Part shown: positions 1 to 64,000 of the stretch, piece after piece
How the letters are laid out: each line of letters starts with the position of its first letter
How positions within the stretch are numbered: position 1 is the stretch's first letter
Assembly: GCF_035084215.1 (NCBI RefSeq)
Contig: NC_090327.1
Span: 7,936,001-8,000,000 of the forward strand
Origin: Heptranchias perlo
Lineage: Eukaryota
Reading direction: 5' to 3'
DNA length: 64,000 nucleotides
Notes under the pieces: generated by a model
The model's database searches: none
Told to the model about the DNA's origin: nothing
What the model saw: only the letters and a program-made list of their open reading frames with translations
Position numbers and translations under genes: made by a program

Positions 1-26
1 GCAACTCCGGAGCTTCCGGTGGATAC
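1..26 (-). CDS. TRAPPC8: TRAPPC8 coding exon 9 (partial, runs off window start)
   Basis: Acceptor ttttattcag, then G TAT CCA CCG GAA GCT CCG GAG TTG = (L)YPPEAPEL; phase 2 continues from the exon at 781-896. Confidence 0.93.
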
Positions 27-780
27 CTGAATAAAATTAAGCAATGAAATAAATGCAATCAGGCCATCAGTGTTCAAAATAAAGAGCTAAAACCATGTTA
101 TCTATGGTAAGGAGTCCCATTACCAATTTATGTTGATCCTGAAGGTATACAATTTTGAAGCATTTCTTATTCACTTATAGAACAAAGCGACCAAACCTTC
201 CAGGAAAACGATGTCTCAATGATTCTGAACTACAAAATGATCGACATGTACTCAAAAGTACCTAAAAGGGATATTACATGCTTGGTTCTGAACAATTCTT
301 CTTTTCAAATGCAACAAAATCAAGCCTATAAAAAGTTCATATTATCTCCCCATCCTACAATACATTTAATTAACAACAAAAAAATCAGTGGAAACCTTCA
401 TATTTTCCCACCCATATGTTGCCTCAATCTTAGCAAACCTTGATGTGTTTTGCTGTTTTTATTGAAGTTTCTTTTCCCCTTTCTTCATCACCGCTGTTTG
501 ATGTTTTCCCCCACAATACTCAAGGTTAATACCCTTCAATTTATTCCCTAATGTTTGCTTTTTGTTCTAAAATTTCTCCATGATTTCTTTCTGGTCTCTC
601 TCCACATTTCAGTATCAATCTGTCTCAGCATATTTTCTCCACCTGTACCCCAAAAAAAGCCATACAACACCAAAAGGTGAACTAGTCTTTCACTGCAAAA
701 TCTTGAATTTAAACATTTGTGGACTTTTTGAATCAATGCAAGCCAAGTGAATTTTGCCAAAAAAAGAGTGCTCTACTTAC

Positions 781-896
781 AATAGGCTGGTGGCATTTTT
801 AAGCTCATTTATGGTTTTCTCCGGCACTTTACTCCCACTGAACCATTTTTTAGTAGCCGTGAATAAAGAACGACTTAGGCCTTTTCTAGACACCAG
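781..896 (-). CDS. TRAPPC8: TRAPPC8 coding exon 8 (116 nt)
   Basis: tttctgcag / LVSRKGLSRSLFTATKKWFSGSKVPEKTINELKNATSL / GTAAGT; close match to recalled vertebrate TRAPPC8 sequence. Confidence 0.96.
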
Positions 897-1536
897 CTGC
901 AGAAACATAAAAGTTTGTGATACAAAACTGAAATAAAAGTGGACTGCTTTAACAATTTACTAAGTAATGCATCATTTTAGATTTCACAGCACTATTCATA
1001 AAAGGTAAAAGCTTTTATGCACAATGTAATTGCAACATAACGCAGAAATAACACTTACAATAAACCAACAGGAAACCATGTTCCAAATACGTCCTTGAAC
1101 ATATTATAAATCAAATACTTCAACAGTCGCGACTTCAGCTAGCAACCACTCTCAGATTGGTTGATAAGCAGGAGCCCTTCTTGGCTCCACTCTACCAGAA
1201 TGTTTAAAAACTTATTTCAAGGAATAATCTGCCTTTTTCTTTTCACAGAAATGTATGTACATCTTGTCCATTTCACTCATCTATTGGAAGGCATGAGATT
1301 TACATCTTTCCACATACAGAACCCATTCATACAACAATTAGTTCCAGCAGAATTCCGATCACAAAATCAGGAATATGTAGAAGTCCCAGAATACACAGGA
1401 CTGGTTTTAAAAGGAGTAGGAACATTTCTTATTAAGTCTCCTTTCAAAACATGATCAAATTACAGAAAAGTTGAACAGCGTTACTAGTGCCACACATGAA
1501 CAGCCCAAGCCTCATCACTAAACTTTTCTTCCTTAA

Positions 1537-2018
1537 TACACTTGCCTTAGAGGGGGTGCAATGAAGGTTCACTAGATTAATTCCTGGGATGAGAGGGTTA
1601 TCCTGTGAGGAGAGATTGAGTAGAATGGGCCTATACTCTCGAGTTTAGAAGAATGAGAAGGGATCTCATTGAAACATAAGATTCTGAGGGGGCTTGACAA
1701 GGTAGATGCTGAGAGGCCGTTTCCCCGGGCTGGACAGTCTAGAGCTAGGGGCAGAGTCTCAGGATAAGGGCTCGGCCATTTAAGACCGAGATGAGGTGGA
1801 ATTTCTTTGGAATTCCCTACCCCAGAGGGCTGTGGATGGTGAGTCATTGAATATGTTCAAGTTTGTGATAAGATTTTTGGACTCTAGGGGAAATCAAGGG
1901 ATATGGGGATCGGGCAAGCAAGTGGAGTTGAGGTACAAGATCAGCCATGATCTTACTGAATGGCGGAGCAGGCTCGAGGGGCTGTGTGGCCTAACCTGCT
2001 CCTATTTCTTATGTTCTT
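1537..2018 (+). mobile_element. CR1 LINE 3' fragment
   Basis: Degenerate ORF2 C-terminus plus the 3' UTR tail ctcctatttcttatgttcttat shared with other copies in the window. Confidence 0.85.
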
Positions 2019-2202
2019 ATACAAATGGAGATTTTAAAAACATTTCTAGTGGTTTCATTTAGTTGCCTATAACAAAGCGAAAGGAAATGAATAAGCTTAG
2101 ATTTATATTCAAAAAAAGTTAAACTTCAACAGTCACTTGTTTGCATCAGTCTCTTGCTCCCAGTTAAAAAAGGCTGCTTTTAATTTAATATCCAGCATAC
2201 AT

Positions 2203-2683
2203 CACAGAAACAGGCCATTTGGCCCAATTGGTATATGCTGGCGTTCATGCTCCACATGAGCCTCCTCCCTCCCTACTTCATCTTAACCCTATTACCAAAA
2301 CCTTCGATTCCCTTCTCCCCCATGCGCCTATCTAGCGCTCCCTTAAATGTATCTATGCTATTTGCCTCAACTATTCCTTGTAGTGAGTTCCACATTCTAA
2401 CCACTCGGAGTAAAGAAGTTTCTCCTGAACATAAGATAAGAAATAGGAGCAGGAGTAGGCCAATTGGCCCCTCGAGCCTGCTCCGCCATTCAATAAGATC
2501 ATGGCTGATCTGATCCTAACCTCAAATCTAAATTCATGTCCAATTTCCTGCCCGCTCCCCGTAATTCCCTATGGATTTATTAGTGACTATCTTATATTTA
2601 TGACCTCTAGTTTTGGACGTCCCCACGAGTGGAAACATCTCTACATCCACCCTATCAAATCCTTTCATAATCTTAAAGACCTA
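2203..2683 (-). mobile_element. CR1 3' end with a second CR1 tail nested at ~2427-2565
   Basis: Reverse-complement CR1 tails (acagaaacaggccatttggccc; ataagaaataggagcaggagtaggcc). Confidence 0.7.
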
Positions 2684-2929
2684 GTATGGTAATACACTGC
2701 AATGATGCTATGGTATGTGACAATATGGCACAAAATAGGACATAGCTTTAGCCATCAATTCAGCATGTAAGTTTCAAACTCAGCTAATCCACATGAGGTT
2801 TCTGAATGGGAGAATGGGAAGTGGAGTGTTAACCAATCTAGCAGGCAACTCAACAAATGCACTCAGAGGCTTGGGAGACAGTTATCTTCTGCATTGCATG
2901 AGTGTTTAAAGCATAATTGGGTTAAATAT

Positions 2930-3275
2930 AAGCCAGTGAAGTAATTTTGAAGCGCAGTCACTGCTGTGGTGTAGGAAATGCAGCAACCAATTTGCACACA
3001 GCATGATCCCACAAACGGCAATGATCAGATGATCTGTTTTAGTGATATTGGTTGAGGGATAAATATTGACTCCAGGACACGAAGAACTCCCCAGCTCTTC
3101 TTCAAAAGAGTGCCATGGGATCTTCTATGACCACCCAGGATGGCAGATGGGGCCTTGGTTTAACGTCTCATCCGAAAGACAGCACCCCCTCAGTACTGCA
3201 CAGGAATGTTGGCCTGGATTTTGTGCTCAAGTCTCTGAAGTGGGACCTGAACCCACAACCTTCTGACTCAGAGCC
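2930..3275 (-). mobile_element. tRNA-derived Deu-domain SINE (SacSINE1/AmnSINE-like)
   Basis: Reverse complement of the SINE at 23061; B-box-like ggttcaggtcccac and Deu core (ctttcggatgagacgttaaaccaaggcc). Confidence 0.75.
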
Positions 3276-6200
3276 AAGATGAAGACTTCCACAAATCCAA
3301 TTCTTACAGCCTGTCACTCTAAACTGCAAGACAGCAGCATATACTTTTATGGCAGATAAGAGCAAACTGTATTTCCAACTTTCCCTAGCAGTAAAACACA
3401 ATGGATAAAGATACAAGAAAGGCATATTTAATGATTTTGGCTGGTGACTGACGTGTTCACATGGATATGGGCACACTTGCATCCCGGCCAGGAATGATCA
3501 CAAAACTACCAACGTAGAAAAATAATGGACAGGAAAAGACCAAATCTGTTCCATGCCATCACTATGCAATTTAATACCATGCCCCACCCACTAGCAGCCA
3601 CCTAACCTCTTGGGACAGGCAAAAACAAAGAAAAGCCCCAGGCCAATTCAAGGGGGGGAACTGCACAGAAAGAATTGTGAATCATTTGCCAAGAACTAAC
3701 ATTCATTTGCTCTGGAGCAGAAATTGAATTGTGGGTTTAAAAAAAAAGTCCAACCATTCAGCCCTTCAGTTGCAGCACTTTTATTTTGGTCTTATCGGGA
3801 GGATAGGGTACTTAGAATTCATTATGTCTAGAGTGTACAAACTATGCCCTAGAGGGCACAGCCCTAGCAATCATGCCCACGAAGCCATGGCGAGGGCTTC
3901 GAGTTGCATTTCTCATGCAGATAGTTTCAACTGTTTCAATTTCAGCAGCCTACCGGTTTGGGAGAAGGCTGCTTCCTCATGGTGGATTTAGAGCTTTGCA
4001 CCATTAAAGTAGTGGTCCTAGACATACTATGCAAATTGAAACTGAATCAGCGAGAGCCTAGTATCCCCACATGGGTATTAAATTGCCAGATAGTGTTCAT
4101 TATCCACTAAAATTATTTTTTTTTAAATTTACATTAGAGATCGGAATAAGGAGCAATTTTCCCATGTAATTACACAAAACTGATTTGGTTGGGGTGGTCA
4201 GTGGGTAGCAATGGTTTTGCAACACCCAACTCACCACAATATTGACAACTAAATTAAGAGTCTCAGTTTAATTTTAGCATCCTGTGTTGTCTTCAATGAA
4301 TTGCTTTGATTTGGTATTTTGTTGCTAATACCTGGCCAGAGCACTCAGAGGTAGCATGAAGTGATCCCACAGAGAGGAAACACCCCTGTCCAAAGCAGTG
4401 CTTTTGCACCACCCAGTGACAAGAAATTACTACTACAAGAAGTTCAAATCTGTATTTTCAGCATTAAAACAAACAGCATTGTTCACCACACCTTCATGCA
4501 AAATTAGCAAAGGTGTTGAGTATTAAAAGTTACCTAAATTAATGCAGATAACTGCGCAAATGAAGCTGCAAGAAATCAATCAGTTCTGTTGCCTGTATAA
4601 TTACTGTGATGTTATCCATGGATAAGGATTTGTAACACACTGCAGCTTTAATAAAGCTATTCTTTGACGCACAAGGCAGACCAGATCAAATTAATTGTAA
4701 CTCAGACTTCCCTCTTCTCTTATCCCCTCGTATTGGACTGGATTAAAAAGTACAATCCTAACTTCCTGCATTGTGGGGTGGATTTAAAACCGGATTCCAA
4801 AAAGGATAAAAAAGACTGCTAACCCACCGCATCATCTGCCCTGATGGTGGTCAATACCAAGCATTGGTAACAGCAGATTAAGCAAGTACTTGCTGCTGGT
4901 TTCTCAAATCTCAATGTGCAAGTACACATCTCCTTCAGCTCCACATTCACTAGCCACGTCTCCATTTGCTTGGGCTGAATCACCTGTGGTAATGCTACCA
5001 GCTTAACCTTCAGAATGCCAGCATTCTGATGATCATAAGCGGTAAGAATTATGTATGGTGATTAGAATATTCCCAACATATGGATACTTTCTCTGCAGTC
5101 AAAGATATTTTTGCGCCTCGGAGGCCAAAAGCAGCTTAGAATGATCACTGTCTGGACTAACCAACTGTCCTAAAGTTTAGATGTTTTATGAATAGTGCCG
5201 CCTTTACTAGAGATGCTCCTATCTGTCTTCAAGGGGGGGTGTGGCGGGCAGAGAGAAGAACTGGGTTCTTGCTCCTAACTATTACACAACAATCCCTGTG
5301 GGAGGAACGTATACGTGGATTTGGCATGAGGGCATTAGGCGAACAGTTTGTCGATATTCGCTGACTAGGCTTACACATGAACAATGACCACTACAGCAAA
5401 GAGTCAACACCTTCGGGAAAGGGTGGAAGGGAGCAAAACAAGACAAAACCACTAAAAACACTGCCATTGTAAATTAGTGTCAGGAAGACTTCCACCTAAA
5501 GGATTGTTTTTGAAACTGCCCTTAAGAGTGGAACATATTTAATTGACTTCCCCTTGTCTTGACAGAATGTCCATTGTTAGAGATTTTCCAATATAAAGTC
5601 ACTCCAAAAGGAAGCAAAGCCAACAGACTAGACTTCAATACTGAAAGACACTCAAAGCTCATGCAGAAGCTGAGCATGCAATTCATTTTAATTTGAGAGA
5701 ATGGACTACTGTAAAAATGATTTTTGCACAGACATCCGCCTGATAGAATCAATGTAATTTCATAGTTAAATAGATGAAACTTACCTTTGATACATGAAAG
5801 ATAACGAATATTTTTCCCCCTCAAAAAAAAGTTTGCACAAGTGTGAAGTTGCTAAAGCAAGGAATGATCTCACTGAATACAATTCTATCTTTGTTCCCAA
5901 CAGCATTAGAAACTCAAATGATCAGACAAGAACATGGTGAGGGTTACAGTAAACAACATACAGCACTGTTTGCGTTTACTCACAGCAGGAAGACCCAAAT
6001 GAAATAGGTGATTTATAAATATTCCTACAATTCAGTTATATCTTTATTGCATTGTGATTACATTATTACATTGTGATTACTTTTCTACTGGCAGAAATAA
6101 ACAGCTTATTTGAGCTTGTTAACCTCAGTTAAGATCTGTATTCCATCTCCACATGAAATACTAATTTACCTTTACTTTTTCCCAGATGTTGATTGACCTA

Positions 6201-6485
6201 TGTACCTCAAGCATTTTGCTTTTATTTCCAAATTATAGCATTTGCAGTTTTTCTTTTTATAGAAAGAAATAACTTTGCATTTATATAGCGCCTTTCATGA
6301 CCTCATGACATCCCAAAGCGCTTTACAGCCAATGAAGTAGTTTTGAAGTGTAGTCACCGTTGTGATGTTGCAATGTTTCATCATTATTTCACATGAACCA
6401 TTAGAAATATGGGTATCTGACCACTTATACAGTTGGTAGCAAATGTTCTTGTAAAAAAAAAATGCAAATAAAACTATAGCCACAC

Positions 6486-6739
6486 CTGATCGTTCAGTTG
6501 CCGGATAGTCTTTTCAATGTGTGGCAGTAATCCCCGAAATGTGAACTCCTGAATGAACTGTCTAATTCGATCATGATCGGTCAGTGTTAAACTGAATCCA
6601 TGAGCACTCGAGCTGTTTTGCTTCACTGCATCATTCGTCGTCTCCACAGGCTTTGCTCGATTAGGACCATCAAGTCCCCCTGACTTCACAAGAACACCTT
6701 CCTGAAATGGATGGGATTTAAAGTTGTTTGGAATTCCAT
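6486..6739 (-). CDS. TRAPPC8: TRAPPC8 coding exon 7 (254 nt)
   Basis: ttttaacag / (D)GIPNNFKSHPFQ...HGFSLTLTDHDRIRQFIQEFTFRGLLPHIEKTIRQLNDQ / GTGTGG; overlaps ORF 6474..6689. Confidence 0.97.
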
Positions 6740-7687
6740 CTGTTAAAAATGAGAGAATGGTTATACATATATGCTGATCAATCTCCCAGGGAGTCGAGGC
6801 CTGTACTGTTGAAAAGTTTCCGCTCGATGCTCCTAAAAGAATGCGATTAACACATCAACCTGAAAACAGGGGATAAAAAAAAACAACCTTCTAGAATAGT
6901 AAATTGGACATGTACTTGAAGGGGACTAATCTGCAGGGCTATGGGGAAAAAGTTGGGGTGTGGGACTAAATTGGACAGTTCTTTCGAAGAGCTGGCACAG
7001 GCACGACAGGCCGAATGGCCGCCTTGTTTTGTAAGATACTATTCTAGGAACAATAGGGAGATTAAAAGTTAACGCAATAAACTGCAGAATTTCAACATTA
7101 TTTTTTTTTGACAACCCCAACAGGAAAACTGAACAGACAGAAACCAGCACAAACTACATACGTCACCACTAACAAAAGATTACCAATGAACACTGCAACA
7201 CAGCTAAGCAGACACCAGTCGATCAATAAATTGTACTGCTACACCTCTGAATCAAGATATTAATTGGCAACAGGGCACACGAATGAATATGAGCATCATC
7301 TAACAGTGAATAAAGATATGCAGATTGGAGTGAATTAATAAATTAACAGATCAACAGGCATAGCAATTAATAAATTAACAGAGCTGCAGGAGCCATTGAA
7401 ATAATATCCACTTCCTAACTCTTCCTGCCATTGTAGTTATTAACTGACTCACCAGTTTCACCGGCAGTTTGCATTTTAATGCGCTGAGGAGCAACATCAC
7501 AAGGGAACTACAGGAAATTGGATTAAAAATGGGGATGACTACATTAAAAAGGTTTACTTACTGAGAAGAGTTTCATTCTTCAGTAGCACACATTGAATAA
7601 AATGCGATTGAAATGATCTTGGGTCTTTTTTGGCAGGGTTCAGAGCCATCATAGAAGTGTAGCTGACCACAAAGTATTTTCTACATA

Positions 7688-8280
7688 AACTTAACTGGAC
7701 CAGCCACATAAATACTATGGCTACAACAGGACAGAGGCTCGGTATTCTGCGGCAAGTGACTCACCACCTGACTCCTGAAAGCCTTTCCACCATCTACGAG
7801 GCACAAGTCAGGAATACCTGGATGAGTGCAGCTCCAACACAAGAAGCTCGACATCATCCAGGGCAAAGCAGCCTGCTTGATTGGCACTCCATCCACCACC
7901 CTAAACATTCACTATCTACCACCTGCGCACCCTGGCTGCAGTGCAGCACTGCAGCAACTCAACAAAGCTTCTTCGACAGCACCTCCCAAACCCGCGACCT
8001 CTACCACCTGGAAGGACAAGAGCAGCAGGCACATGGGAACATCACCTGCACGTTCCCCTCCAAGTCACACATCATCCAGACTTGGAAATATGCCGCCGTT
8101 CCTTCATCGTCGCTGCGTCAAAATCCTGGAACTCCCTTCCACTGTAGGAGAACCTTCACCATACGGACTGCAGCAGTTCAAGGCGGCTGCTCACCGCCAC
8201 CTTCTCAAGGGCAATTAGGGATGGGCAATAAATGCTGGCCTCGCCAGCGACGCCCACATCCCATGAACGAATAAAAAAAA
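7688..8280 (+). mobile_element. Non-LTR LINE 3' fragment (CR1/Jockey group), partner of the SINEs at 18085 and 52099
   Basis: Frameshifted ORF2 tail (KLNWTSHINT...QRLGILRQV...IYEAQVR; KLDIIQGKAACLIG) ending gggcaattagggatgggcaataaatgctggcc...gaataaaaaaaa. Confidence 0.8.
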
Positions 8281-8862
8281 ATTACTCCAGGGCTAACAGT
8301 CAATCACCACCTCAGGATCCCCTATCATCTAAGAGCATTTTGTAGATTTTTACCCTATAAATAGCTGCTTCAATAAACAGCCACAATGTCTCAGGATAAG
8401 ATAATACGATAGGACAATAACACTGTTACCGAGACTGCTTATAAAATTTCTGTTTGATAAATAGGACATTCAGCAGTTATAGAGAAGACAAGCAACAAAA
8501 CTGGATAACCTGAAAAAACATACCAAATCGTGCACATTAATCTTTTAATAAAACTGAATATAAAATAGCTGGGATGGGATTCTAATATCCAATTTGTAAA
8601 CAATGTAAGACAACTAAATTCCTTCAGGCCAATAGCATACTCAGCCACGTTTTATTTTCCATTTAAAAGTGGGAATAAGCTCACAGTTCAGTTTATTTTA
8701 ATAGTAGATAGTTGCAGCCATTGAGAAACTGAACCAAATCTGGCTTTGATATTGGTCACCCTTTTACATTACAGGATACTCTGCTTAAAAGCAATTTGTT
8801 TTGCAACCATATTTTGCATAACCGCTACGTTTGCACATCTATCTTCATGTTTTCAGCTTTGA

Positions 8863-9008
8863 AATTACTTTAAGTTCCTCCCTCTCATTAGACGCTTGGT
8901 TCCCCACTATTTCTGGTACTTTTTTTTTGTGACTTCTACTGTGAAGACAGATATAAAATATTTGTTTAATATCTCTGCCATTTCCCCATTATAATTTCTC
9001 CTGTCTCG
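8863..9008 (-). mobile_element. Short inverted CR1 ORF2 fragment
   Basis: Reverse complement matches 10098-10245 (EMAEILNKYFISV). Confidence 0.75.
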
Positions 9009-9239
9009 AAGTAGAGGACACTGGTTGGCTACCAGTGAAGTACAAGATAGTAACCTAATCAATGGGTTCAAACAGCAAAAACACAAGTTGTTCATGGATG
9101 TTAGTTGATTAAATACGATTCTTTCATGACGTTGATCCAGCATTTATCGTATGTCAATGTTGTTACTTGCCCTAGTTAGCATTATTATTGTTAAATTTAG
9201 GAACAACTGCATTTAAACTAATGGACTTCAACGAAATGA

Positions 9240-11112
9240 AAATCAGGATGTAGAATCAGTATGGGTGATGCTAAGAAATATCAAGGGGCAGAAAACCACT
9301 GGTGGGAGTAGTTTACAGGCCCCTTATCAGTAGTCATAGCGTTGGACAGAGTATAAAATCAGGAAATTAGAGGAGCATGTAATAAGGGTAATGCAATAAC
9401 CATGGGGGACTTGAATCTTCATACAGACTGAGCAAACCAAATTGGCAAAAGTAGTTTGGAGGACGAGTTCATGGAATGCATCCGAGACAGTTTTCTAGAA
9501 CAATATGTCGAGAAACCAACTAGGGAACAGGCTATTTTAGATTTAGTATTGTGTAATGAGATAGGATTAATTAGTAATCCAATAATAAAAGGATCCTCTG
9601 GGGAACAGTGATCACAACACGATAGCATTTCATAGAGTTTGAGAATTATATAGTTAAGTCCGAAATTAGGGTCTTAAATTTAAACAAAGGCAATTATGTA
9701 GTTATGAAGGGTGAGTTGGTTAAGGTAGATTGGGAAATTAGATTAAAAGATATCAAGGTAGATAAACGGTGAACATTTAAAGAAATAATTCATAATTCCT
9801 GAATAAACATACCCTTGAAGAATAAAAATGGCACAGCAAAAGTGATCCAACCGTGGCTAACGAGAGAAGTTAAGGATAGTATTAGATTAAGAGGCTTACA
9901 ATGTTGTCAAAGAGTGGTAAGCCTGAAGATTGGGAGGGTTTTTAGAAATCAGCAAATGATAACCAAGGAATTGATAAAGATGGAGAAAATTGAACATGAG
10001 AGTAAATTAACAAGAAATATAAACAGATTGTAAGAGCTTCTACAAGTATATAAAAAGGAAGAGATTAGCGAAAGTAAACATGGGTCTATTCGAGGCCGAG
10101 ACACGAGAAATTATAATGGGGAATGAGGAAATGGCAGAGATATTAAACAAATATTTTATATCTGTCCTCACAGTAGAAGACAAAAAACATACCAGAAATA
10201 GTGGGGAACCAAGGGTCTAATGAGAGGGAGGAACTTAAAGTAATTAAGATTAGTAACAATAAAGTTTTAGAAAAATTAATGACTAAAAGCCAACAAATCC
10301 CCTGGACCTGATGGCCGACATCCTACGGTTTTAAGCGGTGGCTGCAGAGACAGTGGATGCATTGGTTTTGACCTTCCTGAATTCCCTAGATTCAAGAACA
10401 GTACCCATGGATTGGAAGGTAGCAAATGTAACCCCGCTATTCAAGAAAGGGAGAGAGAAAACAGGGAACCATAGGCCAGTTAGTCTGACATCAGTAGTTG
10501 GGAAAATGCTAGAATCTATTAAGGACACAGTAACAGGGCACTTACAAAATCATATGATTAGGCAGAGTCAACATGGTTTTATGAAAGGGAAATAGTGTTT
10601 GACAAATCTATGAGTTTTTTTTGAGGGTATAACAAGCAGGGTAGATAAGGGGGAACCAGTGGATATTTGGATTTTCAAAAGGCATTCAATAAAGTGCCAC
10701 ACAAGAGGTTGTTACACAAGATTAGGCTCATGGGATTGGGGGTAAATATATTAGCATGGATTGAGGATTACTTAACAGACAGACAGAGGACAGTAGGGAT
10801 AAACGGGTCATTTTCAGATTGGCAGGTTGTAACTAGTGGGGTGTTAGAGGGATCGGTGCTTGGGCCTCAGCTATTTACAATCTATTTTAATTACTTAGAT
10901 GAAGGGACAGAGTGTAATGTATCAAAGTTTGCTGATGATACAAAGCTAGGTGGGAAAGTAAGCTGTGAGGAGAACACAGAGTCTGCAAAGGGATAACGAC
11001 AGATTAAGTGAGTGGGCTAGGTGGCAGATGGAGTATAATGTGAGGTTATTCACTTTGGTGGGAAAAATAGAAAAAATTGAATATTTTTTAAATGGTGAGA
11101 AACTATTAAATG
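9240..11112 (+). mobile_element. CR1 LINE ORF2 remnant (endonuclease end to RT)
   Basis: Broken ORFs with [52 protein letters not shown]. Confidence 0.92.
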
Positions 11113-11490
11113 GCAGCTCAATATTCCTGGTTACATGGTTTTAAGACGAGATAGAGAGAGGGGGATTAAAAAAAGGAGGGGAGTGGCAATATTGGTTAAA
11201 GAAACAATTACGGCTGTGAGGGATGGTATGTTCGAAGGATCAAATGAGACCATAAGGGTTGAGCTATAGAACAAAAAAGGAGCAGTCACACTGCTGGGAG
11301 TGCGCTATAGAAACCCCCCCACACCCAAAGGGAGATAGAAGAGCAAATATGTGGGCAAATTTCCGAGAAGTGCAAAAACAATAGCGCAGTAATAGTTGGG
11401 GATTTCAACTACCCCAATATTAACTGGGATACAATCAGGGTAAAAGGTATCAAGGGCGAAGAATTCTTCGATTGCATCGGGAACTTTTAC
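11113..11490 (+). mobile_element. CR1 ORF2 APE-endonuclease fragment from a different copy
   Basis: QLNIPGY...KGGGVAILVKE...VIVGDFNYPNINWD motifs. Confidence 0.8.
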
Positions 11491-12305
11491 AATCATAGAA
11501 AATTTTTGGCACAGAAGGAGGCCCATCACGTCCGCACCGGCCGAAAACGAGCCACCCAGCACTTGGTCCATAGCCATGTAGGTTACGGCACTTCAGGTGC
11601 ACATCCAGGTACTTTTTAAAATGAGTGAGGGTTTCTGTCTCTACCACCCTTTCAGGCAATGAGTTCCAGACCCCCACCATCCTCTTGGTGAAAAAAATTC
11701 TCCTCAGCTCCCCTCTAACCCTTCTACCAATCACTTTAAATCTATGCCCCCTGGTTAATGACCTCTCTGCTGAGGGAAATAGGTCCTTCCTATCCACTCC
11801 ATCTAGGCCCCTCAATTTAATACACCTCAATTAAATCACCCCTCAGCCTCCTCTGTTGCAAGGAAAAAAAAACCCAGCCTATCCAATCTTTCCTCATAGC
11901 TAAAATTCTCCAGTCCTGGCAACATCCTCTCTAGTCTTTCCTGTAATGCGGTGACCAGAACTGTATGCAGTACTCAAGCTGTGGCCTAACTAGTGTTTTA
12001 TACAGTTCCAGCATAACCTCACTGCTCTTATATTCTATGCCTTGGCTAATAAAGGAAAGTATCCCATATGCCTTCTTAACCACCTTATCTACCTGTCCTG
12101 CTACCTTCAGGGATCTGTGGACATGCTCTCCCAGGTCCCTCACTTCCTCTTCACCTCTCAGTATCCTCCCATTTATTGTGTATTCCCTTGCCGTGTTTGC
12201 CCTCCCCAAATGCATTACCGTACATTTCTTTGGATTGAATTCCATTTGCCACTTTTCTGCCCACTTGACCAGTCCATTGATATCTTCCTGCAGTCTACAG
12301 CTTTC
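11491..12305 (-). mobile_element. CR1 LINE 3' portion
   Basis: ORFs 11931..12308 and 11450..11830 (LQEDINGLVKWAEKWQMEFN...LYKTLVRPQLEYCIQFWSPH; TRGHRFKV). Confidence 0.9.
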
Positions 12306-12814
12306 CACCGTTTCTGGAGGGAATATTCAGTGTTCTAACAACCCAGTGTAATTTTTTTTAAATCTATGCTGTTTCTTCATTCTTTTCATGATCTTAAATT
12401 TAAGTCCTCTAGTTACCAATGCACTGAAGTTTAAATAGTTTTTCCCTATTTATTTTAATAAAACTCCAGATAATTTTGAACACCTTGATCATATCGCCTC
12501 TTATTCTTCTCAATTCTAGAGAGAGAAAGACAAGACAGTTTTTCTAACCTTTCATGACTGAAGTCTCTCATCCTGGTACGTTATAATAAATTTCTTCTGT
12601 ACCCTCATGGCCTTGACATCCTCTCTAAACAAACCGATCACCAGTAACTCACCCAGGTGTTATATAGCTCAAAAAGCTCTCCGCATCAATTTATTTTTGA
12701 AGCAGAATAAAAATCTACATTTGTACCGCTGAGCTTTTCTCACTGTTCAATTGAACACAGCATAAAAATTTCTTACTCAGCATAACTTTCAAAAAATATA
12801 TATTCCACTGAGGA

Positions 12815-14852
12815 AAAAAGGGTGTAAAAGAAATGACAGCCATCCGTGGCTAAGTAAAGAAATTAAGGATAGTATCCGACTAAAAACAAGGACATATAAG
12901 GTAGCCAAACTTAGTGGGAGGATAGAAGATTGGGAAGTCTTCAAAAGACAGCAAAAAGTAACTAAAGGATTGATTAAGAAAGGGAAGATAGATTATGAAA
13001 ATAAATTAGCAAAAAATATAAAAAGATAGCAAGAGTTTCTACAGTTATATAAAAAGAAAAAGGGTGGCTAAGGCAAACGTAGGTCCTTTAGAGGATGAGA
13101 CCGGGAAATTAATGGTGGGAAACATGGAGATGGCAAAAATGCTGAACAAATATTTTGTTTCAGTCTTTACGGTAGAGGACACTAAGAATATCCCAACTCT
13201 GGACAAACAGGGGGCTCTGGGGGGTGGGGGCGGGAGGAGCTAAATACGATTAAAATCACTAAGGAATTGGTACTCAGTAAATTAACGGGACTCAAGGCGG
13301 ATAAATCCCCTGGACCTGATGGCTTACATCCGAGGGTCTTGAGGGAAGTGGCAGCAGGGATTGTGGATGCTTTGGTAATAATTTTCCAAAATTCTCTGGA
13401 CTCGGCAAAGGTCCCGGCAGATTGGAAAACCGCTAATGTAACACCCTTATTTAAAAAGGGTAGTAAGCAGAAGGCTGGAAATTATAGACCAGTTAGCCTG
13501 ACATCTGTGGTGGGTAAAATTTTGGAGTCTATTATTAAGGAGACAGTAGCAGAACATTTGGATAAACATAATTTAATAGGACAAAGTCAGCATGGCTTTA
13601 CAAAGGGGAAGTCATGTCTGACAAATTTGCTTGAGTTCTTTGAGGATATAATGTACAGGGTGGATAAAGGGGAACCAGTGGACGTAGTGTATTTGGACTT
13701 CCAGAAGGCATTAGACAAGGTGCCACATAAAAGATTATTGCTCAAGATAAAGAATCACTGGATTGGGGGTAATATTCTGGCATGGGTGGAGGATTGGTTA
13801 TCTAACAGGAAGCAGAGAGTTGGGATAAATGGTACATTCTCGGACTGGCAACCTGTAGCCAGTGGTGTTCCGCAGGGGTCGGTGCTGGGTCCCCAACTCT
13901 TTACAATCTATATTAACGATTTGGAGGAGGGGACCGAGTGTAACATATCAAAGTTTGCAGATGATACAAAGATGGGAGGGAACGTAGAGAGTGAAGAGGA
14001 CATAAAAAACCTACAAGGGGATATAGACAGGCTGGGTGAGTGGGCGGAGATTTGGCAGATGCAATACAATATTGGAAAATGTGAGGTTATGCACTATGGC
14101 AGGAAAAATCAGAGAGCAAGTTATTATCTTAATGGCGAGAAACTGGAAAGTACTGCAGTACAAAGGGATCTGGGGGTCCTAGTGCAAGAAAATCAAAAAG
14201 TTAGTACGCAGGTGCAGCAGGTGATCGAGAAGGCCAACGGAATGTTGGCTTTTATTGCTCGGGGGATAGAATATAAAAACAGGGAGGTATTGCTGCAGTT
14301 ATATAAGGTATTGGTGAGACCGCACCTGGAATACTGCATACAGTTTTGGTCTCCATACTTAAGAAAAGACATACTTGCTCGAGGCAGTACAAAGAAGGTT
14401 CACTCGGTTAATCCCGGGGATGAGGGGGTGGACATATGAGGAGAGGTTGAGTAGATTGGGACTCTACTCATTGGAGTTCAGAAGAATGAGAGGTGATCTT
14501 ATTGAAACATAAAAGATTGTGAAGGGGCTTGATTGGGTGGATGCGGTGAGGTTGTTCCCAAGGATGGGTGAAACTAGAACTAGGGGGCATAATCTTCGAA
14601 TAAGGGGCTGCTCTTTCAAAACGGAGATGAGGAGAAACTTCTTCACTCAGAGGGTAGTAGGTCTGTGGAATTTGCTGCCCCAGGAAGCTGTGGAAGCTAC
14701 ATCATTAAATAAATTTAAAGCAGAAATAGACAGTTTCCTAGAAGTAAAGGGAATTGGACATGAATTTAGATTTGAGGTTAGGATCAGATCAGCCATGAGC
14801 AGGCTCGAGGGGCCGATTGGCCTACTCCTGCTCCTATTTCTTATGTTCTTAT
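12815..14852 (+). mobile_element. Young 5'-truncated CR1 LINE with an uninterrupted RT domain (ORF 13267-14439)
   Basis: 390-aa ORF with [48 protein letters not shown]; frameshift near the C-terminus; intact 3' tail. Confidence 0.95.
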
Positions 14853-14994
14853 AACATTTTCAGAAACGTTAAAGATAACTTGAGAACAGTGAATGAGGAG
14901 TTTGTTGGAATCTGCAACCTGCTCACAATGGCAATGTACTTGATCGCCAATTGCTCAGTGTAATAGTTTACACTACAAAATATCACGTTTATTA

Positions 14995-15388
14995 CAGTCC
15001 CCACCACTTATAGCAGGCGTGTCAGTGTCAGCGCAATTTGCCCACTATGCACTGTAACCTGTGTAAACAAGAAATTTTTTAAAGAAGCACGGAGGGAATC
15101 TTCATCCTCCGTCTCTGCACTCCAGACTGTCTAAATGCCCCAATAATGATCCCAGCGAGCAAAAGATCTGGTCAGTTTCAACTGCAGTGTTAGAGCTGAA
15201 CGGGACCAAAGTACACAGCGACCTTTTAACAAGGTATGAACAGCTGCTTAAACTGCCCAAAATAATCGGTGTGCTTAATGCGGTTTAAACAGCTTTTGTA
15301 ATTGACTGCTATGGTGACAGCGAATGGTCAGAACCATATGCCTGATACAGGTGATTGTCCGGGATAACAGGGAAAGTGGTGGGGACTG
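14995..15388. mobile_element. Tc1/mariner-superfamily (pogo/Tigger-like) MITE
   Basis: Perfect 15-bp TIRs CAGTCCCCACCACTT (14995-15009 and 15374-15388), each flanked by TA; related partial copy at ~42285. Confidence 0.8.
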
Positions 15389-15496
15389 TATTCAAAAATA
15401 GGTGAGCCACTGAATTTACAGAAGAATCATATGTATAAATAAAAACTTTTCTGGATCAGACAGCAACAATGAAAATGTGAATGTGTGATGAATAGT

Positions 15497-15673
15497 CAAA
15501 CAAATAAAAAGTAAAATACTGCAGGTGTTGGAAAACTGAAATAAACACAAAATGATAGATGCAGTCCGGAGGTCAGGCAAAGCAACCATTCCCTCATCAA
15601 CACCCTGGTCCACTCCTCCATCATCCCAATCACCTGCTCTCCTTCCCCCAGTACTTTCACATGCACACGCAGG
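15497..15673. mobile_element. Penelope-like element fragment (inverted terminal piece plus ORF piece)
   Basis: aaatactgcaggtgttggaaaactgaaataaacacaaaatg resembles the reverse complement of the PLE 3' end seen at 6180-6260 and 42720-42770; followed by a C-rich PLE-like body. Confidence 0.5.
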
Positions 15674-16234
15674 TTGATACTGTGTATACGGACATTCAAA
15701 AGGCATTTGATAAAGTATCACATAAGACATGTCAGCAAAATTGAAGCCCATGGGAATTAAGGGACAGTGGCAGCGTGGTTACAAAATTGGGTAAGGGACA
15801 AAAAGTAGAGAGTAGTGGTGAACAGTTGTTTTTCAGACTGGAGGGAAGTATACAGTGGTGTTCCCCAAGGGTCAGTATTTGGACCACTGCTCTTTTGATA
15901 TATATTAATGATCTGGACTTGGGTATGTAGTGTATAATTTCAATGTTTGCAGATAGCATGAAACTCAGAAATGTAAACAATGTGGAGGATAGTAACAGAC
16001 TTCAGGAGGACAAAGACTGGTGAAATGGGCAGACACATGGCAGATGAAATTTAACACAAGTGTGAAGTGATACATTTTGATTGGAAGAATGAGAAGCAAT
16101 ATAAACGAAATGGTATAATTTTAAAGGGGGTGCAGGAACACAGACACCTGGGGGTGCACATACACAAATCTTTGAAGGTGGCAGGACAGGTGGCTGTTAA
16201 AAAAGCATATAGGATCCTGGGCTTTATTAAGAGA

Positions 16235-16514
16235 TGATGTGGAGATGCCGGTGATGGACTGGGGTTGACAATTGTAAACAATTTTACAACACCAAGTTAT
16301 AGTCCAGCAATTTTATTTTAAATTCACAAGCTTTCGGAGGCTTCCTCCTTCCTCAGGTAAATGTTCAGGAGCTCCTCGAAGCCTACGCATTTATAAATGC
16401 GTAGGCTTCGAGGAGCTCCTGAACATTTACCTGAGGAAGGAGGAAGCCTCCGAAAGCTTGTGAATTTAAAATAAAATTGCTGGACTATAACTTGGTGTTG
16501 TAAAATTGTTTACA
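16235..16514 (-). mobile_element. Penelope-like inverted pseudo-LTR insertion: 242-bp perfect palindrome plus 38-bp tail
   Basis: Arms 16273-16393 and 16394-16514 are exact reverse complements; TSD TTTATTAAGAGA at 16223-16234 and 16515-16526. Confidence 0.85.
16425..16465 (+). ncRNA. Minimal type I hammerhead ribozyme motif (mirror copy at 16322-16362 on the minus strand)
   Basis: Stem I ATTTAC/GTGAAT; core CTGAGGA; stem II GGAGG-AAG-CCTCC; GAAA; self-complementary AGCT in place of stem III; cleavage triplet CUU. Confidence 0.75.
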
Positions 16515-17117
16515 TTTATTAAGAGAGGCGTAGAGTACAAAAGCAAGGAAGTTATGCTAAACCTTTACAAAACACTGGTTAGGCCTCAGCTGGAATATAG
16601 TGTTTAATTCTGGGCACCACACTTTAGGAAGGATGTCAAGGCCTTAGAGAGGGTGCAGAAGAGATTTACTAGAATGGTACTAGGGATGAGGGTCTTCAGT
16701 CATGGAGAGACTGGAGAAGCTGGGGTTGTTCTCCTTAGAACAGAGAAGGGCAGATTTGATAGAGATGCTCAAAATCATGATCGGTTTTGTTAAGGAGAAA
16801 CTGTTCCCAGTGGCAGAAGGGTCAGTAACCAGAGGACACAGATTTAAGGTGATCAGCAAAAGAGCCAGAAGGGACATGAAAAGATTTTTTTTTTAAAACA
16901 GTGAGTTACGATCTGGAATGCACTGCCCGAAAGGGTGGTGGAAGCAGATTCAATAGTAACTTTCAAAAGGGAATTGGATAAATACTTCAAGGGAAAAAAT
17001 TTACAGGGCTATGGGGAAAGAGCAGGGGAGTGGGACTAATTGGATAGCTCTTTCAAAGAACCGGCACTGGCACGATGGGCTGAATGACCTCTTCCTGTGC
17101 TGTACCCCATTATGATA

Positions 17118-17905
17118 CCTATCCTTTCACCTCCTCCCATACCACGATCCAGGGCTCCAAACATTACTTCGCTACTCTCAACGTGGTCGCCTTTACATTG
17201 GGGAGATCAAACACAGATTGAGTGATCGCTTTGCTGAAGTGTTCTGCCCGCAAGTGCAATTCCGAGCTCCCGGTCGCTTGCCACTGGAGAGTTCCATCCC
17301 ACTCTCGTCGATCTGCCCTTGGGCCTTCTACACTGTTCTAATGAAGCTCGACACAAGTTCATGGAACAGCACCTCATATTTGCACTTGCAACCCTCTGCC
17401 CTGAGCACTAACTTCAACAACTTCCAACCTTGACCACAGCTCCCATTTTCTCGGTCACTGGGTGCTGGTAACGTGGGATGGGTGTACCAGCCCTTCTGGG
17501 GATGAGGACGGTTGTGGGTCGGTGCTTGGGATGGTGATTCCCCTACCGGTACTCGGCTGGCAGGGTGCTTTGCACCCCTGGTGACTACTTGCCTTCTTCT
17601 TCCATCATGCCCCAGTGCCACTGGAGCCAGTTTTTCCATCCTTCCCTCCCCGCTTTGCTATTCCGCTTTAAACATGCACACATCCTCTGTCTTGCACATA
17701 GTTTTTATTTCTCTAATCTCTTCTCAAGCCTCCATTTGTCTTATGCTATTATCGCTGCTGCCATTTAATCATCTGCTCTCCACCTAAATCATTTTACAGA
17801 TGATTCTTTTCTTGTTTATGTGGTCATTTTTCCCCGACCCCTTTTCCCTTGGTCTGCTCCTCCTTATAAGCCAAGTGTTTCCACCATTTTCTGTTTTTAT
17901 TTCAA
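17118..17905 (+). mobile_element. Penelope-like element remnant (GIY-YIG endonuclease region)
   Basis: 17191-17238 reads LYIGEIKHRLSDRFAE, then EQHLI...LQPS...NFNNF; degenerate PLE 3' end (ccattttctgtttttatttc) near 17885-17903. Confidence 0.7.
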
Positions 17906-18084
17906 AGAAACACTTGAGTGCCCATAAAAATCCATTTTATGAGCATTTCCCCACAATCCACTAGTCTCCCAAACCATTTTTTAAAACTTTACAAATAACC
18001 ACCCTCTTTTCTTTTGAAAAAAATGCAACAGTAGTGCCTACGAGGACAAACCCCAAATAACTTCAGCAACTTTAGCAATGTCTG

Positions 18085-18495
18085 AGTACGGTAATGTGGT
18101 GGTTATTTACTGGACTAGTAATCCAGAGAACGCAAGTTCAAATCCCACCATGGGCAGTTTGAGAATTTGAATTCAGTTTCAATAATCTAGAAATAAAAAG
18201 CTGATATCAGTAAAAGTGGCCACGAAGCTGTCTGATTGTCATAAAAGCCCAAGTGGTTCACTGCTGTGCTTTAGGGAAGGAAACCTGCCGTCCTTACCCA
18301 GCTTGCCCAATATATAACTCCAGCCCCACAACACCATGGTTGACTCTTAACTGTCCTCTATCAACACCGGTTCAAAGAATACAGATGTCAACAGTTCAAG
18401 AAGGCCCACCAACCACCTTCTCAGGGCAACTAGGGATGGACAATTAATGCCAACCTTAACAGCGATGCCCACATCCCGAGAATTAATATAAAAAA
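18085..18495 (+). mobile_element. tRNA-derived SINE with a LINE-derived tail
   Basis: Pol III-like head (ggtaatgtggtggtt...gttcaaatccc); body and tail homologous to 52099-52528; tail shared with the LINE at 7688-8280. Confidence 0.75.
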
Positions 18496-19296
18496 CCTCA
18501 GCTATATGTACCACTTTCTTTAAAGCAGAAGTTGTTGGTGACGTAAGGTGGGACGGTCAGTGTCAGAGGGAAAGGGGAAGCAAGTTAATAATTTGCGTTT
18601 AGTACAGTGCTGGCAGGAGAGTTTGCATCTAGTTGGCCTGGTTCTTTTTCTTTTCAGGACTGGCAACCCTGTTTTGCAGCACTTTCTTTTCATCGCAGTC
18701 CTGCTGCATTTGCGTTTTTTCCTTTCTCCAATTTCTCACGCTTTGTTGCCCTTTCATGACTGTGGCGCACCAACCCCCCAACCTAACTAATTGCACTTTT
18801 TTTTTTGTCTTTCTACTGCTTCATTGGTTGAAAACTCATGATGCAAAAGAGACGTTTGCAGGCTATTACCCCCCATGACTGGGGTAACCGTTTTGCCCCA
18901 CCCCACCCCCCACTTTTCTCTATTTTCCGCAAACTTATCACAACATCCCCTAATCTTTCTCAGGTCTGAAGGAGTACGCACCCCAAACATTATCTTGTCC
19001 TTTGCCTTTACATATGTTGACTGACCCACAATGTATTTTCAGCATTTTCTATTCTTGGCTTCAAGTTGGCTTTTCTGCACATGCTATTTGTACAGAGATA
19101 CAGCACAGAAGGAGGCCATTCTGCCCATTGTGCCTGTGCCAGATTTGAATGGTTGCAAAATGAAATTCAAATCACAGTTTGCCATTGTATATAAGGGTAT
19201 GTAAAGTGAATTCATCAATTTTAACCATCTCTCCTTCTCAACGAACAGCTCCAAAATGGAGACAACGCCTGTTTTTTTTTTTAAAATGACCTTTAC

Positions 19297-19393
19297 CATT
19301 GATCGAATTATCCAACCCATCCAGCTCTAGTGCATTCGTGTAGTTTTCTTTATTCTTGTTGACAAGCGAAACAAGATCATCTTCACAGATCTC
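19297..19393 (-). CDS. TRAPPC8: TRAPPC8 coding exon 6 (97 nt)
   Basis: tgtttattaaag / EICEDDLVSLVNKNKENYTNALELDGLDNSIN+G / GTAAAG; phase 0 in and phase 1 out link exons 5 and 7; LDGLDN motif retained. Absent from the ORF track. Confidence 0.9.
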
Positions 19394-19819
19394 CTTTAAT
19401 AAACAGATAAGACAAATTCAAAAATACTTCATAGAATAACATTAAAATATAAAATTTAAAAATTGGGTACAAGGTACATAGTCTCAAAAAAGGTACAACT
19501 GAGGGACACAAGGTTATGCCAAGCTCAGACCGATGGGATTTCCTCTCTGATGGATACAATGACGTTGTGATTCCAGCCTAGTTTCAATTCGTTTGGAGTC
19601 TACAGAGCAAAATGGCAATTTCAGTTGGGGCCATAAGGGGGTAATGGGCCACGATGGTGCAGAGTGCGGGATTTCCTTCAGAAGGTGGGGTTTTACTCCG
19701 ACTGTACCCGACTTCTGCACCAACATCCACTTTAGTAAGTATTGAAAAAAAGTAAATTGGAATTAGTGTGTTAGACAAAGCTGACAACTCAACATACTAA
19801 TTATTATTTTTAAACTTAC

Positions 19820-20125
19820 TTCAGTGCAGTGCTGAGGGAGTACTGAAGTGATGAGCCGTTAAATCTCTCTGCTTGGGTTAAACCCTGTCTTCTTTGACAA
19901 CATTCAAAAAGCACGGAAGTTCTTCCACAGTCCTACCCAACATTTATCCCTCTACCACCACCAAAAGCCGATTAGCTGGTGACTTACTTCATTGCTATTT
20001 ATGGGACTTCAATTGGCTGCCCTATTTGCCTGAACAAACAGTGATTACACTTAAAAAGTACTTCAGCGGCTGTGAAGCACTTTGGGACGTCCCGAGGTCA
20101 GTCTGTCGAAAGAGATATATCCAAG
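19820..20125 (+). mobile_element. Degenerate Deu-domain SINE abutting the exon 5 donor
   Basis: cagtgcagtgctgagggagtactg...acatttatccctc...gtgaagcactttgggacgtcccgagg, matching the copy at 23061. Confidence 0.65.
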
Positions 20126-20132
20126 TGCCTAC

Positions 20133-20286
20133 CTGGTTTTGCAGATTATTTCGATTCAAATACTGACTCCAAGGGTCGGGGATCTGCTCATCTGCTCCAC
20201 TTGATGGTATTCGAGAGTTAAACTTCAGCAAGTAGCATCCCTGTGTCCCATATCTCTGTTTCATTTCTTCGTAAACAGATTCAGCT
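20133..20286 (-). CDS. TRAPPC8: TRAPPC8 coding exon 5 (154 nt)
   Basis: tgtcctgcag / (R)AESVYEEMKQRYGTQGCYLLKFNSRIPSSGADEQIPDPWSQYLNRNNLQNQ / GTAGGC. Confidence 0.97.
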
Positions 20287-22461
20287 CTGCAGGACAAGTT
20301 AGAAACCAGAGGTAACATGGTTCAAATCAGAGGTATTAATCCAACAGTGAAATAAAAAGGAAACAGTAAAAATAAACGCTGCACGTACCAACTACTGTGG
20401 ATATTAATCTGGTCAGTGTTCAGATATATATCAAAATAGTGGACAAAGTACTACATTTGTAGATGCAAGTGGTTACATCTCTATCAAATAGTTCCATATA
20501 ACCACAAGAAACTACCACGGTAAAATCCTACAATGTACAAAAATTCAACTTCAAAATTGGTCAATTATTGAAATATGGATTTCTCAAAAGAAATGTTGTC
20601 CTTTTAATAAGGGAAATTCAAACTTCAACTGGCAAGCATGTGGTTTCTTTTCACACAACTTAAAAGAATACACCAGAATAGGGCCCTCCAATGCCATTGC
20701 CCTTAAGTGTTCACAAAAAAAAAATCCTGCCTTTTAAAATTTGGAATATTTTGCTAAGTAGCAGCTTGCCTTGCGGCTAAGGTTACGATTTTGCAGTATT
20801 TAGGATACTGGCCATTGGAATACATAATGATCAGTCATCTCCCAATTGGTTCTCTTTAAAAGCTAGCTTTCGTCAACAAAAAAATGCTCAGTAAGGCTAA
20901 CGGAGTTTTCCCACCAAGAAAATTTAAGTCTTTACACAGTTTTAATAGTAAAGTCGCAAATTAATGATATGATACTGATCAACTGTGTTCAACTATCAGG
21001 TTTATCACAAATGTTAAAAGTAAACATGAAGCTATTTGAATTCAAGACAAAACTGATCTTGTAGGACAGATAAAGGGTACTGTTGTCTGTGTTACTTCAT
21101 ATAATTGATCACATTTTAGAAAACAGTACAATTTGCACTTGATGTGATAGCATTCATTTATTGATCCTTAACATGACACGATTTAATGCCAGCCAACCTA
21201 TTACAATAGCAATTTTTCCAATTAATTTCTTCTCCACATATTATGGATAATGATTCAAACCTGGAAAAGCTGTTTCATAGGAACAGGAGTAGGCATTCAG
21301 CCCCTTGAGCCTGTTTCGCCGATAGAGATGTCCATCAAGTCATCAATATGACATTTCCCTTTCAATACCTCCAATCAAGTTCTTTCAATGAGGATCAATT
21401 AACAATTATAAACAAAAGAATATTTTTCTCATTTCAATTTTAAACCCTAACGCTCTGACAATTGGTTTGAAGTGTTTTATTAATAATTCAGCCACCTTTT
21501 TTGTGACATGGTGTCTAGCTTCCATAGAATAGTTGACTTGGTTTCTTGAACGTTAGTTCTACTAGGGCCCAACATGCATGAACAAAACTACTCAGCTTCC
21601 ACTTTTATAAGCACTAAGCATAACAGACATAATAGGCAAGCATCCTTGGAATCTCAAACAAATGTTTTTCTTCCGATAGTCTCCCAGCACCATGGAATTA
21701 CAGAACTAGATAAATATCTGTTTCCCCGCCCCCCCCTCCCCAGTGCACTTCAAATGGTGAATGGTAATGAACCATGAGCCTGCCTTTGCAGAAAGGCTGA
21801 AATGGCTCAAGTTGTGATAGCATAGACTTTTTGTGGCCACCTTTCTGACTTGGGCTGAGCTTCAACGATCATGAAAAAGGAATTGCTTTGAGTTACAGCT
21901 TAGGGCACCCATCTATTCTGCTAAGGACTGTTCAGAACAATGCTAATGTGGCCACTATTGTCTTTTATACAGCAGAGTGCAGAAGAACATCTGGTCACTC
22001 TGGGTGCAATTTTCTCAGTGTACCAAGTAATTTTGTTATGTAGAATAATGATATCCTACTTGTTGACTGGTTGAATAAATGAGATCTTGGATTTTTCTCC
22101 TTTAATACTGTTCATAACGAAGTCAGAAGGAGATCAGAATCTATGCTGCAGATCCCTTATTACCACAAGTGCTGTACCATGACATGCTGACAAGGGCACT
22201 ACAGCCATTCTCTTGCCGTCCTCTTCCCTCTCCCAGAATATGCCACATCAAGCACATAAATTATTGAAGGAAACAAAAGACAAGAAATCAAGGGCTGCAA
22301 ACTCAGTGACAAAGCTTGGGAAGTCCAGAATTAAACCACTTAACTGCCTGAGAGAACACCTCGCCTCTAAGCTTGAGCCCATATTCCCTGATTTTAGACT
22401 TTGAAGGCAATTTTCACCATTTCTAAAGAGCTATCCCAAGATTAAACAAAAAAAACCTTAC

Positions 22462-22636
22462 CTTTGTTCCTCCCCTTCACTAACGTCATGCAGTAAAACG
22501 TAATATTTCAGTGTATTTGGAATAAACCACTTTGGGTAGGCGTAGTCACTGCTATGTTGAATACGATGTTGCTCTTGTGACAACTTCAAAAACTGGTCCA
22601 CAGGATCAGGGTCTCTCGACGACACTACAAGCATGC
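22462..22636 (-). CDS. TRAPPC8: TRAPPC8 coding exon 4 (175 nt)
   Basis: ctttaag / (C)MLVVSSRDPDPVDQFLKLSQEQHRIQHSSDYAYPKWFIPNTLKYYVLLHDVSEGEEQ+AG / GTAAGG. Confidence 0.96.
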
Positions 22637-23060
22637 CTTAAAGAACATGGTTGAGGAAAATACCTAACAAGCAATTTAAACCCAATTTTGAAGATTTCAA
22701 AATTTGATAGTCATCAGCTGCCTTTGGCTTGACTGAGAAAAAAGGTGAGACTACTTGGTAATTCAGCGATACATCAATCAATCACTGATTCTCATCTCTC
22801 TTCAATAACAAAGTCTCAAGCTCAGAGACTGTCACTGCAGAGAGGCTGAGGCAGAAGTATTCATGATAAAGTCCAAATGCACGTTAAGCTCGTGACACGC
22901 AAGAGCTGTGTCCTGTTCTCGTCCATGGTTTGTAGTTCCTAGGCATGTAACAGAAAGACTTAATTCGGCCAACGTGCAAGAGGTCTAGGACCAAACTGGA
23001 TGATGAATATGTGACAAAGATGGAACTGTTGGAAGCCTCACAGCAGACGAGAGATTTGGT

Positions 23061-24896
23061 GTCATCTGTGGCTCAGTGGTAGTACTCTTACTTCTGAGTC
23101 AGAAGATTGCGAGTTCATGTCCCACTCCAGAGACTGGAGCACAAAATCTAGGCTGATGCTCCCAGTGCAGTACTGAGAGAGTGCTGTATTGTCGGAGGTG
23201 CCGTCTTTCAGAGATGTTAAACCAAGGCCCCGTCGGCCCTCGCAGGTGGAAATAAAAGATCCCATGGCACTATTTTGAAAAGCAGGGGAGTTCTCCCGAG
23301 TATCCAGGTCAATATTTATCCCTCAACCAACATCGAATCTTAAAAAGGTTACAGCACGGAAGGAGGCCATTCGGCCCAGAGTCCGCGCCGGCTCTATGCA
23401 AGAGCAATCCAGTTACTCCCACTCCCCTGCTCTATCCCCGTGGCCCTGCAAACATTTTCCTTTCAAGTACTTATCCAGTTCCCTTTTGAAGGCCATGATT
23501 GAATCTGCCTCCACCACCTCCTCGGGCAGTGCATTCCAGATCCTAACCACTCGCTGTGTAAAAAGCTTTTCCTCATGTCACCTTTGGTTCTTTAGCCAAT
23601 CACCTTCAATCTATGTCCTCTGGTTCTTCACTCTTCCAACAACAGAAACAGTTTCTCTTATCTGCTCTGTCTAGACCCTTCATGATTTTGAATACCTCTA
23701 TCAAATCTCCTCACAACCATCTGTGTTCAAAGGGAAACAACCCCAGCTTCTCCAGTCTATTCATATAACTAAAGTCTCTCATCCCTGGAATCATTCCAGT
23801 AAATCTCTTCTGCACCCTCTCAAAGGCCTTTACATGTTTCCTGATGTGCGGTTCCCAGAACTGGACACAATACTCCAGTTGTGGCTGAACCAGTGTTTTA
23901 TAAAAGGTTCACCATGACTTCCTTGCTTTTGTACTTTATGCCTCTATATATCAAGTCCAAGATCCTGTATGCTTTTTTAAACTGCTTTCTCAACCTGCCC
24001 TGCCACCTTCAACGGTTTGTGCACATATACCCCCAGATCTCTGTTCCTGTACCCCTTTTAGAATTGTGCCCTCTAGTTTATATTGCCTCTCCTCGTTCTT
24101 CCTACCGAAATGTATTACTTTACATTTTTCTGCCTTAAATTTCATCTGCCCTGTGTTCGCCCATGCCACCGGCCTGTTTATATCCTCTTGAAGTCTATCA
24201 CTATCCTCATTGTTTACTACCCTTCCAAGTTTTGCGCCCTATACACCCAAGTCCAAGTCATTAATGTATCAAGAAAACCAGTGGTCCCAACACCAACCCC
24301 CGGGGAACACTACTCTACACCTCCCTCCAGTCCGAAAAACAAACGGTCACCGCTACTCTGTTTCCTGTCCCTTAACCAATTCTGTATCCACGTTGCTACT
24401 GCCCCCTTTATTCCATGGGCCGCAATCTTGATGACAAGCCAACCTTGCTGCACTTTAACACATCTTTTGAAAGTCCATATAGACCACATCAACTGCATTA
24501 CCCTCATCTACCCTCTGTTACCTCATCAAAAAACCCTCAGGTTAGTTAAACATGATTTGCCTTTAACAAATCCGTGCTGGCTTTCCCTAATCAATCCACC
24601 CTTGTCCAAGTGACTGTTAATTCTGTCCCGGATTATCGTTTCTAAAAGTTTCCCCTTCACTGAGGTTGAACTAACTGGCCTATAGTTGCTGGGTTTATCC
24701 TTACACCCTTTTTTGAACAAGGGTGTATCATCACAAAAAAGATTATCTGGTCATCATTGTAGGTCCTTGCTGTGCGCAAATTGGCTGTCGCGTTTCCTAC
24801 ATTACAGCAGTGACTACACTTCATTAGCTGTAAAGCACTTTGGGACAATCCAAGTTTGTGAAAGACACTATATAACTGCAAGTCTTTTTTTCTTTC
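23061..24896 (+). mobile_element. Full-length Deu-domain SINE split by a CR1 insertion (SINE parts 23061-23334 and 24728-24896)
   Basis: A box tggctcagtgg, B-box-like gagttcatgtccc, Deu core ggaggtgccgtctttc...aaagatcccatggcact; L2-like tail resumes after the CR1. Confidence 0.8.
23335..24727 (-). mobile_element. CR1 LINE 3' portion nested in the SINE inside the U12 intron
   Basis: ORF 24526..24720 (FKKGCKDKPSNYRPVS...QHGFVKGKSCLTNL); same subfamily as 15674-17112. Confidence 0.9.
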
Positions 24897-25599
24897 AAAG
24901 CCCCTTACATGAGGACTTGGATTAAGCAGTCAGTGATGCTGGATTTGGGCTCATTGTATCAAGTTGACTATCACGACACACATATGGAGGACCCTAAATC
25001 TAACCTCTTGCCTACCAGTTCCCTTGGTTTAGGTAAGGAGCATGTGCCTAAGGAAGACAGCGTACTCCATATCAGTCAAATTAAATCCCAATAGTTTCAT
25101 TTAGACACTTAAGCATGGTGATGGATTTCCACAGCAGACACCTGACTGAACAAAATACAAAAATCATGCCATCAAATTAATTTCATGGATGCAATATTTT
25201 GAATACTTGTTACGTTAAGTCTTGTAATACTTCATCTTGAAATTGGATTAATAGAAAATGAAGGAGCACCTCATTTTACTTACCCTCCCCCATAAGCAGA
25301 AATCTTTTCAATTCTGAAGTGCGAACACATTATATAAGTAAAATCAAATGTTGAAATAAAAGTTCTGGCCATTCACACCAATAAATAGCTTCACACTGAA
25401 TCAGTTCAGTTCTGTATTAATAGTGCAATAATTTCAATAATCAGCAAGATAAACATAATTCCCTAATAGGCAGATAATTAATTTTCATAAGTGATCAACT
25501 ATTTATTAGCAAGACCAATGATTCACAGTGTTCATGGAATTGCAGAAGTTAATGCCAAAACTGTGGTTAAAAAAATCCCAAATCCTAAGAAATAAACAG

Positions 25600-25830
25600 A
25601 GCTTGACTGTCAGACATGATAAATGTTCAAATAGTGCCATGGGATCTTCTACATCCATCCATGATGACAGATAGGACCTCAGTTTAAATCTCATCCAAAA
25701 GCTGGTACCTCCAACAGTGCAGTACTTACTCAATACTGCACTAAATTGTCAACCTAGATTATGTGCTCAAATCTCTGGAGTGGGGCTGCAATCAATGTCC
25801 TTCTAACTCAGAGGCGACACTAGCACTGAG
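25600..25830 (-). mobile_element. Deu-domain SINE fragment
   Basis: atagtgccatgggatctt...cctccaacagtgcagtact...tgtgctcaaatctctggagtgg is the reverse complement of the 23061 copy. Confidence 0.65.
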
Positions 25831-26425
25831 CAACGGCCAACACCTAAAAATGACGATATCCACAGTTTTATTCTATAGTGAAAGACTAGAACCACTGCCA
25901 ACATTTAATGATGTAAAATTAACTCGAGATACTTTCAAAGTGAGCTAAACTCAAACCTGCAGTGTAAAGGAGCCATCACTTCCCACTTCTGTATATGAAG
26001 TACACTTCTTCAAACACTTTTAGTTACACTCATTCTGTACCTTAGATTGGGATTAAATATGTGGACAGGGTTGCTGAAGAAAGAAAGAGCTGAATTTGGC
26101 CACATATGGCTTTTATGAGGGGCTGGTAGGCTACCCTGCCATGGCTGTAATTATAAAGACAGAATTGTGGAATGCAATCTCCAAAAACACCGGTTAAGTC
26201 TCTGAACCCCACGTAATAACTGAATTTAACTTATTTCGTCACTGTAAATCAATGGTACTGTCGCACTCAGTTATACACAAATAGTGCGTGAAGTGCACAC
26301 GCATCCAAGACTTCTCAAAAAACCCCAACCTATAGTTTCCTTGATTCACAGCAAAAATACATTTTACCTGGTCATAAGCATATTCAGCTCAGGTATTATC
26401 CACACACCAGTCAGAAAAAGGATAC

Positions 26426-26515
26426 ATGCCAAATAGTGGTGTAGAAACTCGTGGTCTGATGGAGGCATGGATTGGAAGAAGCATTCCCTGTAGGCCTCAA
26501 ACCAGGGAGTGGTGG
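26426..26515 (-). CDS. TRAPPC8: TRAPPC8 coding exon 3 (90 nt)
   Basis: ctcttttag / (A)TTPWFEAYRECFFQSMPPSDHEFLHHYLA+T / GTATCCTTT. Confidence 0.96.
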
Positions 26516-26884
26516 CTAAAAGAGTACAGAAATCATAAAACACAAATAGTACTGATGAAATACTTTAAATATGTCAACAAAACAGGGAACGACTTAACGT
26601 ATAATTTATGTGAACAATTAGTTGAAGTTTACAATTTTATTTAGTGTGTGATGTCACCAACAACAAATTCTCACAAAAACAGAAAAAGTAATGTCAACTA
26701 CTTCACACATGAAAATAAGATTTTTGACTCATGCTTCATAAAATGTAGAAGTAATCATAATCACTAAGCCTTAATCCCATGGGGTATGGGAGTTGTGGCT
26801 AGAAGGGTTATTCATTGACTAAATAGAAATCAAACTGGACCTCTCAGTTAAATCCATCCAAAAGGAGCTCGAACTGTTGTAATG

Positions 26885-27357
26885 CAACAGACAACGTGCA
26901 TTTATATAGCGCCTTTAACGTTATAAAAGTGCTTCACAGGAGCATCATCAGACAAAATTTGATACCAAGCCACATAAGGAGACAGGTGACCAAAAGCTTG
27001 GTCAAAGAGGTAGGTTTTAAGGAGCGTCTTAAAAGGAAGAGAGTGAGGCGGAGAGGTTTAGGGAGGGAATTCCAGAGCTTAGGGCCTAGACAGCTGAATG
27101 CACGGCCGCCAACGGCAGGGCAAAGGAAATTGGGGATGCACAAGAGGCCAGAATTGGGTGAACAGAATGTTCTGGGAGGGTTGTCAGGCTGGAGGTGGTT
27201 AGAGAGATAGAGAGGGCGCGAGGCCATGGAGGGATTTGAACACGAGGATGAGAATTTTAAATTTGAGGTGTTGTTGGACTAGGAGCCAATGTAGATCAGC
27301 AAGCACAGGGGTGATGAGTGAATGGGACTCGGTGCGAGTCAGGATACGGGCAGCAGC
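26885..27357 (-). mobile_element. L2 LINE 3' end
   Basis: AAARILTRTESHSLITPVLADLHWL...KFKILILVFKSLHGLAP; GGRAFSCLGPKLWNSLP; tail taaaggcgctatataaatgca. Confidence 0.88.
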
Positions 27358-27794
27358 CAATATGGCCTCAAAAAGAAAGATCTGATTGTTTATGAAATGG
27401 GTGAAAACTCCCAACAAGTCACTGAACAGCGCTGAATATATTTTTACACTTTCATCCAAAGGTCAGTTCTGTTTTTCAGGAAAGTATCTTTGCAGCATTA
27501 TTTGGTTCAGAGATGGGTTTTCATTTGCTCCGCCAATAAAACCTTACTTGGCGCTCATCAACCTACACTCCAATTACAGCAGCTTCAATAATCCATCTAA
27601 TAAGATGAATCTACTTTGCATCTATGGATGTATTCCAATGCTCTGTTGTCCCCATTAAGACAAAATCGGAAAACTGTATGCTGCAATATCTTATCTGCAC
27701 AAAATAAATTCTAATATTCTGTCTACTACTTTATTCCAACATCTGCAAAAAAAGCACAAATGTAACACAAAGTAGTATTGTTCAAGAATTGTAG

Positions 27795-28135
27795 TGTATA
27801 GGTACAGTTCCACAGGTAGCAATCTCAGGCATGTCACCGAATGTCCATTATTTATGTATGAGCAAGTGCTGGCAAGCTATTTAACCACGGAATATCACAA
27901 ACATAGAAAATAGGAGCAGTATGCCATTCGGCCCTTCGAGCCTGAACAGCTGAACCTAATCAGTCTTTACCCAACGTTCACAGACATGTGCATACAAGTT
28001 GGGTATATTGAAGAGGGATCACAGGTGCAACAGCCCTGTTGATTTTCAGAGGACATTGCTGTAGCTGGGATCAACCAACTCACCACAGAATATCAAACCC
28101 AGTCTGCATAGTTCAGATATTAAGTGCAGCATTGG
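27795..28135 (-). mobile_element. LF-SINE-like relic with a 45-bp CR1 tail inserted at ~27901
   Basis: Degenerate match to the recalled LF-SINE consensus (tgtccattatttatgtatgag...ggcaagctatttaaccacgg...acagctgaacctaatcagtctttacccaacg). Confidence 0.45.
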
Positions 28136-28914
28136 GAGAGCAGCAAATGCATTATCAGTAAACCTCACATCTTTCAGTACCACATATTGACTGCAAATTG
28201 ACACAGCCCCAGGTCTTGCTCCATATCCAAATTTGAAATTTAACTGCTATAATTAAAATTTTTCACCATTAGTATTTAGAGTCACTAGCTACATTGGAAT
28301 GCTAGCTGCAGTATGAAACCTGCCAGGCACAACCTTCGTTTACACTGCGGGAACTCTAATTCTCCTGTCCAGGAGAGCGCTCTGCAAATGCATGGTAACA
28401 CAGACAAGAGCACCTCTCACAGCTGTTTAAAAAAAAATTAACAGGGAGAACCCTCAGTCTTTAAACATTTGGTCAGGTGATTTTGAGCACTTATCAAACC
28501 AGGTTTAACACTGCAGTGAATTCATACTCCCTGTCACGTTAAACTCCCCTCATCCAGAGAGTCTCAAACTGCTGCTCTCCAGAGTCAGATGAGGCCTCTA
28601 CTCTGGATTTACACTGCAAGTTTGGCATCAGTGCAAACAGGTATTAAGCTTGCAGGAAAAACATGCCTATCAATGCAGAGATCCCAAACTTTTTTTTTTG
28701 CTGAGCCCCTCACCTCCCCTTTGGAGATCCACGTCCTATGCATGCTGCTCTCTTTCCAAGAAACAGCATTTTTGCTTAGAAGAGGATTTTATTTTCTCAA
28801 CAAACATACATACTGCTAAACAGAAAAAGCAACATAAATGGCACAGTGCCACTACTACACTACTGAATGAACTTGAATATAAAATAGAACGCGATGACTT
28901 CACCCTTGTCTCTG

Positions 28915-30560
28915 AGAAAGGATGAGCCTGTTTGCTAGCATATAATTTGTGGAATCTTGGTTTGATTTTGGAGCACTTCTGCAGTAAGTCAGTCTCTACA
29001 TTCAAGCAACTTCTGTAACTTGTTTTTGATGTAAATAAGTGGGAAAAAAACCCAACTTTACACAGATACGTTGAGACAAAGTGAACAAGTATTTTGACAG
29101 CTCTTTGGGAACTCTTTTCAAATTGACAGCCAGAACTCGAGGCATGACATTAAAATTAATCTCTCAAAACAGTCACCAGCAATAATCAAATTCTCTTTAG
29201 ACTCACTGCAAACTTGGCCTTTGCCAGAAAGTCCTCTGAAAATGGATTTCAAACTCAAGCACATTCTTGAAATGCATTTGCCTCTTCCGCTGAATTTTCG
29301 GACAAATACTCCAGAATTACATTTTTTAAACTTCTGGGAGCGACGTTTCACAGTCCATAATCACCGAAGACAATGTCTGGAACACTGTTACATTGCCTTG
29401 CAGCATATAGCTACTCCATAGCAAATGTTCTTTGGCAAAGCTCTTCACTTTTTAGTGAATAATGAAAATGTTAACCTTCCTTTGCAAGGTAAGCACTAAG
29501 TTCATTGAGTTTGTTAAATAGGTCAGCCAAATAGTCCAGTAAAACCTGGAAGTGCTAGTCGAGGAAGGTGATGGTTAAGTTATGATTCAGAGTCGATCAG
29601 AAACATACATCAGTCCTTTAAGTTCACAGATTCTTGCCAAAACATTACCAGATAGCCATCGAACTTCTGTTCAGAAGTTTCTGGTGCAATGATCCCGTCT
29701 CTTCACGTAGCACTGAGAAAAGGCAGTAGTCGAGCTTTCATGAGATTCACAACCTTGACACCAGCCAGTATATCAGACAGCTCTTCAACATTGTTTTTGC
29801 TGCTGGCACCTCAGTGTGTATACAACTGTGGCACCATAGCATTCACCCAAATAGTAAGTCCACTGTTGCAGCGAGTCGTGGCTTTTGCCCCACCCATACA
29901 AATAGATACGATGATTCCATTCAATATTTTTATCTGTCATGTGGTGATCTAAAATTTTGAACTCCTCAGCAGTAGTTCTTGCTGGGACAGAATGGCAAAA
30001 AGCATTCCCTGACCTCAGGAGTTGATGCATCAAATGAAAACCATTATTTGTGCTGCGTTGTCGCACTGTACTCTCGTCAATTTGTAGTGCAACAAAAAAG
30101 GGCTTCACTTCACTTTCAACTAGCTGCTCCTGGACATCCTCTGCCATATCAGCAATTCTGCTTCTACTGTGTTGTCAGGTAGTGGGAAAAGATTAAAAGC
30201 TGGTCAGCAACTTCCCTTCCACATACTATCGATGCCATTTCAATCACGACTGACAATTCAAGACTTTCACCAATCGTGAGAGATTTTCCACTTCTTGCTA
30301 TTTGGTACGAGACAGCACAGGTTGGCAGGGGTAACATGTCGCTGGATTATCTTCACCTGTCCTTTCAGTTGAAAAAGCTTTCATTTGAAAATATCACGTG
30401 GTTTATCTTTGAGGGCAGGAGGCTTGGTTTCCAAGTGACACTTCAGTTTGCTTGGTCTCACGCTATCGTAAGCGAGACCTTCTGCACAAAACACACTGCG
30501 GTCGAACTTCCAAAAACACCCTATGTCACGCTCATGTCAATTACATAACGCACGATATTA
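28915..30560 (-). pseudogene. Disrupted Buster-type hAT transposase
   Basis: RPQCVLCAEGLAYDSVRPSKLKCHLETK (zinc-finger region), MAEDVQEQLV...FFVALQIDEST (first catalytic D), C-terminal LNVETDL...IKP...KQAHP; many stops and frameshifts. Confidence 0.85.
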
Positions 30561-30699
30561 ACAATTTATACTTAGTGGTTTTCTTCAACTTCTAACCGAG
30601 GCGAATGTTTTAAAGGGAATTCTGAAGAATTCCCCAGTAAATTCAAATTTTTTTTTTGTAACCAGCCACATGACTAAACTCTTGATCATCTCCCCACCA

Positions 30700-31678
30700 G
30701 CATCTCTACTGGATCTGTGCTGGGGCCTCAACTATTCAATGTTTATAATGACAGAACAAAAGAGAGCACCAGATATCCAAGTTTGCTGATGACACAAAGA
30801 TTGGTGGCATAGTAAGTAGTGTAGATGAGAGCATAAAATTACAAAGACATTGATAAAGTGAGTGGGCAAAACTGTGGCAGATGAACTTCAACACAGGTAA
30901 GTGTGAAGTCATCCATTTTGGACCAAAAAGGATAGATCAGAGTATTTTTTTAAATGGTAAAGAGCTAGAAACAGTGAAGGTCCAAAGAGATTTAAGGGTC
31001 CATGTAGACAGATCACTAAAATGTAGTAGTCAGGTACAAAAAATAATCAAAAAGGCTAATAGAATGTTGAGAAGCCTTTATAGAGGGCTAGAATATAATG
31101 GGGAGGAAGTTTTGCTGCAGCTACACAAAGCCCTAGTTAGGCCACATCTGGAAACAAGAGAGTTCTGGGCACCACACCTTAGAAAGGATATATTGGCCTT
31201 AGAAGGAATGCAGCTTAGATTCACCAGAATGTTAAGGTTCTGAAGGTTAAGATTATGGGGAGAGATTACATAAATTAAGCTTGTATTCCCTGGAATATGG
31301 AAGGTTAAGGGGTGATTTGATTGAAGTTTTGGGGATTTTGAAAGGAATTGATAGGGTAGATAGAGAAACTTTTTCCATTGGTGGGGGAGTCTAGGACAAG
31401 GGGACATCACCTTAAAATCAGAGCCAGGCCATTCAGGAGAGAAGTTAGGAAACATTTCTTTGCACAAAGGGTGTTAGAAGTGTGGAACACTCCCTCAAAA
31501 AGCAGTAGATGCCAGCTCAATTAATAATTTTAAATCTGATATCTTTGGCTGGCAAAAATCTAGCTATTAAGGGATATGGAGCCAAGGCGGGTGGATGAAG
31601 TTAGTATACAGATTAGCCATGATCTCATTGATTGGCACAATAGACAAGGGGCAGAATGGCCTACTCCTGTTCCTACGT
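30700..31678 (+). mobile_element. CR1 LINE 3' portion nested in the hAT element
   Basis: SKFADDTKIGG; ORF 30881..31243 (KCEVIHFG...LVRPHLE); CR1 tail ctactcctgttcctacgt. Confidence 0.88.
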
Positions 31679-31725
31679 GCCAAGACTTAATAATAAAGCC
31701 CCTCCTTGACCCAGTTAAATCACTG

Positions 31726-31881
31726 GTGGGGAAATTCCTCAGATTTGCTCCTGCTTTACCAGACTTCACTTTTCCAAAAGTGCACCAGAAATCCAGTTTA
31801 TGCACGTAAAGAGGATTTCTGGCACACTTCTGGCAAAGTAAAATCCAGCAAAGTGAGAACAGATCAGTGGAATTTTCCTCC
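31726..31881. repeat. Imperfect ~155-bp foldback (MITE-like hairpin)
   Basis: gggaaattcctcagatttgctc...aagtgcaccagaaatcc pairs with ggatttctggcacactt...gaacagatcagtggaattttcc. Confidence 0.65.
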
Positions 31882-32589
31882 TCTCAGCCCCGATAACTCG
31901 AACCCCCAGTTTGGGAACCTCTGCATCAATCTAACTGGCATATTGCTCCTTTAAAGAGTTGTAAACACAATTTAAACATTGCACAATACCTCCACAGTAT
32001 CCTTCTCAATACTCGAGGGGAACTGGTTTCCGACAGAAACTGTTGCACAATAAGTGTTCATAGTATTATACATCAGATGATGAGAGTGAACACTATTGGT
32101 CAATCACATGTTCTAGTCCTGCTAATTCAAAGTTGATTTCTGTGCTAGAAAATTGGGAATTATCCAGTACTTCAAACTAAATATCAGAAAAGTCGGAATT
32201 TAGAAATTTGAATCAGATAACTTCAATTAAATTATTTAGAATTACAGAAACTATATAGCCTACTTTACTTTATACTTCCCTATTTCTAGCCATTATGAAA
32301 CTATACAAAACTTTTACATTTGTCCCACACTGAAAAAAAGAGAAGTTTCATCAACATGAAGGCAAAACCTTGAATGTACTGAAATGCTTTTTTAAATGGC
32401 TGTTATAAATTGGGCATTAATCCAGTTTTTGCTATCCGGGTTCAGTACCACCTCTCCCGATAGTCAGATTTCCCCCATTGTAACTGAACTACTGCAGTAG
32501 GCTGGGTTCGATTGAAAGACAAGTCCAAAAGGTGAAAGACAACAAATTCTGAAATCAACCTTTTATCTTGTAAACTAATTTGTATTTGC

Positions 32590-35130
32590 CATAAATGGCA
32601 ATGTGCTGTTTGAAGGAAGTGCAATGGATGGAAAAGCGAAGTGCACTGTTTAAATGGTTCCATTCTTATCTATCCAGTCGTAGTCAGATAATCACCTGCA
32701 ATGGCTTCTCTTCCCACTCCATTACCTCGAGTCCCCAAGGATCTATCCTTGGACTCCTATTTCTCATCTACATACTGCCCCTCAGCAACATCCAAAAACA
32801 AGTCAGGTTCCACATGTACGCTGACGACGTCCAGTTCGACGTCACCACCACCTCTCAGCCATTCCACCGTCTAGGAACAGGAGTAGGCCATTCAGCCCCT
32901 CGAGCCTGCTCCGCTATTTGATAAGACCATGGCTGATCTGTGATCTAACTCCATATACCTGCCTTTGGCCCATATCCCTTTGGTTGCCAAAAAGCTATCT
33001 ATCTCACATTTAAATTTAGCAATTGAGCCAATATCAATTGCCGTTTGAAGAGAGTTCCAAACTTCTACCACCCTTTATGCGTAGAAATGTTTCCTAATCT
33101 CACTCCTGAATGGTCTGGCTCTAATTTTTAGACTGTGCCCCCTACTCCTAGAATCCCCAACCAGAAGAAATAGTTTCTCTCTATCCACCCTATCTGTTCC
33201 CCTTAATATCTTATAAACTTCGATCAGATCACCCCTTAATCTTCGAAACTCGATAGAGAATACAACCCCAATTTGTGTAATCTCTCCTCGCAACTTAACC
33301 CTTGAAGTCCAGGTATCATTCTAGTAAACCTACGCTGCATTCCCTCCAAGGCCAATATGTCCTTCCGAAGATGCGGTGCCCAGAACTGCTCTCAGTACTC
33401 CAGGTGCGGTCTAACCAGGGTTTTGGACAGCTGCAGCATAACTTTTGCCCCCTTGTACTCTAGTCCTCTAGATATAAAGGCCAGCATTCCATTAGCCTTC
33501 TTGATTATTTTCTGCACCTGTTCATGACACTTCAATGATCTATGTACCTGAACCCCGAAGTCCCTTTGGACAGCCACAGTTTTTAACTTTTTACCATTTA
33601 GAAAGTACCCTGGTCTATCCTTTTTTGATCCAAAGTAGATGACCTCACATTTGTCTACATTGAATTCCATTTGCCACAGTTTTGCCCATTCACCTAATCT
33701 ATCAATATCACTTTGTAATTTTATGTTTTCATCTACACTGCTTACAATGCCACCAATCTTTGAGTCATCGGCAAACTTAGATATGAGACTTTCTATGCCT
33801 TCATCTAAGTTGTTAATAAATATTGTGAATAATTGAGGCCCCAAGACAGATCCCTGCGGGACTCCACTAGTCACATCCTGCCAATGTGAGTACCTACCCA
33901 TTATCCCTACTCTCTCACCTTTCGCTCAGCCAGCTTCCTAACCAAGTCCGTACTTTTCCCTCGATTCCATGGGCTTCTAACTTAGCTAACAGTCTCTTAT
34001 GTGGGACCTTATCAAATGCCTTCTGGAAGTCCATGTAAGTAACATCCATTGACATTCCCCTGTCCACTACTTTAGTCACCTCTTCAAAAAATTCAATCAG
34101 GTTTGTCAGGCACGACCTACCTTTCACAAATCCATGCTGGCTCTCTCTGATTAACTGAAAATTCGAGGTGTTCAGTCACCCTATCCTTCATTATAGACTC
34201 CAGCATTTTCCCCACAACAGATGTTAGGCTAACTGGTCTATAATTCCCTGGTTTCCCTCTCTCTCCTTTCTTAAAAAGCAGAGTGACATGTGCAATTTTC
34301 CAACCTAGAGAACTTTGAAAGATTATAGTTAGGGCATCTGCAATGTGCTCACCTACTTCCTTTAAAATCCTGGGATGGAAACCAGGGTTTGTCATGCTAT
34401 AGGTCCAACATCCAGTACTGGATGAGCAGAAATTTCCTCCAGCTAAATACTGGGAAGATCGAAGCCATTGTCTTTGGACCCCACCACAAACTCCATCCCT
34501 CTTCACGACCGCCGTCTGAAGCTGAACCAGATTGTTCACAACCACGGCACCCTATTTGACCAAGATGAGCTTGCGATCACATATCCACTCCATCTGCTGC
34601 TGAAACCCTAATCCATGCCTTTGTTACCTCTAGACTCGACTATTCCAATGCTCTCCTGGCCGGCCACCCATCTTCCACCCTCCACAGACTTGAGCTCATC
34701 CAAAACACTGCTGCCTGTATCCTAACTCGCACCAAGTCCCGTTCACCCATCACCCCTGGGCTGGCTGAACTACATTGGCTCCCGGTCTGGCAACGCCTAG
34801 ATTTTATAATTCTCATTCTGGTTTTCAAATCCCTCCATATCTTTAACCTCCTCCAGCCCTACAACCCTCCGAGATCTCTGCATTCCTCCTCTTGCGCATC
34901 CCCGATTTTCTTCGCTCCACCCAAGCTCTGGAATTCCCACCCAAAGCCTTTCTGCTCCCCTCTCTCCTCCTTTAACAGGCTCCTTAAAACTTACCTCTTA
35001 AACAAAGCTTATCTGTCCTAATTTCTCCTTATGTGGCTCGGTGTCAAATTTTGTTTGATAATGCTAATGTGAAGCACCTTGGGACGTTTTACTATGTTAA
35101 AGGCGCTATATAAATCTAAGTTTTTGTTGC
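32590..35130 (+). mobile_element. L2 LINE 3' half split by a CR1 (L2 parts 32590-32870 and ~34390-35130)
   Basis: WFHSYLSSRSQ...PQGSILG...HMYADD; after the CR1, IHAFVTSRLDYSNALLAG...HITPGLAELHWLPV and the L2 tail. Confidence 0.85.
32871..34385 (-). mobile_element. CR1 LINE RT and 3' end
   Basis: ORFs 33392..33901, 33915..34127 and 34117..34545 with [26 protein letters not shown]. Confidence 0.92.
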
Positions 35131-36309
35131 ATCTATGGCCCCATGTTCTTGACCCAACTACTGAAAACCCTGTATTGGTCTCTATCTACCCATTCCCATC
35201 CTGTCATGTTGTTGTATGTCCATACATTCTATAGCACAGTAAGTTTACAAGCAAAGCGCATTATTGAACTGAACTTATATCAGGGCTCAAGTCTCAAAAC
35301 TATAAACATTAAACTGAATCAAGCACTGTGGGTTAAAAGGTAATGTACATGCTATCTCTCCTTGCAAGGCAGACCAGAACCGATCAGCTTGGCTTGGAAG
35401 ATAGCATCGTCTTCATTCACGGCTTCGGTGGGGGGGGGGGGGGGGGGGGCGGCGGGGAGAGGGGAGATTAGAAACAGAGGAGTACTTCTACTTAAGTACT
35501 CCACTATCTATATTAAAAAAAATCTTACCAATAATTCTGACCTTAAAGTCTAAATACCTGCCAGCACAGAGACAGAGCTTGACCACCCCGGTAGCTTGAC
35601 CACCCCAGTAACATTAAAGATAATTCCCACCCCCACACTATCACAGAGCAGCTCCACTGTAGATAACTAAATAGCAGGAATGACTACACCCTGGAGCCAT
35701 TTAAACCAGATCACTGTAGCATTTCACCCACAAAGTCAGGTGCCTCAAACTGGCTTGACGTTGTGTCCCCTCCCCCACTCTAATGATGTTAATAGCGCTC
35801 CTGAAATTGATCTCCCCATAGCAACCTAACGTGGGAGGGGGGATTCCACTGTGGTAGCAGGAAAATCGATATTTGAAACTTAACAATTTTTGTAAAAAAG
35901 ATAGTACTGTAAATAAAAATGTACTTCTAGACTTTTTGACCTTTAACCGGTCCCTGAAGTGTACATAGTCACTGCAGAGATCAAAAGTTACAACTTGTCT
36001 GCTTGCTTCAGTATAAATTATTTTCAACTTCAGAACACAAAAGGCTAAAAAGAAACAAATTCCCAGAGAAATCAATACTTTTACGTTTTGTGCATTTCAA
36101 TGTGCAAGAGAACTCTGACAGGTCCTATTATGTGAAAACTGCAATTATACTCATTTATGAATGCAAGCCAACTGATTGAAAGTATTATAGTATCGGGAAA
36201 AAAATGGTCATATAAAATGCAGAATATGTAGCGTTTACATAGTACAGCGTTTTATACAAAATTCTTTTTAAAAACCCAAGTCTCAAATTCATCTCCAGCA
36301 GCAAATGTA

Positions 36310-36932
36310 TGAGGAGGCAGTTAAAAAACCATATGGGATCTTGTGCTTTATTAATAGAGGCGTAGAGTACAAAAGCAAGGAAGTTATGCTGAACCTTTAT
36401 AAAACACTGGTTAGGCCTCAGCTGGTATCGTGTGTTCAATTCTGGGCATCACACTTTAGGAAGGATGTCAAAGCCTTAGAGAGGGTGCAGAACAGATCCA
36501 TTACAATGGTACCAGGGATGAGAGACCAGAGTTATGTGGAGAGACTGGAGAAGCTGGAGTTGCTCCCCTTGGAGCAAAGGAGAGATTTGATATGTGTTCA
36601 AAATCATTAACAGTTTTGATGAGTAAATAAGGAGAAACTGTTTCCAGTGGCAGAAGGGTCAGTAAACAGTGGACACAGATTTAAGGTGATTGGCAAAAGA
36701 ACCAGAGGCGATGAGGAATTTTTTTTTTCTTTACACAGCAACATGTGATCTGGAATGCACTGCCTGAAAGGGTGGTGGATGCAAATTCATTAACTTTCAA
36801 AAGCTAATTGGTTAAATACTTCAAGGGGAAAAAAATTACAGGGCTATGGGGAAAGTGCAGGGGAGTGTGACTAGTTGAACAACTCTTTCACGATGAGCTG
36901 AACAGCCTCCTTCTGTGTTGTATCACTATGAC
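36310..36932 (+). mobile_element. CR1 LINE 3' fragment
   Basis: ORF 36305..36610 (EYKSKEVMLNLYKTLVRPQL...ALERVQ). Confidence 0.88.
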
Positions 36933-37419
36933 TACCTGAAATATTAAAAACCAGTGCAAGATCAATGACTAAGACTGGATGAAAGATAGATATTTAAATG
37001 TTTAGAAATATCAGATTCTAGGACAATAATGCCAACTGCTATTTAAATACTTCAAAATAAAACATTATTGGAAACAACCCAACAATGCCAATACTTATCA
37101 CTGCAAAATGAACAGGACAATTTCAGCGGCAGAAAGATAAACAGCAAAGTGAAACCAAATTATCTAGAGTTCTCTTACAATTTTTAAAATTAGCTGCACT
37201 TGTGCAATGAATCATGCAAAGCAGAGTGAGAATGTCAGACAGAAGAGAATGCTGCAGATTAGATAACAATTACAGAACAGATTGCAAACACAAACAGTAC
37301 TGTTGGGATCAAGCTGCTGGAATCCAAAAATAACCACTACAATTGCACCTGAAGGTGAAAACAACAAGACCAAGTGCGACAATCACCATTATTGTACACC
37401 CAAGTCCTTGCTTTGTTCA

Positions 37420-38345
37420 GGGCACAATTTCCAAATTTGCAGACGATACAAAATTTGGAAGTGTAGTGAACAGTCAGTAGGCGAGTGATAGACTTCAAGA
37501 GGATATAGACAGGCTGGTGAAATGGGCGGACACGTGGCAGATGAAATTTAACGCAGAAAAATGCGAGGTCATATATTTCAGTAGGAAGAAAGAGGCGAGG
37601 TAATATAAGCTAGAGGGCACAACTCAAAGGGGTGCAGGAACAGAGATCTGGGGGTATATGTGCACAAATCGTTGAAGGCGGCAGGGCAGGTTCAGAAAGC
37701 GATTATAAAAGTATACAGGACACTGAGCTTTATAAATAAATAGAGGCAAGGAAGTCACGATGAACCTTTATAGAACAATGGTTCGACCACAACTGGAGTA
37801 TTGTGTCCAATTCTGGGCACCGCACTTCAATAAAGATGTGAAGGCCTTAGAGAGGGTGCAGAAGAGATTTACCAGAATGATTCCAGGGATAAGGGACTTC
37901 AGTTATGTGGATAGACTGGAGAAGCTGGGGTTGTTCTCCTTGGAACAGAGAAGGTTGAAGAGAGATTTGATAGAGGTTTTTAAAATCATGAAGGGTCTAG
38001 ACAGAGTAGATAGAGAGAAACTGTTCCCATTGGCAGAAGGGTCAAGAACCAGAAGACATCGATTTAAGGTGATTGGCAAAAGAAACAAAAAAGGTGACAT
38101 GAGGAAAAACCTTTTCTTTTAAAAACACAGCAAGTGGTTCGGATCTGGAATGCACTGCCAGGGGGGTGGTGGAGGCAGATTCAGTCATGGCCTTCAAAAA
38201 GGAACTTGAAAGGAAATAATTTGCAGGGCTATGTGGGATAGGGCAGGAGAGTGGGACTAGCTGGATTGCTCCTTGCATAGAGCTAGCACAGACTCGATGG
38301 GCCAAATGGCCTCCTTCCGTGCTGTAACCTATGACTATGATTATG
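37420..38345 (+). mobile_element. CR1 LINE 3' fragment
   Basis: ORF 37760..38122; tail ending in (ctatga)n-like repeats. Confidence 0.88.
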
Positions 38346-39426
38346 ATCCAGGCACATTTCACTCCAAATACAGATTGGAATTCAGAAGAATATGGGGAAG
38401 GAATAACTTATCACTCCCTTCCTCCACAACTTCCAATCCCAACATATGCCACACCCCAGCTGAATATTAGGCGATATGCTCTCAGATCTCTTCCAATACT
38501 GCTCTGTAATACAGCATGAGAAACATCCATTTTTTGGGTGGGTGTAAAAGAGCGAGTAAGCGAGAGGAGAAAGACACTGCATAAATGTCTGATGACCAAG
38601 CAGCTACTCTCCCTCAAATAACTAACAACTGAGATTTGTAACTCAATCACACGGGAAGTATGGGAATGAACTTGCATCCTGCTAGTCCATGACACATTAC
38701 AGCTCAGTACCCCGTGTCAGCATGCTGACCATGAAAGGAAGAATTTAATGTGACCAGCCCATTCGTCTTATTGATTTAGAAAGTTCCAATGATCATTGTG
38801 TATCAGTGAAACTGAGGCAGTTTTTTTTTATTGAAATTTTGGAAAGTAGCTCCCAATGTCAATACTTTTTTTTTTGCAGGTGGGGGGGGGGGGGGGGAGA
38901 GAAAGAGAGGGAGAGAAGAAAAGATAGATATTTGAAAAATAAATGACTGTTAAAAAATGCATTTTATTGCTATGTCCCAAGGGTGCTGTAACCTATAGGA
39001 ATAAAAATTCCCAGAGAACAAACTCACAGGATTAATAAAATGTCAACTTTCTCTGCTCTGCACAATCTAACTACCAGCATGGATAAAAATATTATTTAGC
39101 AGAGGAGCTGGTGTTCTCCACAATGCGTCATACAAGGACTTCTACTTCTCTTCCCATTTAACATGCAATAACAAACTTTAAAAATAAACAAGCATATCAG
39201 ATTGCTAGAACACAAAAACTTTCCAACAAGTGGGAGTTGTCCCAAAGCCTTGATTCAACTGTGTTTTTCTCCTGGAAGTCACGAATTGGACATGTGAATC
39301 CAAAAGAAAGCCAAAAACTGAAGGATTAAAACGCAAAGAAACAAGACATACAAATGACACAAGTTGCGTGATATACTTTGAATTTAAAATCTGAATACTC
39401 CACCCTATACTTGGAAGCACAAATAC

Positions 39427-40099
39427 TACGGGCCGGAAATTGCTCACGTCGGCATGGCAAAATCCGCAGCAGCCCCTATAAATGAAATGAACGAATTAAC
39501 TTACCAAGGCATAGAATCACTTGATTTAAAACATTTGAAAGAAATCGCATCAGCTCAGCCTCTGAATAGCATGGGCTGATGCGCATGGGAAATGGCTGAG
39601 AATGGAAGCCCCGCCCACAAGCAGGCAAGTAAAACTCATTTGGTGAGCATGTTCGTGTAAATAAAAACCATTATAAAAAGCCACAGACATGATTTAATCT
39701 AATTAAACTTGAAGTAAATTTTTTTTAATCAAGAGTAATTTGACATTCCACATTTTAAAATTTAATTTTTTGTTGATTCACTGTCATTAACAGTCATCGC
39801 GCTTCCAAAAAAGTGTAGGGCTGGTATTTTCCAGCGTACCTTTCGTTGGCGTAAATATCTTCGTTACAGCTGGACAGATTGGTAAGTTTACGAATGTTTA
39901 ATGATTACTACTGATTTCAGCATAGGTGGCCCTTTAATTCGGAACTGTCAAACCGACGACAAACCAATGGGAGCAAGTTTGAGACTTCCTGGTTTTGATG
40001 CGCATGTGTCCATTTGCAAACTTACGCCATCGATTCGCCGGCGGTTGGAGAGGACACCGTGGCAATACGGCGTCCACAGGTGAGTAATTTGTGGGTCTA
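39427..40099. mobile_element. Putative non-autonomous DNA element with degenerate TIRs
   Basis: Left end tacgggccggaaattgctca versus right-end reverse complement tagacccacaaattactca; CpG-rich subterminal blocks around an AT-rich centre. Confidence 0.45.
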
Positions 40100-40479
40100 G
40101 AAGTTCAATATTTTTCAACATTGTATCAGGACATGTGTTACACTGGAGCTGTAGCATTCAAATTCTACATTGATTTGAGTACAGTCATATTAAATGCACA
40201 AATGTTATTAAAAAATTGTACAATGTGTAATTCCATCCCAGTAATTAAGCATACAAGCCTCCCCAAAGTGCTTTTCAAATCAAAGGAAACATCCAAGAAT
40301 CAATCCGCAGTTTACTACAACAGAATACAGAACTAACCACACTGAAGCCTGTTGGTTTACACAGTTTGAAGCATAGAGCTTTAGGGTTAGAAATGCATAT
40401 CTCTCAGACATCTCACTCGCCAGGAACAACATTCCATTTAATATGCTGCATATCCAGTTCAGGAGCTGTTTTGACAATG

Positions 40480-41160
40480 CACATAATCTAGTCTGACACT
40501 CCAGTGCAGTACTGAAGTGCTGCACTATCGGAGGTGCCGTCTTTCAGATTAGACGTTAAACCGAGGTCCCGTCTGCCCCCTCAGGTGGAAATAAAAAGAT
40601 CCCACAGCACTATTTTGAACAGTAGGGGGTGCTCCAGTGTTCTGGCCAATATTTATCCCTCAACCAACTAAAATAGATTAACTGGTCATTATTTCATTGC
40701 TGTTTGTAGGATCTTGTGAACAAATCCACTGCCACATTTCCGACATTACAACAACGTGCATTCATTGTGCCTTTAACGTAGTGAAACTTCCCAAGACGTT
40801 TCACAGGAGCAAACAAAATCTGACACCAAGCCACATAAGGAGATATTAGGACAGGTGACCAAAAGCTTAGTCAAAGAGGTCGGTTTTAAGGAATGTCTTC
40901 AAGGAGGAGCGGTAGAGAGGTAATTCCAGAGCTTGGGGCCTAGATAGCTGAAGGCACGGCCGCCAACGGCCAGAATTGGAGAAGCGCAGAGATCCGAGGG
41001 CTGTAGGAGATTACAGGGATAGGAAGGGGCGAGGCCACGGAGGGATTTGAAAACAAATTACAATAGTGACTACTCTTCAAAAACACTTCATTCGTTATGA
41101 AGTGCTTTGGGGCATCCTGAGGTCATGAAAGGTGCTATATAAATACAAGTTCTTTCTTTC
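40480..41160 (+). mobile_element. Deu-domain SINE with a nested minus-strand L2 3' fragment (~40750-41058)
   Basis: Deu core ggaggtgccgtctttcagattagacgttaaaccgagg; SINE breaks after attacaac and resumes at attacaatagtgactac. Confidence 0.8.
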
Positions 41161-42031
41161 TATATATGAGCCACTATCCATATTTGTCGCAAAAGAACAA
41201 ACTTGAACTTTACATCAGTATCGGGTATACCACTCCAGGGACCATTAACAACAAATACGATAGATTAATTTGTTCAGATGCAGCTCAGATTACATCTAAC
41301 TTCACCAGTCCCTTCTAGCTTTCAATGGGCTAATTTTTAAAAATCAAAATATTCATTTTTTTTCTACAATTACGTTTTGCATTAAAGCAGTTAATCTCTA
41401 AATAAAATTGAGTAGTCCCTGTTTAAACATAAGTGGGAGCCTATTTTAAAATTTTTTTTTAAAAAAACCTTGAACAAGCTAATCTTAGACATAATGGGCT
41501 AAGATGTTAACAAGGAAAACACAAGTCAGCACAGTCAGATAGGTTATATAAAAAAAAACTAGTGCACACACATCTGGAAGGATGCAGCACAAGAACCAGA
41601 GGAACAAACAAATGTAGAAAAAAAACCAGAAGTCTGCTCTGACAAGGATCCGTTTCTGATTTTAAGTTATGGCGCACTGCATTAAAACTTAGCTTTTAAA
41701 AAGGACATTTCAAAATTACATTACTGCAGCTTTAAATAATAGGAATAGCTAAACCAGATACAAACTGAAATCAATTACTGAATTGGACTTGTCCAAATAT
41801 TCACTCAAAAATATTGTTTGCCTGGAGATGGTCTCTTTTTCTATCCCTAACTGCTCTGCCCTTTGCAGCCAATACCATGAGAACACAAACAGATAAAGAC
41901 CAAAAAAATCATTGATAATACTGAAGATTGAGAAATTCAGACAACCATAACGAGCGAGATAGTTCAAAAATAAAAACTGGGCAAGGGAGAAATGAAGTAA
42001 CTGCTAAGCCCACACCAACTTAAGAAAATAC

Positions 42032-42115
42032 CTGCATGGAACTTGGACGAACTCAGCTGCGTCAAAGTGTCTTTCCAATTATTGTACCATGGAACACTAG
42101 CTTTAACTGAGCGAT
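42032..42115 (-). CDS. TRAPPC8: Candidate alternative TRAPPC8 exon (84 nt, phase 1-1), similar to exon 3
   Basis: Pyrimidine-rich acceptor tgttctgttttccatcag, donor CAG/GTATTT; open in the TRAPPC8 frame: (D)RSVKASVPWYNNWKDTLTQLSSSKFHA. Confidence 0.6.
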
Positions 42116-42284
42116 CTGATGGAAAACAGAACATGATATTAATGACCCATCACTGAGTTAAAAATTTCTTGTTTCATGTATAGAAATGCCCAAAAGAAAA
42201 ATGGGCTTTCTAAAACAATATAGTGCTTTAAAAAAAGACTTGTAAAAGTATTTTCCACTCCCAAGTTCATTTACTCACAAAACA

Positions 42285-42450
42285 CAGTCCCCACAACACA
42301 CACTGTCCCCTCTTATCTTGGGCAGCCGCCTATATCGGGAAAATGCCACTGACCATTTGCTATAGGCGTCAATTACAAAGGCGCAGCTTAAACTGGTATT
42401 AAGCTTGCCGGCTATTTCAGGCAGTTCAAGCAGCTGTTCATGTTTAAACC
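42285..42450. mobile_element. Partial second copy of the CAGTCCCCAC MITE
   Basis: Similar to the reverse complement of 15237-15388 (gtcaattacaaa...aagcagctgttcat). Confidence 0.6.
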
Positions 42451-42671
42451 ACACAAATGGAGAAGTCAAAGCATGCTTTTAAATGTTACTCCTGGTGCGA
42501 AAATTGCAAGTACTACTGACCGCTTAAGGAGAGATAGCTGTTTCTTTAAAGAATTAACAATGTTCCACGGTGCATTTTGGTAGAAACAGGCGCCCCTCGT
42601 GGCAAACGTTGTCTTCAAGTTCACATTTGTCGTTCTTTCAAAAACAGACTCAAATGCCCATTTAACTTAAT

Positions 42672-42772
42672 CCGGTTCTGACGAAGGGTCATCGACCTGA
42701 AACGTTAATACTTTCTCCACAGATGCTGCCTCACTTGCTGAGCTTCTCCAGCATTTTCTGCTTTTATTTAAC
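42672..42772 (+). mobile_element. Penelope-like pLTR fragment with a hammerhead motif
   Basis: CTGACGA-AGGGTC-ATC-GACCT-GAAA-CGTT followed by cacagatgctgcc...ccagcattttctgcttttattt. Confidence 0.7.
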
Positions 42773-42791
42773 TTAACACTGCTGGCTTGGG

Positions 42792-44680
42792 GGAGTTTTA
42801 GAAACCAAAGGACGACCAAAAAATTGAGAGAAAATAGAATATGAAAGCAAATTAGCAAGAAACATAAAAACGGATTCTAAGAGCTTCTACAAGTACGTAA
42901 AAAGAGTAGCAGCAAAAGTAAACGTTGGTCCCTTCGAGGCTGAGACTGGAGAAATTATAATGGGGAATCAGGAAGTGGCAGATGCGTTGAACAAATATTT
43001 TGTATCTGTCTTCACAGTAGAAGACACAAAAAACATAGCAGAAATAGCAGGAAACCAAAGGTCTAAATGCGAATGAGTAACTTAATATAATTAATATCAG
43101 TAGAAAAAAAGTACTTGAGAAACTAATGGAACTAAAAGCCGATAAATCCCCTGGACCTGATGGCCTACATCCTGGAGTTCTAAAAGAGGTGGCTGCAGAG
43201 ATAGTGGATGCATTAGTTATGATCTTCCAAAATTCCCTAGATTCTAGAATGGTCCTAGCAGATTGAAAGGTAGCAAATGTGACCATGCTAGTCAAGAAAG
43301 GAGAGAGAAAAAACAGGGAACTACAGGCCAGTTAGCCTGACATCAGTCATCTGGAAAATGCTGGAATCCATTATATTAAGTGGTAACAGGGCCCTTAGAA
43401 AATATGGTTAGGCAGTCAACATGGTTTTATGAAAGGGAAAGTGTTTGACAAATTTATTAGAGTTTTTTGAGGATGTAACTAGCAGGGTAGATAAAGGGGA
43501 ACCAATGGATTTTGTATATTTGGATTTTTAAAAGGCATTTGATAAGGTGCCACACAAGATAAGGGCTCATGGGGTTAGGGGTTAACATATTAGCATGGAC
43601 AAAGGACTGGATAACAGACACAAAGCAGAGAGTAAGGATAAACGGGTCTCAGGTTAGCAAGCTGTAACTAGTGGGGTGCCGCAAGGATCGGTGCTTGGGC
43701 CTCAGCTATTTGCAATCTATATTAATGACTTAGATGAAGGGACCTGGTGTAATATATCCAAGTTTGCAGAGGATACAAAGCTAGGTGGAAAAGTAAGCTG
43801 TGAGGAGGACACGAGTCTGCAAAGGGATAAAGACAGGTAAGTGAATGGGCAAGAAGGTGGCAGATGGAGTATAATGTGGGGAAATGTGAGGTTATTCACT
43901 TTGGTAGGAAGAATAGAAAAACAGAATATTTTTTAAATGGAGAGAAACTATTAAATGTTGGTGTTGAGAGAGACTTGGGTGTCCTTGTACAAGGAACACA
44001 AAGTTAGCATGCAGGTACAGCAAGCAATTCGGAAAGCAAATGGCATGTTGGCCTTTATTGCAAGGGGGTTGGAGTAAGAGTAAGAAAGTCTTACTACATT
44101 GAACAGGCTTTGACGAGACCGCACCTGTGTACAGTTTTGGTCTCCTAATCTAAGGAAGGATACACTTGCCTTAGAGGCGGTGCAATGAAGGCTCACTAGA
44201 TTAATTCCAGGGATGAGAGGGTTGTTCCATGAGAAGAGGTTGTGTAGAATAGTCTATACTCTCTGGAGTTTGTAAGAATGAGAGGTGATCTCATTGAAAC
44301 ATAACATTGAGGGGGCTCGACAAGGTAGTTGCTGAAAGACTGTTTCCCATGGTTGGAGAGTCCAGCACTGGGGGGAGGGGGGGGGGGGGTAAGAGTCACA
44401 GGATAAGGGGTCGACGATTTAAGACTGAGATGAGGAGGAATTTCTTCACTCATAGGGTTGTGAATCTTTGGAATTCTCTATCCCAGAGGGCTGCAGATGC
44501 TCAGTCGCTTAATACATTCAAGGCTGAGAAGACAGATTTTCAGACTCTAGGGGAATCAAGGGATATGGGGATCAGAAAAGAAAATGGAGTTGAGGTCGAA
44601 GATCAACCATGATCTGATTGAATGGCGCAGCAGGTGCGAAGGTCCATGTGGCCTACTCCTGCTCCCATTTCTTATGTTCA
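42792..44680 (+). mobile_element. CR1 LINE (decayed RT and 3' UTR)
   Basis: [26 protein letters not shown] 44307..44612; tail ctcccatttcttatgttc. Confidence 0.9.
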
Positions 44681-45452
44681 TTGGGGTTTGCATAACTTTT
44701 TTCGCAAATCTATTATATTGCTACTTCTTTTGTGGAAAGGGGTTTCTCTCGGAACTATACGAGGTCCTGGTATAGTAACCTGGGACAACTCGGCCACATT
44801 ATACCGACCATCATGTGCCTGCTGGCACATCGCGTTCACACAAACTGCCCGCTATACATGGAGACTGTACTGGTTAAGTCAGACAACATCTATCCTGACT
44901 GAAACCACATCACTTCCCTATATCCAATATATGGCACTTTCAAATGACTGCCTTCAGTTCCACTGAATCAGAGGTGACAATAGGCAATCTTCACAGGCAT
45001 CATTTGCAACACATGTAAAAGTTGAACTACCACAGGTTAAACGGTGTAAAACTTGAACTGAAGAACCCAGTTAGACAAGAAATTTCAGTGCATGTACTTT
45101 AAAGATTTTCCTGACACCACGAAAGCACACCATAGGCTGGAATGCCAAATAAAGCATTTTCTGCTGAGAACATTCTCCTTTAGAAGAGAACTGTAATGGT
45201 TAGAACAAAGTATTTACCCACTGCAGATCAATATGATCAAGTAGGCTAGTATGTAATCACTGGTCAGAGTGTGCTATTTTGCAACTTCTGAAATGAGAAG
45301 AGTACGTGTGGGTATTTCACATATTCTCCAATAAGCAGCTTACCATAATTTTGGGTTAATTGTTAATTTTTTGTTGTGAATGGGTTACCATGTGAAAGTT
45401 TAAGACGTAGGTTTCTGTCCACGAAATCCCAAATCGTAGAAACTTTAAGACG

Positions 45453-45552
45453 CAGTTCTGATGAAAGATCATCGATCTGAAACATTAACTGTTTCTTGCC
45501 ACAGCTGCTGCCCGACCTGTTGAGTATTTCCATTGTTTTCTATGTTTATTTA
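45453..45552 (+). mobile_element. Penelope-like pLTR fragment with a hammerhead motif
   Basis: CAGTT-CTGATGA-AAGATC-ATC-GATCT-GAAA-CATT-AACTG; same family as 42672. Confidence 0.7.
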
Positions 45553-45904
45553 TGATGCAAGCAGTCAGTTAAATGGCACGCCATAAAGACAATGAATGAA
45601 GCCTCAAGGCAAATCAAATTATGGCATGTTTGTCCAGGTGAAATTTTCCACTGCTGTCATTTGGGAAAGCCGTATTAGACACCTTTTAGGTCAAGGAGTC
45701 CCAGCAATTTCCTGGTCAAATTCCGTGGACGTAATCACGATGTTCGACCAGCATGACTTCATTTGAAGGAGCTTTTTCATAATCTCTGTTCCACTGACTT
45801 TAACAGTGCCCATGTTTTTTTTCTCCTCTATTCCTGTTCCGTTGGCAGCTCTTTGTTACTTCACCCAAGCAGCCAGAATGAATTTTGGGGCTCCCACTGA
45901 CTGG

Positions 45905-46285
45905 GATTAAGCCATGTTTTAATCAAAAGAGGTGCTGTTCCTTCAGCTTCATTGGAACAGCATTGGAGGCGGAGGACAGGGAGGTCAGAGTGGGAGTGGG
46001 ACAGAAAATTAAAAAGGGCAAACAACCAGATCAGGGTCACGCTTGTGGAATGAGCAAAAGCGTTCAGCAATGCCACCACCCAATCTGAGTTTGGTCGCCT
46101 CAATGTAGAGGAAATCGCATTGTGAGCAGTGAATACAGTACAATAAATTTAAAGTACAAGTAAATCACATTCACCTGCAAGGAGCGTTTGGGGCCCTAGA
46201 CGGTGGGAAGGGAGGTGGTGAAGGGGCAGGTGTTGTATCTCCTGTGCTCGAACGGGAAGGTGCCATAGGAAAGGGACCAGGTGTT
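45905..46285 (-). mobile_element. Penelope-like element remnant (GIY-YIG region)
   Basis: Minus strand reads LLYCIHCSQCDFLYIEATKLRLG...AERF; homologous to 17118-17430. Confidence 0.7.
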
Positions 46286-46399
46286 GTTTTTTCAAAAAAA
46301 ATCAAAAGATGCAGTGCTGTCCTCATTTGAACTTAATACAGTTATATGTTTTTCATCCATACTACAACTAATCATGTACAGACATCTCATCTAGACTCC

Positions 46400-48303
46400 A
46401 CAAAGGGTGAAACAACATTGGCTAACTAAGGAAGGAAAAGATGGTATCAGGTTAAAAGAAAAAGCATACATGACAAAGATTACTGGTAAGCCCGAAGATT
46501 GGGAAAAATTCTTTTAGTCATCCTTTGCTGGTTTTTAAAGATGGAGAAAATAAATGAGAGTAAACTAGCAAGAAATATAAAAACTGACAGTAAAAGCTTC
46601 TACAAGTATGAGACTGGGGAAATAATAATGGAAAACAAGGAAATGGCAGAGGAATTGAACAGATATTTTGTATCCGTCTTCACAGTAGAAGACACCAATA
46701 ATAGTAGAAAATCAAGGGGCAAAGGGGAGGGAGGAACTAAAAACAATCACTAGAGAAAAAGTACTAGGTAAACTAATGGGTCCAAAGGCTGACAAGTCCC
46801 CTGGACCTGATGGCTTGCATCCGAGGGTCTTAAAGGAAGTGGCTACAGAGATAGTGGATGCGTTGGTTGTAATCTTCCGGAATTCACTAGATTCTGGAAA
46901 GGTCCCAGCGGATTGGTAAACCGCAAACGTAACGCCCCTATTCAAGAAAGGAGGGAGACAGAAAGCAGGTAACTATAGACCAGTTAGCCTAACATCTGTC
47001 ATTGGAAAAATGCTAGAATCCATTATTAAGGAAGTCATAGCTGGACATTTGGAGACTCATAATACAATCAAAGAGAGTCAACATGGTTTTATGAAGGGGA
47101 AATAGTGTCTGACGGGCAAGGTGGATAAAGGGGAACCAATGGATGCAGTATATTTGGATTTCCAAAAGGCATTCAATAAGGTGCCATATAAAAGATTATT
47201 GCACAAGATAACAGCTCATGGTGTTTCGGGGTAATATACTGGCATGGATAGAGGATTAGCTAACTAACAGAAAACAAAGTCGGGATAAAAGGGTCGTTTT
47301 CAAAATGGCAATCTGTAACTAGTGGGGTGCCGCAGGGCTCAGTGCTGGGGCCTTAACTATTTACAATATATATCAATGACTTGGATGAAGAAAGAGTGTC
47401 TTGTGGCCAAATTTGCTGATGATACAAACATAGGTGGAAAAGCAAGTTGCGATGAGGACACAGTGTCTGCAAAGGGATATTGACAGGTTAAGTGAATGGG
47501 CAAAAATTTGGCAGATGGAATATAATGTGGGAAAATGTGAAGTCATCCACTTTGGGAGGAAAAATTAAAAGCAATATATTATTTGAATGGCGAAATACTA
47601 CAAAATGCTGCAGTACAGAGGGATCTGGGTGTCCTCGTACATGAAACACAAGTCAACATGCAGGAGCAGCAAGTAATCCGGAAGGCAAACAGAATATTGA
47701 CCTTTATTTCTAGGGGAATGGAGTATAAAAGCAGGGAGGTCATGCTACAACTGTACAGGGTGCTGGTGAGACCACACCTGGAGTACTGCGTACAGTTCTA
47801 GTGCCCTTATTTAGGAAGGACATACTTGCATTGGAGGCAGTTCAGAGAAGGTTCACTAGGTTGATTCCAGGTATTGAAGGGTTGTCTTATGAGGAAAGAT
47901 TGAACAGGGTTGGGTCTATACTCATTGGAGTTTAGAAGAATGAGAGGAGATCTTATTGAAACATACAAGATTCTGAGGGGACTCGATAGGGTAGATGCTG
48001 AGAGGATGTTACACCTCATGGGGGAATCTAAAACTAGGAAGCATAGTCTCAGAATAAGGGGTCACCCATTTTAGACGGAAATGAGGAGGAATTTCTTCTC
48101 CCAGAGGCTAGTGAATCTTTGGAATTCTTTACTCCAAAAAGCTGTGGAGGCTGAGTCATTGAATACATTCAAGGCTGAGTTCGACAAATTTTTAATCAGC
48201 AAGGGAGTCAAAGGATATGGGGAAAAGGGGGGAAAGTGGAGTTGAGGTAAAAATCAGATCAGCCATGATCTCTTTGAATAGCCGACTCCTATCTCATGGT
48301 CTA
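46400..48303 (+). mobile_element. CR1 LINE (decayed RT and 3' UTR)
   Basis: KSPGPDGLHPRVLKEVA, NYRPVSLTS, KFADDT, ORF 47583..47801. Confidence 0.9.
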
Positions 48304-48329
48304 TCCCAAATGATGGCCATGTGATTTTC

Positions 48330-51310
48330 TTCAGCAATCCTGAGATGGCCCTGATCAAAGTAATAAATCACATCCTATTTCTCGCGGCGAGGTTCGCTAG
48401 TGCTGTGGGGGGTGGGGTTTAAACTAATTTGGCAGGGGGGTGGGCACCAGGATGTAGCATTGGAAAGGAGAAACAAGGTGCATAAAGGATTAGGAAAGAT
48501 AGCACTAGAGTAAGAAATAGTACGGTATTAAGTGGGATCAGACTAAGATAATACAAAGTCCAAGATAGGTTGATGGTGCGTGTGTGTAAACGCATGAAGT
48601 GTGGTGAACAAGGTTGGTGAGCTGCAGGTTCAAATAGCCACGTGAATATGTCGTCATGGCGATAACAGAGACCTGGCTCAAAAAAAAGGGCAAGATTGGG
48701 CACTAAATATTCCTGGATACAAGATGCTCATGAAAGATCGGGAAGGAAAGAAATGGCAGTGCTGGAGAGAAAGATGTCCTGGAGGGGGTCAAGGACAGAA
48801 TCTATTTGGTTAGAGTTAAGGAACAATAGAGGTGCCATTACACTACTGGGTGCATTCTATAGGCCACCAACTAGTGGGAAGGATATCGAGGAGCAAATTT
48901 GCAGGGAAATTACAGAGGTGCAAAAGCTATACAGTAGTGGTAACATGGGGACTTCAACTATCCTAATATAGACTGGGATAGTAGGGGCAAAGAGGAGGAG
49001 GAATTTTTGACGAGTGTTCAGGAGGGTACAGACTTCTTGACCAGTACATTTCTAGCCCAAGGAAGGAAGCATTGCTGGATTTGGTTTTGGGGAATGAGGC
49101 GAGCCAAATGGAACAAGTGTCAGTGGGGGGACATTTAGGGAACAGCAACCATGGTATCATGAAGTTTGGAATAGCTATGGAAAAGGACATGGACCACTCA
49201 AGTAAAAATAGTCAATTGGAGGAGGGCCAATTTCAATGGGATGAGAACAGATTTGGCTCGGGTAAATTGGAATCAAAGACTGGCAGGCAAAACTGTAATT
49301 GAACAACGGATGGCCTTTAAAAAGAAGATAGTTTGGGTACAGTCTAGGCACATTCCCGAGGGAGAAAGGTAGGGCAACTAAAGCCAGAACTCCCTGGATG
49401 ACAAAAGAGATGGAGAGCAAGATGAAAAAGGAAAAAGGGGCATGACAGATGTCAGGTTGATAATGCAAGTGAGAACCAGACTGAATATAGAAAGTTCAGA
49501 GGGGGCAGTGAAAAAGGAAATCAGAGGGGCAAAGAGTGTATGAGACTAGACTGGCAGCCAACATAAAAGGAATCCATAAGTCTTCCACAGGCATGTAATT
49601 AGGTAGGAGGGATGGGGCCAATTAGGGACCAAAAGATCTACTCATGCAGGTAGAGGGCATGGCCGAGGTGCTAAATGAGTACTTTGCATCGGTCTTTACC
49701 AAGGAAGAAGATGCTGCCAGAGTCACAGTAAAGGAAGATGCAAGTGATATACTGGATGGGCTAAAAATTGATAGAGGTATTAGAAAGGATAGCTGTAGTC
49801 AAGTCACCCCATCCAGATAGGATGCATCCTAGGGAAATAAGGGTAGAAATTGCAGAGGTACTGGCCATAATCTTCCAATCCATAGATACAGGGGTAGTGC
49901 CAGAGAACTGGAGAATTGCAAATATTACACCCTTGTTCAAAAAAAGGGAGTAAGGATAAATCGAACAACTACAAGCCAGTCAGCTCAACCTCGGTGGTGG
50001 GGAAACTTTTAGAAACAATAATCCAGGATAGAATTACCAGTCACTTGGACAAGTGTGGTTTGATTAGGGAAAGCCGGTATGGATTGGTTAAGGCAAATCA
50101 TGATTAACCAATTTGAGAGTTTTTTGATGAGGCAACAGAGGGTAGATGAGGGTAATGCAGTTGATGCGGTGTATTGGGACTTTCAAAAAGGCGTTTGTTA
50201 AATTGCTGCATAATAGGCTTGTCAAGATTGAAGCCCAAGGAATAAAAGGGGCAGTAGCAGCCTGGATACAGAATTGGCTAAGCAACAACAGAGTAGTGGT
50301 GAACGGTTGTTTTTCAGACTGGAGGGAGGTGTACAGTGGTGCTCCCCAGGGGTTGGTACTAGGACCACTGCTTTTCTTGATGTATATTAATGACTTGGGT
50401 ACACAAGGCATCATTCCCAAATCTGCAGACGACACAAAACTTGGAAGGGTAGTAAATAGTGAGGAGGATAGCGATAGACTTCAAGGAGGATATAGACAGG
50501 CTGGTGGCATGGGCAGACACGTGACAGATGAAATTTAACACAGAAAAATGCGAGGTGATACATTTCAGTGGGAAGAATGAGGAGAGGCAATATAAACTAA
50601 AGGGCACAATTCTAAAAGGGGTAAAGGAACAGAGTCCTGGGGGTACACATACACAAATCATTGAAAGTGGCAGGGTAGGTTGAGAAAGCAGTTAAAAAAG
50701 CGTACGGGATCCTGGGCTTTATAAATAGAGGCATAGAGCACAAAAGCAAGGAAATCATGATCCTTTATAGAATACTGGTTCAGCCACAACTGGAGTATTA
50801 TATTCAGTTCTGGCATCGCACTTTAGGAACGACCTTAGAAAGGGTGCATAAGAGATTTATTAGAATGGTTCCAGGGATGAGGGACTTCAGTTACGTGGAA
50901 AGACTGGAGAAGCTGGGGTTATTCTCCTTGGAACAGAGATGGTGGTGAGGAGATTTGATAGAGGTATTCAAAATCATGAAGGGTCTGGACAGAGTGGATA
51001 GAGAGAAACTGTTCCTACTGACGGAAGGGTCAAGAACCAGAGGGGAAAGATTTATAATGATTGGCAAAAGAACCAAAAGGTGACATGAGGAAAAACTTTT
51101 TTTTAAAAACAGAAAACAGCGAGTGGTTAGGATCTGCCCAAGGGGGTGGTGAAGGCAGGTTCAATCATGGCCTTCAAAAGGAAACTGGGTAAATACATTT
51201 GCAGGATTATGGGGATAGGGCGTGCAAGTAGAACTAGCTGGATTGCTCTTGCATAGAGCCGGCACCCACTCGATGGGCCGAACGGACCCCTACCGGGCTG
51301 TAACCTATCA
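48330..51310 (+). mobile_element. Long decayed CR1 LINE (probable ORF1 end, then ORF2 endonuclease, RT and 3' UTR)
   Basis: ESIWLELRNNRGAITLLGAFYRPP, LDLVLGNE...HLGNSNH, WRIANITPLFKK, GAPQGLVLGP, ADDTKL. Confidence 0.9.
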
Positions 51311-52098
51311 TTCTATTTGGCTGTGAATGTGGTATGTTATCCCAAGGAATGGAATGTTAGCCCAAGGAATAAAAGGGGCAGTAGCCCTTCTCCGGCCACT
51401 CAAGCATTTGATATGGATGACCACGCCATTCTCCTCCATCACCTTTCGCCACTGTCCAGCGCCTTGGGACTGCCTTGAGTGGTGCCACACCTAACTATTC
51501 GAGCATGCCTCCGGATATGTTTTCTCTTCCCGTTTCAGTCACGGCCAGAATCTGCAAGGTTCCATCCTTGGTCGCCCTCCTCTTCCACATCTATACGTTG
51601 TCCCTAGGTGGCATCATCCACAGGCAGAGCCGGTGTCACAAATTTGGGTCTGCATACATACCATCTCGGATTCAGTAATGCCAGTTGCATCCATAAGCAG
51701 TCTCAGAATCTTACTTTTATAGGCATCGACTCACACCACCCTGTATCTACTCGTATGATAGCAGAACACGGGGATGTACAAATAGCAACTTTTTGCATTC
51801 TGGACTGGATATTTGTGTCTTTTGCACATCTATTTCTCAAGGCAGACCAAGTTAACACTAGATGAGGTAAACTTTAGTTTGAATCCTAAACTGCTTTATT
51901 CCACAGTACGGTGAAATGTAGAGAGCAACATGTATGACCAAAGTTACTTCGTTCAATCCTGTAAGCATGCAACATAAAACAGAGGACATTAACCCTACGT
52001 TGGTGGGTTGTCTAACTTAAAACAAGAGGCTTTCTAGCTATAAGTATATTGCAACCTTCCGTCCAGAAAGACGACTGTGTAAGCCATTCATACCGTAC

Positions 52099-52528
52099 CG
52101 GGGTACGGTAGCATAGTGGCTGTGTTACTGGACTAGTAATCCAGAAGCCTGGACTAACATTCTAGAGTCACAAGTTCAAATCCTGCCACAGCAACTGGGG
52201 AACTTAAATTCAGCTAATTAAATAAAAATCTTGAATAAAAAAAAACTATTATCAGTAATGGTAGCCATGAAACTACCAGATTGGTGTAAAAACCCATCTA
52301 GTGCACTAATGTCCTTTAGGGAAGGAAACCTGCTGTCCTTACCCAATCTGGCCTGTGACTCCAGACCCACAGCAATGTGGTTGATTCTTAATCGCTCTCT
52401 GAAATGGCCTAGCAAACCACTCAGTTGTTCAAGGCGGCAGCTCACCACCACCGCCTCAAGGGCAATTAGGGATGGGCAATAAATGCTGGCCTTGCCAACG
52501 ACGCCCACGTCCCATAAACAGAAAAAAA
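52099..52528 (+). mobile_element. Full-length tRNA-derived SINE with a LINE-derived tail
   Basis: Head ggggtacggtagcatagtgg...gttcaaatcc; tail caagggcaattagggatgggcaataaatgctggcc...aaaaaaa shared with the LINE at 7688. Confidence 0.8.
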
Positions 52529-53534
52529 GCGCCAAAGCAGTTGTTACTTTGCCATTCTGCAACATCGTGAGTTGAAGGGTCGAATTCACAAGTGACAGTC
52601 CTTGCCCCAAATGGTGCAAACAGATCACAGGGCCAGATGATGAAGCTTGTGCAGTATTAACTCTTTTCTTTCCTCATTCACCTCTCTTCAGCCTCTATGG
52701 CGCCCCGATGCAGTGCAGCTCTCCAGATGTAGCCTGTTTCCAACTTGCGGTATCGATGTTAAAAATTTTCACTTCCCTCTTGCAAAGGTCTTTAAACCTG
52801 AACCTAGGTCAGCCCAGCGGACTCAAACCATCTGCAAGTTCTCCATACTTCACTGAAAATTTATTAAGCCCCCATTGTCTGAGGCCACTAGCTGAATGAT
52901 TTGTCGGGCTGCTGATTTAAATCCCAGTGTTGGAGTTGTCCTGAGAAACTAACCCCTTTTAAAGCAAGCTTCAACTTGTAAGTGCATGTCATCTTGTTTA
53001 ACCCACAGCAGAGTTTCAAATCCCATGTCCAATCACTGACTGCCCATCTCATCTACCACCATTCTGTTTCGGCCCCTTTCTCACCCCTCCACCAATAAAC
53101 ACTTCGGCACACATCTCTAGTCCTAATTATTCCAATGCCCTCCCGTGCAGCAGCCCATCCTCCCTTTCCAAAAGGCAGCACGCTGCATCCTGTCCTGCAC
53201 TGCTCCACCACCATTCCTATTGTAAAAGCTACTGAAATCTGTATTTCAAAAGGTATAAAAAAGCATGACAACAATTTTAAAGTCCGCCATGTACCCAATA
53301 GTCACTTCATCGTTGCCTTTAATTCAACAGTCCAAATTTCACGCTAACACTATTCTCGCTGACCCATGTTGGCTTCCTGTGCCTCATTAAATTTAGAACC
53401 CTTGTTCTCATCTTCAACTCTCTCCATAGCATCGCCCCAGCCCAGCTGTCCTTTGACTCTAGCCTTTTGTGCATTCCCTTCTCTCCCCTCACTTTACTTC
53501 AGTGCGAAGTACCCAATCAATTTCTATTTGCATA

Positions 53535-53838
53535 CAAGGGGCATAATCTTAAAAGTAGAGCTAGGCCAGTTACGAGTGAAATCAGAAAGTACTTTTTCCA
53601 CACAAAATAAAAGTGGAAATTTGGAACTCTTCCTCTTCTCCCCCGCCCCCCCACCAAAAGGCTGAGATTGCTGGATCAATTGAAATTTTCAAAACCAAGA
53701 TAGAAATATTTGTGTTATGTAAGGATATTGAGATATGGAGAAAAGACAAGTAAATGGAGTTGAGGTGGAGATCAGCCATGATCTAATAGAAAAGTAGAAC
53801 TGGTTCAAGAGGCTGAATGGCTTTACCCTATTCCTATG
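53535..53838 (+). mobile_element. CR1 3' fragment
   Basis: acaagggggcataatcttaaa...agatcagccatgatct...ttcctatgt. Confidence 0.75.
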
Positions 53839-54139
53839 TGAAGTATCATGGGATTTTTTGTTCAAGATGCTATCTAAATGCAAGTTGTTTGGATATTAAT
53901 GTCTGGAAACTTTCCCTTTGACATTCTGTAGAACATGCTCATTTCTTTTCCTCTTCCCAATTTCAAAAGGAAATTACTTCACATAGGAAAGCATAAGATT
54001 TTCCCCTTCAAATCCAGCTGTCAAAATATCTGATTGGGAAACTCTGCCCTATGATCAACCCCATTTTCACTTCAAAATCTTCCAACATCTGAAAACACTC
54101 CCTCATCTCATCACAAGTGACTCACTGTGACATCACTCA

Positions 54140-54450
54140 ACCTGATGATGTATTGACTTGTACAGGCCAATAGATTGCTCTTAGTTGTCTCATCCAGATG
54201 ACAGGAACATTATAACTGGCTTCAACAGCGTTGGAGCTAAGGGGAGGGCAAGAGAAAGGAAACAAAAAAAAGCCACAGTTCCTGCTCATGACTGTTATAC
54301 AGAAACTTCTGCTGAAATATGCATGAGTGGGTACCAGATGAGGAAGGATTAAATCAGGCTCAGTTGCAAAATACCACACTGTCTGAAGTCACAAACGAAC
54401 AGCAATTTGAGGGAGGAATTTGAAGTGTCGATCCATACCCAACATGAATG
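54140..54450 (+). mobile_element. LF-SINE-like relic
   Basis: aaagccacagttcctgctcatgactgttatacagaaacttctgctgaaatatgcatgagtggg...gatgaggaaggatt resembles the recalled LF-SINE core. Confidence 0.5.
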
Positions 54451-54627
54451 TTTGAGAAAAGGAAAAAACTATGGAAACCACTCCCACAATGTACCTGAAG
54501 TGGACAATACTAATGAACTTAAGGGGCTATATTTAACTATATGGATGAAGATCTGGACTGGCTCCCATACGTTTGCCTAAAAGACCTTCAAAAAGCTTGA
54601 GTAGTGGCAACAAAATCTCACTCTAAT

Positions 54628-55094
54628 CAACAATTTGCATTTATATAAAGCCGTTAAAGTAGTAAAACGTCCCAAGACACTTCACAGGAGCATTATCAAA
54701 CATAATTTGATATCGAGCCACATAACGAGATATTAGGACAGGTGGCCAAAAGCTTGATCAAAGAGGTAGGTTTTAAGGAACGTCTTAGAGAGGTACAGAG
54801 GCAGCAAGGTTTAGGGAGGAAATTCCAGAGCTTAGGGGAAGCTGAAGGCACAGCTGCCAGTGGTGGAGCGAAGGAAATCAGGGGATGCGCATGAAGCCAG
54901 AATTGGAGGAATGCAGAGTTCTCAGAGGGTTGTCAGGCTGGAGGAGGTTAGAGATAGGGGCAAGGCCACGGAGGGATTTGAAAACAAGGATGAGAATTTT
55001 AAAATCTAAGCATGGCGGACTGGGAGCCAACGTATGTCAGTGAGCATGGAGGTGACAGTTGAGCGGGACTTGGTGACAGTTAGGATACAGGCAG
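54628..55094 (-). mobile_element. L2 LINE 3' end flanked by a long direct repeat
   Basis: Homologous to 26885-27357; flanks 54479-54625 and 55095-55218 are near-identical. Confidence 0.85.
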
Positions 55095-55259
55095 CACTCC
55101 CACAACGTACCTGAAGTGGACAATACTGGTGAACTTTGGGGGCTATATTTAACTATATGGATGAAGATCCAGACAGGCTCCCATGCATTTGCCTAATGGC
55201 AAAAAAACTTCACACTACGTAACTGTGCAGGAAAATCAGTGATGCAGTCCCAACATTTT

Positions 55260-56030
55260 TACATTTTTTGTTCTCAGCATGTCAACACTCTCAAGGCTAC
55301 ATTCATTGCCCATCCCGAGTTGCCGGTGGGCCTTCTCCTTGAACCACTGCACTCCTTGTGGTGCTGGCGCTCCTACAGTGGTGCTAGGTAGGGAATTCAA
55401 CATTGAAGGAACAGCAATAAATGCCCAAACCAGGATTGTTTGTATGTTGGAGATGGTGGTGTTCCCATGGCATTGCAGCTCTTGTCCTTCAGTGGTGGAG
55501 GTCATAGGGAAGGGAGGTGCCATCGTAATTTCTTCGGTGAGTTGCGGCAATGCACCCTGTAGATTGTATACACTGCAGCCACGTTGTGCCGGTGATTGAG
55601 GAAATGAATGCTGTGTCCAGTGACAGTGGTGCCTATGAAGTGAACTGCTCCATCCTGGATGCTGTCAAGCTTCTGAGTGTTGTTGTGGCTGTACCCAACC
55701 AGATGCATGATGAATATTCCATCATATTCCTGACTTAAGCCTTATAAATGATGGCGCTCAGGAGGTGGGCCATTCGTCAAGACTACCAAACCTCTGCCCT
55801 GCTCTTGTAGCTATGGTAATAACATGGCTTGTCCGGTTAAGCTTTTAGTCGATGGTGACTCCCAACGTGTTGTTAATAGGGGACTCGGCGATAGTTGTGC
55901 TTTTGCAGGTCAAGGAGAAGATAACGGGCTCTCTTGTTCAAGCTGGTCTTTGCCTAGCACCTATATGGTGCAAACATTATCTGTCACTTGTCAACCCAGG
56001 TTCCGCTATAGGTTGGCATTAGCTGCTTCA
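55260..56030 (-). mobile_element. Decayed copy of the LINE family at 7688
   Basis: KLDSIQDGAVHFIG...HRHNVAAVYTIYRVHC; cattcattgcccatcccgagttgcc tail. Confidence 0.7.
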
Positions 56031-56204
56031 TGACTAGAATTGTGAAGAGCTCAGCACTGTGGAATCAAGACACTAGCAACAGTTCTTCTCTATAGTATGA
56101 AGGAAACTGGCTACTGATAGTTTGGTACCTCAAAGTCCTGAAAATCCATCTCAGCAAGAGCAGACAAGGCTCAGAAAACTCCACTGCATGTATGGAATTG
56201 GTAC

Positions 56205-56460
56205 ATAAGAAATAGCACGAAACAGCCCCTCGATCCTGCTCCGCCATTTATAAGAACGTAAGAAATGAGAGCAGGAGTAGGCCATATGGCCCCTCAAGCC
56301 TGCTCCATCATTCAGTAAGATCATGGCTGATCTACCTCAACTCCACTTTCCCCCCCGATCCCCATATCCCTCGATTCCCTTAGTGTCCAAATATCCATCG
56401 ATCTTGGTCTTCAACATACTCAATGACTGAGCATCCACAGCACTCTGGGGAATTCCAAAG
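56205..56460 (-). mobile_element. Two stacked CR1 3' tails
   Basis: acataagaaatagca... and ataagaacgtaagaaatgagagcaggagtaggcc. Confidence 0.75.
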
Positions 56461-56559
56461 TATGGCTGGCAATATAAAGACATTCTATTAATCTTGCTAA
56501 AGTATAAAAAATACTTTTAAAAATGTCTTCAACAGGTACAAGAATTCAGGAGATTTAAC

Positions 56560-57945
56560 CAAGAACCATTTTCCACAATACAAACTTTAAGCAATAAATG
56601 CAACACAAAGCAAATGCAATTAAGGGGAATGTGACCACATGGATAAAGAGGTAGTTGCGGGATAGAAAGCGAAGGGATGGAATAAAAAAGTTTCTTGCAA
56701 TGGAAAGATGTTCAGTGATATTCCACAGGAGTCCATATAGGGCTCACTCTTATTTACTAAATGCATCATTTGGACTTAGAGGAATAGAGGACCAATGTCA
56801 AAATTTACTCTCATCATATAGGAGCTATGGCAAATTCTGACATGATTGCAAAAGGCTCCAAGAGGCCAAAGATCAGCTGGAAGGACAGGTAAGTAGGTGG
56901 CTGATACAGTTCAAAGTAGCAAAATATAGAGTTGTGTCTTTTGAAGAAAATACACCTTAAATGGAGCTTAAGTCATTAAATGTGGCCGCCCAAATACAGA
57001 TAGGCCATAAAAGAAGCAAATGGGACCTTCAGTTTTGTATCCAGGTACATATAATACAAGAGCAAGGACAGCAATGTTGAACTTGTAGAAGATCTTAAGT
57101 TAGGCCCTATCTGGAATATTCTGTATAGTTTTGGACACCCCATTACAAGTATAAAAGCAGTGAAAATATTCAGAGTAAATTCACTGGGACGTTACCATTA
57201 CAATTACGAAGACTCTGCACAGCCAATGAAGAATTTCCAAAGTGTGGTCGCTGTTGTAATGTAGGGAAACGTACTGCCAAACTGTACACAGCAAGGTGAT
57301 AAATGACCACAGGACCTGTTTTAGAGAACGTTGGCCAGGAAACCTGAGCTGAGATGCTTGAGGGTTGACCTGATAGATGTCTTCAAGAATATGAAGGTTA
57401 TGAGAAGGTAGATAGTGATAAATTATTTCGTCTTGTCAGCGATATGGTCAAGAGGGTACAAATTTAAAGTCAACCATAATTAAATCACAAAAATAATTAC
57501 AGGGAAGTTAGAAACAAGTCATTTGCACAGAGAGTGGTTAGAATGACTTGGAAATATATCGCCGATCTTTCGTAGTCGCAGGGTCAAAATCCTGGAACAC
57601 TCTACCTAAATTGTACTGCGGGAGTACCTTCACCACATGGACTGCAGCGGTTCAAGAAGGTGGCTCACCACCACCTTCTCAAGGGCAATTAGGGATGGGC
57701 AATAAATGCTGGCCTTGCCAGCAACACACACATCCCATGAATGAATAAAAAGAAAAAAAAACGTAGAGTTCTATCCCACACAGTCATTGAAACAAAGGAC
57801 GAATTATTTTAAACAGGAACTAGATAATTGCTTAAAAAACACTATTAAAGGAATGGGGAGCAAGAGTACAATTAGGTTAGGCAACTTGGAGAAAAACAAT
57901 GACATAGACCTGATGGACTGAAAGAATGTTCTAGCATAGAAACAA
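56560..57945 (+). mobile_element. Old CR1 with nested SINE/LINE fragments (57225-57340, 57546-57760)
   Basis: Degenerate CR1 RT and 3' motifs; nested tail cttctcaagggcaattagggatgggc. Confidence 0.6.
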
Positions 57946-60900
57946 GCCAATGAACAATGCACTGCATGAACCTAAATTTTACATGCAGAAAGAATTGCAT
58001 ATACTCCAATTCAGTTTTAAAGTACAAAATTCCTACTTTCCTATATTACTAACTATGTCTAGTTCTAATGACTGGACAATTCAATTTTTTGTCCGAAGTG
58101 GCTGAATTAGGAGATAATTTGAATCGGAAATGTGATTTGGCAATCTAATTTGTGCATCTCTATGTATATATTTAAGAAGTTATATATTATGTTTGCTATG
58201 TTATGTAGTGTTCAAACAAACTGCATGCTTGAGTAAACCCACTCAACCACAAAACTCATCAAGTTTATTACCACATACTCCATTGAATTGCTCGTGAGCA
58301 ACATTGGACTCACGTACACCGCTCAGTTTCCGACCAGAGAAGTCGTCACCAACTTTAGCTTTCTCGTTCGAGAGGCATAAGCTGTATGATGGGCTCCTGC
58401 AGGATCAGCTCTCCAGAAAGGAGTATGTTTAATAGAACAGTCCTACAGAACACGCAACGGGCCCATCCCATTTGTTAAATAATTGATTCTTCTAGTTCAA
58501 GTACAGTCACTAAGGCATAGGAAAGGATTAAATGAGGCAATTCCACCATTTAGATAACTAAATCATACATTACTGAGTTCAGAAGTAGTGATTGACCAAT
58601 AGAATTAACTTAAATTGCTCACTGTTGTATGATACATAATATATCTTGGACACAAAAATCAGTCAATTATATGCTGGGACTAAACCCCTTTCTGGGTACG
58701 TTTCAACAATGCACTGCACCACAAAAACAAGTTTAAACAGTTTCAACAAGCACCCACCCTTTTAAAAACACAATATGTTCGTTATACTTCCCACTGGTTC
58801 CCATAGAACAGGAGAATGCATCTTGCCCTAACTGGGATAGCTTTCAATTTTCCATTTACACTGAAAGTGCCAACATAAACCATTTGAGAGAAAATTAACA
58901 AGTTATGAACACTAGTCAGATAAAGTTCTAGAATCTTGTCAGGATTGCAGCCCAACTTCAGCCTGCATGGTACAACTCTGTTCCTAGACTGACATTGCAA
59001 AGTTCACAATTCAACTTAATTACAACTCATTCAAGTTTTTTTTTTTCCGATTTTCTTGAAATGTTTTAAACCGAATGCTGCAACTCTTTGACATTGAGTA
59101 AAGTTAGCCAAGTTGGTTTTACAGCACAGCTGAAAACTATGCCCTGGTCCACTGTTTTACATCAGTTTACCAGGCTTGATGTCAATATAGACATCACTGG
59201 AAATCAGTGAATATGACCTGGAATATCTACAGCATTATAAAAAAAAATGGCCAAATCATTAACATATACAGATGGGTCCTCCTCTATTTGGCTTCAAAAT
59301 TCAACTGTCATTACATTAACTCAAATTAAAAGAGGCTTTCTCTCTCAGCTTAAATGTTTTCTGAAGCTTACAGAACACGAACAAAAGCTGCAGATATTTA
59401 ATCAGTGCAGCCAGTGTTTTCTTACAATACAGCTTAATTTTAAAAACACAATATAAACTTAACCGTAATAAAACTTTTGAAATTTGTCCTCTTGCTCAGG
59501 GCAATTTTCAAAAACTAAACAGAAATGACTAGAAGCTAAAAAGGGAAAAAAAAAATCCAGCAGTTTGGTAAATATGATACTGATGCATCCTAAGAAATTG
59601 GACACATTCAGCTCAGAGTCACAGCATTGGGAAGGGGCAGGGGGGGAATATCAACTACAAACCCAAACTTTTCAGAGAGGCTGAAAACTCTAACTGAAGA
59701 TAGCAAAAGACAAAAAAGACAATTCAATGGGTAAATTTCATCTGGCTATTATGAAATAGGTTTTTAATATTTTTGCCAAAAGCCTTATTTTCAACATTGG
59801 AAATTTTCAGTTACTGAGAAATTAGTAGATTTTTTTTCCCAGAAAGCACTGGGTGATTTTATACAATGATAGCTTATAGCAGGCGTAAAATTGAATGGAA
59901 AATGTGGGCACATGGATTTACAATACAAAATTTGACAAATGTGACAACTAAGGTTTGTGGACAGGAAGTGTATGCCTACGCAAGACTTTTACGCGTTATA
60001 TCTGTATTAATTGATCACAAAAGAGTCAAAACGGAGTGTAACTTGCAGCACCTCCAATGCCACTGGTCTTAATGTGAACACATGAAGTTTCCTCACTTAA
60101 GTCAAGTTTCTGTAATCAGGCCATGAACCACCTCCCCACCAACAGATCAGATATCATATTGCTCCTATTCTGACCAGGTACTGCAGAAATTATGCTCGAC
60201 AAGACTTGCACCAATAATACATAATGACATGGGAGAAATAAAGCATTGTGAAAGAGATGTGGCATTGGTTAGTAAAAATTCACAATTATGCTTCTACCCA
60301 GCAATACGGCCACGGAACAGAATTATGCAATTAGAAGAGCATGAACAAGTATCACCCATTTACCTCATTCCCCACCCTATTGCTGCTCAGTTAATTTGCA
60401 CTGTAACAGTAGATGTCCGTTGAGTGAGCTACATTACAGCATATGCACTGCATATATCAAGTGGTTATGTTCTCCAACACTAGGAAAAAAAGATCACATC
60501 CAGTACAAGAATACATGTCTCAACCACTGGTGCAATACCCATATACATATTCCCAACCCCTACATGTGCAGGCATTTTATAGTATCTTCAAATTGTACAG
60601 TAGCTTTTAAATTACTTCACCTTGTTGGCTGCACTATTCAACTTACTGAATACTGCTCCGGTTGTACAGAAAATTCTTTAGAATTCCACACAACTTTCAA
60701 AGAGGCAATGGTAAAAATGGTTTAATATTTCCTACACTGGACTGCTTTCCAAAAAACAAAGCAACTCCAAATCCTAAACTTTGAACACAGTTCTGATTCA
60801 AAATAGAATATAAAACTTCAGAACTTACATTGGAAAGTAAACTTATACCACAAACTTCTCACCACTACTCATTTAATCTAGCTCAAAAAACATGGTCCCA

Positions 60901-61849
60901 GCTCAGAACTATCAACACTGTAGAAATGTGTCGACAGCAGGGCTACCAAATGGAGTACTCAACAGCCATGAAAACTCGAAAATGTAAACTCACTTGCAAC
61001 GTATTAGGGTTAATATTTAAACTGTGAAGATTTGAGGCATCATCCTCCAGATCATGCCTTGACCATTCTATTTCTCAATTAGCCTGTTGCCAAGTTAGTC
61101 AGAATTAGCAGATAAGCAAAATGCAACCAGCTTACAAGTAACAATGTGCAGATCCCTTTAACTGTCTTACAAACATACAAAAAAAACAGGAAAAGACCAA
61201 TTGGTCCATCGAGCCTGTCCCTTTTCTCTACTTTCCTGCTGCATTTATTTTTCGTGACATTTTGGTTCTGATCAAGGAGAGAGATAGCCATCTGTCAAGT
61301 ACAGTAGCCAGGTATGTGCTGTAGACCCGCACCTACAAAGAACTAGGTTCAGACTGCCCAAACTCAGTTTACATATAGAGTCCTTACAGCCAAAGGGATG
61401 AAGACTTTCAACCCATCAGTCTGGGCTGAAATCAGAAAAAGAGTAGGCACTAACCAAGGTAATTTAACACAAAAACAGAGAATCATTTGCATGAGCAATT
61501 CCTGGATGAAAAACGTGAATGGTTTTCCCTTAAATTAATGGCCCGCTAACAAAATAGCATTCTCAAATCACCCAATTCATCACCAGGCATTGATGGAATT
61601 TTGTTAGCTGTTAAGAAAAAAAAATGATATCTGCTAGCTTATTAAGGAGAAATGTCTTCCTTCCACAAGAGGCTGGGCCACTTTATGCAATGCCACTAAA
61701 TCCCTCGGGATTTTAATAAACATATAAAATTAAGTACAGAAGTTGACAGTCCACAATGACTTTGCAGTCTCTGAATTGTACCAAAAGCTGAAAACAGTGA
61801 TATACAACAATGAACTCACACTTAAAGAATCTGTGATCCAGGCAAATGC

Positions 61850-62335
61850 ATTGTTCTGGACACCCCTTCCTAACAGCACTGTGGAAGAACCTTCACCCCA
61901 CAGACTGCAGCGGTTCAAGAAGGTGGTTCACCACCACCTTCTCAAGGGCAATAAATGCCAGCCTTGCCAGCGACACCCACATCCCATGAACGAATGAAAA
62001 AAAAAATCCAAACACTCCAGCCCTTGCAGTGCCCACCAGTAGTGGAAGGTCTTAAGCGCATTGGTGGGCACCGTATGCACCCTCTCCTGGGCCACCTGGG
62101 CGCAGACAAGACCGCAGAAGAGGCGCAAGCAGCCAGAGCAACAACCTCCACAGGCTATGTCCAACCTAGACCTGGCCCAGGAACAGACCCATGACAAGAT
62201 CAACTTTTTTGATCAGCAAAGGAGTCAAAGGATATGGGGAAAGGGCGGGAAAGTGGAGTTGAGGTACAAATCAGATCAGCCATGATCAGCGGGCTCAAGG
62301 GGCCGAATGGCCTACTCCTATCTCTTATGGTCTAA
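61850..62335 (+). mobile_element. LINE tail (61850-62005) and CR1 tail (~62190-62335)
   Basis: PSPHRLQRFKKVVHHHLLKGN tail; gagttgaggtacaaatcagatcagccatgatc...ctcttatggtct. Confidence 0.7.
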
Positions 62336-63762
62336 GGTCCTCAGACTTGCCCGTCCCTCTATGCACAGGTGGCCAAAGATCTGGAGTGGTGTCCTGAATT
62401 GGTGCCGGAAGTTGAGGAGCAGCCCTTCCAAATAGTGGGCTCTGACAATTATTGTGGTATTTTATCTGTGCAAATTTCTTCCCTTCCCTCTATATCTCTC
62501 ACATACGTCTCATGTTCCTTTACCCATGCGCTCAATTCTTATCTCGTATTTTTAAAATCCAAAGATACACAGTAGCAGGGTGATAGGCAACATGTACCAT
62601 GATTGAGGTAGACGTTAGGATGAAGCAGTGAAGAAGTTGCCTGGAAGGTGATGAAGCACGTACAAGTGAAAGAGAAAGTTGCGATCGGTAAGGGGGATTG
62701 CCAGCCAAGAATACCCTGGGCAGTAGAGTCTGAAATCTTGCTGTACCCACGACATACTCATATGATGCATTTTGTTATGGTGTCTATCACGCTAAACAAA
62801 TCTTATTGTTTCTGGCCGAGGGTACGTAGGAAGATGTGAGGCAATATATACCAAGTTGACGGTGCAGGTAAGGAGGTATCACAAAAGTGCTACAACATAA
62901 GGTGGTGAGGCTGAGCAACTGCAGCCAAGAGAAACCAAAGGGCTGGGAGCAAAAGAGGTGGAGACCTGAACCTCAAAGTAATTGTGGTGCTGGGCTCTGG
63001 AATGATCTGTAGAATTGCAGTCTCAGCACTTAGACTGGGTTAGGGAGCCAAAATGCACTCGGGGCAGCCAGAGAAGCATCTGGAGCAGGTAAACAGACTT
63101 GACGAGCAAGTGTAGGAGACCTTTGCAGGCTGGTCCATTACTGTGAAATGCCTTGGGACGTTTTACTACGTTAAAAGGCACTACATCAACGCAAGTTGTT
63201 GTTCTCAAACCCCCCCCCACACCAGTTACTCCTACCCGAATCCTCCCTCTCATGCTGGTTTTCTCAACTAGTTATAAAAAGTAAATACTAAAAATATCTT
63301 ATGGCTGCTTTGAATCAACCACAAACAGGACATATAGAGAACGTTTTAATGAATCATCCACTTTACTCTGAATATCTCAAAACAATAGCGGTCACTTAAA
63401 ACGTGTTTAGCAAAAGCATTTATGCCACTTCATACAATATGTAATAGACCTATACAAAGTCACATTTCAGCTGATAATTCAGTACACATATATGCCACGA
63501 AGATTGCCCACACAACTTATGGATCCCCAAAATTTCTTAGTCTAAAAAGACTGCAAAATACTGTAACTGCAAGTGAAGCACGCGAATGCAAATGCTGGGG
63601 GGGTGGAAAAGAAAAAAAAAAAATCAGGGAATGTTTGCTAAACAAGCTTTTTGTTTTAATTTCCAACACCTGGAATTAAATGTAAACTTTAAACAGCTTC
63701 CATAAGCTGAAGTACCTTGCACAACCAAAATAATTGAAGTAAACAAGAAATTGAGAGCTTAC

Positions 63763-63957
63763 CGCTGATATTGAGATCATAATCTCCTGCTGTAATCACA
63801 TTAGCAACCAATCCTTCTGCAGGTTGACTGGCAGAAACCACCTCACTTAACAGCTTCCGAATGGCAGTCTGTTGTGGCGGTTGGGTAACAATGCTGGTAA
63901 CACTGATCCTCAGATTTTTAATAACATGGCTCTGGTTGTTAGGATCTCGCATATGAA
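63763..63957 (-). CDS. TRAPPC8: TRAPPC8 coding exon 2 (195 nt)
   Basis: tttttgtctag / (V)HMRDPNNQSHVIKNLRISVTSIVTQPPQQTAIRKLLSEVVSASQPAEGLVANVITAGDYDLNIS+G / GTAAGC. Confidence 0.97.
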
Positions 63958-64000
63958 CTAGACAAAAAGAAAAGCAGCAAAAATCACTAAACAGATTTAA

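Follow-up and report, generated by a model that had tools for sequence, protein, structure and literature searches.

Penelope-like elements (PLEs) leave insertions with a recognizable anatomy. According to PMC8557442, such insertions typically have an inverted, 5'-truncated copy by the 5' end and a tail of 30–40 bp, often at one end only, and the traits themselves have been listed for curators (PMC8969392). For instance, Adineta Pen2a combines an inverted pLTR, a 9-bp target-site duplication (TSD), a 31-bp tail, a two-way TATA and head-to-head junction palindromes (PMC3846280), while Penelope of D. virilis has inverted termini of variable size (PMC2377424). Metazoan PLEs also carry minimal hammerhead ribozymes (min-HHRs), marked by an extra base at 9/10.1, a G10.1-C11.1 pair, a palindromic 15.2-16.2 and a stem I of 4–6 bp (PMC4209133). 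The same study describes dual min-HHRs on opposite strands, 100–700 bp apart, including in Schistosoma; in its experiments, a single min-HHR showed no cleavage and dimers cleaved at a low level, and the dimer model of minimal hammerheads has been reviewed (PMC6765202).

A biochemical view of the process comes from Anolis (PMC11167929), where the PLE protein acts on AT-rich DNA, nicking and extending each of the two strands. Reverse transcription (RT) begins at two internal sites, between which the tail lies, and the RNA template is copied uncleaved; the Anolis hammerhead cuts only with the PLE protein, and the PLE is a predicted dimer. The origin of the inverted ends of PLEs is nonetheless still debated. 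In the literature covered, mostly titles and abstracts with few subscription papers, we found no account of PLE palindromes in a shark, nor of a leader that masks a PLE hammerhead.

Against this background we analyzed a 280-bp insert lying in one 64-kb stretch of shark DNA, hereafter the window. The insert is very probably a single retrotransposition product of an endonuclease-bearing (EN+) PLE, consisting of two severely 5'-truncated, hammerhead-bearing pLTR ends joined head-to-head. The search gave no parent ORF, so the assignment to PLEs is based on five features of the anatomy: a head-to-head inverted, 5'-truncated copy; a 38-bp tail on one side; a 12-bp TSD at an AT-rich target; a minimal type-I hammerhead in the pLTR, as recognized by our own descriptor; and a dispersed family with 5' truncation, as seen in contigs. 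All five fit the PLE origin proposed in the preliminary description. No RT or GIY-YIG ORF linked to the element turned up in the window, where a second copy of the insert was also sought and not found, or in scans of viral and metagenome collections. A pattern scan of viral contigs for the element returned 0 loci; nine metagenome-contig loci from the same kind of scan matched over only 20–21 nt each and were rejected as chance.

The insert and its host site

Remeasurement upheld every quantity first given for the insert, namely the exact palindrome, the one-sided 38-bp tail and the 12-bp TSD (Table 1). The two 121-bp arms meet with 0 mismatches and no loop, and no other perfect palindrome in the window has arms longer than 8 bp. 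The TSD 12-mer occurs just twice in the window on a search of both strands, its match extends no further in either direction, and the chance of such a match at a fixed place is 2e-7. Both outer ends of the insert finish in CA when read on the sense strand. The sense arm has a single ATG-led frame, which ends after 25 codons, in keeping with the original view of the insert as ORF-less: it encodes nothing.

Table 1 Features of the insert, the recipient LINE and the host gene (positions in the window)
Feature	Position	Strand	Remarks
Left TSD copy, 12 bp	16223..16234	+	present once at the empty site, which is collinear with paralogous CR1
PLE "tail", 38 bp, this side only	16235..16272	-	compare PMC8557442, PMC11167929
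Left arm, 5'-truncated pLTR-like end	16273..16393	-	reads in sense on the minus strand, that of the host gene
Right arm, tail-less inverted copy	16394..16514	+	identical to left arm
Right TSD copy, 12 bp	16515..16526	+	
Palindrome centre	16388..16399	.	putative TATA-box consensus match outward on both strands (16392 +, 16395 -)
Minimal type-I hammerhead, minus copy	16322..16362	-	C3 at 16356
Minimal type-I hammerhead, plus copy	16425..16465	+	predicted cut after 16459
Leader, 31 nt, centre to hammerhead	16394..16424	+	mirror 16363-16393 (-); predicted to pair with the 3' half of the hammerhead
AATAAA 3' of the hammerhead	16470..16475	+	mirror 16317-16312 (-); predicted paired in read-through RNA
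Older CR1-type LINE fragment, recipient of the insertion	15673..17100	+	~74% identical to two full-length paralogues in the window
TRAPPC8 exon ORF	63692-64000	-	PF12739 positions 44-109
TRAPPC8 exon ORF	26367-26564	-	PF12739 positions 116-149
TRAPPC8 exon ORF	20025-20321	-	PF12739 positions 200-255
TRAPPC8 exon ORF	6477-6854	-	PF12739 positions 247-302
TRAPPC8 intron, approximate, ~13 kb	6648..20114	-	between exon ORFs 20025-20321 and 6477-6854

The recipient is an older LINE fragment that we take to be CR1; the assignment to a LINE RT family rests on a separate ORF, the longest in the window (~13186-14439, plus strand, 417 codons, open; RVT_1, E 1e-28), and not on the recipient fragment itself. 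With the insert removed and one TSD copy kept, the site aligns to eight other CR1 stretches in the window, bearing out the claim of an insertion within an older CR1. Six of the eight span the TSD site entirely; in the columns shown, five of them are ungapped and one has gaps. None of these six carries the exact 12-mer, so the TSD duplicates the recipient's own, already diverged sequence. The word at the palindrome centre, TTTATAAA, is also found at the target site in one paralogous CR1 (16390-16397 versus 16223-16234).

The insert is younger than the CR1 that received it. How much younger is a wider question: 0 differences in 133 paired sites correspond to a divergence of at most 2.2% (95%), and at the mutation rate of another shark, the epaulette shark (7e-10 per generation; PMC10587355), identical arms permit up to ~1.6e7 generations. 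The "very recent" date first given to the insertion is accordingly unproven.

Around the insert lies the gene TRAPPC8, on the minus strand. Above the cut-off, 3 of 119 minus-strand ORFs match PF12739 (TRAPPC8/Trs85), as does 1 of 5 in a separate set; other Pfam matches in the exon scan fell below the cut-off and were disregarded. Because the exon matches are collinear with the profile, the insert can be placed inside an intron of ~13 kb, as had been proposed. A PDB search with a TRAPPC8 exon ORF gave 0 matches. On the host strand AATAAA is also present in each TSD copy, one of which predates the insertion. The antisense arm further contains a strong splice-donor-like word, CAG/GTAAAT (16433-16425 on the minus strand, mirrored at 16354-16362 on the plus strand), which comes first in the host pre-mRNA and is predicted to be paired in the hairpin.

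Each arm holds one minimal, dimer-type hammerhead followed by AATAAA, and on both points the earlier claim stands. A descriptor for minimal type-I hammerheads, self-built and modeled on the text of PMC4209133, matches three places in the window, one per arm (C3 at 16431 on the plus strand and 16356 on the minus strand) and a third at 45458 that belongs to another repeat family; it found nothing in 100 shuffled windows or in 20,000 arm shuffles. The motif comprises a 6-bp stem I, the CUGAGGA core, an extra A, a 5-bp stem II that opens with G-C and has a 3-nt loop, and GAAA, with a palindromic AGCU in place of stem III and a CUU triplet. Folded alone, it is predicted to form stem II with a probability of 0.96-1.0 and stem I with 0.59-0.98. 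An Rfam search at E<=1 gave 15 matches, none to a hammerhead family and all below the gathering score (hairpin matches).

Several neighboring repeats deserve mention in their own right. The second repeat family is present as single-arm copies at 42675-42770 and 45455-45552 (plus strand; 75.5% identical), with a minimal hammerhead-like core in the same layout; 45458 passes the descriptor and 42678 matches a relaxed core pattern only. This repeat is probably another PLE family. An older, frameshifted remnant at 15570-15660 and 17110-17430 (plus strand) is seemingly interrupted by the recipient CR1, and its translation recalls what we take to be the motifs of a PLE GIY-YIG endonuclease; searches with 17116-17430 did not bear this out, giving 0 Pfam families, one representative match that itself has no Pfam family, and no Atlas match. 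Short inverted matches flank the remnant (15407-15552 versus 17699-17904), and 23 bp match the second hammerhead family. Finally, 31729-31878 holds a decayed 150-bp palindrome with 72-nt arms that are 74% complementary and a 6-nt spacer; a hammerhead core is absent from it, and it resembles an old element of the MITE type.

Formation, family and rival origins

Taking the insert as a PLE product, we favor, with modest confidence, a twin-priming route. The PLE protein would nick both strands of the AT-rich site 12 nt apart, leaving 3' overhangs, and each 3'-OH would prime one cDNA, one at the tail-proximal RT start and the other at the start 38 nt upstream. After copying the uncleaved hammerhead, the two cDNAs would come together at the AT-rich, self-complementary centre, anneal there and then be repaired. 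Not only would the TSD and the one-sided tail follow from a single such event, but so would a palindrome without a loop. Strand nicking and extension, the two RT starts and the protein-assisted hammerhead are taken from the papers rather than from the insert, the joining step is our own conjecture, and one copy cannot discriminate between joining mechanisms. The endonuclease may, in addition, favor a word that is also found in its own pLTR.

The same PLE could have closed the palindrome in another way, which we regard as less likely but as the main rival. Here the cDNA would fold back at its self-complementary centre and prime itself, and an endonuclease would resolve the hairpin at the tail boundary; the difference concerns mechanism only, not the identity of the element. 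Self-priming, and not twin priming, is how Arkhipova et al. propose that head-to-head junction palindromes arise (PMC3846280), EN-mediated resolution has been suggested for the tail (PMC8557442), and no spacer would be visible if the loop had been a self-complementary one of 4 nt at the centre. Against this, the second arm ends exactly 38 nt short, a length class that the two RT starts seen in vitro explain, and both strands are extended in vitro (PMC11167929, for both points). Taken alone, the locus is of little consequence, being a single stump, within a 13-kb intron, of a large repeat family. The insert is a clean, unmutated record of PLE integration that preserves both nick positions, both RT starts and the junction, and with such stumps collected from across a genome, twin priming and fold-back could be told apart.

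Public sequencing runs offer a view of the family beyond the window. Contigs of four of 24 runs (X1, X5, X9 and X14) were compared with a query that ran from the left flank through the tail and one arm to 15 bases beyond the centre. None of the runs listed is recorded as RNA, although X5 may be. In the DNA run X1, each of the five listed element variants is carried by 113–124 contigs, which argues for a dispersed, multi-copy family with subfamilies. Summed contig depth in X1, which is no copy number, is 7.8-11.4e6 over 16245-16349, compared with 0.8-7.9e6 on the CR1 flank bins from 15975; toward the centre it drops to 4.9e6, 2.1e6 and 1.2e6, then to 5.7e4 just past it, falling from tail to centre as 5' truncation predicts. 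Among the variants listed (40 of 64 rows), the five in the element are all minority letters in X1 (22-46%) and seven flank rows are clear majority letters (73-96%), so this element copy is closer to the common sequence of its family than the CR1 is to its own. One X1 contig joins a CR1-like flank straight to the arm end, skipping 16234-16273, a weak case with a 22-letter side. In X14 the element is almost uncovered, and cover in X9 is mainly of the tail and absent over 16365-16408; such gaps in cover carry no weight.

A multi-copy family is also what one would expect of a non-autonomous mini-element, palindromic and akin to a retrozyme or MITE, mobilized as a fixed 280-bp unit, and animal retrozymes do derive from PLE pLTRs and are present in the one chondrichthyan sampled (bioRxiv 10.64898/2026.07.22.740005). 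We nevertheless consider this origin improbable. Retrozymes are defined there by at least two head-to-tail tandem units with a hammerhead in each, whereas the insert is one head-to-head pair. Furthermore, mean depth in X1 is 5.7e4 right of the centre versus 1.2e6 just left of it and ~1e7 near the tail (in contigs), a collapse from which it appears that most family sequence lacks the shared centre, and the read-through RNA of such a unit would be a perfect duplex.

Perfect palindromes without a loop are a known class of assembly artefact. One might suspect that a read folded back into a chimera, or that the spacer of a longer element was collapsed, the more so as assemblers have trouble with PLE insertions (PMC8557442) and the junctions of the insert at its own locus are spanned by no contig among the pieces listed from the four runs. 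The anatomy makes this reading more improbable still: the mirror ends at the arm end and is followed by the exact 12-bp TSD and collinear CR1, with the tail on one side, whereas in a fold-back read the mirror would take in the tail and flank as well. In two of the four runs (X1 and X5, from one sample), contigs extend over the 14 bases right of the centre; the raw data thus contain such centres, though not tied to the locus of the insert.

Ribozymes, leader and read-through RNA

If the insert is the PLE stump we take it for, its present-day effect depends on how read-through RNA folds. The potential for long dsRNA raised at the outset holds: the 121-bp duplex on the host strand has an MFE of -234.6 kcal/mol. 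Since the arms lie head-to-head, the antisense arm is transcribed first on either strand, and the hammerhead is already paired as it emerges. In the MFE folds of all seven truncation steps, the nascent bases are taken up into the hairpin, and at equilibrium the predicted probability of stems I and II in the read-through RNA of both strands is 0.0. The preliminary description had suggested self-cleavage ahead of the second arm; with the antisense arm preceding on both strands and the hammerhead masked, cleavage at that point is impossible. Its suggestion that an intronic poly(A) site might be used fares no better, the AATAAA of the element sitting in the second arm, predicted to be paired in the duplex. 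Any transcript contains just one sense hammerhead, while the min-HHR class works as dimers. An MFE fold of the dimer did not give the designed dimeric hammerhead, a result without weight because nearest-neighbor models leave the core unscored.

From these folds, the ribozymes are probably locked shut during transcription of the host gene. The insert today is probably an inert intronic passenger, the 121-bp duplex in the TRAPPC8 pre-mRNA masking both hammerhead and AATAAA. ADAR editing is plausibly the likeliest consequence of such a duplex, by analogy with Penelope in lizard and a palindromic Harbinger in frog, both heavily A-to-I edited (PMC5625713). Many such stumps in introns, if present, would be a large source of perfect dsRNA.

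The centre adds a further, more speculative dimension. On both strands it matches the TATA box (we assume the consensus TATAWAWR), which would make it a putative promoter, and an RNA start ~25-33 nt past the TATA word would coincide with stem I of the hammerhead. With a leader of 0–6 nt, stem II is predicted to form with a probability of 0.98-0.99 and stem I with 0.74-0.88; with a leader of at least 21 bases, the probability of stem II is 0.02 or less. In a post hoc test from one copy, five of 1000 leader shuffles blocked the hammerhead as strongly or gave as stable a duplex, and 137 of 1000 reached as low a total energy. It is conceivable, though doubtful, that the pLTR holds a promoter-tied ribozyme switch, in which short-leader RNA would fold the hammerhead and read-through would trap it, the TATA word serving as preferred joining point of the cDNAs. 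Loose ends in X5, among those listed, cluster at 16358 (21 contigs) and 16365 (7), with mixed sequence beyond; lying 37 and 30 nt past the TATA word, they are a weak hint of promoter-linked starts. On the other side, the promoter of D. virilis Penelope is TATA-less (PMC2377424), which counts against a switch, and the leader may instead be an old inverted remnant. Such a switch, if true, would explain how the PLE RT copies through an intact hammerhead, and loop-free palindromes would double as two-way promoters, giving a testable rule for head-to-head junctions.

It is hardly credible that the insert functions for the host, cutting the TRAPPC8 pre-mRNA through a working ribozyme or poly(A) site, even though the motif is intact and its second-arm copy reads in sense on the host strand. 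In predicted folds both the first arm and the hammerhead's own leader mask the ribozyme, which lacks a stem III and would need a dimer. A lone min-HHR gave no cleavage (PMC4209133), the Anolis PLE hammerhead requires the PLE protein (PMC11167929), and only one of nine Xenopus dimer constructs cleaved (bioRxiv 10.64898/2026.07.22.740005).

Place among described elements

The hammerhead of each arm shares all four PLE min-HHR marks of PMC4209133, and like that class it is type I without stem III. It differs from the Schistosoma min-HHR in its stem II, 5 bp here versus 7–8 bp there, and has CUU as its triplet; the two motifs stand ~60 bp apart in perfect arms, compared with 100–700 bp for the dual motifs of that study. 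The non-LTR retrozymes of bioRxiv 10.64898/2026.07.22.740005 are likewise ORF-less, pLTR-derived and furnished with a type I hammerhead, but form head-to-tail tandem arrays, whereas the insert is a single head-to-head insertion with a TSD.

PAc, a Poseidon element of Anolis carolinensis, resembles the insert in its AT-rich target, tail length, AC-rich ends and a hammerhead copied uncleaved (PMC11167929). Its ORF, however, begins at stem II, where the sense arm here offers only the short ATG-led frame that ends after 25 codons. The fullest likeness is to Adineta Pen2a_Av and Pen2_Av (PMC3846280), the scheme of PMC8557442 and D. virilis Penelope (PMC2377424), with which the insert has in common an inverted end, a palindromic junction and a one-sided tail of 30–40 bp. 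A short TSD (8–10 bp there, 12 here) and a two-way TATA-like word in the pLTR are also common to these EN+ PLE insertions. What sets the insert apart is that both arms are truncated to 121 bp, so that no ORF is left and the whole insert is palindromic; Poseidon and Neptune are the candidate clades for the element. The locus had been presented as unusual, a view that gives way to an anatomy already on record and a family in many copies: the insert is real, well preserved and ordinary, and fits the pattern described for PLEs.

Follow-up and report, generated by a model that had tools for sequence, protein, structure and literature searches.

The window analysed here (the whole stretch of 64,000 nucleotides) carries coding exons 2, 3 and 4 of TRAPPC8 on its minus strand. 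Exon 2 (63763..63957, 195 nt) finishes in phase 1, with ...DLNIS as its last residues, and its 3' part codes for a predicted beta-hairpin within the GTPase-like domain. Exon 3 (26426..26515, 90 nt) encodes the TPWF helix followed by the conserved HEF..YLA motif, and exon 4 lies at 22462..22636 (175 nt). Coding exon 1 is located about 4 kb past the window edge, and a protein search of the genome recovered a single TRAPPC8 locus.

An 84-nt exon within intron 2

Between exons 2 and 3, at 42032..42115 of the same strand, lies an 84-nt cassette, hereafter exon X, which encodes 28 amino acids; the full peptide is DRSVKASVPWYNNWKDTLTQLSSSKFHA, and its first codon also uses the final base of exon 2. 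The acceptor side (42116..42144, minus strand) displays a branch-like cattaat at 42144-42138, a pyrimidine tract and a CAG acceptor, and the donor (42024..42031, minus strand; GTATTTTC) reads CAG/GTATTT, starting with GTAT as does the exon-3 donor. Phase 1 is found at the ends of exons 2, X and 3, exon X is free of stops in the TRAPPC8 frame and the frame stays open in each of the joins 2-3-4, 2-X-3-4, 2-X-4 and 2-4. The coordinates, length, branch-like motif, acceptor, donor, phase and stop-free frame of exon X had been pointed out in a sequence-only reading of the locus and were found again here, and its placement of the exon in unique, non-repeat sequence holds as well: a 401-nt stretch with exon X has a single match in the 3.25-Gb genome, which is itself, and the exon lies outside the self-repeats of the window. 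Repeats shared within the window occupy 22,914 of the 64,000 bases and show very high depth when contigs of public runs are mapped. The peptide can be divided into five residues without clear homology, an apparent copy of the exon-3 helix of 15-17 residues and a variable linker of seven residues.

Splice sites alone are weak evidence, since a loose rule yields 11 frame-keeping candidates in the 37-kb intron, two of which correspond to exon X. Two more in-frame AG sites are present inside the exon (42101-42109, minus strand), 9 nt and 15 nt from its start. The first would give a 75-nt variant that passes the loose splice rule, the second is in register with the exon-3 acceptor, and neither is used by any of the TRAPPC8 models that we fetched. 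A second frame-keeping segment, 99 nt long (35558-35656, minus strand), shares the donor CAG/GTATTT and passes the loose pseudo-exon rule; no protein support was seen for it. A motif scan based on general-knowledge motif definitions detected no RBFOX or QKI sites within 300 nt of exon X, and the density of other splicing-factor motifs over the same distance looked like background. Consequently, we propose no splicing regulator for this exon.

Splicing and distribution of exon X

A 143-nt contig from one public run covers 42032-42116 with no differences in exon X. By-eye comparison of its loose ends matched 27 of 29 letters to the end of exon 2 and 26 of 29 to the start of exon 3. The five differences in these flanks are all synonymous, which indicates that the run comes from a related organism. 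As the contig spans two introns (21.6 and 15.5 kb) and joins the exons at the exact splice sites, it represents spliced RNA of the form 2-X-3; of the junctions that the sequence-only reading had suggested searching for, it contains 2-X and X-3. Junction support consists of this one contig, from one of six runs, of a related organism and of presumed RNA type, with flanks of 29-30 letters that are slightly shorter than the 31 letters required by the mapping tool. Under the contig filter applied, the other five runs gave no contig on exon X; in four runs mapped over the 19.9-kb X-3-4 stretch, repeats dominated and no exon joints were detected. All five sampled exon-X words occur in 18 of the 21 listed runs (seven organisms), one of which yielded the exon-X contig, and none of the 21 listed runs with exon-X words is flagged as RNA. 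Relative to the related organism, exon X differs at 0 of 84 positions and the flanks at 5 of 58 (Fisher p 0.01). Fewer nucleotide differences than in the flanks are typical of conserved alternative exons.

A total of 346 proteins, a redundant set of predicted models that is X-enriched by design, was gathered from cluster look-ups and from protein searches that used the shark frame (every one of the 27 hits being TRAPPC8), exon 2 (120 listed of 398 matches) and the squirrel exon-X region (120 listed of 174 matches). The order 2-X-3 is found in 160 of them, 2-3 in 154 and 2-X-4 in two; the rest comprise one protein in which X is followed by unrelated sequence, three with exon 2 joined to exon 4, seven other forms and 19 without an anchor. 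Exon 3 is kept in 160 of the 163 X-bearing models. A skipping form exists in 154 predicted models, the skipping junction itself being known from these models, and both forms occur in one shark species (1516 and 1488 aa). With canonical AG/GT sites, a frame-keeping length of 84 nt and inclusion junctions on both sides (one contig, related organism, one of six runs), exon X is almost certainly a real cassette exon.

The exon 2, X and 3 peptides of the window are identical to those of RefSeq XP_067834095.1 (isoform X1), the partner model without exon X being XP_067834100.1 (isoform X2); in X1 the same 28 residues stand at the junction of exons 2 and 3, so that the pair already represents this very exon. 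The exon had been described as hidden and possibly unannotated, which it is not: its 28-aa peptide is already part of predicted TRAPPC8 isoforms, in RefSeq and elsewhere, in many vertebrates. The long RefSeq isoforms are automatic models, with no function, tissue pattern or origin attached. X-less shark and ray TRAPPC8 models measure 1480-1489 aa, about 50 aa more than human (1435).

Exon X is widely distributed. Among fishes, it is present in sharks, rays, chimaera, coelacanth and gar, the five groups in which its conservation was to be looked for, and also in bowfin and several teleost groups. Caecilian, salamanders and frogs carry it, as do lizards, snakes, turtles, crocodilians and birds, and the mammals with exon X include echidna, marsupials, rodents, tree shrew, shrew, mole, hedgehog, bats, pangolins and reindeer. 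The peptide is always 28 aa long, D1, W10, Y11 and W14 are invariant in 60/60 distinct peptides, and the substitutions are conservative (K/R, D/E, V/I/L). Identity between shark and squirrel amounts to 18/28 residues in exon X, 52/64 in exon 2 and 25/30 in exon 3. Amino-acid conservation over 85 distinct triplets is 0.87 for exon-X residues 1-21 and 0.86 for the end of exon 2; the last seven residues of exon X are variable (0.54).

The annotation is patchy in mammals. Exon X does not occur in any of 30 named primate proteins, 28 of which cover the junction, and it is missing from the four human models examined of at least 10, NP_055754.2 and isoform X1 included. Nor does it occur in the models listed first for pig, sloth, anteater, elephant shrew, pika and fruit bats. 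The Myotis brandtii X1 model contains the exon. A Rhinolophus sinicus model contains it too, whereas the R. ferrumequinum X1 model does not, and because two species of one genus differ in this way, absence from models can reflect the tissues sequenced. Our guess from this patchiness is that inclusion is tissue-restricted. Human RNA has been deeply sampled, and loss or silencing of exon X in human is therefore likely. The reindeer peptide carries 7/28 changes relative to squirrel, two of which (R2W and K5E) affect sites that hardly vary elsewhere; selection on the exon is possibly relaxed in ruminants. Lamprey TRAPPC8 is represented by one model without exon X, a single model being no proof of absence.

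Relationship of exon X to exon 3

The best ungapped match of the exon-X profile in the whole of TRAPPC8 is to residues 113-132, with about twice the next score (40.6 versus 21.0 in shark, 50.7 versus 20.2 in human). The score observed against exons 2 and 3 was reached by none of 3000 column-shuffled profiles and by none of 3000 shuffled single peptides, and 0 of 200 column shuffles reached the X-profile score against the whole protein. An independent test used a profile of distant relatives, for which 1.84 billion proteins were searched, giving 147 representatives; 79 of these were anchored on the helix-HEF pattern, and removal of three vertebrate-like sequences left 76 distant TRAPPC8 relatives. 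Applied to the 58,095 stop-free 15-mers of the window, this profile scores exon 3 at 43.9 bits, exon X at 23.5 and the next candidate at 8.1. The hhalign probability of exon X is 95.7% against the distant-relative profile (E 8.5e-9) and 59% against vertebrate exon 3 alone. At three columns, exon X has the residues that are commonest in the distant relatives (Ser7, Trp14 and Thr17), the corresponding residues of shark exon 3 being Thr, Tyr and Cys.

The first five and last eight residues of exon X score negatively against the family profile, the last eight at -10.7 bits compared with 22.6 for exon 3. Exon X is without the HEF..YLA motif, and the part of exon 3 recognisable in it is the first 15-17 residues. 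Nucleotide likeness between X and exon 3 is not significant, 1541 of 2000 codon shuffles scoring as well. Traces that are only suggestive are the AG in register with the exon-3 acceptor 15 nt into X and the GCA-N/GTAT at both donors; these would be consistent with duplication of the entire exon, after which the copy acquired 15 nt at its start and dropped 21 internal nt.

Exon X and the adjacent exon 3 thus show significant homology at the protein level, equal phase and equal orientation, and X occupies the neighbouring intron. Two PW[FY]xx[WY] motifs in the first 330 residues were found in none of the 147 representatives, which are mostly distant relatives, and the lamprey model, a single-copy outgroup, has one such motif. 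As far as can be judged from sequence, exon X very probably arose by duplication of exon 3, the likely template, and with one lamprey model lacking X, the duplication would predate the split of the jawed vertebrates. The sequence-only reading had seen a diverged duplicate of exon 3; this stands in that the protein-level homology exceeds chance, with the qualification that the copy is partial and extends over the first 15-17 residues only.

Structural setting and possible role of the insert

The N-terminal domain of TRAPPC8 has been described as GTPase-like (PMC10152722). Our model of a mammal-like TRAPPC8 without X (pLDDT 78.8) agrees with this description, as it matches yeast Trs85 (7kmt_B; Z 13.8, rmsd 4.6, 238 aligned) and then GTPases. 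Exon X inserts between the beta-hairpin and the TPWF helix. When marmot TRAPPC8 with X was modelled with AlphaFold2 (pLDDT 79.2), the exon-3 helix stayed in place (pLDDT 86) and an extra X helix appeared at 131-140 (pLDDT 58), after a stretch below 50. Confidence in the neighbouring hairpin fell from 81-87 without X to 52-55 with it. All distant rows of the AlphaFold2 alignment were assigned to exon 3, so the model is biased against a helix swap. Foldseek with the X-containing model returned no match at E 0.001, yeast Trs85 being at rank 11, and a sequence search of solved structures gave nothing for exon 2 and, for the full protein, only Drosophila residues beyond 374. The X helix is more amphipathic than that of exon 3 (hydrophobic moment 0.60-0.67 versus 0.39-0.53), and its net charge is 0.

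Hydrogen-deuterium exchange (HDX) of human TRAPPIII showed less exchange on liposomes at TRAPPC8 residues 5-21, 115-126 and 376-421, and three further TRAPPC8 peptides were also protected; the authors interpret protection as membrane or subunit contacts and single out 376-421 as a membrane helix (bioRxiv 10.1101/2021.06.01.446621). Human 115-126 spans the 117/118 insertion point and corresponds to the duplicated segment. The explanation that we favour, with some reserve, is that of an optional, duplicate-born exon adding an amphipathic helix that tunes TRAPPIII on membranes. A tandem duplication of exon 3 before the jawed vertebrates split would have left an optional exon X between exons 2 and 3. 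The core fold would remain intact, with the exon-3 helix keeping its slot and the X helix outside, so that the leg of TRAPPIII on the membrane side would gain, through X, a second amphipathic helix exposed at the surface. Where X is included, this helix could adjust the membrane engagement of TRAPPIII and Rab1 activation. Judging from the predicted models, an added surface helix is somewhat more probable than a helix swap. The membrane-tuning role is proposed because the insertion point falls inside the liposome-protected peptide 115-126, and it is tentative.

It is rather unlikely that the X helix instead takes the slot after the beta-hairpin and expels the exon-3 helix, in the manner of metavinculin, which would alter one face of the GTPase-like domain. 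X directly follows exon 2, hairpin confidence falls when X is present, and P9, W10, Y11 and W14, which are invariant in X, coincide with the conserved residues of the family helix, a pattern that continued packing against the domain would produce; metavinculin offers a precedent (PMC2873289). However, the best AlphaFold2 model keeps the exon-3 helix in place, a short loop links this helix with the HEF motif and with the core strand that follows, and at positions occupied by Phe and Leu/Phe in the family, the residues of X (Leu, Met/Thr) are smaller.

That X is retained mainly because of a role at the RNA level, or represents a minor splice product encoding a tolerated, functionless loop, is improbable. 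Such an origin of its conservation would suit the 0/84 differences against 5/58 in the flanks, the many mammalian models without X, the diverged reindeer peptide and the low model confidence, but the fixed length and frame, the conservative changes and a conservation of residues 1-21 equal to that of the exon-2 end argue against it. Still less credible is a de novo exon that resembles exon 3 by chance or convergence: the lack of nucleotide similarity, the negative scores of both ends and the 59% hhalign value would be expected of it, whereas the equal phase, the adjacent position, the shuffle tests and the three residues shared with the distant relatives where shark exon 3 differs would not.

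The sequence-only reading had left open whether X is a 28-aa cassette or a replacement for exon 3, and the former is borne out by 160 of the 163 X-bearing models and by the sole junction contig, both of the form 2-X-3. Mutual exclusion of X and exon 3 is hardly tenable: the 2-X-4 frame is open and two of the 163 models, from horn shark and a bat 'hypothetical' protein, join the exons in this way, but three models join 2 to 4 directly, so that such joins arise in predictions anyway, and 2-X-4 would remove His-Glu and Cys, which are near-invariant in the family, and scores 451.6 bits against Pfam PF12739, compared with 493.7 bits when exon 3 is kept. Unlike the members of a mutually exclusive pair, the two exons are included together, and X is without the HEF..YLA half of the structural unit.

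An optional exon born by duplication has several counterparts. Helix H2d-H2a of COE/EBF, as described in PMC2394523, goes back to a tandem duplication, in vertebrates, of an exon that encodes a helix, and a single transcript contains both copies; its inclusion became mandatory and its duplication predates the cyclostome split, whereas X is an optional, partial copy that one lamprey model and many models of mammals lack. The 68-residue metavinculin insert is likewise optional and contains a helix that could replace a neighbouring helix of the same domain; there, replacement is proven by crystal structures (PMC2873289), whereas in X it is putative and the predicted model shows none. Tandem duplicated exon substitutions and homologous mutually exclusive exons, as presented in PMC9741552 and PMC8373072, are also ancient, adjacent homologues of the same phase, but they replace one another, whereas X is added to exon 3 and is without its second half.

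A literature search by titles and abstracts, with most subscription journals, splicing databases and some supplements outside its scope, found no description of exon X. TRAPPC8 is absent from the main text of PMC9741552, the terms 'isoform' and 'splic' are absent from PMC8204870, and 'isoform' is absent from the HDX preprint (bioRxiv 10.1101/2021.06.01.446621) and occurs once in PMC10152722, for TRAPPC6. Exon X is not listed in the supplements of PMC5989265 (12 of 15 files), PMC5703972 (six files), PMC11653684 and PMC5577920 (one file each); Dataset S9 of PMC5989265 lists a different, 59-nt cassette exon of mouse Trappc8, near the 3' end of the gene. The origin of exon X is apparently undescribed, the exon itself is already in automatic annotations, and duplicate-born cassettes are a well-known class of event.

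Flies and mammalian cell lines require TRAPPC8, and membrane contact is attributed to the N-terminal legs of TRAPPIII (PMC10152722). With an insert that is optional, conserved and located where liposomes give protection, the role of the poorly resolved GTPase-like domain can readily be tested. It would be a bold speculation, and on present evidence an unlikely one, that jawed vertebrates possess a second, tissue-regulated form of the Rab1 activator TRAPPIII in which the duplicated helix swaps into the GTPase-like domain of TRAPPC8 or adds a membrane contact, changing the place or speed of Rab1 activation, and that this switch, conserved for over 400 million years, was then lost in humans and several other mammalian lines. 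If exon X is truly lost in humans and used in rodents, birds and fish, it would constitute a difference between model animals and humans in a core trafficking and autophagy complex.
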